In this document: in pieces, positions 1 to 64,000 of the stretch
Numbering within the stretch: position 1 is the stretch's first letter
How the letters are laid out: the number at the start of each line of letters is the position of its first letter
Origin: a virus
Taxonomy: Duplodnaviria; Caudoviricetes
DNA: 64,000 nucleotides
Reading direction: 5' to 3' (one strand)
Virus record (IMG/VR): IMGVR_UViG_3300011577_000001
Program-made: the position numbers and the translations under genes
Notes under the pieces: generated by a model
Told to the model about the DNA's origin: nothing
What the model saw: the letters and a program-made list of their open reading frames with translations, nothing else
Databases searched by the model: none

Positions 1-244
1 CAGACTCACAACCATCTTCGATCACTTGATCTTTGAGGGTTGGTTTGTAGACATTGATCAAGACAATGATCATGCCGGTGTTCTTTGGACGTGTGAAGGT
101 CACAGTGATCTCACGAGTCCGCCCTGTTTCCTCATGAACCAGTTCAATGAGGGGACCGAGAGGTTGTACCTGACGGAAGCCTTCAATGTTCTGCATGTGG
201 TAACGAAGTAATTGGGGGCTCAGGGTTATATCTGGTTTAAACAT
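1..244 (-). CDS. hypothetical early protein, partial (runs off window start)
   Basis: Manual translation MFKPDITLSPQLLRYHMQNIEGF... is open to position 1; GAAGGT RBS; early-promoter-like motif upstream. Confidence 0.7.
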   Translation of the reverse strand, partial: MFKPDITLSPQLLRYHMQNIEGFRQVQPLGPLIELVHEETGRTREITVTFTRPKNTGMIIVLINVYKPTLKDQVIEDGCES

Positions 245-287
245 CTTTACCTTCTCAGGAAGAATTGAACGGCATTACTTCAGCTAG

Positions 288-316
288 ATGATATACGCTT
301 GTAATACTTTTAAATG
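288..316 (-). promoter_or_regulatory. putative early (virion RNAP) promoter, divergent copy
   Basis: Minus strand TTTAAAAGTATTACAAGCGTATATCAT; resembles phiKZ early TATATTAC with upstream A-tract. Confidence 0.45.
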
Positions 317-359
317 AGGGCATAAAGGCAGGCCCGAAGGCCCACCCTTACTTTACCGC

Positions 360-1913
360 TTAGTCGTTGGACGACGAACCAGAGTCGGAGCTGCTGGAGT
401 CGGAACCCGCAACGTTGTCGTGTGCGCTGCGCATGTCTGCGTCGCTCACATTCGAACGGTGGACGATCTTGTCGCCAGCCACGTTGTCACCGGTACCCGA
501 GTGGGACTGGTGCAGGAACGGAGCTTCGTCGATATGTGCGAACTCAGGACGACCACCACGAGGGTACGACGCTGGAGTGTTGAACGACTCGCCAGCAGAA
601 CCCACTGGAAGTTCAGCCAGTTCTTCTGGATCTTCACCGGAGTCAGGGATGTCGCCATCGTCTTCCTGTTCCAGCTCGCAGCCGTCTTCACCGACCGGGA
701 TTTCCGGGTCCAGCTCCCGACCATAGCCTTCTTCGACCACTGGATCGCCTTTCAGAGCGTCCCAGCCTTTCAACAGCTCAGCTTTGATCATTTCCACGGT
801 GGTGACCGGGTCAGGATCGTGGTCATCCAGGGCGATCACGACAACCTTGCGGCCTTCCATCGGGTGTTCGATTACACCGTCGAGGAACACGTTGTCTTCA
901 CGGGTAACCAGCTTCTCGCCTTCGCCCAGTTTCCACGACAACAGATCGAAGCCGCTGGTTTCCTGGAATGCGTTTGCACGCTCCAGAGTCAGTTCGACCG
1001 GTGGCAGTTTGGCCAGACGTTCAGCACGAGCACGGTACACGGCAGCTTCGTCGACCGGTTCTTCAACCGGGCCACGGGCAGCAGCTTTCGCACGCTCTTC
1101 TTCGATCAGGCGGTGCAGGTGATCGGCGATCATGTACGACCAGCGCTCGAAGTTGAAGCCCGACTCAGGGGACAGGATCTCTTCGAGCGAACGGAAGCCG
1201 ACAGTGATCAGCTCAGCTTCTTTACACACCACGTCGATGTGCGGAGGAATGCCAACGCTGTACACGACGCCCAGGTGCTGCTTGCCGACTTCGTTCATGT
1301 CATCACGAATGAAGCCATCGTGAGTAAACGTGATCGGGGTGGTCTTGGCCAGGTCGGTGAACGACAGACCGTTGAACTCGAACTCTTCGTCCAGTTCGGT
1401 GACGGCGACGGCCAGCAGCGATTCCTTGACGTTGAGGGACATGTTCGGGTAGAAGCACATCTGGTTGGCTTCGGGGTGACCGCCACCGGCCAGCGAGTGG
1501 TTACCGGCCAGGAGTTGTTCACCGACAGCCTTGGTGCGCTGGTAGATGAAGAACTCGATGCAGGCCTTGGCTTCGTTGTAGCGGTGGATCAGGATGTACG
1601 GGATCGGGTGACGGAACAGCGCGCTGCTTTCCAGACGGCTGCGGCGGGTCAGAACCGCGTCCAGCTTGATGCGTTCGAAACGCTCGTCCAGGTGGTCGGT
1701 CAGTGGGTCAGCCAGATACTCGAAGCCCTGGTTCGGGAATTCGGCATCGATGGCGTCACGCCAGAAACCCAGTACCAGACGGTCCTTGGCATTGACTTCT
1801 TCTTCACCACGCGCAGGAGCGGTAGCGAGGCCTTCTTCGGACGGATGAACGTTTGCCTGCTCAGCCGGTTCTACGGCTTCCATACCAGCGTACTGGCTCA
1901 GAACGTTAGACAT
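360..1913 (-). CDS. NUDIX-family phosphoesterase-like protein with long acidic C-terminal extension
   Basis: HPIPYILI..FFIYQR..GE..L.G..S.AGGGH, degenerate Nudix box TELDEE, and VGKQHLG.VY as in COG4112-type NUDIX proteins. Confidence 0.7.
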   Translation of the reverse strand: MSNVLSQYAGMEAVEPAEQANVHPSEEGLATAPARGEEEVNAKDRLVLGFWRDAIDAEFPNQGFEYLADPLTDHLDERFERIKLDAVLTRRSRLESSALFRHPIPYILIHRYNEAKACIEFFIYQRTKAVGEQLLAGNHSLAGGGHPEANQMCFYPNMSLNVKESLLAVAVTELDEEFEFNGLSFTDLAKTTPITFTHDGFIRDDMNEVGKQHLGVVYSVGIPPHIDVVCKEAELITVGFRSLEEILSPESGFNFERWSYMIADHLHRLIEEERAKAAARGPVEEPVDEAAVYRARAERLAKLPPVELTLERANAFQETSGFDLLSWKLGEGEKLVTREDNVFLDGVIEHPMEGRKVVVIALDDHDPDPVTTVEMIKAELLKGWDALKGDPVVEEGYGRELDPEIPVGEDGCELEQEDDGDIPDSGEDPEELAELPVGSAGESFNTPASYPRGGRPEFAHIDEAPFLHQSHSGTGDNVAGDKIVHRSNVSDADMRSAHDNVAGSDSSSSDSGSSSND

Positions 1914-1974
1914 GAAGGGTTCCTTTTCAGGTTTACGGTTAGTTCAACAAAGGATCACTCGACCCTGTTAGAAA

Positions 1975-2475
1975 TTACGTGCGGTTACGACGAGCCTCAG
2001 CAACCTTGGCGGAGATGCTGTCAAAGAAGGCAGTCATCTCTTCGTCAGAGACTTCCGGCTTGTAGCCACACATGTCCTTGGCATAGCGGAACATGCCCTC
2101 GATCAACTCACGCATCTTGCGTTCCAGATCAGAAGGGAAGCCACCACGGTATTCGGACGGGGTGTTCAACGACCACTCGACGGGCTTGTTCGGGTCATCG
2201 TAATCGTGGATGGTAATCGACCAGCGATGATTGCTGAACTCGTCACCCACTTTAAAGAGGAACACTACGTTGTTGCAGTCAGCATCACCGTAGTAGTTGT
2301 AGTCATGGAAAGGTTCGTGGTATTGGCGACCGCGGAAGCTGGTGGTCTGGAGTTTCAGGTCACCCCACGGGGTCGGAACCGTCCACAACAGGTCACGAGG
2401 TAGACTAACCTTCTTGAGCCGGTCCAGTTGCTGAGCGTAGAAATGAAGTGCTGCACTGCCTTCTGAGAAAGCCAT
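1975..2475 (-). CDS. hypothetical protein
   Basis: ORF; GGAGG RBS favours start at 2475. Confidence 0.7.
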   Translation of the reverse strand: MAFSEGSAALHFYAQQLDRLKKVSLPRDLLWTVPTPWGDLKLQTTSFRGRQYHEPFHDYNYYGDADCNNVVFLFKVGDEFSNHRWSITIHDYDDPNKPVEWSLNTPSEYRGGFPSDLERKMRELIEGMFRYAKDMCGYKPEVSDEEMTAFFDSISAKVAEARRNRT

Positions 2476-2493
2476 AAAACCTCCGAACATAAA

Positions 2494-2514
2494 AGGGAGC
2501 CCGAAGGCTCCCTC
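2494..2514 (-). terminator. intrinsic terminator hairpin
   Basis: AGGGAGCC-CGAA-GGCTCCCT (UUCG loop on minus strand) followed by UUUUAUG. Confidence 0.75.
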
Positions 2515-2526
2515 GTATGCTGTTAC

Positions 2527-4491
2527 TTAGTAGGTAGCACCACCGAGACGGTAGCGGATTTCACCCAGGGAAGTGCGGGTAATGAACTCGCTGTTACGGT
2601 ACACCAGACGCAGTTCGCCCGACGAGGAAGCCAGGGTATCGAACGACAGGTCTTGTTCCTGAGCCAGAACGTAGTCGTCACCGACTTTGTCCACACGCAG
2701 GAAGCCTTTCGCCGACTTCTTGGCAGTCTCGCCTTCGGTGGCTGGCGCTTTGTACAGGTCGATGAGGGTATCGTCGATCTGGATCGCAGTGCCTTTGATA
2801 GCTTGGCCGAAGGTGTCACGGGTGATGTACTGGTAGGTGTAGCTACCGATGCCCAGGACCACGTTGCCGGAAGCGAACTTCTTCTTCGCCAGACGACGCA
2901 TGATCTCTTCGGTACGCTGTACGGTGATCGAGTCGCCGTAGATCAGGCCGATGTGTTCGTCCAGCAGACGGTAGCCTTCCGCAGTAGTGGTGCCACCGAA
3001 GGTATCCCACAGGCATTCCACGGCGCCTTTCTCTTCCGAGGTCAGCTCGTGTTCCTCGATCTTGTAGCCGCACTCGTAGTGACCGGTTGGGTCAGTTTCG
3101 AGTTGGATCTCCATCGACTTGAGGAAGCCGTAGATCATCGGCTTGGTCGGGTCATGGGCATCTTTCGCCAGACGTTCTTCGTTGACCTTACGGGAAGTGG
3201 CGGTCATCGCACGGAACGAAGCTACTACTTGTTCCCCGCCCTTCTCGAGGATCTCGGCGTCGAGTTCGGCCCAGGTACGGTTCGGGTTGCGGTGCAACGC
3301 GTCGGTAGCCTTGAGCAGGCGACCTTCGTGATCGCGGTAGTAGATGTGCTTCTGACGGGGCTTGAGACCCTTGCTACCGGAACCGACCATGAGCTGGTGA
3401 GCTTCGACTTCGGTGAAGATTTCAACACCGCAGATGATCTCAACCGGATCACCCGAGTCAGGACGGATCACCACCTTGGCCAGACCGAGGCTGTCTTTCG
3501 GACGTGACAGGATCACGTCTTTCAGTTCAGGAACGATCTTGGTCACCACACCCCAGAAGTCGAACGAGTCCGACACCAAGGCCACAGCACCGTTCGGGTA
3601 GACTTCGGTGATCAGACGCTTGAAGAAGCGCTTCTCGGCTTCCAGGCGCAGGACCTTGTAGCCTTCTTCGGTAACGCCTTCACCGGCAGCCTTGATCTTC
3701 TCCAGCTCGAAGTGCAGCTCGGACAGGATGTTGGCAGTCGCAACGGCGTGTTCGGTAGCCGGGATGGAGCAGGCCACGAACTCCTTCTCCACGTTCGCAC
3801 CGTAGTAGTCTTCGGCGTAGTCGATCGCAGGGATGGTGTCAGTACCGCAGAAGCTCAGCAGGTGACCGAACGAGCCACGAACGTCTTCAAGGCCGATACC
3901 ACGGAACGAGAAGTCGTGACCTTGAACGTCAACGAACTCTTTCGGAGTACCGGTCATCAGTGCCCAGTGTTTCAGCACGCGACGGTATTCGAAAGCGATG
4001 GTCGAGCAGGTGACGATTTTCCAGATCAACGCCGACATCGAAGTTTCGAGGTAGTTGGTGAACCAGTAGAAGTCGGGGTGGGTGTTGTAGATGGTGTACA
4101 ACGGCACGTTCATGTTGACACGCGCACCCTCCGGCAGGGCCAGTACTTCGATCGGCAGGTAGCCCAGGTCGTGTAGCTTCTCGAAACCGTCGACAGGAAC
4201 CTTGCCTTCACCGAGGTAGTAGTCCATGCGGCGCTTGTAGCGCTTGATGACTTCGTCTTTCGGCTTGGAGAAGAAGCTGCGGTTCCACAGTTCGGTCAGT
4301 TCTTGCAGCACCCCTTGCAGACCAGCCCAGACAACCTTGTGGTCCCAGAACTGCGACTTGGACACCGACTTCTGGAACAGACGGTCAGCACGCGCCGTCA
4401 GGTTACCGTAGGTGAAGTTGGCGCCTTTCGGGAACATTGGGCGATGGCCGACTTTGTAACCGTCGCAAACGTTGGGGGCAAACAATTCCAT
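2527..4491 (-). CDS. nadV: nicotinamide phosphoribosyltransferase family protein (NAMPT or NARP1 Namat-like)
   Basis: Motifs DGYKVGH, HDFSFRG, GTDTIPA, SIPATEH, VSDSFD, IRPDSGDP, LIYGDSIT, GIGSYTYQYITRDTFG.A.K, KKSAKG. Confidence 0.92.
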   Translation of the reverse strand: MELFAPNVCDGYKVGHRPMFPKGANFTYGNLTARADRLFQKSVSKSQFWDHKVVWAGLQGVLQELTELWNRSFFSKPKDEVIKRYKRRMDYYLGEGKVPVDGFEKLHDLGYLPIEVLALPEGARVNMNVPLYTIYNTHPDFYWFTNYLETSMSALIWKIVTCSTIAFEYRRVLKHWALMTGTPKEFVDVQGHDFSFRGIGLEDVRGSFGHLLSFCGTDTIPAIDYAEDYYGANVEKEFVACSIPATEHAVATANILSELHFELEKIKAAGEGVTEEGYKVLRLEAEKRFFKRLITEVYPNGAVALVSDSFDFWGVVTKIVPELKDVILSRPKDSLGLAKVVIRPDSGDPVEIICGVEIFTEVEAHQLMVGSGSKGLKPRQKHIYYRDHEGRLLKATDALHRNPNRTWAELDAEILEKGGEQVVASFRAMTATSRKVNEERLAKDAHDPTKPMIYGFLKSMEIQLETDPTGHYECGYKIEEHELTSEEKGAVECLWDTFGGTTTAEGYRLLDEHIGLIYGDSITVQRTEEIMRRLAKKKFASGNVVLGIGSYTYQYITRDTFGQAIKGTAIQIDDTLIDLYKAPATEGETAKKSAKGFLRVDKVGDDYVLAQEQDLSFDTLASSSGELRLVYRNSEFITRTSLGEIRYRLGGATY

Positions 4492-5384
4492 TACACGAAG
4501 TCCTTAACGTCGAAGAAGTAGTAGGCGTGGTCTTCCACACGGTCTGGTCGGATGTTACCGGACACATTCGGGTGGCAGGAGTTGGTGGTTTTGATGCTAC
4601 GGTACCAGTTACGCAACTCGTCGTAACCTTTGGAGAAGATGCCGTGGGTGATCCACAGACGAACAGCACCGCTCTTCTCTGGAAGTACTTCGTGTTGATC
4701 GGATCGCCAACGCAGGAGCTTGCCGAGTTCCAGGAAGGTGTAGCCGCCATCGCAGATGTCATCAACCACCAACCAGTCGTGTGCCAGATACTCCTGAGGG
4801 AACGGGAGCAGCTTGGTGTCGGTGATCTTGCCGGTCAAGGTGTCGCGCTTCTTGACAGCGTAGACGATGTTAGGACAACGCAGAGCCTTCGCCAGCTCTT
4901 CGACCTTCTTCGCTGCACCTTGGTCAGGAGCCACCAGGACGACTTTGGTCCAGTCGGTGTTCTGATAGGCACGGCGGATGATCTTGTCCAGCGGAACTTG
5001 GATGACGTTCTCAAGCAAGCCCAGCGCTACGTTACTGTGAGAGTCGAGGACAGTCACAGTGTGGTAGTATTGGTCGTTGATGAGGTCAGCCATCACTTTG
5101 ATGCCGAGAGCTTCACCAGCATTCGCCACACGGTCTTGACGAGCGTACGGGATGTAAGGTAGGTAAAGGTCGAGTACTACGTCAGGATTCAGACGACGCA
5201 GTGCATCGGTAGTCAGCAGCAGCTCCATGACATCATCGCCGTTCTTGAGCACGGCAGTCAGACGAATGTGTGGCCAGGAAGCTACAGTGGGATCGACCAG
5301 CGGATGAGTTTCACCACCAGGGAAGCGTTTCGGCTCCAAGGCGATGCAAAGCTCCGGGCGATTTACATTGGTGATCGTGAGCAT
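4491..5384 (-). CDS. prs: ribose-phosphate pyrophosphokinase family protein (Prs or NARP1 Adps-like)
   Basis: FPGGE, PYIPYARQDR, LDSHS, VAPDQGA, VVDDICDGGYTF, THGIFSKG; TAATG overlap with the NAMPT-like gene. Confidence 0.92.
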   Translation of the reverse strand: MLTITNVNRPELCIALEPKRFPGGETHPLVDPTVASWPHIRLTAVLKNGDDVMELLLTTDALRRLNPDVVLDLYLPYIPYARQDRVANAGEALGIKVMADLINDQYYHTVTVLDSHSNVALGLLENVIQVPLDKIIRRAYQNTDWTKVVLVAPDQGAAKKVEELAKALRCPNIVYAVKKRDTLTGKITDTKLLPFPQEYLAHDWLVVDDICDGGYTFLELGKLLRWRSDQHEVLPEKSGAVRLWITHGIFSKGYDELRNWYRSIKTTNSCHPNVSGNIRPDRVEDHAYYFFDVKDFV

Positions 5385-5452
5385 TGACGAGGTTCCTTTC
5401 CCAGGACGGAATGTCCTTTCAATCCATACGACCTCTATGTAAGAAAAAAAAA

Positions 5453-5475
5453 AAGAGGGGGCGAACCCCCTCTTA
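5453..5475 (-). terminator. intrinsic terminator
   Basis: AAGAGGGGG-CGAA-CCCCCTCTT with an 11-A tract (U-tract on minus strand). Confidence 0.8.
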
Positions 5476-5476
5476 A

Positions 5477-5722
5477 TTAACCGAAGATCTTCTGCATCAG
5501 CGACCGCTTCTTCGGCACGGGCCGGGAAGCGATAGCGATGGCAGCCAACAGCCCGAGACCAGCAATTGCTACGTTGGCTTGTGCGTTGGTAGCATTGCGC
5601 TCAGTCTTCTGTTCTTCGACTGCAAGTTCCAAACGCGCCAGCTCAGCTTTGCGTTCAGCGATCTTGAGTTCGACAGAAGCCAGTTCTGCGTCTTGTGCGG
5701 TGATCAGTTGTTGCTCGCTCAT
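5477..5722 (-). CDS. small coiled-coil protein with C-terminal hydrophobic anchor
   Basis: Heptad-rich N-terminus, then IAGLGLLAAIAIA and a basic tail. Confidence 0.65.
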   Translation of the reverse strand: MSEQQLITAQDAELASVELKIAERKAELARLELAVEEQKTERNATNAQANVAIAGLGLLAAIAIASRPVPKKRSLMQKIFG

Positions 5723-5886
5723 TTCGACCCCTTGGGCGGACGCCCTTCCATACTACGCCAAGTCTCGTCCAGCTTCTTCATGTGCTTGGCAAGTTCTTCG
5801 TGTTTACCCTCTTCATGAAGCTTCAAGGCTTCTGAGCCCGGCATCATGAGGGTCCCGTCTTTATAACGTACTGCTTTAGTAGCCAT
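5719..5886 (-). CDS. small hypothetical protein (55 aa, absent from ORF track)
   Basis: MATKAVRYKDGTLMMPGSEALKLHEEGKHEELAK...; abuts the upstream stop and has an ATGA overlap with the downstream gene. Confidence 0.7.
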   Translation of the reverse strand: MATKAVRYKDGTLMMPGSEALKLHEEGKHEELAKHMKKLDETWRSMEGRPPKGSK

Positions 5887-6300
5887 CTAACGATCCTCGT
5901 CCGACTCGTAGATAACAACACCCAACTGCTGGCGCTCCCAATTGAGCATAGCAATTTTCGAAAAGTCCTTGTCAGGATACATAGCCGTAGCCATGTTCTC
6001 ACAAGCCTCAATCACCTCGGGATTCATCTGCTCACCTTTAGCAGCAAACCCACGACCTTCTCTCAAACAGTTCTTGGCGAAGTCACGCTTCTTCGTCATG
6101 TACTGCTCTTCCAGATAAAGAGCATCGATCTCATGCTCCTTACCCGTCTCGTGCATCTTCCACGCACCCGTACCACCTACACCGATCACACCGACCATCA
6201 GCACAGTGATACCGATATTGCTGGAGTGTTTACGAAGGAAGCCTTTGAACCCTTCCCAGCCAAACGCCAACAAGTAAGCCAAACCAACCAACTTACTCAT
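5887..6300 (-). CDS. hypothetical membrane protein
   Basis: Hydrophobic segment IGITVLMVGVIGVGGTG; ATGA overlap with upstream gene. Confidence 0.65.
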   Translation of the reverse strand: MSKLVGLAYLLAFGWEGFKGFLRKHSSNIGITVLMVGVIGVGGTGAWKMHETGKEHEIDALYLEEQYMTKKRDFAKNCLREGRGFAAKGEQMNPEVIEACENMATAMYPDKDFSKIAMLNWERQQLGVVIYESDEDR

Positions 6301-6797
6301 TGCGACACCGCCGGAGCCAGACGTGGTTGAACGTAGCGAGTGTCGTAACCTTCTTCACCCGGCAGCAGGTTCTGCGGGTCAGGATACAACATCTGCCAGA
6401 TACGCAGGTTGGTGCTGCTGCGCTGTTTCAGTTCAGCACAGTAGTTGAACAACATGTGCCCAACGTTGACCGGGTGCATACCTGAACGCATCGGAGTAGG
6501 ATCACCATCCGAACGTTTGACAATGTCGGTACGTACAGACTCTTCGGCTTTGCCTTCTTTGATCCAGGCTTGCGCTTGGTTCTTGAGCATCATGCCCAAG
6601 ATACGGTTGTCGATCACACCGCAGATGAACAGCTCCGGCAGACCGAGGCGATCCAGACCCACGGTGTAGGAGTAGTTCAGACCGTCGCCACCAGCGTGTT
6701 GCGGAACACCCTGAACGCTCAGGATCGCAAACTTGTTGGCAGCGATCGAACGCTTGATGTGACGCTTCACTTGTTTCTTGGTGTCTGCAACTTTCAT
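6297..6797 (-). CDS. DUF4262-like protein
   Basis: YSYTVGL..LGLPEL...G and QMLYPD..N.LPGE.GYD..YVQP.L. Confidence 0.65.
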   Translation of the reverse strand: MKVADTKKQVKRHIKRSIAANKFAILSVQGVPQHAGGDGLNYSYTVGLDRLGLPELFICGVIDNRILGMMLKNQAQAWIKEGKAEESVRTDIVKRSDGDPTPMRSGMHPVNVGHMLFNYCAELKQRSSTNLRIWQMLYPDPQNLLPGEEGYDTRYVQPRLAPAVSQ

Positions 6798-6798
6798 G

Positions 6799-7350
6799 TT
6801 ACTTCCTTTTAATAGGGGTGACAGTGGCGCGAGGGGCTCCGAGGCGATGCGGGATCGGACCCGTGCCTTTCGGAATCTTCATCAGTTTAGCGCGACGCTT
6901 GCGAATCGCTTCGGGAACGTACATGAACAATGCTGGCGCAGAGAAGTCAGGTTGGCCCTGCTTGATCTGTACCAGTACTGCCATCATTTCTTCTTTCGGT
7001 GGGTTCGACCAATCCATCTCGATAGTGCTAGCCGAATCCCAACGGATGCAATTCGGAGCATTGTCGAGCATGAACTTGTCCATACCCTGGTGCTTGATGG
7101 TGCGTTTGATAGCGGCAGCCGTGCTATTCATCGGCCCATCGATGTTGCGGGTTGCGTAGAAGCAGTAGTGATCCAGGTTGTTACCCGAAGCAATCTCGTA
7201 GTACGAGAGGTGACTTTGAATCGGGATGGTCAACAAGAAACAACGAGTACCTACAAACGCATGACTGCGGTTGGTGTGGTACTCTTTTAGCTTACGGACG
7301 ATCAGTGACATTCCTTGTCGCTCCTGAACTGTTCGAGGATCACGAGACAC
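6799..7350 (-). CDS. hypothetical protein
   Basis: ORF in tightly packed operon; start uncertain (7350 or 7311). Confidence 0.6.
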   Translation of the reverse strand: MSRDPRTVQERQGMSLIVRKLKEYHTNRSHAFVGTRCFLLTIPIQSHLSYYEIASGNNLDHYCFYATRNIDGPMNSTAAAIKRTIKHQGMDKFMLDNAPNCIRWDSASTIEMDWSNPPKEEMMAVLVQIKQGQPDFSAPALFMYVPEAIRKRRAKLMKIPKGTGPIPHRLGAPRATVTPIKRK

Positions 7351-7712
7351 TCAGCTTCGGTTGGTGGGCGCGGAGGCAGGTTCTCAAACATCAAGTACAT
7401 CCCTTCGGTACGCCCACGATTCTTGTACCAACCCACCCACAGACAAGTCGGCTGAGCGTTGATCATCTCATTTTCGTCTTCATACGGCAGCGTCAGGAAG
7501 CCCATCAGGCTGATCGTGCCGAAATGCTGGTTCTCTTCGCACACATGGTTAATGCGGAAGTCGTCGACCTCGCGCTCGAACAGCGACCGAATACGGTTCG
7601 TGGTGACGCACTGCCAGTTGTCACCGGTGAATTCACCATCCCTGAAAGAACACTTGGGATCTGAAGCAAAGTTTGCTGGCTTACCACGGGCTACACAAGC
7701 TTCACAAGTCAT
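7302..7712 (-). CDS. hypothetical Cys-rich protein
   Basis: CEAC..RGK....SDPKC.F..G.F..DNWQC and WYKNRGRT; TAATG overlap. Confidence 0.7.
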   Translation of the reverse strand: MTCEACVARGKPANFASDPKCSFRDGEFTGDNWQCVTTNRIRSLFEREVDDFRINHVCEENQHFGTISLMGFLTLPYEDENEMINAQPTCLWVGWYKNRGRTEGMYLMFENLPPRPPTEAECLVILEQFRSDKECH

Positions 7713-8308
7713 TACGCTGCTCTCTTCAATTCGTTTCCATATTGGTCCACCAGAGCTTGAGCTTTGGCACGACCCTCGTCGGTATAAAGGTTGATGCGTT
7801 TCGGGATACCCGCACGGATCGCCATCTGTAGCGCCATGTTGGTTCCACCTTTAACCACTTCAGTTTTGCCCACTGGTTTAGCCCAGTAGATTATTGCGCG
7901 GACTGGATCATTCAACATGTGTCCATGAATCTGGAACACGTTGCGTGTGTGCATGGCTTTGGCTCCACGCTTACACTTATCCCACGCAGGATGGACTTCT
8001 GATGCCATGCTGTGCGCAGTCTCCCAAGTGGGAAACTTCGTCGCATCGTAAAAGAAGTTCTTAGGGTCGTGGTGGCGACCCCAAACCCCATCCCATGCCA
8101 GATAGATCCTAGCCTTTAAATCGTAGTACCAACGACTTTGGACTGCACCGTCATAAAACGCACGGTCAGCACCCTCAGCATCTCCACTGCTCAAAGCAAA
8201 GCCCTGAGCATAAAGCGCCAGACTAATTTGTCGCATCAACGCCAGAATGTCCTCCGGCGTTTCACGACTCCCCACTCCTGCAAACCACCCCCGGAAGATT
8301 GGTGGCAT
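7712..8308 (-). CDS. SLOG/DprA-like Rossmann-fold nucleotide-binding protein
   Basis: FAGVGSRETP, LSSGDAEGADRAF, RN, GGTNMA. Confidence 0.75.
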   Translation of the reverse strand: MPPIFRGWFAGVGSRETPEDILALMRQISLALYAQGFALSSGDAEGADRAFYDGAVQSRWYYDLKARIYLAWDGVWGRHHDPKNFFYDATKFPTWETAHSMASEVHPAWDKCKRGAKAMHTRNVFQIHGHMLNDPVRAIIYWAKPVGKTEVVKGGTNMALQMAIRAGIPKRINLYTDEGRAKAQALVDQYGNELKRAA

Positions 8309-8312
8309 GTAA

Positions 8313-8612
8313 TCAATCCTCGACTTTGTATTCCAGGTACTTACTCGACGGGATCGGACCCGTTACCTTGAATGCAGCCCAATAGTCCTTGTTGTAACGC
8401 AAGGTCACATGGAAATAGTCATTTACCCGACGCAGCTCAATCTTCTTGAGCGTTTGACCGGGGAGGTGGTAGTTCGCACTGTCCTTGAAGAATTCAATTA
8501 CCTGCGAGAACTCTTCAAAGTAGAACCGCGTATTCGGGTCCAGCGGATGGAACTCTTGACCATCTTGTTTCAGATGGATGAGTCCAAAGGGGGGATATTG
8601 TTCAGGGCGCAT
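8313..8612 (-). CDS. hypothetical protein
   Basis: ORF with GAGGT RBS. Confidence 0.6.
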   Translation of the reverse strand: MRPEQYPPFGLIHLKQDGQEFHPLDPNTRFYFEEFSQVIEFFKDSANYHLPGQTLKKIELRRVNDYFHVTLRYNKDYWAAFKVTGPIPSSKYLEYKVED

Positions 8613-9034
8613 GTGGACTTAACCTCGTCGAGATCCAGATTGATGAGTAACTTGTCGCCATTGATTACCTCCATATGCTCCACGGTATAGACAACGCCAT
8701 TACCGTTTCGAATATAAGGAATCACATAGACATAGATTTGGTTGTACATTTCGAAGACAAAGTCCACGAACATCCGGTTCTCCAAAGTGGACATCTCCAC
8801 AATGATGTTCCCAACCGCATCTTTTTCGTCACCCTCTACATCTTCATTCTCGTAAATCATATCCAAATACAGATTGAACAGACTTGCGATGTTGTTGCGA
8901 TCTAGACGTTCCGGGTTCTGCATTGCAAACGTGCAAACGAAATCAATACAGTACCAGAGGTTGTGCTCAATAGCCCCTGACATGGTTTGCATCAACTCAC
9001 GACAGGGGATTACAAACTTGGCCTCCATAAGCAC
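8570..9034 (-). CDS. hypothetical protein
   Basis: ORF in operon. Confidence 0.6.
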   Translation of the reverse strand: MLMEAKFVIPCRELMQTMSGAIEHNLWYCIDFVCTFAMQNPERLDRNNIASLFNLYLDMIYENEDVEGDEKDAVGNIIVEMSTLENRMFVDFVFEMYNQIYVYVIPYIRNGNGVVYTVEHMEVINGDKLLINLDLDEVKSTCALNNIPPLDSSI

Positions 9035-9035
9035 C

Positions 9036-9272
9036 TCACGACATCAGGATGTCCCTGATGAACTGAATGTGGAAAACCAAAGCAAATATTGCAGCGATGA
9101 TCCACAACACAAAAGTACAAAGACCGACGTTCCATGGTTCGTGTCGCCACGACCAACAGATCGCTTTCCAGAACTCTTTTGGGTCATCATCACAACGAGC
9201 ATAGGCGCCGATGTAGAATGCAATATTTAGAGCAATGAAGAGGAGCACGCCGGTAAGAAAGTAACTGATCAT
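9036..9272 (-). CDS. small two-TM membrane protein
   Basis: Start MISYFLTG has an ATGA overlap with the upstream gene; two hydrophobic segments. Confidence 0.6.
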   Translation of the reverse strand: MISYFLTGVLLFIALNIAFYIGAYARCDDDPKEFWKAICWSWRHEPWNVGLCTFVLWIIAAIFALVFHIQFIRDILMS

Positions 9273-9514
9273 GGGAAGAACTTCGTGTAGTTGATGTAGG
9301 AGATGATGGGGAACAGGATTGCGTGGAGGACTACCAGACCCATCCAAAGACGGACGATGCTCACCCCACGGTTTTGACGCCAGAGCATTTCGATCTGTGC
9401 CTTCCACTCGGGCCAATCAAAGCCCAGTTCAGCGTGGAAAATACGGAACGAGACAAACAGGAACACGGTAGTCCAAAGGAACACCTTGAAGTAGATTGGC
9501 AACTCAGCAGCCAT
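9269..9514 (-). CDS. small two-TM membrane protein
   Basis: GAGG RBS; two hydrophobic segments. Confidence 0.6.
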   Translation of the reverse strand: MAAELPIYFKVFLWTTVFLFVSFRIFHAELGFDWPEWKAQIEMLWRQNRGVSIVRLWMGLVVLHAILFPIISYINYTKFFP

Positions 9515-9565
9515 TTTCTTTTTGCTTCCTCAAGCATAGAAGGGCTCCCGAAGGAGCCCATAAGG

Positions 9566-10048
9566 TTATTTGGCGAAGTCGAACAGACCAATCCAGTACC
9601 AGAACAGACCGATACCGATGCTCACCATGTAGAACGTGTTGTAAGTCTTCTGGTCGACTGTCTTGAAATCACCAATAGCTTCACGCACCGCCCAGAACTG
9701 TTTCCAGCGAGGACGTGGGTGGTAGCTGACGCCTTGCTTCTTGGCAATGAGATAACGGTACCCGCAGGCTAAGAGCAAATACCAGAGACACGACGACACG
9801 GCTGCTGCGGTGAGCGCGCCGCCAGAAAACGCCATACCGAACATCAGACCATGAAGACCGCACCACCACATCAACTCCAGGGTGACTTTGATCAATGCTT
9901 TGTCTTTAAAGCAGGGCCAGCTACCTTTGATAATCTCCAAAGGTTTCCAACCTATAGTTTCGATGCCACTTCTGACAGTCGCGTACACGACAATCACCAG
10001 GGCGATTACAATGCCGCTCAGAACTCCAATTTGTACTGCGTTCATCAC
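9566..10048 (-). CDS. multi-pass membrane protein
   Basis: AAGGAG RBS; about four hydrophobic segments. Confidence 0.7.
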   Translation of the reverse strand: MMNAVQIGVLSGIVIALVIVVYATVRSGIETIGWKPLEIIKGSWPCFKDKALIKVTLELMWWCGLHGLMFGMAFSGGALTAAAVSSCLWYLLLACGYRYLIAKKQGVSYHPRPRWKQFWAVREAIGDFKTVDQKTYNTFYMVSIGIGLFWYWIGLFDFAK

Positions 10049-10069
10049 ATCTCCTTAGATGTTATTAGA

Positions 10070-11005
10070 TTAGCGGTTACCGCGGTTGTCGCCCGGTTCT
10101 TCATCTTCGTCCACCAGATGTGGACAGTCGTCGAAGTTGAACTTCTCGTGAGGCAGCACTTCCTCTTCCTCATCGCCGTCCATGAAGAGAGGGTAATCCT
10201 CGTCTTTCAAAACCTCAGGGTTCTTGTCGAGATGAGCTGCCACGTGTAAGTGGCGGTACAGCGGTGGAATGAATCGAGCGTAGCGCTTAACGATCTCATC
10301 CCCGAGGTAACGACGGAAGTTCCACGTGAACAGATAGTGGGCCAGTTTCTTAACGGACTCAATACCGGCTTCTTTAAAGCTGATGCCTTTGGCTTTATTC
10401 AGTTGGATGACAGCGTGCCAGAACTGTCCGAAAGCGAGATGGTATTCTTCCCAGCTCATCTTCCGAGGATAATGGTCCACCCCTTCCTGGATGTGTTCGT
10501 TGTTGTAGTCCTTCAACAGGTTCTCCAGAGCGTGCAAACACTCGGTGTTTTCGTTGAAGAAATAGTTACGACCAAACTCGGCACCCATCAAGCCATAGTA
10601 ACCAGCGCCAGTTCGAGACAAGACATTCTTACGTGCCTTCTCCTCCTGTTGCTGTTCCATCATCTTCTCGTGGACTTTGCGTTGCTCCATCACCTCTTTG
10701 AGATTGTGTTCCTTCACCACGCACGACTTGGTAATGTCGGCCGGGCCAGGCCACCCCAAGGCTTGCCAGACCAGCGACAAAGCATCATCGTAGTCAACCT
10801 TAAGGTCTCGCCAAACGTGGTGCAGTAAACGTCCCATGAGGGATTGTGAGATGTACATCTTTCCACGGATTTTATCCAGTATCTCTTCTACCGCAGCCTT
10901 GTCGATGTGGGGCTCTAACACCACGTTGCGAAACTTGGAACGATTTACCTTGTGCGACTTACCCGGACGCAGGTAGTACACTGTTGCATTCTTCTTTGAG
11001 CCCAT
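10070..11005 (-). CDS. hypothetical protein
   Basis: 311-aa ORF with RBS. Confidence 0.7.
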   Translation of the reverse strand: MGSKKNATVYYLRPGKSHKVNRSKFRNVVLEPHIDKAAVEEILDKIRGKMYISQSLMGRLLHHVWRDLKVDYDDALSLVWQALGWPGPADITKSCVVKEHNLKEVMEQRKVHEKMMEQQQEEKARKNVLSRTGAGYYGLMGAEFGRNYFFNENTECLHALENLLKDYNNEHIQEGVDHYPRKMSWEEYHLAFGQFWHAVIQLNKAKGISFKEAGIESVKKLAHYLFTWNFRRYLGDEIVKRYARFIPPLYRHLHVAAHLDKNPEVLKDEDYPLFMDGDEEEEVLPHEKFNFDDCPHLVDEDEEPGDNRGNR

Positions 11006-11053
11006 GATATTTCCCTTACAGATAGATGCGGGTCCCCGAAGAGACCCTAAATG

Positions 11054-11797
11054 TTACATGCGTGGAACAGTCACGCCGGTTTGACCCTGATACTTCCCAC
11101 CACGGTCTTTGTACGAGGTTTCGCAGGCCTCGTCAGACTCGAGGAACAACATCTGCGCTACGCCTTCGTTTGCGTAGATCTTCGCGGGCAGAGTAGTGGT
11201 GTTGGAGAACTCCAGCGTCACTTGACCTTCCCACTCAGGTTCCAGCGGGGTTACGTTGACGATGATGCCACAACGAGCATACGTCGACTTACCCAGGCAG
11301 ATGGTCAGCACGTTGCGCGGAATGCGGAAGTACTCAACCGTTTGGGCCAACGCGAAGCTGTTCGGCGGGATGATGCAGACGTCGGACTCGATATCGACAA
11401 AAGCACCCTCGTCGAAGTTCTTCGGATCGACAGTGGCCGAATTGATGTTGGTGAACACCTTGAACTTGTTGCCACAGCGAACGTCGTAGCCGTAGGATGA
11501 GGTGCCGTACGAGATCACCGGATCAATGCGATCATTGAGGACCTGGTTCTTGACGTGCTTCTTGCGAACCTGACCGTATTCGAACGGTTCGATCATTGGC
11601 TTGAAGCCCGTAACGATCGGGTCATTATCTTTCAGCCGCACAGCCCAGAAACGAGCCTCGAGGCTTTCGAGTTGCTCACGGGTGTGGGTGATACCTTCCC
11701 ACGCCGGTTCCTTGACTTCACTGGAACCCGGACGCACGTAAAGCAGGTGGGTTGGTGGAATGGACTTACGGCGAATCCAGCGATCGGATTTTATCAA
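11054..11797 (-). CDS. dcd: dCTP deaminase with N-terminal insertion
   Basis: [66 protein letters not shown]; TTG start with AAGGAG RBS. Confidence 0.95.
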
Positions 11798-12072
11798 TTT
11801 TTAACTCCTTTAGTAAAAGGTCTTCGATTCAGATTGCTGGTAGAGTAATCGACCCACCGGCAGTTTTCTGGAACATAATGGCCGTTGTTACTTTCGCGAT
11901 CAAGTAGATAGCCCTCTGGCTTTTCACCCATATCGAAAAGAAATTCCTGGAATGAGTCTAGCCATTTTTGACAGACCCTGATTCCTCGACCACCGTAATG
12001 TTCATATTCTGGATTGGACGGATTCGTACACCGGTTGATCATGTTAGCCCAAGCCGCGTAAGTAGGCGACAC
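11794..12072 (-). mobile_element. free-standing HNH homing endonuclease, short or N-truncated
   Basis: TY..W..M..RC.NP....Y.HYGGRGIRVC..W..F..F..DMGEKP....LDR..N..HY.PENCRW; more AT-rich than neighbours. Confidence 0.8.
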
Positions 12073-12199
12073 TTGGCCGCCAACAGAATGACCATGGGTA
12101 ATGCTTCCGTATTTACGATTATGGTCTTGGAAGTGTACAAGATCTGAGTCTTGTAACCGGTGGTGCGGAAAGCTTCCTTCACCGTGTCAACCAGTTCTT

Positions 12200-12364
12200 C
12201 TACCGTGGTTTCGCTCCCCTTGCAGCAGCCATCTTCTTGTACTTCTCAATCATGGGAAAGAGATTGTTCTTGTGGCGCAGACCTAAGCGTTCACAACGCT
12301 TGACTTTTGCCTCTTCCTTCTTGATAGCTTTCTCAAGCTTTTCCAGTTCATCATCGCCACCCAC
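12200..12364 (-). CDS. small basic hypothetical protein (54 aa, absent from ORF track)
   Basis: AGGAG RBS 7 nt before GTG; MGGDDELEKLEKAIKKEEAKVKRCERLG...; early-promoter-like motif upstream. Confidence 0.65.
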   Translation of the reverse strand: MGGDDELEKLEKAIKKEEAKVKRCERLGLRHKNNLFPMIEKYKKMAAARGAKPR

Positions 12365-12393
12365 AAGAATTCTCCTAATGGTATTGCCAGTCT

Positions 12394-12424
12394 ATAATCT
12401 AGATCTGAGATATTTTTTATTACC
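12394..12424 (-). promoter_or_regulatory. putative early promoter
   Basis: AAAAAATATCTCAGATCTAGATTAT matches the motif at 31588, 50550 and 53605. Confidence 0.55.
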
Positions 12425-12508
12425 GCCTCAAGGGTATGTAAGAAATTATCGTATTGTATGTTGGACCCAAGATTGTCCACCTGCAACGTCCCTTTGAAGA
12501 GAGCGATC

Positions 12509-13042
12509 ATGACTGATTTAACCAAAGCCCCCAACCAGGTCATTATCGACCTGATCAATGCCGACAACGCGCCCCTGGCACTCACCGCCGAACTGGTAAC
12601 CTTCGGTCTTCCGACCGCAGCTACCGGCGAGAACCCGGCCAAAAACACCGAACTGACTGTTTCTGCTGCCGAAGGTAGCGGTTACTCTGGCTCGGTCGTC
12701 GTCACGTACAACCGTATTGCACTGTCGACCATTCCGACTATCGCCGCTGCACCTGCCGAGTTCCAACTCGGTAACGCTACCACCCTCAAGGATCTGATCC
12801 CCGAATTCAATGCCAAGTACGGCGTCAATCTGACCGACGACGATTACGTCGACGCTCCGATCCCGGAATTCACCGGTGAGCTGAACGAAGAGCACACTGT
12901 CCAACTCGTCGCCAAGGCCGACTCGCTGATTTACATCGGCTCCGTCGACATCGTGATCAAGGGTGCTGACATCCCGCTGGCTTCCGTCCTGACCAACACC
13001 GCTCTGAACGGTCTGGTCTACGAAGCACCAGTGGCTCCGTAA
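12509..13042 (+). CDS. virion fibre-like protein, paralogue family 1 (single domain, probably abundant)
   Basis: LIN..N, GYSGS..V.YNR..L, N..YG.NL, A..DSL.YIG, L..VL....LNGL.Y; strong codon bias; own terminator. Confidence 0.7.
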   Translation: MTDLTKAPNQVIIDLINADNAPLALTAELVTFGLPTAATGENPAKNTELTVSAAEGSGYSGSVVVTYNRIALSTIPTIAAAPAEFQLGNATTLKDLIPEFNAKYGVNLTDDDYVDAPIPEFTGELNEEHTVQLVAKADSLIYIGSVDIVIKGADIPLASVLTNTALNGLVYEAPVAP

Positions 13043-13056
13043 GAAACCCTGACGCT

Positions 13057-13091
13057 GAGCGGAGGAGGGGCTTCGGCCTCTCCTCCGTTTC
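13057..13091 (+). terminator. intrinsic terminator
   Basis: GAGCGGAGGAGGGGC-TTCG-GCCTCTCCTCCGTTTC. Confidence 0.75.
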
Positions 13092-13129
13092 TGCTGTTTT
13101 AAAGCACTTCGACTTCCAGGAGTTACACA

Positions 13130-13924
13130 ATGAACCTCTTACCGGGATCGTCCGAAGCTGCGCTGCTCGAACTCGTCAATCAGGCCAACAATCTGGCTCA
13201 ACCCCTCGTCGAAGGGGACTTGTACTTTGGCAAAGTCAAGGCTTTGTCGGGCGGGCTGGTTGAGATCCCTGCTGTAACGATGTATGACAGCGCGTATGAG
13301 GGCTACGTCAAGTTCCGATACCAGCGCCTGAGTCTCGCTAAAGCATTCGGCACTATCCGACCGCAACTGCGCGACATCGGTTACCCCACCCTCCATCAAC
13401 TGTTACCTGTCATCAACAAGAAGCTTGGGATCAATCTCGAGCCTGTTGACGTAGTCGATGTCAAATTCGACTGGTTGGGTAACAACGAACAACTGAACAT
13501 CCAGATCACGGCATCAACTGAGTCCTTGGGCTATGAAGGTTCTTTCATCATTACCTTCACCCGCGTTCGACCCATGTTGAACAAGGTGCTGACTGCCACT
13601 TCGTTGGATGTATTGAAACACCACACCGCTCCAGTGGAAAATAAACTTTCCCTGGCAATGGCAACTTACTCGATCGACTTCACTGACGAGAAGGGTTCGT
13701 TACAAATCTACGCCCCGTACAGTTACTGGTACGACACTGGTAAAACCCGAGCCATGTTGGCTACGTATGGTTTCCCGAACTGGCCTCAAGCACAGATCGG
13801 TACGCTTAAGTGGGGGCTGACCTCCAAGTTCCCAGAAGCGAACCAGAACTTCAAGAACGTAATCATCCATCCTAATCCGAACATCGCGGGTTACACGGGT
13901 GACGCTTACCTCCACTACAACTGA
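13130..13924 (+). CDS. virion fibre-like protein, paralogue family 1
   Basis: YEG...RYQRL.L, SLGYEG, YSIDFT, C-terminal YLHYN. Confidence 0.7.
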   Translation: MNLLPGSSEAALLELVNQANNLAQPLVEGDLYFGKVKALSGGLVEIPAVTMYDSAYEGYVKFRYQRLSLAKAFGTIRPQLRDIGYPTLHQLLPVINKKLGINLEPVDVVDVKFDWLGNNEQLNIQITASTESLGYEGSFIITFTRVRPMLNKVLTATSLDVLKHHTAPVENKLSLAMATYSIDFTDEKGSLQIYAPYSYWYDTGKTRAMLATYGFPNWPQAQIGTLKWGLTSKFPEANQNFKNVIIHPNPNIAGYTGDAYLHYN

Positions 13925-13941
13925 TCCTTAGAGGTGTCGTA

Positions 13942-14775
13942 ATGGCTCTTTATAAGACACCGAAGGCTGCGATCATTGGTTCGATCAAAGCGTTGAACGG
14001 TGGCGTGACTCTGATTGAGTCCGAATACGTCTTCGGTAATCCCACTCCAGTAACCCCTGCGAGTGACGGAACCAATACCACCATCCTGATCTCCGCCAAA
14101 GATGCTGCCAGTACCTTTGACGGGTCGGTGACGGTGCGCTACACCCGACTGGATCTGGCAGACCTGCTCAAGCTGGTGCCTGCTAGCTTGGCTCTGGCTC
14201 CAGTCACTACCGTTTGGGAATTCGCCCAAGCGTTCAACAAGACCTATGGCACAGCATTCGAGCAAGGCGACTTGGTTGACGGTCCACTGAACTTGGCGAG
14301 CGGTGTCGGTACTGTGACACTGACTGCTCAGCCTAACTCGTATGGTTGGACCGGCACTGTACAGTTCTCTGTGCAGCCTGGTCGTTTCCAGATGAATCAG
14401 TTGGTGACGGTCACTACCTTGCCGGGTCTGAACTTCCCAGATCCATACGAAGGTAAACCGTTTGGTTGGGCGTATAGCTACTGGCGGAACTTCTCTCCGC
14501 TGGAACCTGTGTTGTCGGCGATCATCTCCGAGTCTGTGGATTGGGAGTCTATTGCCCAGGCACTGACTACCCTGACCAATGACTCCTGGATTACCAATGG
14601 ACAGAACCGCTTCTCGTTGAGTGGGGCGACGTTGGAGTACAACGGTCCGACTACCGGAACTGAACAAGCGAACTCGGACTACGAGAGCGTGATGATCATC
14701 CGTCTGGGTGCTGACTGCTTGGGTTATAGTGGCCGCCTGTTCCTCCACTACACTCCGGCTGAGACCGACATCTAA
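13942..14775 (+). CDS. virion fibre-like protein, paralogue family 1
   Basis: RYTRLDL, SYGWTG, LPGLNFP, LFLHY. Confidence 0.7.
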   Translation: MALYKTPKAAIIGSIKALNGGVTLIESEYVFGNPTPVTPASDGTNTTILISAKDAASTFDGSVTVRYTRLDLADLLKLVPASLALAPVTTVWEFAQAFNKTYGTAFEQGDLVDGPLNLASGVGTVTLTAQPNSYGWTGTVQFSVQPGRFQMNQLVTVTTLPGLNFPDPYEGKPFGWAYSYWRNFSPLEPVLSAIISESVDWESIAQALTTLTNDSWITNGQNRFSLSGATLEYNGPTTGTEQANSDYESVMIIRLGADCLGYSGRLFLHYTPAETDI

Positions 14776-14785
14776 GAGGTGATCT

Positions 14786-15562
14786 ATGGATTCCAAAGAG
14801 AAACTCTTGGGCCTGATTAACGACCTCAACCAACCACAACGCGAACTCAATGATATCAACGTCAAGTTCACTGGGATCGTACCAGCAGACGAATCGGGTG
14901 CTACTATCCTGACCGTTGCTGGTGTTCCAGGTCGCGGTTACTCAGGTCAAGTTGATCTTACGTACAACCGTCTGAACCTCACTGAGATTTTGGATGGTAA
15001 GACTGTGCGCAGTCCCGATGCCTTAAATCCTGACAGCTTCTTGGAGTTAGTGAACAGTGCCTACAATCTCTTCTTGACCGCTATTGACGTCGGGGAGATC
15101 ACCATTCCAGAGTTGGGTGAAGGTGAGTATGCACAGTTGACTCTGGAAGCCAATGAGGACTCCTTGGGCTTTGTTGGTACAGCCACCGTACGGTTGGAAT
15201 TTGGTAAGTCTTGGTTGGATCAGGTTGTAGGCAATCGGAACCTGAAAGAACTGACGCACCCTATAAAAGTCGACTACCGCATGTCAGCTCGTATGATGAC
15301 GTGGGATAAAGACTTCACCTGTATGCGCGATGCTATTGCGTTGACCAAGACCCGTGAGTATACCGATTGGCCTTCGCTCCAAGCTGCGGCGACCTACATG
15401 GGAATTCCTGGGTGGTCTCCTCATTACCTCGTGGACAAAGCGACTTCGGAAATTCCCGACGCTAACCCCGCATTCGATCGCGTTGTGATTCAGGCGGTTC
15501 ACAACGAGGTCAATCTGTTGGGTCCGATCTACCTCCACTACAACGTCCTCGAAGAGATCTAG
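14786..15562 (+). CDS. virion fibre-like protein, paralogue family 1
   Basis: GYSG..YNRLNL, SLGFVG, DFT, YLHYN. Confidence 0.7.
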   Translation: MDSKEKLLGLINDLNQPQRELNDINVKFTGIVPADESGATILTVAGVPGRGYSGQVDLTYNRLNLTEILDGKTVRSPDALNPDSFLELVNSAYNLFLTAIDVGEITIPELGEGEYAQLTLEANEDSLGFVGTATVRLEFGKSWLDQVVGNRNLKELTHPIKVDYRMSARMMTWDKDFTCMRDAIALTKTREYTDWPSLQAAATYMGIPGWSPHYLVDKATSEIPDANPAFDRVVIQAVHNEVNLLGPIYLHYNVLEEI

Positions 15563-15564
15563 TA

Positions 15565-16521
15565 ATGGCCATTTATAAGTTTCCTCCGAAACAAGAGGTT
15601 TACGACCTCATCAACCAGGCGAACCCTGGTTTGACCAAACCGTTGACGGCAACCAACTGTGTGTTGGCTAACCCAGTAGTCATCGCTGGTGCGGTATACC
15701 CCGCGTCGAACTCCTCGATCGTGGTTTCGCCAGCTCCAGGTAACTCGGACTACATCGGCAAACAAACGCTGAAGTACAACCGTCGTGACCTCTCCAAGAT
15801 GTTCCGTGGTATCACAGTCTCGGTGAAGAAATACGCGACTCGTGCTCCAACTGCTGGTAACCAACTGGCCTTCACCATTTACGAACTGTTACCAGACATC
15901 AACCGTCTGTACGGTCTGAACCTGACCGAAGATGATGTCAACACTGGTAACATCCTGCGTGGTAACACACTGGAAGGTGGTCAATACACCACCACCGTGA
16001 CGGTCACCACCAAAGCAACCTCTTTGGGTTACATCGGTTCCTTTGCTCTGAAGTGGTTGAACACCCCACAAAGCTTAGTGGACATGATCACCAGTCTGGA
16101 CCTGGATGGTCGCAAGTATCCTGGTGGTAACCTGTTCGATGAGACCCACCTGCCGATTCTGTCGGGTGAGGCCTATCGTCTGGACTTCTCTCAGACATTC
16201 ATCAACGCGGGTTACACTCCTCCGATCTTTGCAAAAGCAACCATCGGGCTGAACACTACTTGGGGTAACGTCTACGCCGCCGTTGCTGCTGCAATCAACG
16301 CGGCTTCTGGTGGTCGTACGTTCCTGAAAGGTTACGTGTCTGGTGAGAACTACAAAACTCACCCAGGCACCGTGTTGGGTATGACTCACCAGTGTATGGC
16401 TCTGCCCGCACCGGACTTCCCCGAATTGAACAGCCGGTTCTACAACCGCTGCTTGGTTGTCTTCGTCCCAGAAGACTGCCCATGGGCACAGGGTAACCTG
16501 TACCTGCACTTCAACGTCTGA
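15565..16521 (+). CDS. virion fibre-like protein, paralogue family 1
   Basis: YNRRDL, SLGYIG, LDGR, YRLDFS, YLHFN. Confidence 0.7.
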   Translation: MAIYKFPPKQEVYDLINQANPGLTKPLTATNCVLANPVVIAGAVYPASNSSIVVSPAPGNSDYIGKQTLKYNRRDLSKMFRGITVSVKKYATRAPTAGNQLAFTIYELLPDINRLYGLNLTEDDVNTGNILRGNTLEGGQYTTTVTVTTKATSLGYIGSFALKWLNTPQSLVDMITSLDLDGRKYPGGNLFDETHLPILSGEAYRLDFSQTFINAGYTPPIFAKATIGLNTTWGNVYAAVAAAINAASGGRTFLKGYVSGENYKTHPGTVLGMTHQCMALPAPDFPELNSRFYNRCLVVFVPEDCPWAQGNLYLHFNV

Positions 16522-16531
16522 GGACTAGGTC

Positions 16532-17413
16532 ATGTCTAACTACATGCAGCAATCGAAGACCAGTCTTCTGAACTACCTGAACGCCAAGAACGCAACCACG
16601 TTCAAGATGACTGACCTGGTGTTCAGTGCTCCACAAGTTATCAACGGTACGTGGCGCGGGGTCGCTAACCCGCACAACACTGCGGTCCGGGTGTCCGCTG
16701 ACCCATCCAGTATCTTCCAAGGTACGGTAGTGGTCACCTACGATCGTCTCGACCTCGCGTCGATCATCAAGGTGGGTGGTTTCATCATTCGTGCTGACCA
16801 CCCGGACAGCGCTCACGATCTGTTGGACGGTTTAGCGACCTACAACGGACTGAACTTCACTGTCGACGATATCGAAGACAGCCCTGTGACTGACAACGGT
16901 AACGGTACTTACACTGTAACCCTGACCGCTAAGGCAGGCTCTTACGGTTGGATGGGTAGCGTCCTGATCGAGAACTTCGGCCAAGGTGGTGCTCCTCTGG
17001 ACCGTGTACTGTCCGGCAGCGACATGCCTGGTCTGAACTACCCGACGTCTTCGGATGGTGACGTGTACGGTGCTCTGTACCTGTACTCCTACGACTTCAC
17101 CGACTACTTCGACCTGATGATGGATCTGGAAGAAGGGGTACCGTTGACAGCTCAACAGGCTACCGATTTGGCGGCCGCTATCAACGCACTGGACGTCTCG
17201 ACTGGTGCGGGTGCGTGGAACGCCTCGTCTGAACAGGCTGCGTGGTCGCTGCAAGGTGCTGTACCGTTCCTCAACGGTCTCAACACTCCTGATCTGCTGA
17301 CTAACTCCAGCTACAAATACGCTCTGCTGTTGGATCTGCGTCCAGGTGTCACCATGCCGAAAGGTCGGTTGGCCCTACACTACAACGATCCGATTGATAG
17401 CGGTTCCGTTTAA
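16532..17413 (+). CDS. virion fibre-like protein, paralogue family 1
   Basis: YDRLDL, SYGWMG, MPGLNYP, YSYDFT, LHYN. Confidence 0.7.
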   Translation: MSNYMQQSKTSLLNYLNAKNATTFKMTDLVFSAPQVINGTWRGVANPHNTAVRVSADPSSIFQGTVVVTYDRLDLASIIKVGGFIIRADHPDSAHDLLDGLATYNGLNFTVDDIEDSPVTDNGNGTYTVTLTAKAGSYGWMGSVLIENFGQGGAPLDRVLSGSDMPGLNYPTSSDGDVYGALYLYSYDFTDYFDLMMDLEEGVPLTAQQATDLAAAINALDVSTGAGAWNASSEQAAWSLQGAVPFLNGLNTPDLLTNSSYKYALLLDLRPGVTMPKGRLALHYNDPIDSGSV

Positions 17414-17447
17414 CACGTGGGCCTTCGGGCCCTTTTAGGAGATCCCT

Positions 17448-18479
17448 ATGTTAAGGGCTGCTATTGGTTTCGAGCACTGTCCACGTAACGTTGTGGACAC
17501 GTGGATGGCCCAATCTGGTTGGGCAGTTACACGCCACCCTATCTACCCCACTTACGGTAAAGGGTTGATCGTTGACAACGATGGATGGATCACAGTACCG
17601 GATGGGGTTGCTCCTGGGTCTGACTCCTACATTCACATTGACCTGCGTCCGCTGATGGACAGCTCCAGCAAAGCCACGTTGATTGCATTCGGTTATCGGG
17701 CTAAGTTGAAGAAGGCTGGCACCATTCCGGGTTTGGGTAACCTGTGTCTGTGGGGTTCCAACCCGAGCAACGCTGCCTCACACGCACTGGCTACTTTTGC
17801 CAACCTATTCCCAGCGGGTTCAGCAGAGGGTGCCGAGTGCTATGTTGAGATTGTGTTCGATTTGGTTTCGACCTATCGCTACACTTATGTCAACGGTGTG
17901 ATGTTGGGTAGTACGATCTACAACGGACTCAACACTGCGTTCATCAAAGCGGGCGACTTCGGTATCTACTGGTCCCCATGCAATGCAAACAACGCAGGCT
18001 ACGTTGCCATTCGTGACATCTGGGTGACAGACGATCTACCAGGCGATGGTATGACCGGTCGCTTGGGTGACATGAAAGTGCGCCCACTCTCGTTGGCTTC
18101 GGCTATTGGTAACGGTTGGTCTGCCTCTGACGGTGGTTCCCTGTTGGCTGCTTTGACTGCACCTGTCGACAAAGTTAACCCGGCGGTGATCGATTCGGCT
18201 ATTGGCGCCAGTCCACTGGACCTCAAGTTCACGTCGTCTATCCCGAGCAACGAAGTCGTGGCTGGGGTACAACTGATACTCAACTCCAAAGGCAGCAACA
18301 ACACTGCGGTGGCTGATGTTGAAATGGAGCGTAGTGGTGTCGTTACGCCAAAACGTCGAGTCCAGTTGGACACCGTTCTGAAAGGCCGTTCGATGCGTTC
18401 TTGGCCCGTGGCTCCTGACGGTGGTCGTTGGACAAATCAGAAGCTGGCTGAGACCACGGTTAAAATCTACCCAGAGTAA
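17448..18479 (+). CDS. beta-rich (lectin/LamG-like) virion protein, paralogue family 2
   Basis: YVEI.FD..YVNG, RDIWV, LGDMKVRPL, APDGGRWT; shared with 20342 and 21411. Confidence 0.6.
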   Translation: MLRAAIGFEHCPRNVVDTWMAQSGWAVTRHPIYPTYGKGLIVDNDGWITVPDGVAPGSDSYIHIDLRPLMDSSSKATLIAFGYRAKLKKAGTIPGLGNLCLWGSNPSNAASHALATFANLFPAGSAEGAECYVEIVFDLVSTYRYTYVNGVMLGSTIYNGLNTAFIKAGDFGIYWSPCNANNAGYVAIRDIWVTDDLPGDGMTGRLGDMKVRPLSLASAIGNGWSASDGGSLLAALTAPVDKVNPAVIDSAIGASPLDLKFTSSIPSNEVVAGVQLILNSKGSNNTAVADVEMERSGVVTPKRRVQLDTVLKGRSMRSWPVAPDGGRWTNQKLAETTVKIYPE

Positions 18480-18485
18480 AAGTCA

Positions 18486-19490
18486 ATGACCACTATCCGT
18501 AGCCTTCCAGCTTACGCGTTGAGTCGGTCGACCGGACGGGTGCAAGCACGCAACGCCTTTGGTTATGCTCTCATAGATACCAACGGTAAGCTGCTGCGCC
18601 CAGCCGCTGATACTGACTACCGCAAACCTGAGACTCAGTTGCTCAGAGAACTGGTTATCCGCGCCAACCCTGACGCGGCTTCCACCCTCGATTCCGGTCA
18701 GGTTGTCTATGAGACCCCGACCGCAATCCAATACGTCCGTGGTGATGAATCCAACACCACTATCGTGGCCAAGGCAGCACCGAACGCTTTGGATGTGGTC
18801 GGACGACAAACGCTTCGTTATCGTCGGATCGATCTGAGCAAGCTGTTCCGTTACCAGACCATCGAGCTGACTCGCTACAGTAACTCGAACACTTTGCCTT
18901 GGGCTGAGGTTCAGGAACTGTTGCTTAAGCAACACGGCATCAACATCTCGACTGACACCTTTACTGCTGCCAGTCTTACCGCCAACACCGTCGCAACCTT
19001 TACTGCGAAAGCTACGTCCCTGTGTTACATTGGGTCGATTCAAGTGGTGTGGCGTAAAGGTCGTCGTGAAATCAGTGAGATGTTCACCACTGCAACCTTA
19101 GATGGTCGTACGTGGCCGGAAGGTCTGATTCAGTTTGGCGATAACTACAAACCGCAAGGTGAGTACATCGCTTACGACTTCGACTTCACCGACCTGATGG
19201 GTTCATCCTTCACCAGTTGGGGGAACGGAACCATTACGAACAGTGTAAGCGAGCTGGACAAACTAGCCAACGCATTGAAACTCGCCGCACCTCAGTTCAA
19301 CTGGAACAGTGGTCAGGCCTCCGTCGAAAACGTTGGTGGCACTGCGGGTCTGATGTTCAACCGTTACGCCTTACCGAACGCCGTTGCACCAGAAGCTAAC
19401 GGAGCGTTGTATAACCGTGTAGCGATTCTGACCCCGGTACTTGGGGACACATGGTTCTACGGTCGTCTTCTGTTCCACTACAAGGTGTAA
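18486..19490 (+). CDS. virion fibre-like protein, family 1, with two N-terminal R-x4-YAL repeats
   Basis: RYRRIDL, SLCYIG, LDGR, YDFDFT, LFHY. Confidence 0.7.
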   Translation: MTTIRSLPAYALSRSTGRVQARNAFGYALIDTNGKLLRPAADTDYRKPETQLLRELVIRANPDAASTLDSGQVVYETPTAIQYVRGDESNTTIVAKAAPNALDVVGRQTLRYRRIDLSKLFRYQTIELTRYSNSNTLPWAEVQELLLKQHGINISTDTFTAASLTANTVATFTAKATSLCYIGSIQVVWRKGRREISEMFTTATLDGRTWPEGLIQFGDNYKPQGEYIAYDFDFTDLMGSSFTSWGNGTITNSVSELDKLANALKLAAPQFNWNSGQASVENVGGTAGLMFNRYALPNAVAPEANGALYNRVAILTPVLGDTWFYGRLLFHYKV

Positions 19491-19494
19491 GCCC

Positions 19495-19986
19495 ATGTCT
19501 ATTTACAACGATTCAAGTTTGGACGTGTTGGCGTGGTTCAACAAGAAGGCCGGCACCAAGTTCACTCGGGACGACGTGATCTTCAGTAAACCTATCGTCA
19601 ACACAGATGCTGGTGCTACGCTGAACTCCAAGATCCGTGTCACCATGTCGCGGACCAACACCACACACAAAGGGACCATCGTAGTCGCTTACAACCGACT
19701 GACTTTGGCCAACATCGCGAACTATCCGAGACCGAAGTATCCTCCCCAGGCTGCGCTCGGAAGCTCCGTCTACGACCTGTTGCCGAAGCTGCGTAACACT
19801 TACGGTATCTGGTTGACTCGAGATGACATCGAAGAGACTTTCGTGACAGACGACGGCGCTTATGGTCGGGTGTTGCTCAAAGCCAAGGCAGATTCAGTAG
19901 GTTGGATTGGCGAATACACCTTGGTACTTTCTTCGAAGATCCCGCTGGCTGATCTGTTCAAAACCAAATCTATTAACTGGAGTTAA
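19495..19986 (+). CDS. family 1 paralogue, N-terminal domain only
   Basis: YNRLTL, N.YGI.L, DSVGWIG; AAGGTG RBS favours start at 19495. Confidence 0.7.
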   Translation: MSIYNDSSLDVLAWFNKKAGTKFTRDDVIFSKPIVNTDAGATLNSKIRVTMSRTNTTHKGTIVVAYNRLTLANIANYPRPKYPPQAALGSSVYDLLPKLRNTYGIWLTRDDIEETFVTDDGAYGRVLLKAKADSVGWIGEYTLVLSSKIPLADLFKTKSINWS

Positions 19987-19989
19987 GAC

Positions 19990-20340
19990 ATGCCTATCGT
20001 CGATCCGTACTGGGCAAATTACACCTTCCGTCTGGCTCTGACTGGCTACGATGACGTTCTGTCTGAATTTAAGACAGGCGACATCATCACTCCAGAGAGT
20101 GGCGAGTTGCTGGCGCTGGCGCTGAACGAGAAGGACAAGAAGGAAGGTAAAGGTCTGTGGCACAGTGAAGTTGAACTTCCCGAGTGGTCGTTGAACGGTT
20201 GCTTCGTGTTCTTCCACGGGGACAACCACCCAGACCTGCCAACTAAAGGTAACATGCAGAAGGTCCTGATCCTGGACTTCCCGGAAGACTCCGTGAAGCC
20301 TGTCGGTCGTCTGTTCTTCACTTACAACGTGGGAGGTTGA
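19990..20340 (+). CDS. family 1 paralogue, C-terminal domain only
   Basis: WSL.G...F.G.N, GRLFFTYN; similar to the C-termini of 13942 and 16532; same frame as 19495. Confidence 0.65.
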   Translation: MPIVDPYWANYTFRLALTGYDDVLSEFKTGDIITPESGELLALALNEKDKKEGKGLWHSEVELPEWSLNGCFVFFHGDNHPDLPTKGNMQKVLILDFPEDSVKPVGRLFFTYNVGG

Positions 20341-20341
20341 G

Positions 20342-21400
20342 ATGGCTCTTCGCGATATTGAACCTTTCCTGAACATCGTAGGGCGGTACACGGCTACCCT
20401 CGCCCAGCAATACTCTGCTGAGTTGGCAGCCTACAACGTCCCATATCGAGTTTATGGTGGTGATGCCTACGGTTACGGACGTGTGACCGAACTGTATCAA
20501 GAAGACGGTTGGATGGTCTTGAGCAGCGGCGGCCCTGTTACTAATGGACGGTGTTTGTGTGTGGGACGCAGCCTCCAGTCGATGGGCATCAACGTGACTG
20601 ACGATACAGTTGCGTTTGGTGGTGCTCGTATGAAATTCGGTCGCTCTGTTCCGAACGTAGCAATGACCACGCAAATGGGTTCAGCGCTGAACTTGTTATT
20701 GACTTCCAACTTCCCGCAAGGTGCAGCGGTCAATACCGAGTACTACGTTGAGTGGTGTATCGACATGCCTAACAGCTTGTTCCGTGCACGCGTTGACGGC
20801 ATCGAGGTTCCTTCTGTTGCCCTCAGTACCACGATCAAGAACAACCTCAAATCGGGTGCTAACCTGTTGATGTGGGGTTCTTACAACACCGGTGTTACTT
20901 CGGCGTTGGATATCTACCTCAAGGACGGTTACGTTCTCGAGAAGACACCCGATGGTCTGATGTCTGGTTGGTTAGGTCCGCAAAGCGTTAAGGTGTTGCC
21001 GGTTAGTGAATTCATCGGGCCTTGGACTACCAGTGGCAGTAGTCCAAAAGACGTTCTAAACTCGCCGATGCCGACATCAGCAGACCGCCTGACTCCTTTG
21101 GTGTCTTCTGACAATGATGCTACAGAAGCCACGCTGAAGTTCGATACCTCTCAGATCACTGGTTTGATCAAAGGTGTCTCGGTCAACGTGATGATGCAGA
21201 AGCTACAGGGCCGTGTGGGCAACCTCGAATCGACCATCACAGCAGGTGGGGTTGAAAGCGCTAAGACGACCATTGTTCCAGTTAACACCATGGCGATGTA
21301 TACCCAACAGGTACTCTCGGCTAAAGCACCAAATGGTGGGGCGTGGACGATTGAAAGTCTGGCCGGGGCAACCCTCAAACTCAAACCAGTAAGTAGTTAA
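20342..21400 (+). CDS. beta-rich (lectin/LamG-like) virion protein, paralogue family 2
   Basis: YYVEW.ID..RVDG, KDGYV, LGPQSVKVLPV, APNGGAWT. Confidence 0.6.
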   Translation: MALRDIEPFLNIVGRYTATLAQQYSAELAAYNVPYRVYGGDAYGYGRVTELYQEDGWMVLSSGGPVTNGRCLCVGRSLQSMGINVTDDTVAFGGARMKFGRSVPNVAMTTQMGSALNLLLTSNFPQGAAVNTEYYVEWCIDMPNSLFRARVDGIEVPSVALSTTIKNNLKSGANLLMWGSYNTGVTSALDIYLKDGYVLEKTPDGLMSGWLGPQSVKVLPVSEFIGPWTTSGSSPKDVLNSPMPTSADRLTPLVSSDNDATEATLKFDTSQITGLIKGVSVNVMMQKLQGRVGNLESTITAGGVESAKTTIVPVNTMAMYTQQVLSAKAPNGGAWTIESLAGATLKLKPVSS

Positions 21401-21410
21401 GGAGGCTAAC

Positions 21411-22517
21411 ATGGTCAAAGATGTAAGACCCATTGGGGTCGAACACCTCTCCGAGAGCTTCCTAGAGCCTCGCGCTGGGTGTGGGTTGTTCCCGCTCAAT
21501 TGGAACATGTACACTGTTAAGCAAAGCGTTCACCAACTGGTGTCGCTCTTCAAGAAAGACAATCAGATGCGCTTCGGTATGATGGCTCTGGGTACCACTG
21601 GGTCTGCTGAGGGGATGGTGCAGATCCCCATGGGTAACCTATTCGCTAACCGGACCGACATTGCCAAGGCGGTCATCGGCTTCCGCTGGAAACCAGGTAA
21701 CCGTGGGGCTTCGATCGCTGTACCGTTTGGTGTCTTATTGAACAGGGTCACATCCGAAGGTGGATATAGTCCCGATACCACGATACTATCCGTTGCGGCT
21801 GCCCAGACGGAGTGCTACTTCGAGATCGAGATCATTCCTTATAACGGTGTTGCTGGTTACGGCTTCTTCATTTATAAGGACGGTGAACTACAGTCCACTG
21901 TCGCTATGAGTGGCTGGTTCACACGTGCTCAGATGCCTACCATTCAGTTCACCATCGGTATTGGCGCTTCGGCATTGGCCAACCAGGTTAGCGGCTGGGC
22001 ACAAGGTGACTACCTGTTCTCCATGGAAGACATCTACGTTGCATGGTCTACCGAGCAAACTGACAACTTGCGCCTGGGTCCGATCCGGGTTAAGCGCTTG
22101 CCAGTTTCCCAAGTGACACTGAATGACTGGACGCCACAAGGTGGGAAGTCGGCAGTCGACATCCTGAACCTTGCTAGCAACAGTCTGGATACTCGCACTG
22201 ATTACTTGGCTAGTGATCCCGCTAACACTGTGGTTAAGTGTAAGTTGGATTTGAGTGGCCTGAAGACAGCCGATCGGGTACTGGCGGTGGGCGCCTCCAC
22301 TTCTGCTTGGCGTGACGGAGCCACTACAGGTAACTTGTCCACTCGTTGGGAACACACCGATGGACAAGGGGCGGCCGTATCTTACAGTCCGACCTCGTCT
22401 ACCTACTTGAACCAGTTCGATGTTCCTCTCCAGACTCTGATCACGACCCCAGGTGGTGCAGCTCTCACCAAAGCCTCCATGGCCGCACTGGAGCTGGTGG
22501 TCACTCCTAGCGCGTAG
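21411..22517 (+). CDS. beta-rich (lectin/LamG-like) virion protein, paralogue family 2
   Basis: CYFEIEI..YKDG, EDIYV, LGPIRVKRLPV, TPGGAALT. Confidence 0.6.
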   Translation: MVKDVRPIGVEHLSESFLEPRAGCGLFPLNWNMYTVKQSVHQLVSLFKKDNQMRFGMMALGTTGSAEGMVQIPMGNLFANRTDIAKAVIGFRWKPGNRGASIAVPFGVLLNRVTSEGGYSPDTTILSVAAAQTECYFEIEIIPYNGVAGYGFFIYKDGELQSTVAMSGWFTRAQMPTIQFTIGIGASALANQVSGWAQGDYLFSMEDIYVAWSTEQTDNLRLGPIRVKRLPVSQVTLNDWTPQGGKSAVDILNLASNSLDTRTDYLASDPANTVVKCKLDLSGLKTADRVLAVGASTSAWRDGATTGNLSTRWEHTDGQGAAVSYSPTSSTYLNQFDVPLQTLITTPGGAALTKASMAALELVVTPSA

Positions 22518-22524
22518 GTGAACT

Positions 22525-23277
22525 ATGTCATTCAATCTTCGTAACGCCCCAACGTACGCGGCGCTTGCGTCAGAGCAGAAGCTGAACTTACGTAACGCTC
22601 CTGTCTACGCTATTGTCGGCGACCCGCCAGGGGTGCAGCTTCGTTCTACCAGCATGTTTGTGTTGGAAGAACAAAAGTCTGCTTTCAACGTACGAAAGAT
22701 CTCAGCATTCGTTCTCGAAGCTGTTATCCCAGCCTCGTTGTTCACCAGCCTCAACGGTTTGGAAACCCTGCGCGCGGCCATCAAGAAAGAGTTAGGCATT
22801 GCTGTCAATGATGCGCTGGCCACCTTCGGGAACCCAGTGACCGTCTCCGGTACTTACAACACCGCTGTGACATTGACAGCTACTCCCGACACTGACTACG
22901 AGGGTACTGTATCTATCCAGTACAACCGATTCAAACTTGCAGAAGCGTTTAAAGGAAAGGACACTTCGCAGGTCATCGGTGCAGCCACAACGATCCACGG
23001 TCGTCTGGCAACCATCAACTCATTCTTTGGTTTGAAATTAGAACCTCGGGATGTGGTGGATAAAGTACTGTTACCAGATGCTCCAGGCTTTACGCTGGTG
23101 GTCGCTAGTACTAGCTACCTGTACCAACCCGGCACCACGATGCGCATCGGTGTTGAAAACGCTAATGACCTTAGCATTCAGATCGAAGTGGATCAGATGA
23201 ACGGCTTCTCGGTCACTACTGATCTGGAAGACTGGATTCAAGTTTCTGCAATGAAAGGATTCGAACCAGCGACTTGA
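22525..23277 (+). CDS. family 1 paralogue with four N-terminal repeats and duplicated C-terminal motif
   Basis: LRNAPTYAA / LRNAPVYAI / LRSTSMFVL / VRKISAFVL; YEG...QYNR; MNGF and MKGF. Confidence 0.7.
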   Translation: MSFNLRNAPTYAALASEQKLNLRNAPVYAIVGDPPGVQLRSTSMFVLEEQKSAFNVRKISAFVLEAVIPASLFTSLNGLETLRAAIKKELGIAVNDALATFGNPVTVSGTYNTAVTLTATPDTDYEGTVSIQYNRFKLAEAFKGKDTSQVIGAATTIHGRLATINSFFGLKLEPRDVVDKVLLPDAPGFTLVVASTSYLYQPGTTMRIGVENANDLSIQIEVDQMNGFSVTTDLEDWIQVSAMKGFEPAT

Positions 23278-23314
23278 CGGCATAGAGGGAGGCCGCAGCC
23301 TCCCCTTATGCTCA
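23277..23314. terminator. bidirectional terminator, near-identical to 39747-39786
   Basis: GGCATA-GAGGGAGGC-CGCA-GCCTCCCC-TTATGC between convergent genes. Confidence 0.75.
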
Positions 23315-23761
23315 GAGCTTACGGATGGTGAGATCCACACCGCCGAGATAAACCCAGCTTCCGTCGATCGCCAGCAATTGCAGCGTCTTACTTTCACCCG
23401 AGGCTGTCGGCAACACTGCGCCGTCTTCGAACTTGAGATCGCTTGCGATCAGCTTGTAACGATCAGCAATCAAATCGATGATGCTTTGCAGCGTGTCACC
23501 GGCTTGCAGGGTGTAGGTAGTCGACTTGACGATTTCTTCGATATACAGACGACGGTAGTTCAGTGTCTGCGTGCCGTAGAATTCGTTGTTCAGAGTTGCT
23601 TCAACCGTGAGGGACGAGTTCTTCACGGTGATGTCGCCGCTGGTGTCGATCTGGAGCAGGTCCTTGAGGACGAAATCATCGAGAGTAAACGACGTGCCGT
23701 TGGTCTCGTTGATCTGGTTGATGACGTTCTGAAGCGGGCTTAAAGTGTGATCAACTAGCAC
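23312..23761 (-). CDS. family 1 paralogue in inverted orientation
   Basis: IN..NGT.F, FYG.Q.L.YRRL, GSWVYLG; AGGAG RBS favours GTG at 23761. Confidence 0.65.
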   Translation of the reverse strand: MLVDHTLSPLQNVINQINETNGTSFTLDDFVLKDLLQIDTSGDITVKNSSLTVEATLNNEFYGTQTLNYRRLYIEEIVKSTTYTLQAGDTLQSIIDLIADRYKLIASDLKFEDGAVLPTASGESKTLQLLAIDGSWVYLGGVDLTIRKL

Positions 23762-23867
23762 GTTGATAACTCCTGTTGTAGTAGGGACGTCTATAACGAT
23801 AGGTGCTCGGCGACGTATCATTTGACGGGTTCACTCCCACCCACTTTCTAAAGCAGGCGTCTTTGCC

Positions 23868-24398
23868 ATGTACCACATTGGAATGAAATCAGTAGAGCAG
23901 TTACTCGCTCTGCTTAACGACACCAATGGCTTGTCGTTAACACTCGATGACATCCAGTTCAGTACTCCGACTGTGCTGACCCCAGAGTCTCAGGTAGGCG
24001 ACGACAATCCTGCCAATACAGAGATTCTGATTGTAGCCAAACCTAATCGCAAGCCGATTGGTGAGGTAACGGTTCGTTACGATCGGATTGATCTGGCTGA
24101 CTTTGCAACCCTTCGAGATCCCACCGAGATCGAAGTAATTCTCCCAATGACCCACGCAAAGTTATTGGATGCATTCAACACCCATTATGGTTCCGCGCTG
24201 GAACTAGCGGACATTGATGTCACCACCGACATCCCTGAAAACATCGAAGAAGAGACCTTCGTTGAGCTGGTAGCCTCTACGGGCTCGCTGGCTTATCGCG
24301 GGAGCATACTGCTTACGGTGATCCCAGGGACGATCAAACTCAGCAACGTGATCGTTGTACGGGCTCTCAGTGGTCTTGAGTACATGGGTCGACCTTAA
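23868..24398 (+). CDS. family 1 paralogue (single domain)
   Basis: RYDRIDL, FN.HYG, GSLAYRG, LSNVI...LSGLEY. Confidence 0.7.
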   Translation: MYHIGMKSVEQLLALLNDTNGLSLTLDDIQFSTPTVLTPESQVGDDNPANTEILIVAKPNRKPIGEVTVRYDRIDLADFATLRDPTEIEVILPMTHAKLLDAFNTHYGSALELADIDVTTDIPENIEEETFVELVASTGSLAYRGSILLTVIPGTIKLSNVIVVRALSGLEYMGRP

Positions 24399-24500
24399 TG
24401 AGAGGGGCTTCGGCCCCTCTCATGCCGAACTTTATATGTAAATTTTAATATCTTATGAGTAGGGCATACGCCTTACTCAGTTTTCCTTGTGGAGATCCCC

Positions 24501-25007
24501 ATGAAAATCAATGTCGCTAAATCCGGTGCCGAGAACATTCTGGACCTGGTTCTGGACGCCAACCCTGGTCTGACGCTGACCGCTGCCCAATTCACCCTGG
24601 GTAACCCAAGCGCTTTCGTGGGTACTGGTGGCCGTAACACCCAAGTCACCCTGACCGCCGTTGAAGGCGAGGGCAAGACTGGTTCCAAAACCATCGACTA
24701 CACCCGTCTGAACCCTGTTACCGGCCCGAACGCCGGTCAAGCAGTGACTGGTGTGGAAACTGCTCTGGACGCCACCGACGTACAAGTCAAGGCTGCTCTG
24801 GTTGCTCTGTTCGGTCTGGTTGCTGCCGACGTTACCGTTGCTGACCTGGTTCTGCCAGTCGACGCCGATACCGACGGTTCCATCACCCTGGCCGCTGCCG
24901 CCAACAGCCTGCTGTACGTTGGCTCCACCTCCGTCGTGCTGAAAGCGCCGGTTGAAGACCTGAGCGGTATCGAAGGTCAGATGAACGGTTTCGAACCTGA
25001 AGCCTAA
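24501..25007 (+). CDS. family 1 paralogue (single domain, probably abundant)
   Basis: YTRL, NSLLYVG, MNGFEPEA; GGAG RBS; flanked by terminators; strong codon bias. Confidence 0.7.
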   Translation: MKINVAKSGAENILDLVLDANPGLTLTAAQFTLGNPSAFVGTGGRNTQVTLTAVEGEGKTGSKTIDYTRLNPVTGPNAGQAVTGVETALDATDVQVKAALVALFGLVAADVTVADLVLPVDADTDGSITLAAAANSLLYVGSTSVVLKAPVEDLSGIEGQMNGFEPEA

Positions 25008-25014
25008 GTAGTCG

Positions 25015-25050
25015 GCATATTGGGAGGCCTTCGGGCCTCCCTTTATGCTG
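25015..25050. terminator. bidirectional terminator
   Basis: GGCATA..GGGAGGCC-TTCG-GGCCTCCC-TTTATGC. Confidence 0.75.
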
Positions 25051-25054
25051 TCTG

Positions 25055-25699
25055 TTACAGGAAGTACAACTCGAGGTGCTCTTTCACACGCTCGATGTTT
25101 TCTTGCCACGGGAGTTCTGCATCGAGATGTAAGCACTCTTGAGCGGTGTAATCCAGACGCTCCTGGAAACCGCGCCAGACCGCTTTGTGGTAATCCATAC
25201 CTTTGAGTTCAATGCGGTCTTTCGCACGTTCGGAGTCTTTCTGACGCTTCATGGCGATCTCAGGATCGATGTCGAGGAAGACCACCAGATCAGGACGGAA
25301 GCCCTTCAATGCGATCTTCTCAACCGCGAGGTACTCTTCTTCGGAAACAGCGCCGAAGGTAGCCACGCATTGCATCGCCCAGGACGAGTCAACGAAGCGG
25401 TCACTCAGGACCACACTACCGAGTTCCATCTGAGGTTTAATCAGTTCTTCGGTGTGCTGAACGCGTGCCGACATGAAGCCGAACAGTTCTGCCAACGGGT
25501 TGAACTTCTCTTCGCGACGTTTGATCAGAACTTCACGGATCTCTTCTGCCAGCGGAGTACCGCCCGGTTCACGGGTTTCCACCACTTCGTTGGAGATGCG
25601 GGTCCGCAGCCACTTAGCGACTTCTTTACGCATGGTGGTCTTGCCGCAGAAGTCGGGGCCTTCGAAAGCCACGAAGAACGGTTTAACTTGATTGCTCAT
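25055..25699 (-). CDS. tmk: thymidylate kinase
   Basis: FEGPDFCGKTT P-loop, TREPGGT, DRFVDSS, PDLVVFLD, DRIE. Confidence 0.95.
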   Translation of the reverse strand: MSNQVKPFFVAFEGPDFCGKTTMRKEVAKWLRTRISNEVVETREPGGTPLAEEIREVLIKRREEKFNPLAELFGFMSARVQHTEELIKPQMELGSVVLSDRFVDSSWAMQCVATFGAVSEEEYLAVEKIALKGFRPDLVVFLDIDPEIAMKRQKDSERAKDRIELKGMDYHKAVWRGFQERLDYTAQECLHLDAELPWQENIERVKEHLELYFL

Positions 25700-27041
25700 T
25701 ATCCGGTTCCAGGAACAGGGTCAGGGACGTATTACTCACATACCGTCGAGCAGTCGAACCTGTACCCTTTAAGTGAATGTAGTCTTGAGTCATCGTGACT
25801 ACGCCAAACAGCTCCTTAGTCTCACCACCTGCTTCGTACAAGTAACGCACTGGCATCCCAGGGTAAATCAAACTGCCCCGAGAGTTCTCCCACTTGACCT
25901 GCACAGGCTGGCCTTTGCGAGAAGAGATCTTGGACAACGCAGACATCAAGTTGCTCGAGATCTTGTCAGCCGCTTGCACGACATGGTTTAACCCGTTCTT
26001 GGCTTCTTCGAACAACACCTCGGTAACGTTCCGCCCTCGCGAAAGGGTAGTGACGTTCTCGATGGTTTCCCCAAAGCTGTCGAAGATACTCTTGGCATCT
26101 GTGAAACGAATGCCGTTACCCTCACCCACTTGACGAGCGTTAGACGCATCCACCGAACGAGTCGAACCAGTGGCCAAGATGATCAACTGGTTTGCTGTCT
26201 GACGGAACGTGCGCTCGATCTCTGGGAAGCGGTTCTCAGGGACGTTAATCACTGTCAAACCGCTAGGGGTATCTTCGAAGCGTTGGGTGTTAAAGAGAGG
26301 CCATACATACCAAGAGCCTTGGTGTAGATAAAAACCGATCTCACTGTTGTAGATGCCGCCACACTTGTCTTGAATGTAGCTAGGTAGAGCCACTAACGGA
26401 GTCCCGTGTGGAATGACCACGTGAGCCCGCTTCTCAGTGTTATCGGCTGGCACCATGTCAATGGCCTCGATGCTCAGTCCCCGCTCCAAGGGCATCTTGT
26501 TGGACTGGTCTGCAAGCATGGCCTGTAAAACCTGCCACGGAGTGGCTTGCTTGAACACCCCACCCACCGTACAACCACGCAGCCATTCAGTCACGTTGTC
26601 GATCAACTGGAACTGGACTTTCATGATGTCGCCCAGGTCCCCCATCTGCACGGAATCCAACAGAGGAGACGCACCCTCTTTCGAGTGGTCACGTACGTCC
26701 ATCAAGATTGCTGTATAGATGAGGGTTTCTACCTGAGCGTTAGCAGAGACGGTGTCTGACACCTCCCCGATGTATTGGCGCTGGATTACTGCCTTGAGGT
26801 TGTTCCTGTGAGGGAACAGCTTCTGGGTGTATGTCCCTGCACCAAACACCACTTCCATCACGATCGAGTCAGCGTAGCTTTGGGTGAAATCTCGCACGAT
26901 ATCCACAGACATGAACTTCAGTGGGGCGATAGTGCTACCGTCAGGTAACTGGAACCACACTTCGTACAAGTAATGGACATCCTTCGCACCTTCCTTGGTG
27001 ATCTTGGAGATCTCATTCATTAACGTGCTTTTCTCGATCAT
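25683..27041 (-). CDS. virion structural protein (phiKZ gp101-like, possible baseplate hub)
   Basis: Size and position in the conserved block; late PG motif (IYPGMPV) as in hub proteins; inferred. Confidence 0.5.
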   Translation of the reverse strand: MIEKSTLMNEISKITKEGAKDVHYLYEVWFQLPDGSTIAPLKFMSVDIVRDFTQSYADSIVMEVVFGAGTYTQKLFPHRNNLKAVIQRQYIGEVSDTVSANAQVETLIYTAILMDVRDHSKEGASPLLDSVQMGDLGDIMKVQFQLIDNVTEWLRGCTVGGVFKQATPWQVLQAMLADQSNKMPLERGLSIEAIDMVPADNTEKRAHVVIPHGTPLVALPSYIQDKCGGIYNSEIGFYLHQGSWYVWPLFNTQRFEDTPSGLTVINVPENRFPEIERTFRQTANQLIILATGSTRSVDASNARQVGEGNGIRFTDAKSIFDSFGETIENVTTLSRGRNVTEVLFEEAKNGLNHVVQAADKISSNLMSALSKISSRKGQPVQVKWENSRGSLIYPGMPVRYLYEAGGETKELFGVVTMTQDYIHLKGTGSTARRYVSNTSLTLFLEPDNEQSS

Positions 27042-27610
27042 ACCTGAGCGCCTCGACGGATCAATTGGTCAGCCAGACCTTCTACCATCATTGAGTGCTC
27101 CATCGGGATGTTCTGTTGCACTTCGGCCGGGGTGGTCATGTCACGACGTACCGCGCGACGGCTGAGGCGATCCAGACTACGGAACAGACGTGAGGTACTA
27201 ACTTCGGTCTGCACATGCTGACGAGCCATCGGATAGATCAACGCTGCGAACTCTTCCAGAATCCGCAGGTCGTTCACCGGTACTTGGTCACGCAGACCAG
27301 GGTCGCGGTTGACTTCGTCTTGCCAGTCGTTAATGTGTTCCAAGATCCATCCATAGATCTGTTTGGATTCATCCGGGTTGACGAGAGCGATTGATGCACC
27401 TTGCTCAGCGTAGCCTGCCATCTGGTGAACGGTTAAGTTCACCTTCACCAAGTTCTGGTAGGCGGCAGCATCCACGTCAGAGTCGCCCGAGGAGTACAGT
27501 CCAAACTTCTGAACATACTCCTGCGAGTAAAGGTACATCTGTGGGATCAGACATTCCACGAAGTAGTGGAAGATCTTGTAGGCTGCGGTGTGATGCTTTT
27601 GTTCTAACAT
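27038..27610 (-). CDS. conserved hypothetical protein (phiKZ gp100-like)
   Basis: Coupled to both neighbours; synteny. Confidence 0.55.
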   Translation of the reverse strand: MLEQKHHTAAYKIFHYFVECLIPQMYLYSQEYVQKFGLYSSGDSDVDAAAYQNLVKVNLTVHQMAGYAEQGASIALVNPDESKQIYGWILEHINDWQDEVNRDPGLRDQVPVNDLRILEEFAALIYPMARQHVQTEVSTSRLFRSLDRLSRRAVRRDMTTPAEVQQNIPMEHSMMVEGLADQLIRRGAQV

Positions 27611-29013
27611 CAGTAATCCCTCAAGCCGACCTTGATCAGGATCATCAACATCGGAACGTAGTAGAACCGTTCCAGGTTAGACCAGTTCTTGGAGGTACGC
27701 ACCAAGTACAACAGCACGGTCTTGTCGATGGCTTCGCCTTGCAACATGTCCCACAGCAGTTTCTCGAGCTTGGAGAACCCCTCAGGATTGTTCTCGTAGA
27801 ACGCATCCGACAACACGTAGTAGTCGTTCTTATACACTCGATGGATATCTGGGAGAGCAGCTACCCCTACAGCTTCCTCAGAGGCCGTATGGAAGCCTTT
27901 CATCTCTCCCTGCACCAACACACGCCGCAGGTCATTAAAACGCGTCTTACCGCCTAATAGACGCCCTGGAACCAACGGGTCGTTGTATTGCTCCTGACCA
28001 TCAACATGGATCAGGCTAGAACGCTCCGTAGGGAACACTACCTGTTGTACGCCACTGTAGTAGATACCGTCGAACAGAGGACTTTCATCAAACTGTCGGT
28101 ACGACACTACGCCTGCCGTTTGGAAGCACAGGTCCAACATGTCAGCGTCACCAGCAATCAGACAAGTCCAAAGGTTGTTCTCTTTGTACCGGATCGAGCG
28201 GTCAGTGTTGAGCGCTTTGATCTTCATGATGGTGTTGTTGTCGGAGTTGTCCAACGTCGACAGGAAAGCCGTTACAAAGAACGGATCGTAGGTAGGGGTC
28301 GGAATCCCATCCACGTCCTGATCGGGAAGGATCAACGTCGCGTACTCGGTGTTGTAGAAATCCACCAAGTACTGGTTGAGCAACTTCTTGTAACCCCGGT
28401 TCAACTCAGCGATCTGTTCAAACTCGCTGGTAGCGATCACAGGGTTCTGACCGTAGTAGATAAAGTCACGAACAAACGTCGTATCCTTCACCACTTTGCG
28501 TGCAAGGTCATCCTTGTACTGCTTGGTCAGGTAATCACGCATAGCGTAGTCAATAGCGTAGACTGCGTCTTTGAACACCGCTTTCTTTTCGGAGCGAATG
28601 ACCGTAAACACGCCCACCTGACCATCACCAACATCGGCCAAGAAGATGTCGCCTTGGTTCGGCTTGGTACCGCCATACACGGTAGCGGAACCAGTGATGA
28701 TCGTGTTACGGTCAGCGTCTTGCTGCTGGTACGACAGTGGGGTGGTGACTTTCAGTTCCAAGTGACGAATCAGCTTGTACTGTTGGTAGATCGGCTTTTG
28801 CGTCAGTTGCAGGTCAGAGGTTTCGTTGTCCAGGTCGAGTACTTGGTTGTAGTAATCGACAGTCCAGCTAGCACCTTCAACGTGGGTCAGCAGAGCAGTT
28901 TGCGGAATATACCGAGAGTCCACCACCTGATTGCGAACTTCGGGCGCCACGGCAATCGGTTCAACCGGAACCGCCTTCGGTGGCAAACCCTGTTTGGAGT
29001 CTAAGATTGGCAT
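27610..29013 (-). CDS. virion structural protein (phiKZ gp99-like)
   Basis: VEG..W.V.YY.Q, PN.GD.F.AD.GDG, YDPF; synteny. Confidence 0.6.
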   Translation of the reverse strand: MPILDSKQGLPPKAVPVEPIAVAPEVRNQVVDSRYIPQTALLTHVEGASWTVDYYNQVLDLDNETSDLQLTQKPIYQQYKLIRHLELKVTTPLSYQQQDADRNTIITGSATVYGGTKPNQGDIFLADVGDGQVGVFTVIRSEKKAVFKDAVYAIDYAMRDYLTKQYKDDLARKVVKDTTFVRDFIYYGQNPVIATSEFEQIAELNRGYKKLLNQYLVDFYNTEYATLILPDQDVDGIPTPTYDPFFVTAFLSTLDNSDNNTIMKIKALNTDRSIRYKENNLWTCLIAGDADMLDLCFQTAGVVSYRQFDESPLFDGIYYSGVQQVVFPTERSSLIHVDGQEQYNDPLVPGRLLGGKTRFNDLRRVLVQGEMKGFHTASEEAVGVAALPDIHRVYKNDYYVLSDAFYENNPEGFSKLEKLLWDMLQGEAIDKTVLLYLVRTSKNWSNLERFYYVPMLMILIKVGLRDY

Positions 29014-30515
29014 TAGGGTTTTCCTCTCTTAGCGATGATACCGGTAACGCCTACCGTGTACATCCGACGTACTTGGGATTCCTGCTTCTTGTTGATCAAG
29101 TCTTTCAGCCAATCGATTGGGAAGACACCACCGATCAGAGGAGGCAGGGGTTTCTTGCGCGGGTACAGAGTCTTGATGACTTCAATGCAGAACTCACCGT
29201 CCTTGCGCAAACGATCAATCGCATCAGGACTGAGTACCGAGAGGTCAGTGACGATGCCGAACCGCATGTGGTACATATAGCGAGGGTTCATGTCCAGTGA
29301 ACAGGTCAAGTTCCCATCTGCATCCATCAGCACCGTACCGTCTGGCATCGGCTTACCCCAACGGTAGAGACCGAAGTGGAAGATCGAGTTATACAGACTG
29401 TTGATGTACGGCCATTCCTTCTTGAGGAAGTTGAGTGTAGCAGGACTGAATTCAAAGTCGCCCAGCTCGTGGATATTGAACAACTCGCCACGGTCCTCAC
29501 CAATGCCCACCAGAACGTCTAGCATGCTCGCTGTGCGTGAGTGATGCCATTCAGGCAACCAGTCATCGAATGCAGGGATACGGTTCCCTAAGAGCGGCTG
29601 AGAGCGTTCCTTGTAGAGGTTGGTAAATTGATCGTAGAAATAACGATCGTTTGCAGGACGACGTGCACGCTTGATCAACTCGTACACCGAGTATTCACTG
29701 CGGTACTTGACGTCGATCAGTTGGTTGTGGATTGCCACAGGGTAATGGAATTGCACACCCACTACTTTGTCGTACTGGAACGTGTAATCGAATCCAGTCT
29801 CCCACGGTGCACCATCGCCAGCCTTTGAACCTTTGTCGGGCTGGGCCACGAAGTTAAACCCACCAACGATCCCCACTTGCTTCTCAGTGATCGCCATGAT
29901 GGGTTGAGTACCTGCTTGGGTAGTCAGTTGGGTTGCACGACCAGTGATGTGATCCTTAACCCACTTCCCTAACTCCTCACCGTAACCCTCCACCCGTTCA
30001 CGCATCTCGAAGATCTCGTGGAGGATGATCGCTACAACGTCAGGGACCGGATAGTGGTAGTCCATCTCGTGAAGGATTTCCACACGACCTTGAGAACTGC
30101 GTACCCGGAATTCATCCCGCCACCGTTCAGCCATGGTCCGGTCTGGAGCACGGTAACGGAAGCTGATGGTTACTTCACACTGAACGTAGATGGGTTTGAC
30201 ATACACGTCCAGCTTTTGGTCGTAGAAAATAAAAGGTACGTTAGGCCGCTTCACTGCCGATGACAGTGTGCGGTCTTCAATGTACTGTTCGTCTGCTTCG
30301 ATGTTGATACGACCATTGAACGGGAACTTGTTTTGAATCCCGTTAGTCGTCATCGTAGAGCCTGGTTGGAATTGAGACTCGGCTGCTCCGAAGAACTCAA
30401 AACCCGTATCCTCAGGAAGCCTCATGATGCCAATGAGCTGTTTCGCTACCTGGACAATAGCTGGACGGGTAATAGAGTTATACGTCTCTGGTAGTTCAAC
30501 GACAATATTGGGCAT
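29013..30515 (-). CDS. virion structural protein (phiKZ gp98-like)
   Basis: Synteny and size; GGAG RBS favours start at 30515. Confidence 0.55.
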   Translation of the reverse strand: MPNIVVELPETYNSITRPAIVQVAKQLIGIMRLPEDTGFEFFGAAESQFQPGSTMTTNGIQNKFPFNGRINIEADEQYIEDRTLSSAVKRPNVPFIFYDQKLDVYVKPIYVQCEVTISFRYRAPDRTMAERWRDEFRVRSSQGRVEILHEMDYHYPVPDVVAIILHEIFEMRERVEGYGEELGKWVKDHITGRATQLTTQAGTQPIMAITEKQVGIVGGFNFVAQPDKGSKAGDGAPWETGFDYTFQYDKVVGVQFHYPVAIHNQLIDVKYRSEYSVYELIKRARRPANDRYFYDQFTNLYKERSQPLLGNRIPAFDDWLPEWHHSRTASMLDVLVGIGEDRGELFNIHELGDFEFSPATLNFLKKEWPYINSLYNSIFHFGLYRWGKPMPDGTVLMDADGNLTCSLDMNPRYMYHMRFGIVTDLSVLSPDAIDRLRKDGEFCIEVIKTLYPRKKPLPPLIGGVFPIDWLKDLINKKQESQVRRMYTVGVTGIIAKRGKP

Positions 30516-30707
30516 GTCGGGTCTCCAGTGTAAGATCATAGGATACCCGTAACTAACAGCATAAGGACCAGCCTTATAGGCTGGCTATATTGGGAATAAA
30601 GAGCCCCTAGACAACAGCGGTGTTTTAAGGGCATTTGATACGGCTGGGTAGTACAAAAATACCAAAAAAAAACACCCCTGTACAAGCGGGTGTTTCTTGT
30701 GCCGCAC

Positions 30708-31187
30708 TTACTCGTTCACGAAGCCACGATTGAACGCGGCGTCGGGTTGACCGGACATGTTGCGGATGACCATGTCGAACAGCATCGGGGTCTGTTGGTT
30801 CGCACCGAACTGACCAGCGGTGCAGGCCGGGATGACCAGGACTTTACCAGAACCGTGCGGCACGATGCCGAAGAACGACACCTGAACCATGCCGAACGAC
30901 TGGTAGTTCAGGTTGTTGATGTGCGGGCGCGGGTGCATGTAGCCTGGCTGAGCTTCACCCATTGGATCGGCGTCCCGATGACCGAGCGGATCGAGGAACA
31001 GGGTGTAGCCTTTGCTTTCTTGCAGGTCAGCAGCGAAGAGCGGATCGTGCTTGCCGATGGCCTCGACAACGCGTTCGAAGGAGGTGATCAACAAACGCTT
31101 GTCGAAGATCACACCGTTAACCAGGTTGGCCATCGGGATAACGTGGAAGAACGGTCGTTTGGTTTGGTCTTGCTGTTCCATTTGCAT
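30708..31187 (-). CDS. hypothetical early protein
   Basis: ORF with strong codon bias, downstream of early promoter. Confidence 0.7.
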   Translation of the reverse strand: MQMEQQDQTKRPFFHVIPMANLVNGVIFDKRLLITSFERVVEAIGKHDPLFAADLQESKGYTLFLDPLGHRDADPMGEAQPGYMHPRPHINNLNYQSFGMVQVSFFGIVPHGSGKVLVIPACTAGQFGANQQTPMLFDMVIRNMSGQPDAAFNRGFVNE

Positions 31188-31219
31188 ACTCTCTTGAGTT
31201 GAAGGTTTGACGGAGGGTG

Positions 31220-31531
31220 TTACTTAGCAGGGTGGTTCGGTGGAACGCCGACCTTGTAGGTGCGAATCCAGTTACGAACCTTGAAGAACTGATACCAGCC
31301 AACGATGTAGTTGACGATGATCAGAGGGATCAGCGCCAGCGCACCGAAGTGACCAGCGAGGATCAGAAACAGTGCAGTGCCAACCGTGAACTTGTAACGG
31401 TGAGGACAGCTCACGACGAGGAACTTCAGGGCACGGTCATCGTTCTTCTTCTCGAACAGGTAGATACCACGCAAGGTGATATAGAACCCAGAGACCAGAA
31501 CGAAGTACGCGAAGATGGTAAATGCAGTCAT
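31220..31531 (-). CDS. early membrane protein
   Basis: GGGAG RBS; 2-3 hydrophobic segments; directly after TATATTAC promoter. Confidence 0.7.
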   Translation of the reverse strand: MTAFTIFAYFVLVSGFYITLRGIYLFEKKNDDRALKFLVVSCPHRYKFTVGTALFLILAGHFGALALIPLIIVNYIVGWYQFFKVRNWIRTYKVGVPPNHPAK

Positions 31532-31587
31532 GGTTAAACTCCCTTGAGCTTTGAGATTAGAAGGTTTGGTACCAGTGTTACACCAGA

Positions 31588-31625
31588 GTAATATACATCT
31601 GAAATCTTTTTCATTCCAGTTTACA
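31588..31625 (-). promoter_or_regulatory. early (virion RNAP) promoter
   Basis: TGTAAACTGGAATGAAAAAGATTTCAGATGTATATTAC; exact phiKZ early TATATTAC. Confidence 0.75.
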
Positions 31626-31635
31626 GGCGGCATAA

Positions 31636-31661
31636 AAGCCCGCCCCGAAGGACGGGCTTTT
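31636..31661 (-). terminator. intrinsic terminator
   Basis: AAAGCCCGCC-CCGAA-GGACGGGCTTT followed by UUUUAUGCC on minus strand. Confidence 0.75.
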
Positions 31662-31693
31662 ACTCAGACGACTGAATCAGTCGACTTCAAGAA

Positions 31694-33001
31694 TTACTTC
31701 TTGTCGCCGTCTTTCTTCTTGTCATCTTTCTTTTCGCTCTTGCCAGCGGCAGCGATGGAACGCTCCACCAGAGCCAGAGCCGAACGAACGGCGCTGAAGC
31801 CAGCGTTGTTCACTTGCAGCAGCGGACGGGTCAGGTCCTTGGTGGCTTTACGCAGACCGCGGTTGACGGTAGCGTTCGACCAGGCCTTGCCCAGCTTGCC
31901 TTGTTCGGCGGCGTTGACGAACTTCTCGGTGGTCTGAACAGCCTTCTCGCGAGCGGCGTTCAGCTTGTCCATGTAGGAACCTTTGGCCAGCAGGGTTTCC
32001 ACGATGGTCGAGCAGTGACCCAGGATGTCGCGCAGGGTGTTCGGGCCCGGGCAGTCGATCTCGGTACCTTCGTTGATCGAAGGCTTCTTACGAGCCAGGG
32101 TCAGGGTGTTCTTGGTAGCGTCTTCGCCAGCCGGGCCAGCTTCGGCCGAGGTGGAGAAGTACCAGCCACCGGCGGCTTCTTTCGAACGGCCGGACAGCTT
32201 GGCGGCTACAGGCGAGAACATGCCTTCAGCGCTTTCGACTTCTTTGGTGATCGCAGCTTCTTCCAGAGCAGCCTGGGTTTTCGGGTCAGCCAGTACAGCA
32301 CCCATGTGAGCGTAGTACTTCTCGGCAGCCGGAGCCAGTTCACCCCAGGATTCCTGGACCAGTTCACCCAGCACGCCCAGACCCTGAGCAACGCTGGCGC
32401 CGTCCACTTTGCCTTTGTAGGCAATGGCGTCGCCGCCGGAGACCTTGACCTTCTTGCCCTGATAGTCGACCGCTTCGCCGGTTTTACCTTTCAGAGCTTC
32501 GATGCGGGACTTCAGCTTCTTGGCGCCGCCGAAGATCTTGGCGAAGAAGTTCTTGACCGCAGCGATGGCCTTGGCCACGGCGTTCTTGATGGCCTGCCAG
32601 ATCTTCTTGATGGTTTCCTTGATGCCTTCCATCGAGATGGTGGTGGCAGCGGCTTGGCCGGACTGGCCGCCGAAGGATTCCAGGGAAGGAGTAACCGAGC
32701 TGACCTTCAGGCCCAGACGGCTGGTGTAGGCGCCGACGGCGTGCTGCATGAACAGAGCGGACTGAGGGTTCAGACCACCGTCTTGCATGGCGGCTTCCAT
32801 CGAAACGTAGATGGACTCCAGGCCGTCGGAGATTTCTTCCAGCTCGCCTTGGTCGTCGGAAGACTGCTCGCTCTCGGCGAAGGCTTCGGCGGTTTCGGCG
32901 ATTTCTTGCTCAACGGTATCGTCCGGGCTCACGACCAGGTCGGTTTCGTTGACGGTGTCGTCTTCCATGGAGACGAACAGTTGACGCAGAGATTGAGACA
33001 T
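31694..33001 (-). CDS. internal head (inner body/ejection) protein, phiKZ gp93-family-like
   Basis: Acidic propeptide with S-x-E prohead protease sites (VSME, SLE, ISME), then IKETIKKIWQAIKNAV amphipathic helix; extreme codon bias. Confidence 0.7.
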   Translation of the reverse strand: MSQSLRQLFVSMEDDTVNETDLVVSPDDTVEQEIAETAEAFAESEQSSDDQGELEEISDGLESIYVSMEAAMQDGGLNPQSALFMQHAVGAYTSRLGLKVSSVTPSLESFGGQSGQAAATTISMEGIKETIKKIWQAIKNAVAKAIAAVKNFFAKIFGGAKKLKSRIEALKGKTGEAVDYQGKKVKVSGGDAIAYKGKVDGASVAQGLGVLGELVQESWGELAPAAEKYYAHMGAVLADPKTQAALEEAAITKEVESAEGMFSPVAAKLSGRSKEAAGGWYFSTSAEAGPAGEDATKNTLTLARKKPSINEGTEIDCPGPNTLRDILGHCSTIVETLLAKGSYMDKLNAAREKAVQTTEKFVNAAEQGKLGKAWSNATVNRGLRKATKDLTRPLLQVNNAGFSAVRSALALVERSIAAAGKSEKKDDKKKDGDKK

Positions 33002-33079
33002 GTGGAGTAACTCCGATAAACAATTGTTGATGCGTAAATGCACACGTGCATAACATACATACATTTACACAGATTGGCT

Positions 33080-33649
33080 TTACACGAACTTCGCGTAGAG
33101 GGCCCGGAGGTCGATAGGGTCGTCGCCCTTAGCCTTAGGATTGCGCCATTCACCAAACATGATGTACAGCGAAATCACCAAGTCGTTCAGACCTTCTGGA
33201 TGGGAGATCCATTCGGAAACCACCTTGCTCGGGGCGGTTCCTACCTTTTGGTAGAACTCACGAATCTCCTTGCTGGCGTTACGCTCCCTATAATCATTAC
33301 TGGGTTTAGGGTTCTCAGTCAGCAAGGCTAACCAGTTCTGAACAGACACCCGGCGACGACCCGTTTGGATGTACTTAAGGGTATCGAGCAGAAACTCATA
33401 ATTATATCCGTACAGAAACGGATTGTTCTTCTGCGTATTCAGGAACAGAGCAAAGTTGCTAAAGCAACCCATCGCCACACGCAGGGCTCGTTTTTGGAAC
33501 GTCCAACCATTGCGGTCAACCGTCCCTTCGATCAGAGCGGTGTACAGCGTGTTAACGTCAGCGCTACCGCTAACACGACTGATGTCCATACGATCGGAGG
33601 GAGCAATGAAGCCGCGTGGGTAGAGGTCACCCGATACACGGCTAGTCAT
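33080..33649 (-). CDS. conserved hypothetical protein (gp91-like)
   Basis: Overlaps upstream stop; synteny. Confidence 0.55.
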   Translation of the reverse strand: MTSRVSGDLYPRGFIAPSDRMDISRVSGSADVNTLYTALIEGTVDRNGWTFQKRALRVAMGCFSNFALFLNTQKNNPFLYGYNYEFLLDTLKYIQTGRRRVSVQNWLALLTENPKPSNDYRERNASKEIREFYQKVGTAPSKVVSEWISHPEGLNDLVISLYIMFGEWRNPKAKGDDPIDLRALYAKFV

Positions 33650-34532
33650 TGAAACCTTCCTCCATCTCGGCGAGCTTCTTGTTCAGCTTCTGGAGACGAC
33701 CCTCGGTGTAGACGATCTCCTGCTCGATCTTCGCATCTTTGCTACCGTCTTTGAGGACAAGCAGACGGTACTCGAGAGCACGCTTCTCTTCTACGGCAGC
33801 TTTGTAGCGGTTGACTTGCCACTCGGCGATTGCCATGCGGACATAGTAGATCGGGTTCAGGCGGACCGGGATGATACCGAAGTGGAACGGATCGGTCTTG
33901 GTAGCGCCTACGGTGGCTTCTACAGTCGATACGTCGTCCGGTGCTACCACCATGTCAGGGATGGCCTGGAACGAGCTTTCCATGCGACGCACGTCGATGG
34001 AGAGGATGCTGAGACAGTACGCGTAGTTGTCGCGGTTGTCCCAGATCCAACGCTCTTCTGCACGGCTCAGTGCTTTCGGTACACGGAACGGACCGTCTTC
34101 CGATTGCTCTTCCGACAGGGTCCAGAGCAGGACACGGCGAGCATAACGAGAAGCGAACGAGGCCACTTCCAGATACTGGAGGATGTTGGCACGCAGGAAG
34201 CTGATGCTGGTGGAGCCGACGTCTTTGGCGAACGCACGGTCGATCAACTTACCGAGCACTTCCAGTTTGTCGTCCATGTTCGACAGAACTTGGTAGGACG
34301 CAACGATGTAGTTGCCACCAGCCTTTTCGATCTTGGCGATCTTGAGGAAGTTCTTGTCGTAGTTCTGGGTTTGCTTACCCTTGAACTTGGAGTTGCGGTA
34401 GAACTCGGAAGCTTCACGCAGCGGAGGCAGAGTGAGTTCTTTGAGTTCGTTCTTGACGACCGCCAGCTCTTCGATCAGACGACCCTTCTCGAAGGTCGGC
34501 AGCATCAGAGCGAGAAACTTTTGTAACTTCAT
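33642..34532 (-). CDS. head structural protein (phiKZ gp90-like)
   Basis: LLPTF-like N-terminus, NPIY.VR, C-terminal coiled coil; synteny. Confidence 0.6.
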   Translation of the reverse strand: MKLQKFLALMLPTFEKGRLIEELAVVKNELKELTLPPLREASEFYRNSKFKGKQTQNYDKNFLKIAKIEKAGGNYIVASYQVLSNMDDKLEVLGKLIDRAFAKDVGSTSISFLRANILQYLEVASFASRYARRVLLWTLSEEQSEDGPFRVPKALSRAEERWIWDNRDNYAYCLSILSIDVRRMESSFQAIPDMVVAPDDVSTVEATVGATKTDPFHFGIIPVRLNPIYYVRMAIAEWQVNRYKAAVEEKRALEYRLLVLKDGSKDAKIEQEIVYTEGRLQKLNKKLAEMEEGFND

Positions 34533-34544
34533 GGTGACCTCGAG

Positions 34545-35678
34545 TTAGATGGCGGGGCTGTTGCCCAGTTGGTAAGCCTTCAGGATCTCGGCTACGTCTG
34601 GACCTTTGCCTTTGTTGGAGACAGCCAGTTCTTTCACCGACATCTCGGTTGGGATGGCAATCGAGCGGTGGTAGAAGGTGACGTGTTCCCACTCAGGATC
34701 GACCACGCAGAGGATCATGCAGTAGGTCTCACGGAAGAGCTTCTCACGAACGCGGAAGTCCTTCAGACGACCACCGACTTGGCGCTCAACGTCCTTCACT
34801 GCTTGCGAGGACATCACGATGATGTTCGAAGCGGTAGCAACAGAAGGTTGGCCCGAGAAGATGGCGGAGATGCTGTTACCCTTACGACGCTTACGCAGCT
34901 CGTCGTACAGACCGGTTGGATCTTTGGCCAGGGTTTTCTTGTGAGCGTCGATCAGGTCTTGGCACAGCAGCAGGTCGCGAACGAACTCCAGTTGGCCAGC
35001 ACGCCAAGCGTGGAAGCGTTCCTTGACGGAGATGTTCTTGCTGCCGACGCTTAAGATATGAACCAGCTCCTTGGTCCCGATGCCGCTGCAAATGAGGCGA
35101 ACGTTGATCGGGAAGGTAGCTTTGTTGCCCTCGGACTCGATGTTGACTTCCAGCATCTTGCCGACAGACAGGTTGGTCAGCTCACCCAGCATCGAGACAG
35201 TGTCACGACCGTTGGTGAGGGTTGGCGGATTGCCTTCCGGGATCGGATCGTCGATGTCTTCCAGGCTCACGTTGAGCTTTTGCAGACCATCACGACCACC
35301 AGGAACCGGCAGAGCAAAACGATACGAACGCGCATCTTCCAGGCTAACCACGGTGGCGACACCGTTGGAGACGCCGTTGATCAGGTTGTCGGTGGCGTTA
35401 CGCTTGGGGTTCAGCTTGTCCAACAGGCGGATGACATCCACGCTACCAACGTTTACCGACAGCGCGATCGCTTGCAGGTAATAGCCACTGAACAGCGAGG
35501 TCAGGGACTGCATGATGTCGTTGGCATAGGGCAGACGAATGAGCGACTCGTCCATCAGGACGATCGGCTCCACGCGAGTCGGCTGAGTGTATTCGATCAG
35601 CGAACCCGACTTCGCGGCCCGCATCGTGTCCGTCAATTTACTGGCCAGGTTAAGGCCAGTCACAATGTCATTCATCAT
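34545..35678 (-). CDS. inner body protein (phiKZ gp89-like)
   Basis: TRVEP, GYYLQA, LNP.R, SLE sites, NLSVGK; synteny. Confidence 0.65.
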   Translation of the reverse strand: MMNDIVTGLNLASKLTDTMRAAKSGSLIEYTQPTRVEPIVLMDESLIRLPYANDIMQSLTSLFSGYYLQAIALSVNVGSVDVIRLLDKLNPKRNATDNLINGVSNGVATVVSLEDARSYRFALPVPGGRDGLQKLNVSLEDIDDPIPEGNPPTLTNGRDTVSMLGELTNLSVGKMLEVNIESEGNKATFPINVRLICSGIGTKELVHILSVGSKNISVKERFHAWRAGQLEFVRDLLLCQDLIDAHKKTLAKDPTGLYDELRKRRKGNSISAIFSGQPSVATASNIIVMSSQAVKDVERQVGGRLKDFRVREKLFRETYCMILCVVDPEWEHVTFYHRSIAIPTEMSVKELAVSNKGKGPDVAEILKAYQLGNSPAI

Positions 35679-35704
35679 TACTGATAATCCCTCGAAGGTG
35701 ACTA

Positions 35705-36835
35705 ATGGCTAAAACTATTAAAGATGTGTTGAGCATCATTCAAAAGGCAGGTGGGCTAGGTGATCTTTCGCAGGCCGCGATCAATAACCTTAAAGGCATC
35801 AACCACCGAGGTTTCGGAAACCCGTTACCAGTCAACAAAGATAACCAGGGCTTGACGTTCTTCACACGCCCTAACCTGAACTTATCATACGATAATATTG
35901 CAGCTAAGCGTATTCTGACCCCATTGCTCGATGGGGATGGTCCGGCGATGAACACGTATCAGCGTGCGATCCGTATGACACTCGATCCATACCTCGGTGA
36001 TCCGGCGATGTTTAAGCTGGGTGACCCGCGTCGTGGGGCACAGATGATGACTTGTGATCTGATCGATCAGAAGCAAGCCTTCATTCCAATCCTCACGAAC
36101 TGCCTCATTTCCCTAGGTGGTTGGCCTGACCTTTCGGTAGAGACTTTCCGCTCGACTCCCGGTAACTATGGTGAGTCATGGGCGATGGTGGACTCCAGCT
36201 CTCGCTTCTACGAAGTGTACGAGTTGAACGGTGCATTCAAAAGTCTTGAGGGTGATCCGATCTCCACGATCTTCTCGACTTGGCTACACTATATGTCGGG
36301 GGTTTACGAGGGGTCCATGGTCCCTTATCCGAATAACCTCGTGGAACGACGTATTGACTACCAGACGCGTATCTACCGTTTACTGTTAGACTCCAGTCGT
36401 CGATACGTTCAAAAGATCGCTGCTTGTGGTGCCGCCTTCCCTGTGAACTCACCACTGGGTAACTCGTTCAACTTCACGAACGAGGGTGTCTACAACCAAG
36501 ACAACGACCAGATCCAGATCCGCTTCGTAGCAATGGGTGCTGACTACAACGACCCTATCACCATTCAAGAGTTCAACGCCGTAGTACAGATCTTCAACCC
36601 GGAGATGAAAGGTGACGATAATGATCGTTCCCGCTACTACCGCAAGCTCGATGGTATCGATGAGATGAAAGCCTACAACTATAATGGCTATCCTCGAATC
36701 GATCCTGAGTCGATGGAACTGACCTGGTGGGTACCGATTGACAATTCCTCGGTAAGCGTTGCTGTTGCAACTCCTTCTGCGGGTGTGGACCTTTCCCCAA
36801 TCACTGATCTTCTTAAGGGCACTTCGACCTCATGA
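35705..36835 (+). CDS. virion structural protein (phiKZ gp88-like, tube-fold/baseplate)
   Basis: GLTFFTRPNLNLS, DYQTRIYRL, GAAFP; synteny. Confidence 0.6.
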   Translation: MAKTIKDVLSIIQKAGGLGDLSQAAINNLKGINHRGFGNPLPVNKDNQGLTFFTRPNLNLSYDNIAAKRILTPLLDGDGPAMNTYQRAIRMTLDPYLGDPAMFKLGDPRRGAQMMTCDLIDQKQAFIPILTNCLISLGGWPDLSVETFRSTPGNYGESWAMVDSSSRFYEVYELNGAFKSLEGDPISTIFSTWLHYMSGVYEGSMVPYPNNLVERRIDYQTRIYRLLLDSSRRYVQKIAACGAAFPVNSPLGNSFNFTNEGVYNQDNDQIQIRFVAMGADYNDPITIQEFNAVVQIFNPEMKGDDNDRSRYYRKLDGIDEMKAYNYNGYPRIDPESMELTWWVPIDNSSVSVAVATPSAGVDLSPITDLLKGTSTS

Positions 36836-39747
36836 CGACCACTACCGCTGAGTTAATGGCCGCGATTGACGCGGTTCGTTTTAACCCCTCTGCGATCCAT
36901 CGCTTGGCCCTGAACATTCTCGAAGAGACTCGGAATGGGGAGCGAGTGATTGTAGACCCGACCAACCCTTTCATGTTCCTGCTGGAGTCCAGTGCGGTAA
37001 ACGTTGCGGCTGCTATGGCGTCCAACGAAGCCAACCTGCGTAAACAGTACGGGAGCATGGCGCTGACCGAGGAGGAGATCTACCTCCACATGTCCGACCG
37101 GGACTACCTCGATCGGTTCGCTAAACCGTCTCGTACTGAGATTGGTATTCTGCTGTCGCTGGATGAGATCTACCAACGTGTGATCCCAACTGGCTCTGGT
37201 GGGATGAAGAAGATGGTGATCCCTCGTCACAGTGAGTTTACTGTGGCAGGTTATTCCTTCACCATGCAGTACCCGATTGAACTGCGGGTCATGGCCAACA
37301 AAGGCTTGCAGGTGATCCACGATGTGTCACGACAGTCACCACTGATGTCCCTGACCTCCAACGTGGCTAAGACAGTGCTGATGAACATCGACGGTCAGAA
37401 GTACCTGTTGATCTACGCACCCGTCCTGCAAGTGAAGATCGACGTCCAGTATCCCAAGCTGGTCGCTGCGACGGCGTTCCGCAAACGCTACAACTTCGAT
37501 AACCAGTTCCACTTCGCTCGTGTCTACCAAGCCAACGCGGCTGGTGAATGGGTCGAGATGCGCACTACCCACACTGATCAGGTTTACGACCCGATGGTGC
37601 CCACGGCGGTACTTAAGGTGTTGGAAGGTCAACTCGAAGTCAGCATCCCGATGATCTACCAATCGGCAGGTACTGTAGAGTCTGAACTGCGGGTCGAGAT
37701 CTACACCACTGTCGGACCACTGGATCTGATCCTCAACAACTACGAACCCGGCTCTTACACCGCTCGTTGGTTGGACTTGGACGCTGATGACAACGGCATT
37801 TACATTGCACCGTTGACTCAGTTCAGTTCGGTCTCGGTGTTCTCTGACCGCGTGGTAACTGGTGGTAGCGATGCGCTGACGTTCGAGGCTCTGCGTGAGC
37901 GTGTGATCAACAACAGCCTGGGTTCCCAGCAACTACCGATCACCAACCAACAACTGACTTCGACGCTGTCGAACTTGGGCTATAACTTGTCGACCAACAT
38001 CGACTTGATTACCAACCGTCAGTTCTTGGCTACCCGCGTACTGCCTCCTCCGTCAGATGGTTCGGTGATCTCGGGTGCTGCGGCAACTGTGGCGACCTAC
38101 CAAGCATCGTTCGATGACTTGAAGTCCCATGAGTACATCCGTGACAACGGACTGCGCCTGACCATCACGCCGAAGGTGCTCTTCCAGGGCTACAACGGTC
38201 AGTACGGTCTGGTCTCCAAGATGCGCACCGATGAGCTGCTCGCCATGCGTGGCACCGATGCGTTTTTACCAGAGCTGGAACAGAACCGTTACCTAGCGTC
38301 GCCGTTCTACTACGTGTGGGACATTGACAATGACATCTTTGACTGCCGGATGTATCACCTCGATGCACCGACTGTTGAATCGAAGGTCTTTGTTCAAGAG
38401 AACGACACCACGGGTCTGATTGTTGCCACTGACACCTTTGCCCTGGAGAAGATCGACGAAGGCTATCGCGTCGTCATCAAGACCAAGTCGAGCGAAGAGT
38501 GGAAGCTGCTGCGTGACGATCAGGTCTACGTTCAGTTGGCGTTCGTGGCTCAAGGTGAAACAGCGCGTGCGTACATCAACGGTACGTTGCTGGCGCGTGA
38601 CGTCGACACCAACGAACGGATCTACGAGTTCAAGATCCTCACCAACTACGACGTGGATGAAGCGCATGGTCTGATGATCAACAACTTCACCATCTTCGGT
38701 CAGGTTCAAGACTGCCCAATCCCGCTGGAAGGTAAGTTGGACATTCTGTACGTCGCGGCGGACTACTCCTACCTCGACATGGTCTCCTCGGAAATCGACA
38801 CGATCCTCGACAGTTCTCTGCTGCCTGAGAAATACATCGGGTTGATCCACGAGCAACTGAACGTTACCCTGGGCCACACCTTGGATGGCTTCTGGTTGAA
38901 CAACCGTTCGGTGGTTTCGTCCATCGAGTACATGACCTACCCGACTGATGTGGTGGCCACCTATTCGGAAAACGTTTACGAACGCGATCCGGTGACCGGT
39001 GCGGTGAAGGTTGAGATCGGGGCTGATGGTAAGCCGAAGTTCAATCTGCTGTACGCCAAGGGCGATATCGTTCGAGACTCTACCGGTGAGGTGACTTACC
39101 AGTACCGTCAAGGCGACGTCATCGTTGATGCTCAAGGTAATCCGGTACCAGCTAACCCACGTGGGATGTTGCGGCAGACGGACCTGTTCTTGATGGACGG
39201 TCTGTACTACTTCGCTACCGAGAGTGCATCCAAAGACTACGCTGCGAGTGTTCCTAACACCATCGTGTCGTGGCTGGAAGATGACATCAAACCGATCTCT
39301 GAACGTCTGCTGGAACAAACCGAGCTGTTCTTCCATCCTCAGATTACCACTGGTTACGCCAAGGCTCTGGTGATGGATAACTTCGAGATCGACCTCGACA
39401 CTGAACAGACTCTGACAGTTCGCTACTACCTGTCGGAAACTGGCTTCAAGAACGCTGAGCTGCGCAAGAGCCTCGAGACCACTGCTATTGAAGTGATCCA
39501 CGAAGCCTTTGGGTCTTCTCGCGTGAGCACCAAAGACATCGCTAACCGCATCCAGTTGGCTGCTGGTGATGATGTTCGAACGGTGTCGGTGTCTGGTCTG
39601 GGTGGTGGTACTCCAGGTTACGATATCGTGTCGCTGCAAGACGAATCTGCTCGCTTGGGGATTCGTAAGAAACTGGTGGCACTGGCTGATGGTACTTACG
39701 CGGTGGAAGACTCCGTGGAAGTGCTGTTTATCCAACACGGTAACTAA
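36832..39747 (+). CDS. large virion protein (phiKZ gp87-like, putative baseplate wedge)
   Basis: DPTNPF..LLE, YLHMSD.DY, GGSDAL.FE.LRERVI resembling a baseplate wedge motif; 971 aa. Confidence 0.6.
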   Translation: MTTTTAELMAAIDAVRFNPSAIHRLALNILEETRNGERVIVDPTNPFMFLLESSAVNVAAAMASNEANLRKQYGSMALTEEEIYLHMSDRDYLDRFAKPSRTEIGILLSLDEIYQRVIPTGSGGMKKMVIPRHSEFTVAGYSFTMQYPIELRVMANKGLQVIHDVSRQSPLMSLTSNVAKTVLMNIDGQKYLLIYAPVLQVKIDVQYPKLVAATAFRKRYNFDNQFHFARVYQANAAGEWVEMRTTHTDQVYDPMVPTAVLKVLEGQLEVSIPMIYQSAGTVESELRVEIYTTVGPLDLILNNYEPGSYTARWLDLDADDNGIYIAPLTQFSSVSVFSDRVVTGGSDALTFEALRERVINNSLGSQQLPITNQQLTSTLSNLGYNLSTNIDLITNRQFLATRVLPPPSDGSVISGAAATVATYQASFDDLKSHEYIRDNGLRLTITPKVLFQGYNGQYGLVSKMRTDELLAMRGTDAFLPELEQNRYLASPFYYVWDIDNDIFDCRMYHLDAPTVESKVFVQENDTTGLIVATDTFALEKIDEGYRVVIKTKSSEEWKLLRDDQVYVQLAFVAQGETARAYINGTLLARDVDTNERIYEFKILTNYDVDEAHGLMINNFTIFGQVQDCPIPLEGKLDILYVAADYSYLDMVSSEIDTILDSSLLPEKYIGLIHEQLNVTLGHTLDGFWLNNRSVVSSIEYMTYPTDVVATYSENVYERDPVTGAVKVEIGADGKPKFNLLYAKGDIVRDSTGEVTYQYRQGDVIVDAQGNPVPANPRGMLRQTDLFLMDGLYYFATESASKDYAASVPNTIVSWLEDDIKPISERLLEQTELFFHPQITTGYAKALVMDNFEIDLDTEQTLTVRYYLSETGFKNAELRKSLETTAIEVIHEAFGSSRVSTKDIANRIQLAAGDDVRTVSVSGLGGGTPGYDIVSLQDESARLGIRKKLVALADGTYAVEDSVEVLFIQHGN

Positions 39748-39786
39748 CGGCATAGAGGGAGGGCGCAGGCCCTCCCCTTATGCTCA
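39747..39786. terminator. bidirectional terminator
   Basis: GGCATA-GAGGGAGGGC-GCAG-GCCCTCCCC-TTATGC. Confidence 0.75.
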
Positions 39787-41019
39787 CTTCTTCTTGGACT
39801 TGTTGTAGTCGCGCAGCTTTTGCTTGGCGTCTTCATCATCCGAGGAGGTGATTGCTGCTACCATTGCGGTGTGACCACCGTTGGCAGCCATGCGACCCAG
39901 TTCCACGAAGCGGTTGCGCATGCGTTCGCACTTAGCCAACATGGCGTCGTACTTCTGCACTACGTCGATCATCTTCTTCATGGAAGCGATGCACTTACGC
40001 AAGGCGCGTTCAACGTCAGCCCCGACTTTCGGGTTGAAGGTGGATTTCTCCAACTTGTTGACGTCACGCAGCAAGTTCTCCAGTTGGCCTGGTTGCTTGA
40101 CTTTACGCAGCGGACACTTGTCGACAGAGTAGCCCTCCAAGTCGTTCAGTACTTTCTCTCCGTTGAAGGAGTTCGTGTAGGCTTGAGCGATGGTGGAGTT
40201 CAGACTGTCGATGATCTCCCGCATGTCTTCTTGGTAATCAACCGGCTCACCAGAGACGCGATGGATCACTTGGAAGGTCTGACGGATGACCGGGTCGGTG
40301 TCGCGGATCTCGATGTCGTTCAGGCTGGTCAGCACACGGTTGACAGCCATCTCGTCATTGGAGTTGTCCTTCTTCGACTCACGTTCGATCAGGGTCGCCA
40401 TCATTTGCATTTTGGTGACCATGGTGGCGAAGGTCGAATCAGCAGAAGCCAAGCAACGAGTGATCGGACCCTGGGCCAAGATGTCACGCAGGACACCGTT
40501 GTACAGTTGGGCCATTTCATCGTAGATCGGCTTGAGCTTTTCAGCTTTGCGTTCTTCGTAGTCGCGACGAATCGGCAGGGACACCATCTTCTCCAAGTCA
40601 CGGGTGGACTTGATGGAGGAGGTCATCTGCTCAGCCGACTTCTGGGCTTCTTTCGAAGCTTTGTCGTTGGCTTTGAACATACCAACCAGCCAGAAGATCA
40701 GTTTGGTCACCAGCGCTACGAAAGCCGCTACCGCACCACCAATCAGAGCCGCACTGGCCGCACTCATCGACTCCATCGAAACGGAGTAGTTGGTGAGGGT
40801 GGGGTTCTTACTGAAACTGTTGAGTTTCAGGTGGGCAGGGAGCAGATGCTGTACCGGTTGGATCATCGTTCTGCTAACGCCGTTCTCACGACGCATCGCG
40901 TTGATTACCATGTCGATATCCAGCGCCTTGGACTCCATCGAGAGCATGATCTCTTCTTCGTCGATGGTATCCGGCTTCTCGGGTTCTGGAAGACCTGTGG
41001 TAGTAGAGCTGAGGGTCAT
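39784..41019 (-). CDS. processed head protein (gp86-like)
   Basis: SME sites, NYSVSME followed by a hydrophobic helix. Confidence 0.55.
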   Translation of the reverse strand: MTLSSTTTGLPEPEKPDTIDEEEIMLSMESKALDIDMVINAMRRENGVSRTMIQPVQHLLPAHLKLNSFSKNPTLTNYSVSMESMSAASAALIGGAVAAFVALVTKLIFWLVGMFKANDKASKEAQKSAEQMTSSIKSTRDLEKMVSLPIRRDYEERKAEKLKPIYDEMAQLYNGVLRDILAQGPITRCLASADSTFATMVTKMQMMATLIERESKKDNSNDEMAVNRVLTSLNDIEIRDTDPVIRQTFQVIHRVSGEPVDYQEDMREIIDSLNSTIAQAYTNSFNGEKVLNDLEGYSVDKCPLRKVKQPGQLENLLRDVNKLEKSTFNPKVGADVERALRKCIASMKKMIDVVQKYDAMLAKCERMRNRFVELGRMAANGGHTAMVAAITSSDDEDAKQKLRDYNKSKKK

Positions 41020-41029
41020 ACCAGTCTCC

Positions 41030-41476
41030 TTAGAAAACGCTGTTGGTCTGGAAGACCTCGATCAGGTCGCGGTTCTCGTAAACACACTTGTAGCGGTTTG
41101 CGATCTCGCAGGAAACCGGGTCGGTGACTTCGCCGCACAGCAACAGGTTCTTCAGCAGGGAAGAAGCGGCCGGATGAGTAGCGTCGTGACACAGACGGTA
41201 ACGAGTAATCCACAGTTTGAACACCAGGTTTTCAACGATGTCCATGTCGATCACATGCTGTTCGTTGATCACGTTCAGCGCTTTACCGATGTTGATGCGC
41301 AGGGTGTTGCGGTACCACGCTTCTGGATGATCCACAGCACTCGAAGGGAGAGGGAGCTGGGCTGCCAGGGCGTCGGCCACCAACAGGCTAACCACCTTGC
41401 AGCGGTCAGCGAATTGCACTTCACCACAATCCAAAGCGCGTTGGATAGCAGTGGCGATAGGTTTGATCTGGAGCAT
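41030..41476 (-). CDS. conserved hypothetical protein
   Basis: ORF in operon. Confidence 0.6.
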   Translation of the reverse strand: MLQIKPIATAIQRALDCGEVQFADRCKVVSLLVADALAAQLPLPSSAVDHPEAWYRNTLRINIGKALNVINEQHVIDMDIVENLVFKLWITRYRLCHDATHPAASSLLKNLLLCGEVTDPVSCEIANRYKCVYENRDLIEVFQTNSVF

Positions 41477-41485
41477 GTGGGAGCC

Positions 41486-42754
41486 CTATGCGAATTTCAG
41501 GTTGGTGAGTTTCTCGGCAGTCACGAAGAGCTGGTTGTTCACCAGTTTCTCGAGTTCTACCTGGAAGCGGAGTTGTTCGTACTGACGACGACCGCTCGGC
41601 AGGATGGAGGTGTAGAAGAACTCCATCAAGGTGCGTTTGTCATCGATGTTCTTGAGCAAGGCGTCGACCGCTTCGATGTCGTCCACGATTGCTTTGCGCT
41701 GATCGGCTGGCAGGTCTTTTTGCTTGAGGGAAGCAACCAGCTCACGCTTCATACGACCAAGGCGGGCACCTGGATCGTCGTACAGCTTCATGGCAGGGTT
41801 GATCAGCAGCACCAGCAGGATCAGGCCGCAGGTTGGGATCAACAGGGCGAAGAACAGGATCACACGGATCACGGTAGCGAAGATGTGCATGCCGGTAGAC
41901 ATGTACGAGGCGTCGCCGCCGTAGTGGCGGTGAATCTTGTCCAGGCCAGTAGCCAGGTAACGACCAGCACCGGCGCGGATAGCGTACTGGTCAGCCAGTG
42001 CTTCGGTCGCGGTGATGTCGTAGATGTTCGAGCCCAGGGAAGACTTGGCTTCGAGGATGGCTTTACGCAGTACGACGGTCTGGAAGACTTCTTTACTGTC
42101 ACACTTGACCAGTGCTTCAGGGTCATCCAGCGAGATTTCCAACGCTTTACAAGTCTCGTCCAGAATCTGCGTCCGTTTTACCAGATCGTCAGACTTGAAG
42201 AAGGCTTGGGTGGCCGCGTGTAGAATTACGTTCGTCGTTAATGTATGACCGAGGAACTCGTAGTAGGTGAACAGGTGCCCCACTTCGTGCAGTGTAACGG
42301 CTGCGCGTTCTTCATCACACAGCAGGGTGCTTTCACACAGACCCTTGTAAACAGTGAGCTGGTGTTCGATCTCGGTGAAGATACCGTACACCTTACCTTG
42401 TTTCAGGTCCACAGAACCCTTAATGATGTCGCTACGACGGGCTTTGATGAACTTCTTCACGTCGGTGTTATCGATGTGAGGTTTCCACCAATCGTAGATC
42501 AGCGGGTTGTTCTTGTCGACCATCGGCGGAATGACATACGCATTGATGTCATTGTTTTTCTCGACCTTGAATTTGACCTTGAGGCCAGTGTGACGCTTGA
42601 TGATTTCTTCGAATCCGATCCGCTTAAGGGCGTCTCCTTCGTAGGCCTTCTCCGTACGCATACGCTGGAAAGCCAACGTAAGCTCTTTGAAGAAGAGATC
42701 ATTCTGGACCTGAATGGCCTCGAGGCCGATGGAAAGTCGTTTACTGGTTAACAT
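41486..42754 (-). CDS. virion head protein with zincin metallopeptidase motif and hydrophobic hairpin
   Basis: N-terminal GLE cleavage-like site, NAY, LHEVGH, EALADQYA, YD.P..RL. Confidence 0.6.
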   Translation of the reverse strand: MLTSKRLSIGLEAIQVQNDLFFKELTLAFQRMRTEKAYEGDALKRIGFEEIIKRHTGLKVKFKVEKNNDINAYVIPPMVDKNNPLIYDWWKPHIDNTDVKKFIKARRSDIIKGSVDLKQGKVYGIFTEIEHQLTVYKGLCESTLLCDEERAAVTLHEVGHLFTYYEFLGHTLTTNVILHAATQAFFKSDDLVKRTQILDETCKALEISLDDPEALVKCDSKEVFQTVVLRKAILEAKSSLGSNIYDITATEALADQYAIRAGAGRYLATGLDKIHRHYGGDASYMSTGMHIFATVIRVILFFALLIPTCGLILLVLLINPAMKLYDDPGARLGRMKRELVASLKQKDLPADQRKAIVDDIEAVDALLKNIDDKRTLMEFFYTSILPSGRRQYEQLRFQVELEKLVNNQLFVTAEKLTNLKFA

Positions 42755-42839
42755 ATCAGCTCCATGGCTCGGGGGTGGGCTGTTAGAAAAGATGACTCAT
42801 AATGATAGTTTGAGCATGGGCTACTAAAGGAAACGGGCA

Positions 42840-44531
42840 GTGAACCAACCGAAATTTAACCCAGATGAAGTTAAAGGTTACGAAGTCAAACACGTAACTT
42901 ACACCAAGTCGAACAACCCGGATTCTCGTGACGATGCGCTGATCATCAAGAAGGTCGCGCACATGAAAAACGGTGACCTGATCCCTTTCGTTGACTTGGA
43001 AGTGAACTACAAGCGCACGTTCTATGTCGAGCGCCAGCAGAACTATTCGGAGAAGAAAACCCAGCAAAAACGTAGTCGTCTCCAACCGTTCACCTGTACT
43101 CAGCGTAACCTGATCCCAGCGATTGGTCGAGCATTAGGTCGAGGCAAGTTATCGGGTGGTCTACGAACCATTGCGCGTAACCCTTTCCTATACGGCACTG
43201 ACATCACCAGTGCTACGCTGTACAAACAAGACTTCCGTAAAGCCTATCCAGATTGTAACTCGCCTAACCGGGTGGCTGTGTTCGACATTGAAACTGATGT
43301 CGTTAACGGTGACGGTAGCGAACCGATCTGTATGTCCCTGACCTTCAAGGACAAGGTCTACCTGGCTGTTACGAAGAAGTGGATCGGCAGCATTCAGAAC
43401 TTTGAAGAGAAGGCCCACAAGGCGGCTGAGAAGTACCTGAGCGAGCACTTCAAAGCTCGGAACATCACCATGGAAGTTCAGGTGGTGGATACTCCGGGTC
43501 AAGCGGTAGTGGAAACGTTCAAGCGTGCTCACGAATGGCAGCCTGACTTCGTGTCTGTCTGGAACATCAACTTCGACCTTCCTAAGTGCTTGCAGGTATT
43601 GAAGAACGAAGGGATCGATCCTGCTCAGGTGTTCTCCGACCCGTCGGTACCAGAAGAGTACAAGTTCTTCCGTTATAAGGAAGGCAATGCGACCAAGGTC
43701 ACTGCTACTGGTCGCGTGGACTCGATTCACCCAGCAGAGCGTTGGCACGTAGCTGAATGCCCTGCCAGCTTCTTCTTGATCGACTCGATGTGCGTGTACA
43801 AGCGCATTCGTATGGCCAAGCAGAACGAACCGAGCTACGGCTTGGATGCTGTAATGAAGAAGAACCTCAAGAACCTGGGTAAGCTCAAGTTCGCTGAGGC
43901 TGACGCTTACAGCGGTCTGCAATGGCACATCTTCATGCAGGAACACTACAAAGTCGAATACGCGATCTATAACGTCTTTGACTGCATTGGTGTGGAACTG
44001 CTCGACGAGAAGATCAAAGACCTGCAACTGGTTATCTCGACTCAGTCCAAAGCGTCGGAGTACACCATCTACAACTCGCAGCCTAAGCGACTCGTGGATG
44101 ACTTCTACTTCTTCTGCTTGGAGCGCGATTACGTTCTGGGTTCTTGCTCGGATGAAATGGCGCACGAGTACGACCAGTACGTCACCGACATGAAGGGTTG
44201 GATCGTTACGCTACCGTCTCACCAGACTGTGGATAACGGGATCAACGTCATTGAAGAGATGCCAGACGTGCGGACCTACATCCGTACCCACGTGGCAGAC
44301 TTGGACATTGTATCAACCTACCCGAACGTACAGGTGATCCTGAACATCTCGCGTGAGACCACTCGTCGTGAGCTGTACAAGATTGCAGGTATCGATGTCC
44401 GTACACAACGGATGGCGGGTATCAACCTCACCGGTGGTCATGTGAACGCTGTTGAGATTGCGTGCTCGGTTTACCAAGCGCCGAACTTCGACATGCTGTT
44501 GGCTGACTTCGAAGCTGAACAAGCGGCATAG
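42840..44531 (+). CDS. family B DNA polymerase subunit (3'-5' exonuclease plus motif A; phiKZ gp82-like split polymerase)
   Basis: ExoI FDIETD, ExoII WNINFD, ExoIII YNVFD, motif A DLDIVSTYP; motifs B and C absent. Confidence 0.85.
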   Translation: MNQPKFNPDEVKGYEVKHVTYTKSNNPDSRDDALIIKKVAHMKNGDLIPFVDLEVNYKRTFYVERQQNYSEKKTQQKRSRLQPFTCTQRNLIPAIGRALGRGKLSGGLRTIARNPFLYGTDITSATLYKQDFRKAYPDCNSPNRVAVFDIETDVVNGDGSEPICMSLTFKDKVYLAVTKKWIGSIQNFEEKAHKAAEKYLSEHFKARNITMEVQVVDTPGQAVVETFKRAHEWQPDFVSVWNINFDLPKCLQVLKNEGIDPAQVFSDPSVPEEYKFFRYKEGNATKVTATGRVDSIHPAERWHVAECPASFFLIDSMCVYKRIRMAKQNEPSYGLDAVMKKNLKNLGKLKFAEADAYSGLQWHIFMQEHYKVEYAIYNVFDCIGVELLDEKIKDLQLVISTQSKASEYTIYNSQPKRLVDDFYFFCLERDYVLGSCSDEMAHEYDQYVTDMKGWIVTLPSHQTVDNGINVIEEMPDVRTYIRTHVADLDIVSTYPNVQVILNISRETTRRELYKIAGIDVRTQRMAGINLTGGHVNAVEIACSVYQAPNFDMLLADFEAEQAA

Positions 44532-44572
44532 AAGCAAAAAAAAGGAGAGGGTAAAACCTCTCCTTTATGCTG

Positions 44573-45022
44573 TCAATGCGGCGGACGCCATGTACCCTTC
44601 TTCTGCTTTCGAATAACTTCTTCTAAGCCTCGGATATCGTCTTGGTCTTTAGGTCGATTCAAGGAACGTTTGAACTTGAGGATTTCCTCAGGAGCCCACA
44701 TCCCTACTCCATCCACCACGATTACGGGGATGTCAGGATTACCACATTGTACATCGACAACATGGTTCATTTCTAACATCTCCATGTCTGGATCATAGTA
44801 GTTCTTGACCTTGAACTTTTTGGATTTCTTCCAAGCCGTGTAGACTTCCAGAGGTACATCCATATCGATGTCGGAGGTATATTGGCGAATACCCAACAAG
44901 AGACACCCACCACCTGCTAACACTGGAGCTTGTTCTGGCTTAAGGTCATACTGACGAATGAACTTAAGGTACTCCCAGATAAATTCATTACGGGACAACA
45001 CTTTCTTACCATCTACTATCAC
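44573..45022 (-). CDS. small nucleotidyltransferase-fold protein
   Basis: VLAGGGC...GIR..T.DIDMD, and K..LNRPKD..DI. Confidence 0.65.
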   Translation of the reverse strand: MIVDGKKVLSRNEFIWEYLKFIRQYDLKPEQAPVLAGGGCLLLGIRQYTSDIDMDVPLEVYTAWKKSKKFKVKNYYDPDMEMLEMNHVVDVQCGNPDIPVIVVDGVGMWAPEEILKFKRSLNRPKDQDDIRGLEEVIRKQKKGTWRPPH

Positions 45023-45121
45023 GATTACAGCCCCTATGAAAAAAATCATATGATAGCAAAAAAAGAAGGGGTGCGAGCCCCTTCTTTATGTCGTCAGTCT
45101 TCTAGACGCTGACGCGCCAGT

Positions 45122-46087
45122 TCATTTCAGTGAACCGTAGATTGGCTGTTGGAAGTCGGTGTCGTAAGCAAACTCGCCCGGCAGGTGGTTGTTGCCATCA
45201 GCCAGTTGGATTTGCAGGACACGCGGTTTCTCAGAACGAGTGATGCAGATCACCTTCTCGTAGTCTGGGTTCTCCCACTCGACCAGTTGGGCACGGACCA
45301 GAGTTTCGTCTGGGCGAGCCAGACCCACATCAACCTCACCCACTTCCAACGGAGTAGTCGACTGAGCCAACATCAGGATCACGTGCGACAACAAGTTCAG
45401 AGGCTGAGCCGCCGAGATATACAACTCGTAACCGAGGGTGCTCACCAGGCCGGTGGTGTAGATGAACTGCGGAACGTCGCCGTTGGCTTCGACGTGTTGA
45501 GCAGCGAAACCGTGTTCAGCGATCAGGCGATCGGTACGGTCCTGAACGATGGAACGCTCAACCGACTGGAGGGTCTTGGTCAGTTGTTCACGGTTCAGGT
45601 CTTTACGAGCACCCAGGCCTTTGAAGAACAGCTCGCGAGTGATACCTTCGTTGACGAACTCACGGGTGTGGTAAGCCGTGGAGAGCATCTCGGCTTCGAA
45701 CTGTTCGATGTACAGCTCAGGCGATTGGGCAACCTTGATCAGGAACTCGCGCATGTCTTCACCGGTTGGGATCAGCGCATGTACGAAGAAGAGGTTACCG
45801 ACGATTGGTGCGTCGTTGTACTCTTCGGGTTCCACGTAGCGACCGTAGTCGTTGTTGACCAGGTACTTGATGAAGCCGGTGCAGATGGTTTCAGCCATCG
45901 GGTGGTCAATCTTGTCGAGGTTGTCGTAGCTGTTCACGCCTTCCGGCAACGCGACCGACGAGATGTAGATCTCGTACATCTGGTACGGGTTGAACTGACG
46001 GCTGGCTTCAAAGCCGAAACCGAAGAACGACGCCATTGCCATCGGAGCCAGTTGGAAGATTGCGCGTGGGCCTTTATGGTTTTGCAT
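45122..46087 (-). CDS. hypothetical protein with C-terminal DUF4262-like domain
   Basis: FIYTTGL...GYEL, QIQLADGNNHLPGE..YD..FQQP; AAGGAG RBS at 46087. Confidence 0.6.
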   Translation of the reverse strand: MQNHKGPRAIFQLAPMAMASFFGFGFEASRQFNPYQMYEIYISSVALPEGVNSYDNLDKIDHPMAETICTGFIKYLVNNDYGRYVEPEEYNDAPIVGNLFFVHALIPTGEDMREFLIKVAQSPELYIEQFEAEMLSTAYHTREFVNEGITRELFFKGLGARKDLNREQLTKTLQSVERSIVQDRTDRLIAEHGFAAQHVEANGDVPQFIYTTGLVSTLGYELYISAAQPLNLLSHVILMLAQSTTPLEVGEVDVGLARPDETLVRAQLVEWENPDYEKVICITRSEKPRVLQIQLADGNNHLPGEFAYDTDFQQPIYGSLK

Positions 46088-46159
46088 TTTAATGCTCCTT
46101 AGCATCAATAGGTTTATCGTCGAATTGGACATCAACGACACTTCTGAAGGTTAATAAGA

Positions 46160-46939
46160 TTAGGCTTTTGGGAATGGTATTAATGGACGACTGACCAGTT
46201 CCTCGTAGACATGGTAGAGTTCATCATAAAAGTCGATGTCGACCTCTTTAATGCCCCACAACAACTTAGGTTTGTAAATTGTAAAATCTCCATCCTCACC
46301 ATCGACTATGATATATTTCGACCCAAAGTGAGTGAAAGTTCGATAGCCGCTTGGTTTGTGATCAGGGTCAATTTTTTGTATCGCCGATATGAGTTCACCG
46401 ACACTACCACTGATGATCATTTCGTTGGCTATGGATTGAAGATGGTCAACCTCGAAAGTGGCGCCAAAGACTTTGAGGTCAATCTCCAAATCCTCGAAGT
46501 TACCGTTGTATTCGACCTCAAGCATCAATGTAACTTCGGTATCTGGTACAGTGCATTTCCAAACAGCCGTACTTCCACCGAAGATCATCAATTCCAAAGT
46601 GTAGCCCGCGTAAGGGGCAAACTTCGAAAAGTCGTGTTCCGTGAAAACTTTAGTTACCATTTGTTGCGGGATGTAGCGAGGTAGCACCAAGGTCTCGTGA
46701 CTAACCAAAATATCGTGATCATTGGTAGCGATCTGGATGGCGTGGGTAGCTGTAGTTACCGCATACCAAGTTACGGTCTCGTCCGGCTCAACGGAACATT
46801 TCCATTCGTTGTTAGGATCTTCTGCCGAATGAGTCCAGAGATTAATGCCGTGCTGCTTCTCCAGTTGTTTGGCAGTTTCCAAATCGATATCGTCGAAGTG
46901 ATGGAAAGTTTCTACAAATTCAGCGGTTACTTTAGACAT
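46160..46939 (-). CDS. hypothetical protein (AT-rich)
   Basis: AGGAG RBS; 259 aa. Confidence 0.7.
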   Translation of the reverse strand: MSKVTAEFVETFHHFDDIDLETAKQLEKQHGINLWTHSAEDPNNEWKCSVEPDETVTWYAVTTATHAIQIATNDHDILVSHETLVLPRYIPQQMVTKVFTEHDFSKFAPYAGYTLELMIFGGSTAVWKCTVPDTEVTLMLEVEYNGNFEDLEIDLKVFGATFEVDHLQSIANEMIISGSVGELISAIQKIDPDHKPSGYRTFTHFGSKYIIVDGEDGDFTIYKPKLLWGIKEVDIDFYDELYHVYEELVSRPLIPFPKA

Positions 46940-46957
46940 GTTTTGTTCTCCTGAGAA

Positions 46958-47215
46958 CTAGAAATTATCGAACGCTGTCAATTGTTTTTCAAGACGGGTT
47001 CTAAACTTATCTACCTCGTACCAATAGAAGTACGGAAGGTTTTTAGTTCCCAGTTGCCCGTGGAACTCGACGACGCACGGGTAGGTAGGTTCGTACCCAC
47101 CCGGTTGTCTGGGATTACAAGGTCTTCCAAAGTGTCGCGCCGCAGCCTCGTTAAAGCCTGCGGCAGTACGGACAATGTAAACCCCATAATCAACTTGGCG
47201 GTATACATCACCCAT
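46958..47215 (-). CDS. small hypothetical protein, paralogue of 47218
   Basis: RT.A and P..YPCVV motifs; AGGAG RBS. Confidence 0.65.
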   Translation of the reverse strand: MGDVYRQVDYGVYIVRTAAGFNEAAARHFGRPCNPRQPGGYEPTYPCVVEFHGQLGTKNLPYFYWYEVDKFRTRLEKQLTAFDNF

Positions 47216-47217
47216 AC

Positions 47218-47493
47218 TTACTCTCCTTGAACTTCTCGGAACTGTGCCAGCAGCTTGTCCTTATAAGCTTCGAGACACATCCAGCGAACACCCATGTCGC
47301 CCCAACGATCGAAGTAGGTCCATACCACACACGGGTACTTCTTCGGGTAGTTGGTTGGGTAGTCTAGCGGTTCGTCGTTTTCCTTATGCTCCCGTTTCAC
47401 AAGGTCACGGTAAGCAGCTTGCGTACGGCAGAGATGTCCACCACACATCAAGCGTTTGTAATTCGGTCTTGCAGCAGTTGTCACAGTGTCCAT
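47218..47493 (-). CDS. small hypothetical protein, paralogue of 46958
   Basis: RTQAA and YPKKYPCVV. Confidence 0.65.
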   Translation of the reverse strand: MDTVTTAARPNYKRLMCGGHLCRTQAAYRDLVKREHKENDEPLDYPTNYPKKYPCVVWTYFDRWGDMGVRWMCLEAYKDKLLAQFREVQGE

Positions 47494-47547
47494 TCCCCAG
47501 CCCCTCTATTGGGCTACAAAAAAGAAGGGGTCAGTAGACCCCGATAT

Positions 47548-47964
47548 TTATTTCGAGCGTTCCTCGAACATCGTGAGGACTTTGGCCCTGGTCCTGCGCA
47601 CCCAACGACCACAGGGTACTTGCGTACCCGTCTTGTGACCTTGGAGCACACGGTCTCGTTCAGTTTTGAACACCAGAGGCAGAGGATAATACACCCAACC
47701 GTTATCAATCACCCGCCGTACCAAGGAGTAGTTGTACTCCCGACTCTCCACCTTCTCGTAGATCCCACGTCTACAGTGTTCGAGTTCTTCTTCGTTTACT
47801 TCGTCGTAAAGGATGGTAGTCACCCCAGTCTCGTCGTCAACGAACTGTTTCTTTCGGAAGATCAGTCCATCGATAGCATGGCTGTAGATTTTGTCATCCC
47901 TCTTTACGATCACACGGTCGGCGGTCTCGGTCATGGGACTTGAATCCCGTTCTTGTTGACCCAC
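47548..47964 (-). CDS. hypothetical protein
   Basis: ORF; alternative start at 47934 with ATGA overlap. Confidence 0.6.
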   Translation of the reverse strand: MGQQERDSSPMTETADRVIVKRDDKIYSHAIDGLIFRKKQFVDDETGVTTILYDEVNEEELEHCRRGIYEKVESREYNYSLVRRVIDNGWVYYPLPLVFKTERDRVLQGHKTGTQVPCGRWVRRTRAKVLTMFEERSK

Positions 47965-48224
47965 TCCACAACTTCTTTCTCGATCTTGCGGAGTTTCTCT
48001 TGCGGATACTTCTTCGGATCAAAGAGCACGTGGTCGCCATCTTGTAGGTCGTAGTCGAAGAACTCCTTCCCTGTGGCGTAGTTATAACACCAACCCTGAT
48101 TGCAATGGGTGGGCTGCATGTCTTTGACCCAGTACGGATCTTGATCTGCTTTTGGTTGAGCACCAACGTTCGCCTGAACAGAAGCACAGGCTACCAGAGC
48201 GATTACTGCGAAAAGAGTTTTCAT
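47931..48224 (-). CDS. small exported protein or lipoprotein with CxxGWC
   Basis: MKTLFAVIALVAC lipobox-like or VQA signal; PTHCNQGWC. Confidence 0.65.
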   Translation of the reverse strand: MKTLFAVIALVACASVQANVGAQPKADQDPYWVKDMQPTHCNQGWCYNYATGKEFFDYDLQDGDHVLFDPKKYPQEKLRKIEKEVVEWVNKNGIQVP

Positions 48225-48231
48225 TATTATG

Positions 48232-48543
48232 TCATTCCACAATGACTAGTTTTTGATTGTCGAAGAGTGCTGGCAAACCCATAGGGTCTTCCCTCTCCAG
48301 ACGGAGGAACTCTTCCACCGAGATGGGGTTATCCAAATCAGTGAAAGCGATGTAACGAATACCACCGCACTCACTTTTCACGTAAGCGTAGGGGTAAGGG
48401 GCTTTCTTGGTCGGGAGGTTATCCTCGATCCATTTGGTCGCTGCTTGAGCTTCCTCGAGAGTCTTGAAGACTTTATCCGAGGTGTGCTGAATCATGACCT
48501 TGCAGGTTTTAGGATCAGTGTGATACATGGAGCAACCCCGCAT
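48232..48543 (-). CDS. hypothetical protein
   Basis: ORF in operon. Confidence 0.6.
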   Translation of the reverse strand: MRGCSMYHTDPKTCKVMIQHTSDKVFKTLEEAQAATKWIEDNLPTKKAPYPYAYVKSECGGIRYIAFTDLDNPISVEEFLRLEREDPMGLPALFDNQKLVIVE

Positions 48544-48793
48544 CCGACAAGTCCTTACGGATCATGCGGTACACGATCCAAGTAGCAACTACTACGAAGA
48601 ACAGCAACCAGACCTTGAAGATCGCCAGCGCCAGCGCGATAAAGAAGAACCCAGTTGGAGAGAAGTTCTGGACGCCCCACAGTGCAACCTTGAGCCAGAA
48701 CGTTTCTTTCTTTGTCAGGATGTATTCGCGGCTGGCTTTCCAGACCACGAACAACCCGAACAACACCAGTACCAGAATCAAAACACCCATCAC
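48515..48793 (-). CDS. small membrane protein
   Basis: About three hydrophobic segments; AGGAG RBS. Confidence 0.65.
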   Translation of the reverse strand: MMGVLILVLVLFGLFVVWKASREYILTKKETFWLKVALWGVQNFSPTGFFFIALALAIFKVWLLFFVVVATWIVYRMIRKDLSDAGLLHVSH

Positions 48794-48801
48794 CCTTCTC
48801 C

Positions 48802-49095
48802 TTAGAAGACGTACTTCACCACTTTGATATTAGCCCGCGTTGCCACGGGGTGCAGATCCGCTCGGCTCCACTGTTGAGTGACGCTTTGCGAATAATCTTT
48901 CAGGTGCTGCGCTTCTTCCTGAGGGTGCTCAGGAGTCCCTTTGACGTGCGGAATGAAGATCGCAGTCAATACCAGGGCTACGACGAAGAACAGCACCAGC
49001 CAGCGCAGGAACGCGTTCTGACGTGCCAGTTCACGTTGGTCCACGTTCTCCAGATCGTGGATCAGTTTTGCGTTCTTTTCAGCTTCCTTATCCAT
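48802..49095 (-). CDS. single-TM membrane protein
   Basis: WLVLFFVVALVLTAIFI; TAATG overlap. Confidence 0.65.
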   Translation of the reverse strand: MDKEAEKNAKLIHDLENVDQRELARQNAFLRWLVLFFVVALVLTAIFIPHVKGTPEHPQEEAQHLKDYSQSVTQQWSRADLHPVATRANIKVVKYVF

Positions 49096-49295
49096 TACTT
49101 ACCCACCCACACTTTGACTTCGGTTTGTTCGAACGAGCCGTCTTCCAGGACGACAGTTTGTTTCACATTGCACCAGCCAGCTTCACACTGAGCAGGCTCA
49201 GCTTTGAAGTCCTTGAGTTGGTACATGGCGAAGGCCGAAGAGCAGATGCCAGCGATGGCGATAACGGCGATCAGAGCTTTTACGAATTTGTTCAT
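49095..49295 (-). CDS. small exported protein with CxxGWC
   Basis: Signal peptide ending AFA; PAQCEAGWC. Confidence 0.65.
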   Translation of the reverse strand: MNKFVKALIAVIAIAGICSSAFAMYQLKDFKAEPAQCEAGWCNVKQTVVLEDGSFEQTEVKVWVGK

Positions 49296-49328
49296 GGTTC
49301 TTTTCCTTCTGAGGATTTTAAGTTTAGT

Positions 49329-49964
49329 TTAGTGGCGCGACTTTGGATTGATGTCGATGCCGGGCAAACGGGATACTGCGGTTAAGAGACGGCGTACGTG
49401 AGAGACCTGAATACTGATACGGGAAGGACCACCACGAGGATAACCACGACCGCGAGTGATTTGCTGCACAGCTTCATTGAGAGCGTCAACTAACCCTTGA
49501 ATGAACTCACGTTCTTCCTTCATTGGTTGGAAACGCATTGGACAGAGTCGAACGAATTCTTCAACAGTCCAACCCATGATGAAGATCTCGCCGTCTTTAA
49601 CAACGACTTCTTCAGCAGGATCGGTCTTCAAGTACTTGAAATACAGAACCGTTGCGTTGTCTCTCTTCTGCTTGGGTGGTGGGTAAACGATGTCTCGAAG
49701 TTCATCGATCGTGTTAGGACGAATTGCTTCGATCAACTTCATCACCGATGCTGGGGGTAGCGGCTCACGGCGCAATTGATTCCCGTAATCGAGTCCAAGT
49801 TTGATCTTGAATCCGCTCGGGGAATGTGCAATAGCGAAAGGCTGGTGTTGGTCCACGCCAACAATCGTGTAGTAACTCGCATCCGAGAACTGAAGTTTGT
49901 TGTCGTAGTTATAAAGCAGTGCATGGATAAGAAGCCTGAGGCCTTCTCGCATGATGTTCTCCAA
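49329..49964 (-). CDS. hypothetical protein
   Basis: ORF; GGAG RBS suggests start at 49952. Confidence 0.65.
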   Translation of the reverse strand: MENIMREGLRLLIHALLYNYDNKLQFSDASYYTIVGVDQHQPFAIAHSPSGFKIKLGLDYGNQLRREPLPPASVMKLIEAIRPNTIDELRDIVYPPPKQKRDNATVLYFKYLKTDPAEEVVVKDGEIFIMGWTVEEFVRLCPMRFQPMKEEREFIQGLVDALNEAVQQITRGRGYPRGGPSRISIQVSHVRRLLTAVSRLPGIDINPKSRH

Positions 49965-50007
49965 AGAACAGAAATTAGAATGGGGAACCGAGGCTCCCCA
50001 GTGTCGC

Positions 50008-50487
50008 TTATTTCAGGCGAGCCATCGCGTCAGCCAGAGCACGGTCGGCGTGCTGAGCACGGACTTCCGATTGAGCCAGCTCACGCTCAGAAGCAGCGAG
50101 GTTCTGACGGGCACGTTGGATGCCTTCTACCAGAGTAGGGGCAGCAGCAGTAGGGGCGTCACCGTCTTTACGCTTGGCTACATCGGACAGCATGATGGGA
50201 GTGCAGTTGAACTCGCGGCAGGACTTGCGCAACATATTCACGTCAGTAGGGATCGACTCACGACGTTTGAACACGAAGTCGAACAGTTCGTCACCGATGA
50301 TGACTACGCCCATACCCAGGTAGGTGTGGAAGTGGCGACCACCGATGTTAACGACGCACAGATCACGCTCGTAGGGATCGTTCTCTTTCGAGGTGCCGAC
50401 TTCTACGGTGTGGACCAGGGTTTGTACTTGGGTGTTCTTCAGACGAGCAACGCCGGAAGACAGAATCAGGTTGTCGATTGCTTTCAT
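50008..50487 (-). CDS. early hypothetical protein with C-terminal coiled coil
   Basis: First gene after early promoter; strong codon bias. Confidence 0.7.
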   Translation of the reverse strand: MKAIDNLILSSGVARLKNTQVQTLVHTVEVGTSKENDPYERDLCVVNIGGRHFHTYLGMGVVIIGDELFDFVFKRRESIPTDVNMLRKSCREFNCTPIMLSDVAKRKDGDAPTAAAPTLVEGIQRARQNLAASERELAQSEVRAQHADRALADAMARLK

Positions 50488-50549
50488 GGTACGATTCCTT
50501 CTAAGGGTTTAAGGTTAGATGAAAGGGATTTAGTATCCTATTCACTTTC

Positions 50550-50587
50550 GTAATATGTATCTGAGATTTTTTTGATTCCAGTTTACA
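50550..50587 (-). promoter_or_regulatory. early promoter
   Basis: TGTAAACTGGAATCAAAAAAATCTCAGATACATATTAC; near copy of 31588-31625. Confidence 0.7.
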
Positions 50588-50592
50588 CGTAT

Positions 50593-50740
50593 GTAGTGAA
50601 TACAGGCAATGTCAACATTGCTCGCAAGGGGGTGATCCAGCCTTAGTGTGGTCTCCGAATCCTTGTATCGCTGGGAAGCGTAATAAAACGGATTCACGGC
50701 TGCCTGTATCCAGTCCGCCCTTCGGGGCGGACTCCTATTC
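50593..50740 (+). ncRNA. putative structured small RNA or leader with 17-nt complement to the 16S rRNA 3' end
   Basis: TATG start motif 50590-50593; closing stem ATACAGGCA/TGCCTGTAT; AAGGGGGTGATCCAGCC at 50626-50642; UUCG hairpin 50712-50733. Confidence 0.5.
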
Positions 50741-50762
50741 CCAAAATCAACAGGTATCGAAC

Positions 50763-51257
50763 ATGACCACCAAGATGACGATCGATTACGATACGATCAT
50801 GCAGGGGCTTGAGAAAGCTGTAGAAGAGCGTAAAGAAGCGGCGGCATGGACCATGGCTAAAGGTCCCACGTTGTTGAAAGAATTCTGTACCATTGGCGTT
50901 ATTGTCCCTAGACAGTGTGGCCGCACCTACACTGCACTTAAACGCTTGGTAGCAAACGAACGTTCAATGTTGATTGTTCCAAACGGGTCTATCCGTGATG
51001 CAATGGCCTGCAACTACCATCATCACTGTGGAGACGAGTTGAACGCCTACGCCAAGTCCCGCATCTACACTTACGGTAATATTGCCTCGGCGATCGCTAA
51101 GGTGGAGGATGGTCAACAGGACATCCTTTGTGCCAATGTGACCGAGATCATCGTGGATGACGCTCTGTACTTCTTCGAACACATTCGCCGTAACAAGTTC
51201 TACAAATGGCTTCACGCTCGCGGTGGGAATGACCAGTTGATTGTCCTGTTGAGCTAA
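50763..51257 (+). CDS. small P-loop/terminase-ATPase-like domain protein
   Basis: PRQCGRT Walker A-like and IIVDD Walker B-like motifs; 164 aa. Confidence 0.55.
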   Translation: MTTKMTIDYDTIMQGLEKAVEERKEAAAWTMAKGPTLLKEFCTIGVIVPRQCGRTYTALKRLVANERSMLIVPNGSIRDAMACNYHHHCGDELNAYAKSRIYTYGNIASAIAKVEDGQQDILCANVTEIIVDDALYFFEHIRRNKFYKWLHARGGNDQLIVLLS

Positions 51258-51294
51258 AAAAAAAGCAGGGGATGCGGCCCCTGCTTTTATGCCC

Positions 51295-51651
51295 TTAGAT
51301 ACGGGCACCAGCTTTCTTCAAAGCCGCTTTTACCAATGGGTTCTGTTTGGTCTTGTCCTCGGACATGAGCTTAAGGAGGGTCGGGCTGGATTTAACCAAC
51401 TCGGAGATTTCGATCTCATACCGACCACCCTTACGGATGTGCAGTATACCGAGCTGCCAGCCAAACTCGATACTGGCGAACTCGATGAAGTCGCCTTCGT
51501 TGCAATAGCTGATAGCCAACTGCAACATCCGAGGGATAGCTGTGTCTAAGTAACTGTAACGCCGCACATCAATGATCTCTTTGGATTTACCGCGAGTCAT
51601 GGTGGCGATGATACGACGAGGGGCGATTGCTTTTTGTTCCGATGTAGCCAT
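51295..51651 (-). CDS. hypothetical protein
   Basis: ORF with AAGGA RBS. Confidence 0.65.
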   Translation of the reverse strand: MATSEQKAIAPRRIIATMTRGKSKEIIDVRRYSYLDTAIPRMLQLAISYCNEGDFIEFASIEFGWQLGILHIRKGGRYEIEISELVKSSPTLLKLMSEDKTKQNPLVKAALKKAGARI

Positions 51652-51717
51652 TTTCTATTTTCCTTCTTAGGACTAAAGTTTAATGGGGGGTTCTTCAATA
51701 AACCCCTTTATGCCTTG

Positions 51718-52392
51718 TTACTTCAAGCGCATGTTACGTTGAGCGATTTTCAGGATGTCCTCGTACGACTGAGCAGGACGAACCCTTTCTTTCATGCCAA
51801 GCTTTTGTTTGCCTGTTTCCTTGTCCAACTTCCAACCAGCAACGCTGTAGGTGTCGGTGCTGGAATGTTTGTCTCGATGGATAGCCATGCGGAAAGCAAA
51901 GAACCAACCGATCTTGAAAGATTCAAGGTAGGTGTGGAAGTAGGATGCACCAGAACCAATGGCCACAGGTAGTTCTTTCTGTGGGATCTCGCGGAGAAAC
52001 ATCAGCTTTTTGCGAGGACTGACGCTAAACCGATAGACCTCATGGTTCTCTGTGACGATCAGAGCCTGACCATCTGGAATGCGGGTGTTCTCCATGTTCA
52101 CAGCGCTGAAAGCATCAACGATGTGTTTAAGGTCAGAACGTGCAGTCCAGATAGCCTTGATGAAGGAGGTCATGTTGGAAGAACCACAGGTTCCCATGAA
52201 GACCGCTTTGCGACCTTCGATCAACCGATGATCCAGTTTAGACTCTTTATCAAGGAGTGTGATCTTTGTAGCTTCTTCTTTACTACTGTGGCCAGTAGAC
52301 CCACAGTCGTTACAAGCGTAGTTGTTGGGGTTGATGTTCGTTGACCGTTTGTCAGCGTACATCGCGTGTCCGTTTGTTGCAACTGTCGTCAC
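51718..52392 (-). CDS. Ntn-hydrolase (HslV/proteasome beta-like) peptidase
   Basis: MTTVA....M.AD.R.T N-terminal Thr pattern and AIGSG. Confidence 0.6.
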   Translation of the reverse strand: MTTVATNGHAMYADKRSTNINPNNYACNDCGSTGHSSKEEATKITLLDKESKLDHRLIEGRKAVFMGTCGSSNMTSFIKAIWTARSDLKHIVDAFSAVNMENTRIPDGQALIVTENHEVYRFSVSPRKKLMFLREIPQKELPVAIGSGASYFHTYLESFKIGWFFAFRMAIHRDKHSSTDTYSVAGWKLDKETGKQKLGMKERVRPAQSYEDILKIAQRNMRLK

Positions 52393-52451
52393 AGGCTATT
52401 CCTTCTTAGGATCTAATTAGTGGGGTCCCCGAGAGGACCCCGTTATGTCAC

Positions 52452-53531
52452 TTACTTGTCAGCGTTCAGTTCGAACCGCTTGCGGAAGTGTTGCAACAGA
52501 CCAGCCTTGATCTCGGCACGCTTCTTGACACCGACGCCGTCGATGCAGATGAAGGCTTCGTTGATCGCTTCTTCTGCTGCTACCATGTACTTCTCGAGCG
52601 TAACCTTGCTGTCGCTCTGGAAGTGACGCTGATACACCGCACCGAGGCTAACGGTGGTGGCGTGCCCCAGTGAACCAGGTTCGAGAGGCAGCAAGGTGGT
52701 GAGCATTTCACACACTTGCTTTTCGCTGAACGTTGGGCTGTTGTGGACACCACCACGGTGAATGCCACTGCGAGCTTCGTCTTTCGGTAGGTTGTACGGC
52801 ATCGGGTTGACGCCACGTACTCGCCAACCTTTGATCGAGTACTCGCGAGTGAAGCGAATGAACTCGTTGTAACCTTTGGCCGAAGTGACTACCTTCAAGC
52901 CTAACGGCAGGCTATCGCCGTGACGCTTGGTGACGAACCAGATGTTGCCGTTATCGCACCACATCAGAATGTTGCCAAACTCGAGATCGGTGCGTTCGTT
53001 ATCACGACCACGATGGTATTGGCCTTCGCCGAAGAACTCGAGGTTGATCATAGCTTTCGGGGTGTGGAAGAGCCCCTCGGTGTCAATGAACTTGTCGACG
53101 CCGTCGAAAGTCACCAGCGCATTGCTGTGGAAGCACGGGAAGATCTCCTTGGTAGGGAGGAACTCCAGCAACTTGACGTAGTTGTGATCGTAGTTGCCGC
53201 TGAGCAACATGGCGAACAACTCATCCACCGTGGTGCCTTCGTGTCGACCCTGGAGGTAGCGGAAGTGGTAACCGTTGTCATCGAACTCTGTGACTACTTC
53301 GACCAGCGCAGTGCGATTGGCGGCTGGGTTCTGTGTGACGTCTCCAGTGAGTACCAACGGAAGGTAATGTTCTTTACAGAACAGCAGTTGCTTCGGAACA
53401 TCGTTGAACGTGAACAGCGCTACCGCTTGTACGGTGAGAGGACCACCATCACGACGAGAGCCGGAAGGTGGCATCACAACAACGTTCTTCTGGGCGAACA
53501 GTTTATCTACAACAGGCTGGAGCAGAGACAT
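52452..53531 (-). CDS. early hypothetical protein
   Basis: 359-aa ORF downstream of early promoter. Confidence 0.7.
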   Translation of the reverse strand: MSLLQPVVDKLFAQKNVVVMPPSGSRRDGGPLTVQAVALFTFNDVPKQLLFCKEHYLPLVLTGDVTQNPAANRTALVEVVTEFDDNGYHFRYLQGRHEGTTVDELFAMLLSGNYDHNYVKLLEFLPTKEIFPCFHSNALVTFDGVDKFIDTEGLFHTPKAMINLEFFGEGQYHRGRDNERTDLEFGNILMWCDNGNIWFVTKRHGDSLPLGLKVVTSAKGYNEFIRFTREYSIKGWRVRGVNPMPYNLPKDEARSGIHRGGVHNSPTFSEKQVCEMLTTLLPLEPGSLGHATTVSLGAVYQRHFQSDSKVTLEKYMVAAEEAINEAFICIDGVGVKKRAEIKAGLLQHFRKRFELNADK

Positions 53532-53604
53532 ACGACATCTTCCTTCTAAGGATTCATAAATAGCTTAGGTGTGTGAGAATTAACAACCGTTGTTCCTCAC
53601 CTGG

Positions 53605-53632
53605 GTAATATGTATCTCAAATTTGTTTCATT
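53605..53632 (-). promoter_or_regulatory. early promoter
   Basis: AATGAAACAAATTTGAGATACATATTAC. Confidence 0.65.
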
Positions 53633-53656
53633 GCGGCATAGAGGGCCCGAAGGCCC

Positions 53657-54097
53657 TCAGAACAAAAGGATGTCGATTGGGAGTTCTGTTTCGCTCAGAC
53701 ACTCGTGTACCAAGGGTTTGAAGACCTTGATGTAATCGAGTTGTCCGTAGCCACAACCGAGAGCAGGCATCGCGAGTTCCGTGATGCCCAGCTCTTTATA
53801 CCGCGCAACCAGATCCTTGAATCCAGCTTCGAGGTATTCCTTCTTGCTCGGCTTGGACCAATGCTGCTTCGTGGGAAACAACAAGACACGGAACGGACCG
53901 ACGTCGTAAGTCACAAGCTTGCCTACAGCCAAGTCACCTGAACGCAAGGCGGCTTGATAGAACTCCAACAGCCCAGGAATCCTGATCTTGAACTGGAGCG
54001 CCAAACCATTGCCCAAAGTACCTGCGGTGTTCACAGGACAAGCAATGGTCTGGACTCCACAGGAGAACAAGTCTCCTTCACCCTCGAATCGGATCAT
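53657..54097 (-). CDS. macrodomain protein (DarG-like ADP-ribosylglycohydrolase)
   Basis: GDLF, PVNTAGTLGNGLALQFK, FPTKQHWSKPS..EY, PALGCGYGQL. Confidence 0.85.
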   Translation of the reverse strand: MIRFEGEGDLFSCGVQTIACPVNTAGTLGNGLALQFKIRIPGLLEFYQAALRSGDLAVGKLVTYDVGPFRVLLFPTKQHWSKPSKKEYLEAGFKDLVARYKELGITELAMPALGCGYGQLDYIKVFKPLVHECLSETELPIDILLF

Positions 54098-54516
54098 TAG
54101 GTCTTCCTCGTGTTTTGATTCTGTTGTAGCTGACGAATCTGCTGTTCCGTAGGCAAGGTTGCCCGGTTGGCATCTTCGGCAGTGATTCGCAGGATCAAAC
54201 GGTGAATCTCTCGAGGCAAGGCCAAGAACTGATCAACCGTGTAGCCCCAGCGCTTATAGATCTCGTTGACGTTGTACTGGTAGATCGCTCTGTAAAGACC
54301 ACCGTACTCGTGGTAGTCTTCTTTGTCAAAGCGAGCTGCCAATGCCAACGGACGAGACCTGTCATTGAGATGGTCGTAAATCCCATAATCAATGTCGTAT
54401 GCGTCACGCAATACTAATTGGGCAGAAATGCTATCGAGCTTCGGCGTTGTTTCCAACAGATGCTCGACTTGCCCTTTGGCACCGACGCGACCCAATCCGA
54501 AGCCTGGCATAGCCAC
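54097..54516 (-). CDS. tail-assembly-chaperone T-like ORF, probably reached by -1 frameshift
   Basis: WGYT.DQFL.LP motif; frame open back to the T8 run at 54604-54611; weak RBS. Confidence 0.55.
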   Translation of the reverse strand: MAMPGFGLGRVGAKGQVEHLLETTPKLDSISAQLVLRDAYDIDYGIYDHLNDRSRPLALAARFDKEDYHEYGGLYRAIYQYNVNEIYKRWGYTVDQFLALPREIHRLILRITAEDANRATLPTEQQIRQLQQNQNTRKT

Positions 54517-54551
54517 ATGGCGATCGTTGTGTTCTCTGATCTCGGGATCGA

Positions 54552-56105
54552 TTACAAGAGGGAGGCTTTTGAAAGGACTTTGCTGATGCGTTGGGAGAGC
54601 AGGAAAAAAAACACTCGAGCCACATCCAGGGGAATGACGTGCGGGTGTACTTTGTGCTCTGCGGTCATCTGCGGGAAGTTACAGGCCGGGCAGTTATGGC
54701 GCGGCAGACCAACCAGCGAGATGGTGGAGTCATCGATGAACTTACCAATCGACTCGATGAACTTGTTACGCAGTTCTTCGTTGGTCGAGAAGGTAGCCAT
54801 CAGACCTTCCACAGTTTCACGGTCAGTGCCCAGTTGGACATCGCCGTTACCCATGTGGACTTCCTGCACCCAGTGGCCGTATTGACGCATGGTCGACAGA
54901 CGACCCTGGTTGCTGATGTAGGCGTCGCGCTCGTCGCCTTTCAGCGGAACTTGGAACGCGCTTTCCATCATGTCCACAATACCACCAACCCAGGTGAAGC
55001 CCGAGTCTTCGTATTGTTGCAGGTTCGGAACAGCCAGGGTAGCCGAAACGACTTCCGACAGTTCCACACGACGTTGACCACCACGAACGTGTTCGGACTC
55101 GTAGCGCTTGATGTCCTCGTCGGTCATGCGGGCTTTGCGCTGCTGCATGCGGCGCTTCTGCCATGGCGACAGAGATGCCTTGTCGGTGTAGATCAGCTTG
55201 CCCAGGTCGAGCATTTCTTTGATCACGTGCTTGCACGACGCGTCGGTGTTCACGCACGCCTGAGCGTACGGATAACCGTTCGGGTACATTGCCAGCGCAA
55301 TACCCCACAGGATGGTCGGGATGTCGGTGACCTTGATGATCGACTTGAGGTAGTCGATGTTCAGCTCTTTGGCGTTGGTTTCGAACACGTAGGTGAACGC
55401 GAAGTTCAACAAGTAGTTGATCTGGTAGACCGAGGTGTTCGAGAACAGCAGGCCGTTGGTGAAGCGACCGAGGGTGATCTTGTCGTTGGCGATGCGACGT
55501 TCCAGCTCCAGGATCGCAGCTTCTGGTGGAGCCTTGAAGCTCAGCCAGATACCGGTGTGCCACAGTGGGATCGACACAATCGAACCCAGGCCGGTGGCTG
55601 CCGCGGCAAAGATCATGGCGCGTTCGCCGGTCAGTACGCCACCGCCAGTGTCGAACTTCGGACGAGCGGCACCGAGCTTCTGACCTTCAACTTCGATGTA
55701 CTGAACCCACTCGGAGTCATCGCGGTTCATCGAAGCAGCCAGCGGGTTACCACGCATCAGGGCGTCTTGGCCCTTGTTCAGCGTGTTGGTCCACAGACGC
55801 GTGGTCGGATCACCAGCCGAGTTGATGTTCGGGTAGTTGTCGATCAGCGCGTTCAGGTCGAGGGCGTCGCCACCGAGCAGTTGCAGAGTGGAGTTCTCTG
55901 CTTCGTAGTCGATGTACTGGAGTTCCTTTTCAGTCGGCTTGCGGCTGTGGGGAATCTCTTGGGTGACCCGAGGGTTGTGGGTCTTGGTCTGGTAGTCGTG
56001 GCTCTGAGAAGTCGGATCGAGGCTTGCTTTGGTCACCTCGTTCGAAGAAGCAGGGACACCCTGCTCTTCTGGACTTGCGCCTTGACCGTCATCATTGATA
56101 GGCAT
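54552..56105 (-). CDS. baseplate/tail assembly chaperone-like protein
   Basis: C....C.H and CPAC cysteine pairs; C-terminal PLD..RVFFF. Confidence 0.55.
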   Translation of the reverse strand: MPINDDGQGASPEEQGVPASSNEVTKASLDPTSQSHDYQTKTHNPRVTQEIPHSRKPTEKELQYIDYEAENSTLQLLGGDALDLNALIDNYPNINSAGDPTTRLWTNTLNKGQDALMRGNPLAASMNRDDSEWVQYIEVEGQKLGAARPKFDTGGGVLTGERAMIFAAAATGLGSIVSIPLWHTGIWLSFKAPPEAAILELERRIANDKITLGRFTNGLLFSNTSVYQINYLLNFAFTYVFETNAKELNIDYLKSIIKVTDIPTILWGIALAMYPNGYPYAQACVNTDASCKHVIKEMLDLGKLIYTDKASLSPWQKRRMQQRKARMTDEDIKRYESEHVRGGQRRVELSEVVSATLAVPNLQQYEDSGFTWVGGIVDMMESAFQVPLKGDERDAYISNQGRLSTMRQYGHWVQEVHMGNGDVQLGTDRETVEGLMATFSTNEELRNKFIESIGKFIDDSTISLVGLPRHNCPACNFPQMTAEHKVHPHVIPLDVARVFFFLLSQRISKVLSKASLL

Positions 56106-56116
56106 TTACCTGCTCC

Positions 56117-56629
56117 TTACAGCGAGGACAGTTCAGGGGTTTGGACTGGCGCGACTTGGCCAGGTTGGGTGGTAGCCACAACGTCAGCAGGCTGGAAGAA
56201 GCCAGTCACGTTGTACGCAGCCGGGATCACAACCAATTGATATGACGTGATCCATTCGCTGTACTCTTCTGCGATCGAAAGCACAGCGGCCAGCAGGTCT
56301 TCCTGCGTCAGGGTTGGGTTGCCCTGTTGGGCACGAGCCAACTCAACGTGCTTGGCGTGGATGACTTCCAGCTTAGCACGATAGGTCTGCATATCGCGGT
56401 TCAGTACTTCGACCGCAGCCATCAGACCCTTCGGATCTTGCACCGCACGGCTGACCAGCTCCTTGTTGCGGATGAGGATCAGTGCGTTGGACGGACTGGT
56501 GCGCAGTGCGTTGCACTCGGCCAGCAGTTCATCCAGACCCATCCAAACGGACAGGCCTTCATTGTGAGCTTTCAGTTCGCTCACATTATTTGGCCCGCGA
56601 TATTTCGAGCGACTTTGGGAATTCGACAT
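56117..56629 (-). CDS. conserved hypothetical helical protein
   Basis: AGGA RBS favours start at 56629. Confidence 0.65.
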   Translation of the reverse strand: MSNSQSRSKYRGPNNVSELKAHNEGLSVWMGLDELLAECNALRTSPSNALILIRNKELVSRAVQDPKGLMAAVEVLNRDMQTYRAKLEVIHAKHVELARAQQGNPTLTQEDLLAAVLSIAEEYSEWITSYQLVVIPAAYNVTGFFQPADVVATTQPGQVAPVQTPELSSL

Positions 56630-56741
56630 TGCTTCTGAGTTCCTGTGGTAAAAAGTTACGTGCCGGTGGACTGAATAAAAGAAAAGAGGCACTTTTCCTA
56701 TAATTGGAAGTCGGTGTATTATTTAACAGATAGGACAGTCT

Positions 56742-57596
56742 ATGACTATTGATGAACTTGAGGTCTACCTCGATCAGCGCATCTCACCCGAGGCGACCGA
56801 GTCACTGGTTGACTGTGCTCGCGTGATGTGCGAATCCGGTTTGGTCACTCACTTAGATGACATCGAAGACATCATTGCCGTTGAGGACGGTGTGGGTCGT
56901 GATGCTACCATGGCCAAAATCCGCAACTATTTGGAAGACGCACTCGAAGCTTGCGTCAACCAGTTCGGTGTTACCCTGCAACAAGGGATTGACATCAACC
57001 TGCGTCACTTAGTTGCTTTGCAACGCGGGATCAACCAGATCACCAACTTCGAGGACATCGAGACCATCGAAGCGTACTGTCTGTCCGAAGAAGATCCTGA
57101 ACAACGTCTGGCTGACATGTTGGAGTTGCTCACTGAATACACGTGGGCCGACTACTTACTGTTTGTACAAGAAGTCAGTCCATCACTGTTCAAGCGCATC
57201 CTTGAAGAGATCACCAAGCCGGACGAACTCGAAGAGATCGACAACTCGGACAACGCAATTCTGCTGCGCACCAAATCGTTACTGCTCAAGGTTGAGAAGC
57301 CTTGGCTGATCGATGAGATCGAAGACGGGGCTACGCTGGGTCTGCCTCTGGAAGCGCTGATCATTCGTTTCCGTGCTCGTTACGAAGCAGCACTTGCTCA
57401 AACTATGGATTGGAACCGTAAGCCTCAACTGTTGGCTGAACAGTACCTTCTGTATGTGCTCGCCTCGAACGTTCCAGACGACAAGTTGCTGGAAGCTGCA
57501 CAGACCCAGGCCGAAGACGTGATCCATCACATGCCAACCTTGTCGGCTGTGTTGCGTCATTGCCAACAACTCTTAAGTCAGGTGCCCACTAAATGA
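56742..57596 (+). CDS. hypothetical acidic protein coupled to the RNAP subunit gene
   Basis: AGGA RBS; ATGA overlap with 57593. Confidence 0.7.
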   Translation: MTIDELEVYLDQRISPEATESLVDCARVMCESGLVTHLDDIEDIIAVEDGVGRDATMAKIRNYLEDALEACVNQFGVTLQQGIDINLRHLVALQRGINQITNFEDIETIEAYCLSEEDPEQRLADMLELLTEYTWADYLLFVQEVSPSLFKRILEEITKPDELEEIDNSDNAILLRTKSLLLKVEKPWLIDEIEDGATLGLPLEALIIRFRARYEAALAQTMDWNRKPQLLAEQYLLYVLASNVPDDKLLEAAQTQAEDVIHHMPTLSAVLRHCQQLLSQVPTK

Positions 57597-58906
57597 AAGT
57601 CGCCGATTACTACTTGGCCGCCTTGAATGCTGGCGCCTATAAAAAGAAGATCTGGGTACTGAGTCTGTTCAGCCTTTTGGTTGACCCAAAGGAATATCGG
57701 TTCCCGTACGAGATCGTGAAGACCGACAAGAATGTGTTCTTCCGTAACCCTGATGACTTAGATGACCTCGTGTTACTGGACGACGCTCCGATTGATCGTC
57801 CGGTCCTGACCTTCAAGGACAAGCTCCAAATCACCCCTGATCGGGTTCCTAACCTGGCTGCGCCGATCACGACCACAGCGGGTAACTTGCTGTTTAACTT
57901 CTACGTCCTGATCTACTCGATGGGCAAGAAGATTCCATACTTGGAAGGGCGTCTGACGCCTAAGGGTGTGGAGGCGTTGATCCAGCCTCGTCTGACGTCG
58001 AACCCTGTGAACAATGGGGAGAACTACGACCCGAACGATCTGAACCCGATCTACGTTTCAGAGTACAAGAAGTTCAACCGTGCAATGTTTGCACTGATGG
58101 GCTTCACACAGCTCTGTGTGCCGTCTGCTACGCCTCGGACGATGTCGACTGACCCTCGTATCCCTGAGATCCGAAACAAGCTGGTAGAGAAGTACAAGGA
58201 CCGTCTGAACGACCCAGCCGTGATCTCGATGATCGATGCTGAGTTGATCAAGATCGACAAAGAGTGGATGAAGAACGACCCCGATGGCGGTGCTGGCTTC
58301 TACGTGAACGAGAACAAGTCTTACGACGTTGTGCGTAAGAAAGTGTTCCTGATGCACGGTGCAGAAGCAGGCTTCCAAGAAGGTACGGATGTTGACTTCA
58401 TCAAGAACTCCCTGAACGAAGGTTGGGAGATCGAGAAGCTACCGAGCATGGTGAACTCCTTGCGTGAGGGTTCGTATAACCGTGGTCGAGACACAGCACT
58501 CGGTGGTGAAGCGGTGAAGTTCCTGGGTCGTGTTTTCCAGAACACGGTGATTGCAGAGAAGGACTGTGGGTCTACTCTGGGCTGGGACAAGGAAGTTACC
58601 GAGGACAACTACAAGGATTATGCTGGCTTCTATGAGAACACCCCAAAGGGCCCTGTCCTCTTAGAAGAAGCTTACCTCAAGGGTAAGATCGGTAAAACTA
58701 TCAACATGAGAACACCCATGTTGTGTAGGACTCCGAAAACCGGCTTCTGCGAATGCTGTATGGGCGCAAAGAACGCCCTGAACCCAACCTCGCTGGGTTT
58801 GCTGGCGGCAGACGTAGGTTCCCAGATGATGGGCATTTTCATGGGTGCCATGCATGGCAAATCACTTAAGACTGCGCCCTATAACTTCAAGAAGATGATC
58901 TTTTAA
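57593..58906 (+). CDS. rpoC: virion RNA polymerase beta-prime subunit, middle fragment (phiKZ gp80-like)
   Basis: TTAGNLLFN, I.NSL.EG, bridge helix REGSYNRGRDTALGG, DCGS, RTPMLC..GFC..C.G zinc site, trigger-loop-like MGAMH. Confidence 0.85.
   Translation: MKVADYYLAALNAGAYKKKIWVLSLFSLLVDPKEYRFPYEIVKTDKNVFFRNPDDLDDLVLLDDAPIDRPVLTFKDKLQITPDRVPNLAAPITTTAGNLLFNFYVLIYSMGKKIPYLEGRLTPKGVEALIQPRLTSNPVNNGENYDPNDLNPIYVSEYKKFNRAMFALMGFTQLCVPSATPRTMSTDPRIPEIRNKLVEKYKDRLNDPAVISMIDAELIKIDKEWMKNDPDGGAGFYVNENKSYDVVRKKVFLMHGAEAGFQEGTDVDFIKNSLNEGWEIEKLPSMVNSLREGSYNRGRDTALGGEAVKFLGRVFQNTVIAEKDCGSTLGWDKEVTEDNYKDYAGFYENTPKGPVLLEEAYLKGKIGKTINMRTPMLCRTPKTGFCECCMGAKNALNPTSLGLLAADVGSQMMGIFMGAMHGKSLKTAPYNFKKMIF
58859..58906 (+). 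repeat. recoded copy of the RNAP gene 3' end (in use)
   Basis: KSLKTAPYNFKKMIF*; 34/48 nt identical to 59557-59604. Confidence 0.85.
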
Positions 58907-58946
58907 TTCCACGCATGCCTTATCATATAACACTTTGACGTGAGTT

Positions 58947-59558
58947 GTGATGATGGCTAGGAAGAATAAGGTGTGCGGGTTCTATAAGCTCCTGCACAAA
59001 CCTTCTGGTAAGTTTTACCTCGGTAGTAGTGCAGATGTTCTTGGACGACTGGCTCACCATAAGTGGGCGCTCAGGAAAGATCAGAATGCGTGTAGGAAGC
59101 TCCAAGAGGCTTTCAACACTCATCCCGACCTAGATCAACTGGATATCCTGATTCATCCCTGTAAGACTCGAGAAGAAGCTTACGACATGGAACAATCCTG
59201 GGTGGATCGTTTTTGGGATCATCCTGACTGCTTAAATAGTAGTCGAGATGTTCGTAGTCCAATCACAGAGCAGATGCACAAACCCGAGGTTAATGATAAG
59301 CGCAAACAGACTTGGGCTAAACGAGCTGAAAGCGAAGAGTTCCGTCAGGCTATGGGTAAGTACTCAGAATCTAGATGGAAGAGCCCAGGTGCCCGTGAAG
59401 CTTTCTCTGGTGCTAATAACCCGTTTGCCAAAGGCATCAAGATCGACGGGACCGAATATGGTTCTGTTAAAGATGCTGTCAGAGCCACGGGGGTTAGTGA
59501 AAAGACTATTCGCAAAAGGGCTAACCTAGAGTCGTTCCTTAACTACTCTTGGACTTAA
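58947..59558 (+). mobile_element. free-standing GIY-YIG homing endonuclease
   Basis: GFY....FYLGSS....R..HH, E..W, LN, NUMOD3-like SGANNPF, C-terminal IDG.EY.S..DA.RA.G helix-turn-helix. Confidence 0.88.
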
Positions 59559-59604
59559 GTCCTTGAAGACCGCCAAGTACGATTTCAAGAAGATGATTTT
59601 CTAA
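59557..59604 (+). pseudogene. displaced original 3' end of the RNAP beta-prime gene
   Basis: Reads KSLKTAKYDFKKMIF*; 13/15 aa identical to the functional C-terminus. Confidence 0.8.
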
Positions 59605-59651
59605 AGTCTATCTTCTGAAGCAGTTCATTCTCAATACGGAGACAGTCCCAA

Positions 59652-60566
59652 ATGGGCAAGCAAAACAACACCACCCAAACTCAAACTCAACAGCAGGGTG
59701 AACAGGATGTTCAGGACCAGGACAAGTTGGCTACTATTGGCGCTATCGACGACGCTGAGCAAGACAGCGAAGCCTCTGGCGATTCGAGCGGCGAACAGAG
59801 CGACGGCCAGGGCGGCACCGATTCCGAAGGCTCCGAGGGTGATGGGTCGTCCGATGCGGGCTCGGACGCAGAAGCGCTGGCAGCGCTCGAGGCGCTGACC
59901 GCTGCTGGTCTGGCTGGCGGTGAAACCGGTGCTGATCAAGGTGAAGGTGGTGATGAAGGCGAGGCCGCTGATGAAGACCCCATCAACGATGCTCCCGCTG
60001 TAGTCGACGCCCCGGCTCAAGGCGACCTGCCTTCCGTGGCTGACGCCCCGAACGATACCCCAGTGGCCATCCAACACGCACGTGCGCCGTCGGTGACCCT
60101 GACCCCAGTCGCTGTTACCAAAGAAGAGATCAAAGTGCAGCAGAACAACCTCACCCTGACCATCCTGGCCAACCAGCTCGCTGAATACGCCAAAACCATG
60201 CACCCGTCGCAGCCGATGACCGCTACCATCGGTAAGACCCAGCAGACCATCTTGTGGCGCACCATCGACGCCATCCTGAAGCTGGAAGGTGCCGAGTTCA
60301 TCAAGGGCTACACCATGCTGCTGGCCTTCGTGAACGAGAACCGCGACGGTGCTCTGAACGAGCGTTACATCTACCGTTACTTCGCGGATCTCACCATGCC
60401 GAACAACGACCGCAAGAACTTCAACCGCATCCTGAACCTGCTGTCGGCGACTGCTGATCCGGCCACCCGTCGTCTGGGTCTGGAACAAGCTGACCTGGCT
60501 GCTTCCCTGGCTGGCTTCCGCGACGGCGCCATCCAACAGCGTGTGACCGAGTTCTACTCGCTGTAA
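59652..60566 (+). CDS. virion head protein with acidic low-complexity N-terminus (gp79-like)
   Basis: D/E/G/S-rich propeptide-like region with ALE site; strong codon bias; synteny. Confidence 0.55.
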   Translation: MGKQNNTTQTQTQQQGEQDVQDQDKLATIGAIDDAEQDSEASGDSSGEQSDGQGGTDSEGSEGDGSSDAGSDAEALAALEALTAAGLAGGETGADQGEGGDEGEAADEDPINDAPAVVDAPAQGDLPSVADAPNDTPVAIQHARAPSVTLTPVAVTKEEIKVQQNNLTLTILANQLAEYAKTMHPSQPMTATIGKTQQTILWRTIDAILKLEGAEFIKGYTMLLAFVNENRDGALNERYIYRYFADLTMPNNDRKNFNRILNLLSATADPATRRLGLEQADLAASLAGFRDGAIQQRVTEFYSL

Positions 60567-60567
60567 G

Positions 60568-60621
60568 GCGGCATAGAAGCAAAAAAAAAAGAGCCCTGGG
60601 AAACCGGGGCTCTTTATGCCG
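60568..60621. terminator. bidirectional terminator
   Basis: GGCATA..A10-GAGCCCTGG-GAAA-CCGGGGCTC-TTTATGCC. Confidence 0.8.
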
Positions 60622-60624
60622 CAC

Positions 60625-61236
60625 TCAATGTACGGTGTAGTCATGGTTGATGTGTTTGGACACTTGCTTGGTACGTTCACAGATAACCTTCGTTTGTGCA
60701 ACGGAGGCATTCATGAAGTGGAGCACGCGACCGATCATATCGACCGAGACTTCTTCACGGAAGCAACCTTCCATGTTGGCAAACAGTGTAACAAGGTAGT
60801 CGTCGATCACCGAGAACATCCTTAATGGATTAGTCTCGGGGCGAATGTGTTGCAGATACATCGTGATGCGGAACTGGTCATACGCTTCGGCTAAGAAGAA
60901 CCCAGCGAAGAGTAAGCCCATGTGACGAACGAACCCCATAACCCAGGCAGGACCCATCAGGTGCCACGCAAAGTTAAAACCGTGCAGGACTTGAAGACGC
61001 AGGGTCTGATCGTTCAGTTCATGACCCACCCAAGAGAAGTGGTAGGCGCTGTCTGGTATCGCATAACGAGTAGACAACATGTATCGCAAATACGGCTGTT
61101 CCAACAACTGAATCATCAGGTGTCGTAAATCAGGAGGGCACCGAGGGTCGGAGAAGAACGCGTCGGGTGCCAAGTTGAAAAGCTGTTCAGCACGATGTTT
61201 GGGCATCTCACCGAAGATTACTGCCGATTGTTCCAT
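60625..61236 (-). CDS. hypothetical protein
   Basis: GAGGAG RBS favours start at 61236. Confidence 0.65.
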   Translation of the reverse strand: MEQSAVIFGEMPKHRAEQLFNLAPDAFFSDPRCPPDLRHLMIQLLEQPYLRYMLSTRYAIPDSAYHFSWVGHELNDQTLRLQVLHGFNFAWHLMGPAWVMGFVRHMGLLFAGFFLAEAYDQFRITMYLQHIRPETNPLRMFSVIDDYLVTLFANMEGCFREEVSVDMIGRVLHFMNASVAQTKVICERTKQVSKHINHDYTVH

Positions 61237-61293
61237 ACTCCTCACCTTTCTAAAGGCTGGCATAAAACGTAGGGGTCCGTAGACCCCCACAAT

Positions 61294-62871
61294 TTAAATC
61301 ACGTAATCGGTTGTGTACAACTTGTGACTGACCACTCGACCACGGAAAGTTTCCACCTTGCGGTCGTGATACTCGATATGCTTTTCAATGTCGCTACACA
61401 CCAAGTAGAAGAAGATCGGTACAGCATCGGGCCAGATCTTCAAGATCGTATCCCGTAGGCGCCCCATCGCTTGCAGGTTTGCCTGACTGGAACCCAATCC
61501 ATCCGTCATGTACACATGGAGCAGCTTTGGAATGTCCTGGGCCGTACCAAGTGATTTCAGGGTGGAGATAATGATGTCCGACTCTAACATCTCGTCGAAA
61601 TCATCTTCTGCTGTATACCGCATGACCTTCAAGTCAGGGTGACGTGGACGCAGGTAATCTGCCATCAACGTACACATTTCCACCGTGGCGAAGTACATCA
61701 AGCATTTCTGCCCTTCCTTCATTACACGGCGGTAGTTCTGCTGGATGATGTCAGCGTTCATCTCCAGATAAGCTTTCAACGACTCTTTATTCTTCGGGTC
61801 CATCAGGGCCTGTTCGAAGATGATGTGCGAATAGGACTTACGGGCCCTATTGATCCATTTGAGTCGTGTTGGCTGTTTCAACCGATACGCAAGCGCTTCC
61901 ACTGTGGTGTAGATCACCCGCTCGCCGTTGTCAATCCGTTCCCGTTTCGGGAACATGATCTCCTTACGACGGTTCAGGAAATCGTCATCACCTTCCAGCG
62001 TACCGGACAGTGAGAGCGCTTTCTGACAGTGCATGTACAGGTCTTGGCGATAGTTGAGGTGGAAGTCCTGGTGAACCTCGTCAATCAACCGGAAGCCAAT
62101 CCCAAGGGTTTGATAGAAGTTAGGTGGAGTGCACCCGTACCCGATGTCTAACAGACCATCTTTAAACTTCTCATAATCCTTCAGGTAGTTGTAGAACGTC
62201 GTGTTGGAGCAGATGATGATCTTCGCATCCAACGCATTCGCCACAGCCAGGTTCGTCGCAAGCGCAAGCTGCTTGGAACCTTGGATCACCATCAGGTCAC
62301 CCTTCTTTAACTTAAACGCAGCCTCAATGTCACCGATCCACTTCTTGATGTACATGGCTTTGATGCAGATAAACACCCGCTTGCCATAACTCGCGATAGC
62401 AGTCAATGCCATAAAGGTTTTACCACGACCGGGATCGACCGTGATGATTTTTGTGACACCGTCTTGTCCGACGTACTCAATCTTGGGGATCTGGTCGTCT
62501 CGGGGAGTACGTTTGTCGATAACATCGAACGACGCTGGGAAGCCGTAGTTCTCGACTAAGTACTCGTACTGGATGTTCTGGTCGTTAAACCCGTACATCT
62601 TCAGGTGTCGCTTAAGGTCGTCTAACTCATTCCGGTGGAAGTGAAAGAATGACCTGTCATGTGCTACCCCTACAAAGACGCGCAGCATGGCACGTTTGAA
62701 TTGCCCATTGGGCATTCGCTCCATGCCGTACTGCGCTAAGCCCCTACAGAACTCCAGCAGGGCAAACTTCACCCGGTGATCGAAATCGGTCACACGGACG
62801 TGATGACTCGCCACAATGATGCGCAAGTCCGGCTTTGCAATGGTAGGTGGGATCGGGGTTAAACTCGACAC
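61294..62871 (-). CDS. superfamily 2 helicase (phiKZ gp75/UvsW-like)
   Basis: GRGKT, DEVH, LSGT, LGTAQDIP, QAMGRLR. Confidence 0.9.
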   Translation of the reverse strand: MSSLTPIPPTIAKPDLRIIVASHHVRVTDFDHRVKFALLEFCRGLAQYGMERMPNGQFKRAMLRVFVGVAHDRSFFHFHRNELDDLKRHLKMYGFNDQNIQYEYLVENYGFPASFDVIDKRTPRDDQIPKIEYVGQDGVTKIITVDPGRGKTFMALTAIASYGKRVFICIKAMYIKKWIGDIEAAFKLKKGDLMVIQGSKQLALATNLAVANALDAKIIICSNTTFYNYLKDYEKFKDGLLDIGYGCTPPNFYQTLGIGFRLIDEVHQDFHLNYRQDLYMHCQKALSLSGTLEGDDDFLNRRKEIMFPKRERIDNGERVIYTTVEALAYRLKQPTRLKWINRARKSYSHIIFEQALMDPKNKESLKAYLEMNADIIQQNYRRVMKEGQKCLMYFATVEMCTLMADYLRPRHPDLKVMRYTAEDDFDEMLESDIIISTLKSLGTAQDIPKLLHVYMTDGLGSSQANLQAMGRLRDTILKIWPDAVPIFFYLVCSDIEKHIEYHDRKVETFRGRVVSHKLYTTDYVI

Positions 62872-62887
62872 TTCCTACCTCCAACAC

Positions 62888-64000
62888 TTACTGTCTAGTC
62901 AAGTCCCCCATCATCAGAGGGTCCAGTGGGTGGTCTGGTCGGTTCTTCAAAATGAAGGTACGGATGTCTTGGAGCGTAGCCCCTTGACGCTCGTACGCCA
63001 TGGACGCAGTCAGGCTGCGGTGATCCATGTTATCCTCGTAGTACCCAATTTCACCGTTCTCACGGTCTAGTGGTAAGCGGTGGTCCCGTTTCTCCACGCT
63101 CTCCACCATGGTGGACAGAATGATCACCTCAAGGTGTTGGATGTTCACATTCAGCTTCGAGCTGATCAGCCCGTAGAACGCAAACAGTGCTTCCTCGGTG
63201 TTCGAGTAGGCATTCGAGGTCTGGTAGCGCGAACGCTTCCCACGCGGTTTGCCTTTCCGGGTCGGGGCCGCTTTGATGAACTTCTCGATCTCGCCCATGT
63301 ATTCCACCATGTTGGTGTGTTTCATGGGGAGCTTGAACATTACATCGTTGTAGTCCCAGTTGGTCAGGTCGATGACATAGTCACCGCGCGAGGTCAGATC
63401 CCATCCGTTACGCTTGATGTAGATCAACGCTTCTTCAGTCAGGTACGACAGACGCGAACCCATCGAGACCGACAGGTTGACTTTGTCCGCCGTTTCCTCG
63501 GGTCCAGGGATTTCCAGGGTGATGTCGACGATTTCCGACAGCCGTTCCAACGGTAGCGCCCGTACAGTCCGTACCCGGTTAAGGTCCGGCAGTCGTGGTG
63601 CGTAATCCGCAGGGATAACCATCTTGATCGGTTGACCAGCGAACTCAGCATTGAGCTTGACTTCGTTGCCCATTGTACCCAGTCGCAGATACGCCTGATC
63701 GTGTTCGTTGATGTAGAAGTCATCGACCACAGAGCTACCATCCAGGTGTTTGGTAGACAGAACGCTTTGCGACACCAGCTCACATAAGGTTGTGGCAGAG
63801 ACGTGACCCAATACAGTACCGGGCGGAATCGAGAATGCCAGCTCACCCATGCAGGTAGAACACACACCGTAACGGTCGGGGTGCTTACATTTCAGTACGG
63901 TCCGTACTTCAATTTCAGTCCCGATCAGGTGACGCTGGTGTTTCAGGATCGGGAACAGACCCTCAGGGGTCACCCGATACTTACCTTCCAGAGCCTGGAA
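62888..64000 (-). CDS. rpoC: non-virion RNA polymerase beta-prime subunit, C-terminal fragment (phiKZ gp74-like), 5'-partial
   Basis: RTVLKC....GVCSTCMG, SQSVLSTKH, HLEVII; frame open to window end. Confidence 0.82.
   Translation of the reverse strand, partial: FQALEGKYRVTPEGLFPILKHQRHLIGTEIEVRTVLKCKHPDRYGVCSTCMGELAFSIPPGTVLGHVSATTLCELVSQSVLSTKHLDGSSVVDDFYINEHDQAYLRLGTMGNEVKLNAEFAGQPIKMVIPADYAPRLPDLNRVRTVRALPLERLSEIVDITLEIPGPEETADKVNLSVSMGSRLSYLTEEALIYIKRNGWDLTSRGDYVIDLTNWDYNDVMFKLPMKHTNMVEYMGEIEKFIKAAPTRKGKPRGKRSRYQTSNAYSNTEEALFAFYGLISSKLNVNIQHLEVIILSTMVESVEKRDHRLPLDRENGEIGYYEDNMDHRSLTASMAYERQGATLQDIRTFILKNRPDHPLDPLMMGDLTRQ

Follow-up and report, generated by a model that had tools for sequence, protein, structure and literature searches.

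The window, the whole 64,000-nucleotide stretch of phage DNA analysed here, was found by sequence analysis to hold a candidate gene for a folded small RNA of ~140 nt at 50593-50733 on the plus strand. The gene is intergenic, lying in a divergent gap of 275 nt with a minus-strand gene (50008-50487) on one side and a plus-strand gene (50763-51257) on the other. All of the sequence features listed in the original prediction were re-located in the window at the positions it had given for them. The features of the locus are collected in Table 1.

Table 1. Features of the small-RNA locus and its immediate surroundings in the window
Feature	Position	Strand	Remarks
Early-promoter-like box AAAAATCTCAGATACATATTAC	50550-50571	-	faces the 159-aa gene 50008-50487
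TATG, probable promoter core/start	50590-50593	+	motif; G 50593 as putative +1
RNA core, three-way junction of P1, P2 and P3-P4	50599-50710	+	full-length covariance-model match
P1, 9-bp stem ATACAGGCA/TGCCTGTAT	50600-50608 with 50701-50709	+	pairing
P1 5' strand AUACAGGCA	50600-50608	+	partner 50701-50709
P1 3' strand UGCCUGUAU	50701-50709	+	partner 50600-50608
P2 hairpin GCAAUG-UCAA-CAUUGC	50606-50621	+	GCAATG 50606-50611 / CATTGC 50616-50621
8-codon ORF MSTLLARG	from ATG 50609 to TGA inside the tract	+	
16S-complement tract AAGGGGGTGATCCAGCC	50626-50642	+	17 nt
Junction strand P2-P3 with 16S-tail complement AAGGGGGUGAUCCAGCC	50626-50642	+	
Family-invariant core AGGGGGUGAUCCA	50627-50639	+	R = G in the window copy
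GTG	50646	+	13 nt past GGGGG; same frame as ATG 50763
P3-P4 arm	50657-50695	+	GNRA-capped
P3 GAAUCC/GGAUUC (DNA GAATCC/GGATTC)	50657-50662 with 50690-50695	+	
P4 CGCU/AGCG	50669-50672 with 50677-50680 (span 50669-50680)	+	GNRA loop GGGA 50673-50676
Terminator hairpin	50712-50733	+	9-bp G+C-rich stem, UUCG loop, then CUCCUAUUCCC
Downstream gene, 164 aa	50763-51257	+	phrog_2586

The window copy matches the covariance model R2 over model positions 1-109 of 109 with a score of 88.5 bits (E 2.4e-20), the window sequence itself being part of the R2 seed. With the model R1, whose seed holds five group-B and DT01 sequences only, the score is 51.4 bits (E 3.3e-10). The fold described by R2 is a three-way junction composed of the closing helix P1, the hairpin P2 and a P3-P4 arm with a GNRA cap, and all four helices are present in order in the match to the window copy. 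Among the 22 aligned members, compensatory changes on both sides are seen in 23 of the 26 base pairs, and standard pairs account for 89.6% of the pair cells. The covariation score is 0.612 as compared to 0.214 for shuffles, with none of 500 shuffles reaching 0.612, and it is 0.04-0.08 when the partners are slid. The same covariation picture is obtained with R1. Individually, P1 has all six of its modelled pairs compensatory and 93.9% of cells paired, P2 has four of five pairs compensatory and 99.1% of cells paired, and the corresponding counts of compensatory pairs are 6/7 for P3 and 7/8 for P4. It is noted that the outer two pairs of P2 and the inner pairs of P1 compete with each other. Many G-U pairs are present that are compatible with the plus strand only. 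Almost every aligned member has GGGA, GCGA, GUGA or GAGA as its P4 loop, the exceptions being L106, L109 and the phiKZ row. RNAalifold applied to a plain MAFFT alignment missed the inner helices owing to misalignment of the groups, and it was replaced by a hand-written structure with Infernal re-alignment. The proposal of a structured RNA element is borne out by the covariation and by conservation in relatives (Infernal models, 22 members); the fold is real, with the covariation as its evidence.

Copies of the RNA are found in phiKZ, PhiPA3, 201phi2-1, Noxifer, Phabio, Psa21, pPa_SNUABM_DT01 and many metagenomic jumbo phages. Those of 201phi2-1 and DT01 were found by BLAST, and those of phiKZ, Noxifer, L106, L107-111, Phabio and Psa21 by the covariance model, in neither case through the exact 17-mer of the window. 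The phiKZ copy is located between genes 203 and 204, within 212,840-213,060 (+) of NC_004629, and the 201phi2-1 copy between gp304 and gp305, within 229,000-229,210 (+) of NC_010821. A single R2 match is present in the 240-kb record of the source phage, the one genome checked for copy number, and the RNA apparently occurs once per genome. The DNA polymerases of the phages found by BLAST or by the model are about 41-45% identical to that of the source phage, whose lineage lacks a close isolate, the best polymerase identity being about 45%. Every member whose host is known infects Pseudomonas. Searches for the family were negative in EL, OBP, SPN3US, Xoo-sp14, one Erwinia relative and one Burkholderia relative, and in 41 of 50 other related IMG/VR records. 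No match was obtained in 101 Pseudomonas genomes, a result that, with part of the candidates scored, is weak evidence against a host origin. Judging from this distribution, the family is phage-restricted and belongs to Pseudomonas-infecting, nucleus-forming jumbo phages.

Several candidate members were rejected. The weak model matches in L112 and L113 fall within coding-like sequence, and the one in OBP does not include the tract. Tract-like 11-mers in FLC9 and L122 are apparently inside coding sequence, and L120 has an ordinary ribosome-binding site with an ATG 6 nt past GGAGG.

A BLAST search of the region against the phage collection gave no match, Rfam at permissive thresholds gave chance-level matches only, and a literature search found no paper describing the RNA family. 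Neither Rfam nor the annotations of the seven named phages include the family. The pPa_SNUABM_DT01 annotation places a 40-aa 'hypothetical protein' over the RNA, on the opposite strand. This lack of the family in Rfam and in the seven annotations stands whatever the mechanism of the RNA.

The strand at the P2-P3 junction carries the sequence AGGRGGUGAUCCA, which is invariant in 24 of 24 members examined and stays while the helix sequences drift from member to member. Contiguous pairing between the window copy and 16S rRNA can reach 17 pairs (16 Watson-Crick and one G-U), and 14-20 contiguous pairs with the Pseudomonas-type 16S end are possible in every member. This end, ...GGCTGGATCACCTCCTTA, was confirmed in many Pseudomonas genomes. 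The invariant block corresponds to the part of the 16S tail that is unpaired. Variation within and around it preserves the pairing, being A/G opposite U in GGRGG and at position -1, and C to U opposite G in GCC, GUC and GUU. A 13-nt core that is invariant across genera, together with flanking changes that keep the 16S pairing, also supports the 16S complement as the functional core of the element. A chance origin of the tract is excluded, because the only zero-mismatch match in 64 kb is the tract itself, with 0.24 expected when 3 mismatches are allowed, and because 15 of the 18 IMG/VR contigs with the exact 17-mer carry it inside the homologous folded element.

The duplex between the tract and a free 16S tail has a predicted energy of about -25 kcal/mol, and the predicted cost of opening is 7.4 kcal/mol for the window copy and 3.6-8.4 kcal/mol across members. 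The net predicted energetics favour the 16S duplex. In thermodynamic folding predictions the tract is unpaired to only about 40-50% and some of the G-run is occluded, so that access to it may require a seed or a helper. No conserved internal partner of the tract, as in self-sequestration or a pseudoknot, was found; the predicted partners vary by member, and a short ACC before P3 is the sole recurring one.

It should be mentioned that a strongly conserved Shine-Dalgarno (SD)-like sequence is complementary to 16S rRNA by definition, and complementarity alone leaves room for other SD-recognising partners. The tract could bind a protein that recognises SD-like purines, such as S1, an RsmA/CsrA-type protein or a phage nuclear-shell or export factor, or it could bind a CCUCC-like RNA. 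An invariant, single-stranded block of 13 nt is also what would be expected of a sequence-specific protein site, and jumbo phages encode RNA-binding proteins reported to be needed for infection (10.1101/2023.09.22.559000). However, a protein site does not predict a 16S match of 14-20 nt with wobble-preserving flanking substitutions, and the 16S tail is by far the commonest complementary RNA in the cell. The RsmA/CsrA motif GGA is not in the tract of most members, 17 of the 22 aligned having GGGGG. We consider a partner other than 16S rRNA rather unlikely. The multiple exposed GGA loops of RsmY/RsmZ-type RNAs were not found in the element, which has a single purine tract and no Rfam match.

In most members the complement runs on by 3-6 nt (GCC, GUC, GUCG), opposite the 3' strand of helix 45. 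This strand is paired in the mature 30S subunit and is free in precursors or after damage, and the distal 3-4 pairs (GCC) would require the base of helix 45 to be melted in the mature 30S. The reach into helix 45 is in line with a 16S-pairing RNA aimed at immature or defence-exposed rRNA, one that would cover the 3' end of 16S and the helix-45 base and so keep a host or abortive-infection nuclease away from them, or that would block late 30S maturation. However, the extension is absent in L107 and Phabio and hence is not invariant, and no link to a nuclease or to maturation was seen in the neighbourhood. The idea is also purely inferential, and we regard such a target as quite unlikely.

The absence of a start codon at normal spacing, pointed out in the original prediction for the window, holds across the family. 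There is no ATG, GTG or TTG 3-12 nt past GGRGG in 18 of 18 members, and half of these have no start codon within 17 nt of the tract. A GTG is present 13-14 nt past GGGGG in groups A and C. The ORFs that begin at the few distant GTGs are not conserved, even inside group A, where they comprise 155, 13, 120 and 38 codons and differ in length and frame. Substitutions track the pairing of the helices, not codons. The tract is not a ribosome-binding site for translation, and a coding signal is absent.

A comparison can be made with the rreB/rreR RNAs of Alphaproteobacteria (PMC5711450; Caulobacter relative RF01867 CC2171). Like the proposed phage RNA, they are short transcripts (~110-165 nt) with their own promoter and terminator and a 16-17-nt complement to 16S rRNA; a complement of at least 16 nt is typical of them, and the phage copy can form 17 pairs. 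The 17-nt complement of rreB drives co-sedimentation with 30S (PMC5711450). This co-sedimentation is strong, was demonstrated experimentally and requires the extended complement. The rre RNAs are chromosomal small mRNAs whose GUG start codon overlaps the complement at its end and opens a conserved ORF of 14-18 aa, whereas the phage RNA is phage-encoded and has neither; its fold, a three-way junction with a GNRA arm, differs as well. If the phage RNA were a small mRNA of the rre type, the tract would be an over-long Shine-Dalgarno sequence for weak translation of a tiny peptide. The similar size, the complement of at least 16 nt, the GTG of groups A and C and a weak Rfam match to CC2171 that passes through the tract are what such an mRNA might display. 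However, this match is driven by the tract and terminator only and has 16.0 bits (E 1.7) against a threshold, the gathering score, of 75, so the phage RNA is not an RF01867 member. Moreover, the start of rre genes is at the G with which the complement ends (CCA|GUG), and the phage codon at that place is GCC, GUC, GUU or CUG. Considering also the missing start codons at 3-12 nt in any member and within 17 nt in half, the distant-GTG ORFs that differ among close relatives, and the substitutions that fit helices and not codons, translation of a tiny peptide is highly improbable.

In groups A and B, L018, DT01, Noxifer, L106 and L107-109, TATG precedes P1 by 0-6 nt. The phiKZ late promoter consensus is TATG with G as +1, a motif that is necessary and not sufficient (PMC4666361). 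In the phiKZ clade, TATAG stands in place of TATG directly ahead of P1, and a middle-promoter-like AAAAATACG is found near -22. The element had been called a late phage RNA. The TATG motif is present at 50590-50593 and in most groups, but late timing would not be general, because the phiKZ-clade copies begin at TATAG with a middle-promoter-like box. A hairpin terminator is present 3' of P1 in every member, usually followed by TTTATGCC. Intrinsic terminators of phiKZ consist of a stem-loop and then YTTATKYYGT (PMC10914365). The tail of the window terminator, CUCCUAUUCCC, departs from the usual YUUUAUGCCG (YTTATGCC) of the family.

The genes downstream of the RNA are unrelated across the family, being phrog_2586 in the source phage, PHIKZ204 in phiKZ, an SNF2 helicase in PhiPA3 and Noxifer, and gp305 in 201phi2-1. 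In L006-L008 the element is followed by a second hairpin and not by a gene, and in phiKZ, Phabio and Psa21 early-type promoter boxes TCTATATTAC are located past the terminator of the RNA. The 164-aa protein of the gene at 50763-51257 matches only phrog_2586 (function unknown) and no Pfam family. The earlier description of this gene as ATPase-like retains a Walker-A-like PRQCGRT and finds no further backing in these matches. No homology of the 164-aa protein to PHIKZ204 was found, and its homologue in 201phi2-1 is ~63 kb from the RNA copy of that phage. Synteny via the downstream protein is seen in one close relative only, with the distant homologues elsewhere in their genomes. The gene is probably a neighbour and not part of the RNA function. 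The SNF2 helicase adjoins the element in phiKZ, PhiPA3 and Noxifer and is ~1.6 kb away in 201phi2-1. The linkage between them is not universal, because the SNF2 helicase was not found in the source record, which is 87% complete.

These neighbourhoods bear on the possibility of a cis-acting leader, in which the element would be the 5' part of the downstream mRNA and its super-SD a 30S standby site or a STAB-SD-like stabiliser of read-through transcripts, or in which the binding of ribosomes would tune termination at the hairpin, making it an attenuator. In phiKZ, many short RNAs come from 5'UTRs through premature termination, and a long read-through form accompanies each of them (PMC10914365). 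The terminator tail of the window copy, CUCCUAUUCCC, is less strong than the consensus of the family, and the following gene begins just 30 nt on. A precedent is STAB-SD of the Bacillus thuringiensis cry3A mRNA, a non-initiating SD that binds 30S in cis (Agaisse and Lereclus 1996, reviewed in PMC4113751). Like the phage tract, STAB-SD is SD-like, complementary to the 16S 3' end and without initiation, and the bound 30S affects the fate of the STAB-SD RNA. However, STAB-SD is short and unstructured, sits at the 5' end of a long Gram-positive mRNA and acts in cis versus RNase J1, whereas the phage tract spans 13-17 nt within a conserved fold, with a terminator before the next gene and unrelated neighbours. 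A leader is also difficult to reconcile with the early-promoter-like box between terminator and next gene in phiKZ, Phabio and Psa21, or with the second hairpin of L006-L008, and a covarying three-way junction with a GNRA arm exceeds the needs of a stabiliser. A cis-acting leader is therefore unlikely. The more specific suggestion that the element is a ribosome-sensing leader controlling the gene at 50763 is also unlikely, given the unrelated downstream genes, a terminator that always lies between, and the early-type box in the same three phages. The RNA gene is independent of its neighbouring genes.

We propose that the element is a stand-alone phage RNA binding the anti-Shine-Dalgarno tail of 30S subunits, a reading to which the sequence evidence gives a probability of roughly 0.55. 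Transcription would probably start from the G of TATG (50593) and end at the hairpin 50712-50733. P1 would join the two ends of the RNA, with AAGGGGGUGAUCCAGCC on the strand between P2 and P3, where it could pair with the single-stranded 16S 3' tail, the anti-Shine-Dalgarno region GGAUCACCUCCUU. In most members the pairing would also take in the final bases of helix 45. With its 14-20 bp, the duplex would be far stronger than that of any ordinary ribosome-binding site. As the tract is not followed by a start codon, the RNA could occupy the 30S platform without being translatable.

Binding of this kind may have different outcomes. The RNA could compete with Shine-Dalgarno-led mRNAs for initiation, as a decoy, shut-off or re-programming factor. 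Another possibility is protection of the 16S tail against the factors acting on it, for instance hibernation factors or nucleases. The ribosome might also be used for the stability or localisation of the RNA itself, with the P1/P2/P3-P4 body as a handle for a further partner. As a counterpoint, a stoichiometric decoy would hit the SD-led mRNAs of the phage too, and over-expression of rreB in Bradyrhizobium did not slow growth (PMC5711450). It is a more tentative proposal, with somewhat less than an even chance of being correct, that a dedicated trans-acting jumbo-phage RNA docks on the 30S anti-SD tail and re-programmes or protects the host translation apparatus. Such an RNA might shut off SD-dependent initiation at a set stage, block hibernation or defence factors that act through the 16S tail, or tether ribosomes to a phage partner held by the folded body.

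Candidate ncRNAs of phiKZ-like phages from Grad-seq and ONT-cappable-seq are short, abundant and structured, with phage promoters and a hairpin-TTAT terminator (PMC8545117, PMC10914365, PMC11512511). The family RNA resembles them in being short and structured and in its putative phage promoter and hairpin-TTAT terminator. The published loci are the 3'UTR of PHIKZ298 and the 5'UTRs of p40, PHIKZ221, PHIKZ302 and gp182/gp277, all of which differ from the locus of the family RNA; the comparison covers the loci named in the texts of the papers. 201phi2-1 sRNA005, or phiKZ 'sRNAgp182', is conserved in phiKZ, 201phi2-1, EL and PhiPA3 (PMC8545117, PMC10914365, PMC11512511). An identity of the family RNA with it was rejected, the locus being different. 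The transcriptome papers on phiKZ-like phages that were searched do not mention 16S complementarity. Outside phages, a fragment of archaeal Val-tRNA is a small non-coding RNA reported to bind the small subunit and to compete with mRNA (PMC11009984, PMC5711459). RNAs of this type differ in that they bind near the decoding site by shape, without pairing to the 16S tail, and are products of cellular stress and not viral genes.

If the proposed binding is true, ribosomes would be controlled by a new route, through an RNA that grips the 16S tail. To our knowledge, phage takeover of translation has so far been known through proteins. Protein-based control is exemplified by phiKZ gp014, which acts on the 50S subunit (PMC10914614). 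Should the trans-acting, 30S-docking reading be true, the element would be, as far as is known, the first case of a viral RNA that targets bacterial rRNA by direct base pairing. The element would then also offer a natural and very strong 30S-binding module, a possible tool. A conserved RNA gene would also be added to an intensively studied group of therapeutic and model phages, and since phiKZ, PhiPA3 and 201phi2-1 carry the RNA, the idea is directly testable with existing methods.

Two motifs are over-represented in the window. The sequence CTTTATGCC, with at most one mismatch, has 23 matches as compared to 8.4 expected. The AAAAATCTCAGATACATATTAC-type early-promoter-like motif occurs three times on the minus strand, with 0 expected. 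The box 50550-50571 is assigned to the 'early' class through TATATTAC, which we take to be the phiKZ early consensus. This box is part of the neighbouring unit, which is arranged back-to-back with the RNA gene.

Direct reading of the window located every sequence feature of the original prediction, which had proposed a structured small RNA carrying a 17-nt complement to the 3' end of 16S rRNA, and the inner helices that it had listed are likewise present. The positions are collected in the table, together with those of a repeated motif and of copies of the RNA in isolated phages. The tract, the junction strand that holds the complement, occurs once in the window, where with three mismatches allowed just 0.24 matches are expected by chance. 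Compared with shuffles, folding of the single sequence scored modestly better for either strand (z = -2.8 and -2.4), and such scores would not on their own prove an RNA.

Features of the RNA element and a repeated motif in the window, and copies of the RNA in isolated phages
Feature	Position	Strand	Remark	Source
17-mer AAGGGGGTGATCCAGCC (the tract)	50626-50642	+		window read
TATG	50590-50593	+		window read
P1 closing stem	50600-50608 with 50701-50709	+	9 bp	window read
UUCG hairpin	50712-50733	+		window read
Tiny ORF MSTLLARG		+	ends inside tract	window read
GTG	50646	+	13 nt beyond GGGGG, same frame as ATG 50763	window read
AAAnATyTnAGATryATATTAC	31588-31609, 50550-50571, 53605-53626	-		motif count
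phiKZ copy	212,854-212,971		between PHIKZ203 (-) and PHIKZ204 (+)	R2
Noxifer copy			directly upstream of SNF2 helicase gene	R2
Phabio and Psa21 copies			weak matches; same architecture by inspection	R2
201phi2-1 copy	229,016-229,203		between gp304 and gp305	BLAST
PhiPA3 copy			between gp232 and SNF2/DarB-like gp233	BLAST
pPa_SNUABM_DT01 copy				BLAST

The predicted fold is borne out by covariation in relatives. Among 22 aligned members, 23 of the 26 pairs change on both sides, and standard pairs are found in 89.6% of the pair cells. The covariation score is 0.612 versus 0.214 for column shuffles, none of 500 reaching it, and 0.04-0.08 for slid partners; the alignment was model-fitted and is biased toward structure, with a margin that is still very large. 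The covariance model R1, a consensus structure written on five sequences of contig group B, was built without group A (that of the window) and group C, and placed both groups into the same helices; it matched all groups at full length and was rebuilt as R2. The frequent G-U pairs of the family are compatible with the plus strand only. The family fold is a three-way junction, in which P1 unites the 5' and 3' ends, P2 is a short hairpin, and P3-P4 form a long arm with a GNRA tetraloop (GGGA, GCGA, GUGA, GAGA) in nearly all aligned members. An extra hairpin of ~30-45 nt between P1 and the terminator is seen in phiKZ (locus L129, 1619-1690), group C, the IMG/VR contigs L107-109 (where its loop is GNRA), Phabio and Psa21, and is missing in the window's group. 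Its presence in just some of the copies indicates that the family has an optional 3' module.

A search for the exact 17-mer gave 18 IMG/VR contigs; 15 hold it within a clearly homologous element, in which the substitutions that distinguish the helices are paired. R2 also matches copies lacking the exact 17-mer, in phiKZ, Noxifer, one 269-kb contig, five contigs of 128-223 kb, Phabio and Psa21, and finds one copy in the window's own genome record. The family was not detected in EL, OBP, SPN3US, Xoo-sp14, an Erwinia relative or a Burkholderia relative, gave no R2 match in 41 of 50 other related IMG/VR records, and was not found among 101 Pseudomonas genomes, which is a weak test. The window adds a deeply diverged new phage lineage that retains the RNA, along with a wider list of genera. 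In pPa_SNUABM_DT01 (DT01; locus L024, 2524-2646), CDS PA10_00263, a 40-aa 'hypothetical protein' on the opposite strand, lies right over the RNA element and is probably a mis-annotation.

While the helices drift, none of the 24 members seen departs from AGGRGGUGAUCCA. This sequence is complementary to UGGAUCACCUCCU, essentially the entire unpaired 3' tail of 16S rRNA. The mature 16S rRNA ends at ...CCUUA, and its tail 3' of helix 45 is single-stranded; the DNA form of this end, ...GGCTGGATCACCTCCTTA, was verified in many Pseudomonas genomes. An unbroken run of 14-20 pairs with the tail is possible in each member, and one of 17 (16 Watson-Crick and one G-U) in the window copy. The variable positions change as predicted for RNA-RNA pairing: opposite U, the middle base of GGRGG and, except in the Noxifer pair, the base 5' of AGG are either A or G, and the extension beyond CCA is GCC, GUC or GUU opposite GGC, so that C-to-U changes retain wobble pairs. 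The invariant block stops at the start of helix 45, and the variable part is the one needing helix 45 invasion. Beside these pairing-preserving changes, recognition of the invariant tract by another partner that recognizes Shine-Dalgarno sequences is unlikely; Rsm sponges are defined by multiple GGA motifs exposed in loops, a feature that the element lacks. A duplex between the tract and the free 16S tail has a predicted energy of about -25 kcal/mol, and freeing the tract from the RNA's own fold is predicted to cost 7.4 kcal/mol in the window copy (3.6-8.4 across members). Folding predicts that the G-run is partly occluded by a partner that varies among members, so the tract has no conserved internal partner.

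In another jumbo phage (contig L123, IMG/VR record G025, 283 kb), TATG, ~20 nt, GGAGGTGATCC and a phiKZ-type terminator (hairpin + CTTATGCCG) follow one another at about locus position 1502 (-), with no start codon. This site could be a ~65-nt non-homologous mini-analogue with the same 16S-tail complement. Contig L119 (G047) has another intergenic GGAGGTGATCC with no obvious ORF.

The absence of a start codon at normal spacing, as originally predicted, holds for the window and for every one of the 18 members surveyed as representatives: the stretch 3-12 nt past GGRGG contains no ATG, GTG or TTG, and in half of the members none occurs in the first 17 nt. Groups A and C have a GTG at +13 or +14, and the ORFs that begin there run to 155, 13, 120, 38, 11 and 15 codons. 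Because these lengths disagree, there is no conserved ORF, and it is therefore by accident that in this genome the frame stays open between GTG 50646 and the gene at 50763. We judge that the tract is not a gene's ribosome-binding site.

The element is, by its flanking signals, probably an independent transcription unit. TATG is located 0-6 nt 5' of P1 in the window's group, group B, DT01, L018, Noxifer, L106 and L107-109. In phiKZ, the non-virion RNA polymerase uses late promoters whose consensus is TATG, the G being +1; this motif is needed but does not suffice (PMC4666361). The copies in phiKZ, PhiPA3, 201phi2-1, Phabio and Psa21 have TATAG instead, and AAAAATACG, located ~22 nt upstream in that of phiKZ, is similar to the middle-promoter box AAanTTACc, so that the proposed 'late' class is not established for the RNA. 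A G+C-rich hairpin stands 3' of every member, usually followed by YTTTATGCC; a tail of this type after a hairpin is the phiKZ intrinsic-terminator motif (PMC10914365). With up to one mismatch, CTTTATGCC has 23 matches in the window versus 8.4 expected (e.g. 319-327, 51706-51714, 60612-60620), an enrichment that fits the use of phiKZ-type 'hairpin + YTTATKYYGT' terminators in this uncultured phage. The tail following the hairpin of the window RNA, CUCCUAUUCCC, departs from the motif, and some read-through into 50763 is therefore possible. Such read-through would suit a generic cis leader, which is nevertheless rather improbable, the genes downstream of the RNA being unrelated among phages; the suggested leader controlling the gene at 50763 is unlikely. 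The RNA's terminator is followed in phiKZ, Phabio and Psa21 by a TCTATATTAC box, which we take to be early-promoter-like. The 22-nt motif in the table, with three copies in the window and 0 expected by chance, resembles the phiKZ early-promoter box TATATTAC; the middle copy stands back-to-back with the RNA gene and faces the divergent gene for a 159-aa protein.

The best-supported reading, to which we assign a probability of about 0.55, is a non-coding phage RNA that would pair with the anti-Shine-Dalgarno tail and thereby bind 30S subunits. The sequences show complementarity, an invariant tract, variation that keeps pairing intact, and neither coding nor cis linkage, and to this extent the original prediction stands. 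We infer the 30S binding and its effect with the backing of two precedents, rreB and STAB-SD. The complement in rreB RNA is 17 nt long, and this RNA sediments together with 30S in a manner that depends on the extended complement (PMC5711450); STAB-SD is a non-initiating Shine-Dalgarno sequence holding a 30S subunit (PMC4113751). The likeness of the element to rre mRNAs and STAB-SD is limited to 16S-tail pairing. It has neither the start codon, small ORF and Rfam score that define rre mRNAs nor the cis position that defines STAB-SD, and no Rfam family matches it; an rre-like small mRNA is extremely improbable. Pairing of the tract with the anti-Shine-Dalgarno tail would leave the RNA bound to the 30S subunit, and the result of this occupancy could be decoy or shut-off, tail protection, self-stabilization, or tethering via the folded body. 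A trans-acting viral RNA targeting ribosomes is a tentative proposal, while action of the RNA on immature or damaged 16S rRNA, which would draw on the same complementarity, is quite improbable. The ncRNA candidates of phiKZ and 201phi2-1 named in the published texts examined map to other loci, and 16S complementarity is not mentioned in the transcriptome papers PMC11512511, PMC8545117, PMC8244752 and PMC10914365. Searches of PMC10914614, PMC12571901 and PMC12676376 turned up no RNA in the PHIKZ203/PHIKZ204 gap; the phiKZ copy may already be an unnamed candidate in published candidate tables.

The window is part of a 240-kb IMG/VR virus record, ~87% complete, with phiKZ-type genes for DNA polymerase (phrog_3011), virion proteins and internal head proteins. 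No isolated phage has a DNA polymerase more than ~45% identical to this one, which indicates a new lineage of nucleus-forming jumbo phages; the closest isolates by this protein are Xanthomonas phage Xoo-sp14 and Pseudomonas phages Phabio, 201phi2-1, Noxifer, DT01 and phiKZ. A gap of 275 nt holds the RNA element and separates two divergent genes, one on the minus strand (50008-50487) and the other on the plus strand (50763-51257). The latter encodes a 164-aa protein (phrog_2586) with a Walker-A-like VPRQCGRT and no Pfam match; a Klebsiella jumbo phage has a distant homologue under the name 'terminase large subunit', a putative function. At 51718-52392 (-), a 224-aa protein matches the HslV-family peptidase phrog_1040 (E 5.7e-12), and a phage NAD+ salvage gene at 2527-4491 (-) codes for a nicotinamide phosphoribosyltransferase of 654 aa (phrog_448, E 3.6e-174).

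Follow-up and report, generated by a model that had tools for sequence, protein, structure and literature searches.

Homing endonucleases enter essential phage genes in three ways, through introns, through inteins and through gene splitting. In fungal mitochondria, elements termed mORFs make ‘gene hybrids’, examples of which are atp6 in Allomyces macrogynus and atp6, atp9 (with a GIY-YIG nuclease), cox2 and nad3 in Glomus sp. (PMC3630166). The locus described here lies in a 64,000-nucleotide stretch of viral DNA (the window), which belongs to a PhiKZ-like, chimallin-encoding jumbo phage. Positions 58859-59556 are very probably a mobile cassette, consisting of a replacement end for an RNA polymerase gene, a spacer and a GIY-YIG nuclease gene. 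An earlier note on this DNA had recognized in it a strategy known from fungal mitochondrial homing endonucleases, and the layout does match that of mORF gene hybrids (PMC3630166).

In both systems, a nuclease ORF is found between an inserted, in-frame C-terminal copy of a gene and the displaced native copy (PMC3630166). The native copy resembles that of ORF-less relatives, and the copies differ mostly synonymously. The two atp6 copies of Glomus are identical at 63.5% of nucleotides and 91% of amino acids, compared with 71% and 87% for the copies in the window (PMC3630166). The mORF hybrids belong to organelles, whereas the cassette sits in a lytic dsDNA jumbo phage; its duplicated piece is only 15 codons long and its nuclease has an ORF of its own that follows a stop codon. 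Furthermore, several cassette lineages, with three joints and two recoding schemes, occur within one phage clade. No phage case of a mORF-type gene hybrid was found in the literature searched.

Several phage systems share individual features with the locus. The free-standing, intronless homing genes of T4 (SegB, SegF, SegG) and I-TevI share the GIY-YIG domain, joined to an I-TevI/NUMOD-type domain that binds DNA at the C-terminus and that the window nuclease may also have, and they too show presence/absence polymorphism, co-conversion of flanks and a presumed protection of the donor by differences in the target (PMC2988022, PMC2330249). However, Seg genes are intergenic and neither duplicate nor replace part of the target gene, whereas the cassette lies inside a coding region and supplies its missing end. 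Free-standing nucleases within essential coding regions, outside any intron or intein, are known as mobE in Aeh1 nrdA, mobA in T4 gene 39/60 and a seg-like gene in gene 43 of phage 25 (PMC2988022). Those insertions lead to two polypeptides that reassemble, in contrast to the single complete polypeptide and discarded displaced piece of the window (PMC2988022).

In nucleus-forming phages, an intron endonuclease directed against another RNA polymerase subunit decides the competition between co-infecting phages (PMC11620839). The enzyme, the intron-encoded HNH protein gp210 of PhiPA3, acts against the PhiKZ virion RNA polymerase gene gp178, and the likeness to the window extends to the type of phage and, presumably, to a target among the codons for the catalytic site of a virion RNA polymerase subunit that is essential (PMC11620839). 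The components differ: an HNH nickase, the beta subunit gp178 and a self-splicing intron in that case, against a GIY-YIG nuclease, the beta-prime-like gp80 and a replacement tail in this one (PMC11620839). The window nuclease could likewise be a weapon against co-infecting relatives. Finally, engineered home-and-rescue (HomeR) and cleave-and-rescue drives follow the same logic, in which cutting of an essential gene is coupled to a linked rescue copy that is recoded and resists cleavage; the cassette is natural, protein-guided and phage-borne, and the resemblance is functional only (PMC7968924).

The RNA polymerase gene and the three versions of its end

The gene invaded by the cassette (57593..58906, plus strand) encodes a 437-amino-acid, beta-prime-like subunit of the virion RNA polymerase. 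PHROG 2962 covers residues 1-436, which is its full length, and the best match in PhiKZ is PHIKZ080, with the gene order gp77-gp81 shared between the genomes. A sequence search of the PDB gave a weak match to the beta-prime bridge helix only (E 0.35), and it took a fold search to establish which subunit this is. The predicted fold resembles beta-prime chains and chain D of the PhiKZ nvRNAP (Z 11), and model residues 2-419 align with residues 521-933 of E. coli beta-prime. The gene had at first been taken for a beta subunit; the fold and the PHIKZ080 match correct this, making it the orthologue of PhiKZ gp80. No deposited phage matched the locus in a Megablast search, and the closest isolates show ~40% protein identity.

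Two features of the protein bear on the site of insertion. His421 is invariant in 51 homologues and is probably the trigger-loop histidine. The length of the tail that follows the Met-His-Gly motif, 15 amino acids, is retained in nearly all of these homologues, down to 35% identity, which indicates that the tail is needed. The ORF upstream of the nuclease by itself yields the family's full 437 residues, and the gene is a hybrid whose last 15 codons are supplied by the cassette.

The sequence reads exactly as the earlier note had given it, with the 437-residue ORF ending in 58859-58906 and a second copy of that end, 15 codons and TAA, at 59557-59604. This second copy overlaps the stop codon of the nuclease (TAA, 59556-59558) by two bases and is in a frame different from those of both the RNA polymerase and the nuclease. 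The copies share 34/48 nucleotides and 13/15 amino acids, and 10 of the 14 differences fall at third codon positions. Scanning all 64 kb of the window in six frames gave no further match to the tail of at least 7/15, and no score above 7/15 arose in five shuffled windows. The same arrangement recurs in L074, a Logan assembly made independently, which matches 871 nt of the region at 100% identity; the duplicated tail is therefore not an assembly artefact.

Comparison with relatives indicates which copy is which. Over 36 nucleotides, the native tails of L001 and L002 match the downstream copy at 32 and 31 positions and the upstream copy at 25 and 22. The right flank of the downstream copy is identical to that of nuclease-free relatives, and by sequence it is the native gene end as these relatives carry it. 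As the earlier note observed, it favours codons ending in C or G, with a GC3 of 0.87 against 0.60 in the upstream copy; the GC3 of neighbouring genes is 0.60-0.70 and that of the nuclease gene 0.47. The upstream tail (58859..58906, plus strand), in frame with the gene, uses rare codons and diverges from that of L008. The GC content of the cassette is 0.46, compared with 0.52 in the gene body, and its composition appears foreign.

The displaced native tail is itself interrupted. Its first 12 codons (59557..59592, plus strand) lack a start codon and match the native tails of L001 and L002. They are followed by a 14-nt insert (59593..59606, plus strand), missed by the earlier note, that encodes Met-Ile-Phe-stop like the tail of the cassette. 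The gene's own last three codons and its original TGA stop (59616-59618) then follow at 59607..59618 on the plus strand, with exactly the sequence that ends the gene in L001, L002 and L003. There are thus three versions of the end of the gene, and the feature extends to 59618. The 14-nt insert is missing from every relative compared, and L074 has it in identical form. Simple tandem duplication of the 14 nt before it was considered and rejected: the identity is 9/14, and an exact encoding of the Met-Ile-Phe-stop of the cassette tail is not expected by chance. A single homing event does not account for the insert, which could be left over from an earlier cassette or donor, or have arisen by conversion between the copies.

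The nuclease and the question of splicing

The nuclease gene (58947..59558, plus strand; 202-203 residues) is an intact ORF. It scores only just above the threshold for Pfam PF01541 (22.7 bits, cutoff 22.6) and more clearly as a ‘homing endonuclease’ in PHROG 314 (3.7e-23). The catalytic positions Y12, Y23, G25, R33, H37, E81 and N96 are invariant in an alignment of nine homologues. Relatives of the protein are numerous (3855 at E up to 0.001), and a search of IMG/VR with the protein gave no match. As for a C-terminal DNA-binding domain, the window protein gives NUMOD1 only, at E 0.081; the C-terminal part of the L008 nuclease, 77% identical to that of the window, scores 29.3 bits against the I-TevI DNA-binding domain PF20987 (cutoff 27). 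This C-terminal part is the best-conserved region among the cassette nucleases (68-87%). These features identify a predicted I-TevI-like, free-standing GIY-YIG homing endonuclease.

Phage nucleases within RNA polymerase genes are often carried by introns, PhiPA3 gp210 being an example (PMC11620839), and the downstream copy retains an open frame of 15 codons in the window genome. The nuclease might then lie in a self-splicing intron, or be bypassed in some other way, with a mature product that joins codon 422 to the downstream copy. This is hardly tenable. An Rfam scan of 58500-59900, with E values up to 10 admitted, gave three chance-level matches only and neither a group I nor a group II intron. 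The non-coding DNA flanking the nuclease ORF amounts to just 40 nt and 93 nt, and the upstream ORF is already complete. Furthermore, the supposed downstream exon is frameshifted in L008 and L009, reduced to eight codons in L023 and absent from L007. An intein was also rejected: the TAA stop of the gene (58904-58906) and a 40-nt spacer (58907..58946, plus strand; related in allele alignments to the spacers of other cassettes) precede the nuclease ORF, which uses another frame.

Empty and occupied alleles among relatives

An allele table was assembled from nine occupied and 13 empty (nuclease-free) alleles of the same locus. All 13 empty alleles run straight into a KYDF-type tail that matches the downstream copy, as the earlier note had anticipated, and each carries one copy only. 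The next gene starts within 23-86 nt of their gene end. An exact pair is formed by L021 (empty) and L014 (occupied), which are 100% identical from the remnant rightwards and place the insert between the codons for G418 and A419. Insertion just after the AMHG codons, as first proposed, is true of the window genome only, because relatives show three different joints.

Homologous remnants of the displaced tail occur in L008-L014. The states of decay across genomes range from the +1 frameshift of L008 and L009, through the 14-nt insert of the window and the eight codons left in L023, to complete absence in L007 and PhiPA3; the downstream copy is therefore dispensable. In L007 and PhiPA3 the nuclease is in a plain intergenic arrangement without a remnant, the PhiPA3 homologue at this locus being gp078.

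The codons around the joint are spelled differently in the two kinds of allele. Between G418 and L425, all nine occupied alleles are recoded, compared with three of the 13 empty ones; the other 10 keep the canonical spelling (Fisher p = 4e-4; 0.0045 with near-identical alleles collapsed). The occupied alleles are recoded in two different ways, including switches of serine codons from TCN to AGY. In the window, synonymous changes relative to nuclease-free alleles are found at 58849, 58855 and 58858. Recoding thus begins upstream of the duplication joint and takes in the AMHG codons themselves. The codons G418-G422 (58844..58858, plus strand), which include the probable trigger-loop Met-His-Gly, are the presumed core of the target and left co-conversion tract, as suggested by the allele table, the invariance of His421 and the model alignment. 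From the association of recoding with occupancy we infer that recoding would destroy the nuclease's own cut site and make occupied genomes immune. Two recoded alleles, L029 and L033, have no nuclease gene, and loss of the nuclease does therefore happen.

Two comparisons show the tail and nuclease behaving as a single unit. The window and L008 are near-isogenic, with flanking DNA ~97-98% identical, and differ only across the tail and the nuclease, where identity from 58862 to ~59500 is only ~45-70%. Conversely, L010 and L008 have backbones only 60-90% identical and share ~700-800 nt that are 100% identical, comprising tail, spacer and nuclease together with the final ~60-160 nt of the gene. This shows recent transfer of a cassette between diverged backbones. 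The claim that the element consists of a nuclease with its own diverged replacement tail is borne out by this co-variation and co-transfer, and all the comparative checks that the earlier note had suggested spoke for its reading. Relatives show such cassettes spreading among nucleus-forming phages.

A different origin would involve no import, with an intergenic nuclease setting off a local duplication of the gene end through faulty repair and the upstream copy then diverging under selection against self-cleavage. The plain intergenic arrangements of L007 and PhiPA3 are consistent with such a beginning. In addition, the amino-acid ending of a cassette tail tends to equal that of its own remnant (MIF/MIF in the window, SIF/SIF in L008, AIF/AIF in L011-L014), and in L012 the copies have undergone gene conversion with each other; part of the similarity between the copies thus arose in place and not by import. 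A donor of the cassette tail was not found in IMG/VR either: a search with the back-translated PYNFKKMIF tail gave no match, and one for FKKMIF-stop gave 30 matches, all AT-rich chance matches and none in an RNA polymerase context. The nuclease-free L031 has a native TAPYNF tail, yet its DNA is no closer to the cassette tail. Against local duplication, the tail and nuclease differ together between near-isogenic genomes and are jointly identical between diverged ones, and 8/12 variable synonymous codons differ between the copies, compared with a difference of ~11% between the gene body and L001. We regard local duplication as very unlikely, and whatever its first origin, the tail now travels with the nuclease.

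It is also unlikely, to a slightly lesser extent, that the window nuclease has lost its activity or mobility and that the duplication is a mere scar. The Pfam score at threshold, a nuclease lineage 57-62% identical to other cassette nucleases and seen only in identical copies (L074), and the loss evident in L029 and L033 would all fit an inactive relic. However, the ORF is intact with all catalytic positions conserved, none of the nine occupied loci has a frameshift or truncation in the nuclease ORF, and sister cassettes have been transferred very recently (L010/L008). From these features we infer that the copy in the window may well be active.

A proposed route into an essential phage gene

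The mobile cassette suggests a simple cycle. During co-infection, the nuclease would cut nuclease-free alleles in the DNA for the invariant F-M-G-A-M-H-G-K-S stretch, and the occupied genome would serve as template for repair of the break. The left homology arm would be the RNA polymerase gene, and the right one the displaced native tail and downstream gene; beyond the tail, this arm comprises the native intergenic spacer and a gene for a PhiKZ gp81-like virion protein (59619..60566, plus strand; PHROG 18270, with PhiKZ synteny), near-identical to L001, L002 and L008. Since the copied segment brings 15 codons and a stop, the 437-residue protein would remain complete. The recipient's own tail would be shifted downstream, untranslated and decaying, and the synonymous re-spelling of the cassette's target copy should leave occupied genomes immune.

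A reading with further consequences, which is possible but rather doubtful, is that the locus harbours rival ‘home-and-rescue’ cassettes in an arms race, in which each nuclease would also cut tails re-spelled by other cassettes. If so, cassettes would replace each other in near-identical phages, as in the window and L008, and nested remains like the 14-nt Met-Ile-Phe-stop piece would be left behind. Trigger-loop and tail codons of the virion RNA polymerase would be driven to diversify, and the Gly/Phe-to-Ser variants at residues 414-418 would be part of this. The system would also serve as a weapon among model phages, where gp078 of PhiPA3 would cut PhiKZ gp80 at its end. The presence of this homologue at the same locus in PhiPA3 makes the idea open to direct testing.

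The locus documents a fourth route by which homing endonucleases enter essential genes in phages, where the end of a gene is replaced by a re-spelled copy. The natural series is unusually complete, with empty sites, three occupied kinds, a near-isogenic swap, an identical cassette in diverged genomes, decaying remnants and alleles that are still recoded after loss of the nuclease. Nature here provides a counterpart to engineered home-and-rescue gene drives, presumably directed at the stretch of DNA that encodes the probable trigger-loop histidine in the virion RNA polymerase of nucleus-forming phages.

Layout of the locus and identity of its genes

The RNA polymerase ORF (437 aa, 57593-58906, + strand) is followed on the same strand by a 40-nt spacer between 58906 and 58947, a nuclease ORF (203 aa, 58947-59558, with an ATG at 58950) and, 93 nt after that, the next gene (59652-60566). 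An earlier note had described a duplicated gene end flanking the nuclease gene, and this was borne out: the 15 last codons and TAA of the polymerase ORF (58859-58906, +) recur at 59557-59604 (+), overlapping the nuclease TAA by 2 bases. The two copies are identical at 34/48 nucleotides and 13/15 amino acids, with third codon positions accounting for 10 of the 14 differences. Over 871 nt of the region the window does not differ from L074, an independent Logan assembly, and the 64-kb window holds no further tail match of at least 7/15 beyond the two copies (maximum in shuffled windows, 7/15).

The first ORF matches PHROG 2962 over its full length, a family named ‘RNA polymerase beta subunit’ there and in many GenBank records. 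That name was rejected after comparison of fold and motifs, which shows a beta-prime-like protein with a bridge helix and first trigger helix. With the AlphaFold model (mean pLDDT 82), the top Foldseek matches were bacterial beta-prime chains; VIA-align placed chain D of the PhiKZ non-virion RNAP first (Z 11) and AR9 chain D fourth (Z 10.1), amid bacterial beta-prime chains. Model residues 2-419 correspond to E. coli beta-prime 521-933 and residues 73-427 to Thermus 859-1247, and sequence alignment agrees on the bridge-helix motif. His421, in the AMHG motif, is conserved without exception in 51 homologues and, from the alignment ranges, would lie at most 2-3 residues from the position of the trigger-loop histidine (E. 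coli H936 by established numbering). The best PhiKZ match is PHIKZ080, with synteny across gp77-gp81; PhiKZ gp80 is known as part of the virion RNA polymerase. Because the phage genome also encodes a homologue of chimallin, the PhiKZ nuclear shell protein gp54 (G000:C1:194982-196697, − strand, outside the window; E 2e-35, 24% identity), it is reasonable to call this a nucleus-forming phage.

The second ORF encodes a GIY-YIG endonuclease, with a Pfam PF01541 score barely over the cutoff (22.7 against 22.6 bits) and a match to PHROG 314 ‘homing endonuclease’ (E 3.7e-23). None of its Tyr, Tyr-x-Gly, Arg, His, Glu and Asn positions varies among homologues. Conservation is highest in the C-terminal third, which in the homologue at locus L008 matches the I-TevI DNA-binding domain over threshold. 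The GC3 of the nuclease gene is 0.47. Elsewhere in the same genome, outside the window (G000:C1:856-1515, − strand), a 265-aa open frame encodes another, distant GIY-YIG homologue with 27-30% identity.

Empty and occupied alleles

Searches of IMG/VR, JGI, ENA and Logan yielded 13 endonuclease-free (empty) alleles of the same gene, with 76-96% protein identity. All 13 have a single tail, with the next gene 23-86 nt further on; none carries both copies, the first finding that the earlier note had named as refuting its reading. The downstream copy agrees with the native tails of the closest empty alleles, L001 and L002, at 32/36 and 31/36 positions, as against 25/36 and 22/36 for the upstream copy, and the DNA 3' of it hardly differs from their intergenic spacer. 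Its use of the phage's preferred codons, remarked on previously, is confirmed by a GC3 of 0.87 versus 0.60 upstream. We refer to the downstream copy as the remnant, and to the upstream copy as the cassette tail. Two empty alleles, L031 (4315-4400) and L037 (4315-4373), have unusually long AT-rich spacers after the gene (86 and 59 nt) that begin like cassette spacers (TACC.. and TAC..) and may be relics of lost cassettes.

Homologues of the nuclease, ∼60% identical, occupy exactly the same place in eight other loci (L007-L014), and at the same site L023 has a distinct nuclease of 274 aa (411-1235) with a tandem pair of GIY-YIG modules. The remnant starts at Lys423 in the window and L008-L010, and at Ala419 in L011-L014; L008 and L009 share the joint of the window plus a +1 frameshift in the remnant, seen in two samples. 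The joint in L023 is of a third type, with just the final 8 codons of the native tail retained (1236-1264), and L007 has no remnant, its native intergenic spacer following the nuclease stop directly. This series shows the remnant to be dispensable and decaying. An intron around the nuclease gene is ruled out by this dispensability, by the lack of an Rfam intron match at the locus and by the tiny non-coding flanks.

A 14-nt insert (59593-59606, +) between remnant codon 12 and the native last three codons is present in the window alone among the relatives aligned; the identical assembly L074 has it too. It encodes Met-Ile-Phe-stop as in the cassette tail, differing from it at two synonymous sites, and database searches turned up no lineage whose native tail ends in this way. 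It may be left over from the remnant that the donor itself carried, with an AAG microhomology as the site of an out-of-register join, or it may reflect misaligned conversion between the two tail copies.

Several pairs of alleles show that the replacement tail and nuclease behave as one mobile unit. The window and L008 are ∼97-98% identical over 8.5 kb except from 58862 to ∼59500, where they are only ∼45-70% identical; this drop is abrupt and lies 3 bases into the duplicated tail. The backbones of L010 and L008 are only 60-90% identical, yet ∼700-800 nt comprising the last ∼60-160 nt of the polymerase gene, tail, spacer and entire nuclease gene are without one difference, the hallmark of a recent homing event and its co-conversion tract. 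Occupied L014 and empty L021 form an exact pair, ∼96% identical leftwards and 100% from the remnant rightwards. L013 and L014 have the same sequence throughout gene and nuclease and diverge only in the remnant and over ∼250 nt at the start of the next gene; the difference in this gp81-like gene start (homologous to window 59652-59900) is a recombination patch right of the cassette. In L012, a private 17-nt patch is common to both tail copies, indicating gene conversion between them.

Recoding and the putative cleavage site

Codons 419-424 read GCG ATG CAC GGT AAR TCN in 10 of the 13 empty alleles, and all nine occupied alleles compared deviate from this spelling: five have GCC ATG CAT GGC AAA, then AGC or TCA, and four have GCA ATG CAC GGG, then AAA AGY (AAG TCC in L012). 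The association of recoding with occupancy (one-sided Fisher p = 4e-4, or 0.0045 with near-identical alleles collapsed) is rough, the alleles being related. We infer selection for nuclease resistance, because the same codons have undergone two separate re-spellings, including TCN-to-AGY serine switches. Three empty alleles are recoded, L029 and L033 fully and L037 partly; their tails resemble cassette tails, which would fit nuclease loss or conversion of the tail alone.

CNNNG is the type of motif cut by I-TevI. All alleles retain one such motif, at the Phe416-Gly418 codons, and the leftmost remnant boundary is 3 nt downstream of it; recoding is densest at codons 419-428. The binding site of I-TevI covers ∼20 bp around the insertion site, and its cut falls 23-25 nt upstream (PMC2988022). 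Cleavage close to Met417/Gly418 and binding to the codons that follow would be consistent with this. In the first trigger helix, just 5' of AMHG, some alleles (L031, L033, L036 and L007) have Gly414Ser, Phe416Ser or Gly418Ser, changes at the putative cleavage site that may confer resistance to the nuclease.

Relation to known systems

In the mORF gene hybrids of fungal mitochondria (Allomyces atp6; Glomus atp6, atp9, cox2 and nad3), an inserted C-terminus and endonuclease ORF precede the native C-terminus (PMC3630166), the same layout as here, and the likeness to fungal elements drawn in the earlier note holds. Phage reviews describe intron-borne, intergenic and gene-splitting endonucleases (PMC2988022); in a limited literature search, the replacement-tail arrangement was absent from them, and two papers on nucleus-forming phages (including PMC11620839) mentioned neither PhiPA3 gp078 nor any nuclease other than the intron nuclease gp210.

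PhiPA3 gp078 (L041, NC_028999, 66549-67742) is a 397-aa endonuclease, 34% identical to the window nuclease, with one clear GIY-YIG domain and, by eye, two degenerate GIY-YIG-like modules upstream of it. It lies exactly between gp077 and gp079, the orthologues of PhiKZ gp80 and gp81, and no tail remnant accompanies it; the equivalent position in PhiKZ is without a gene. In PhiKZ (L072, 47923-50205), gp56, annotated as an HNH endonuclease, lies 15 nt after the non-virion RNA polymerase gene gp55; there too a nuclease gene adjoins the 3' end of a gene for an RNA polymerase subunit.

The locus carries a homing-endonuclease cassette, real and well supported, whose replacement gene end is recoded. 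The comparative series is exceptionally informative, and the PhiPA3 homologue offers a direct experimental handle. The cassette belongs to a kind known from organelles, here in a phage.
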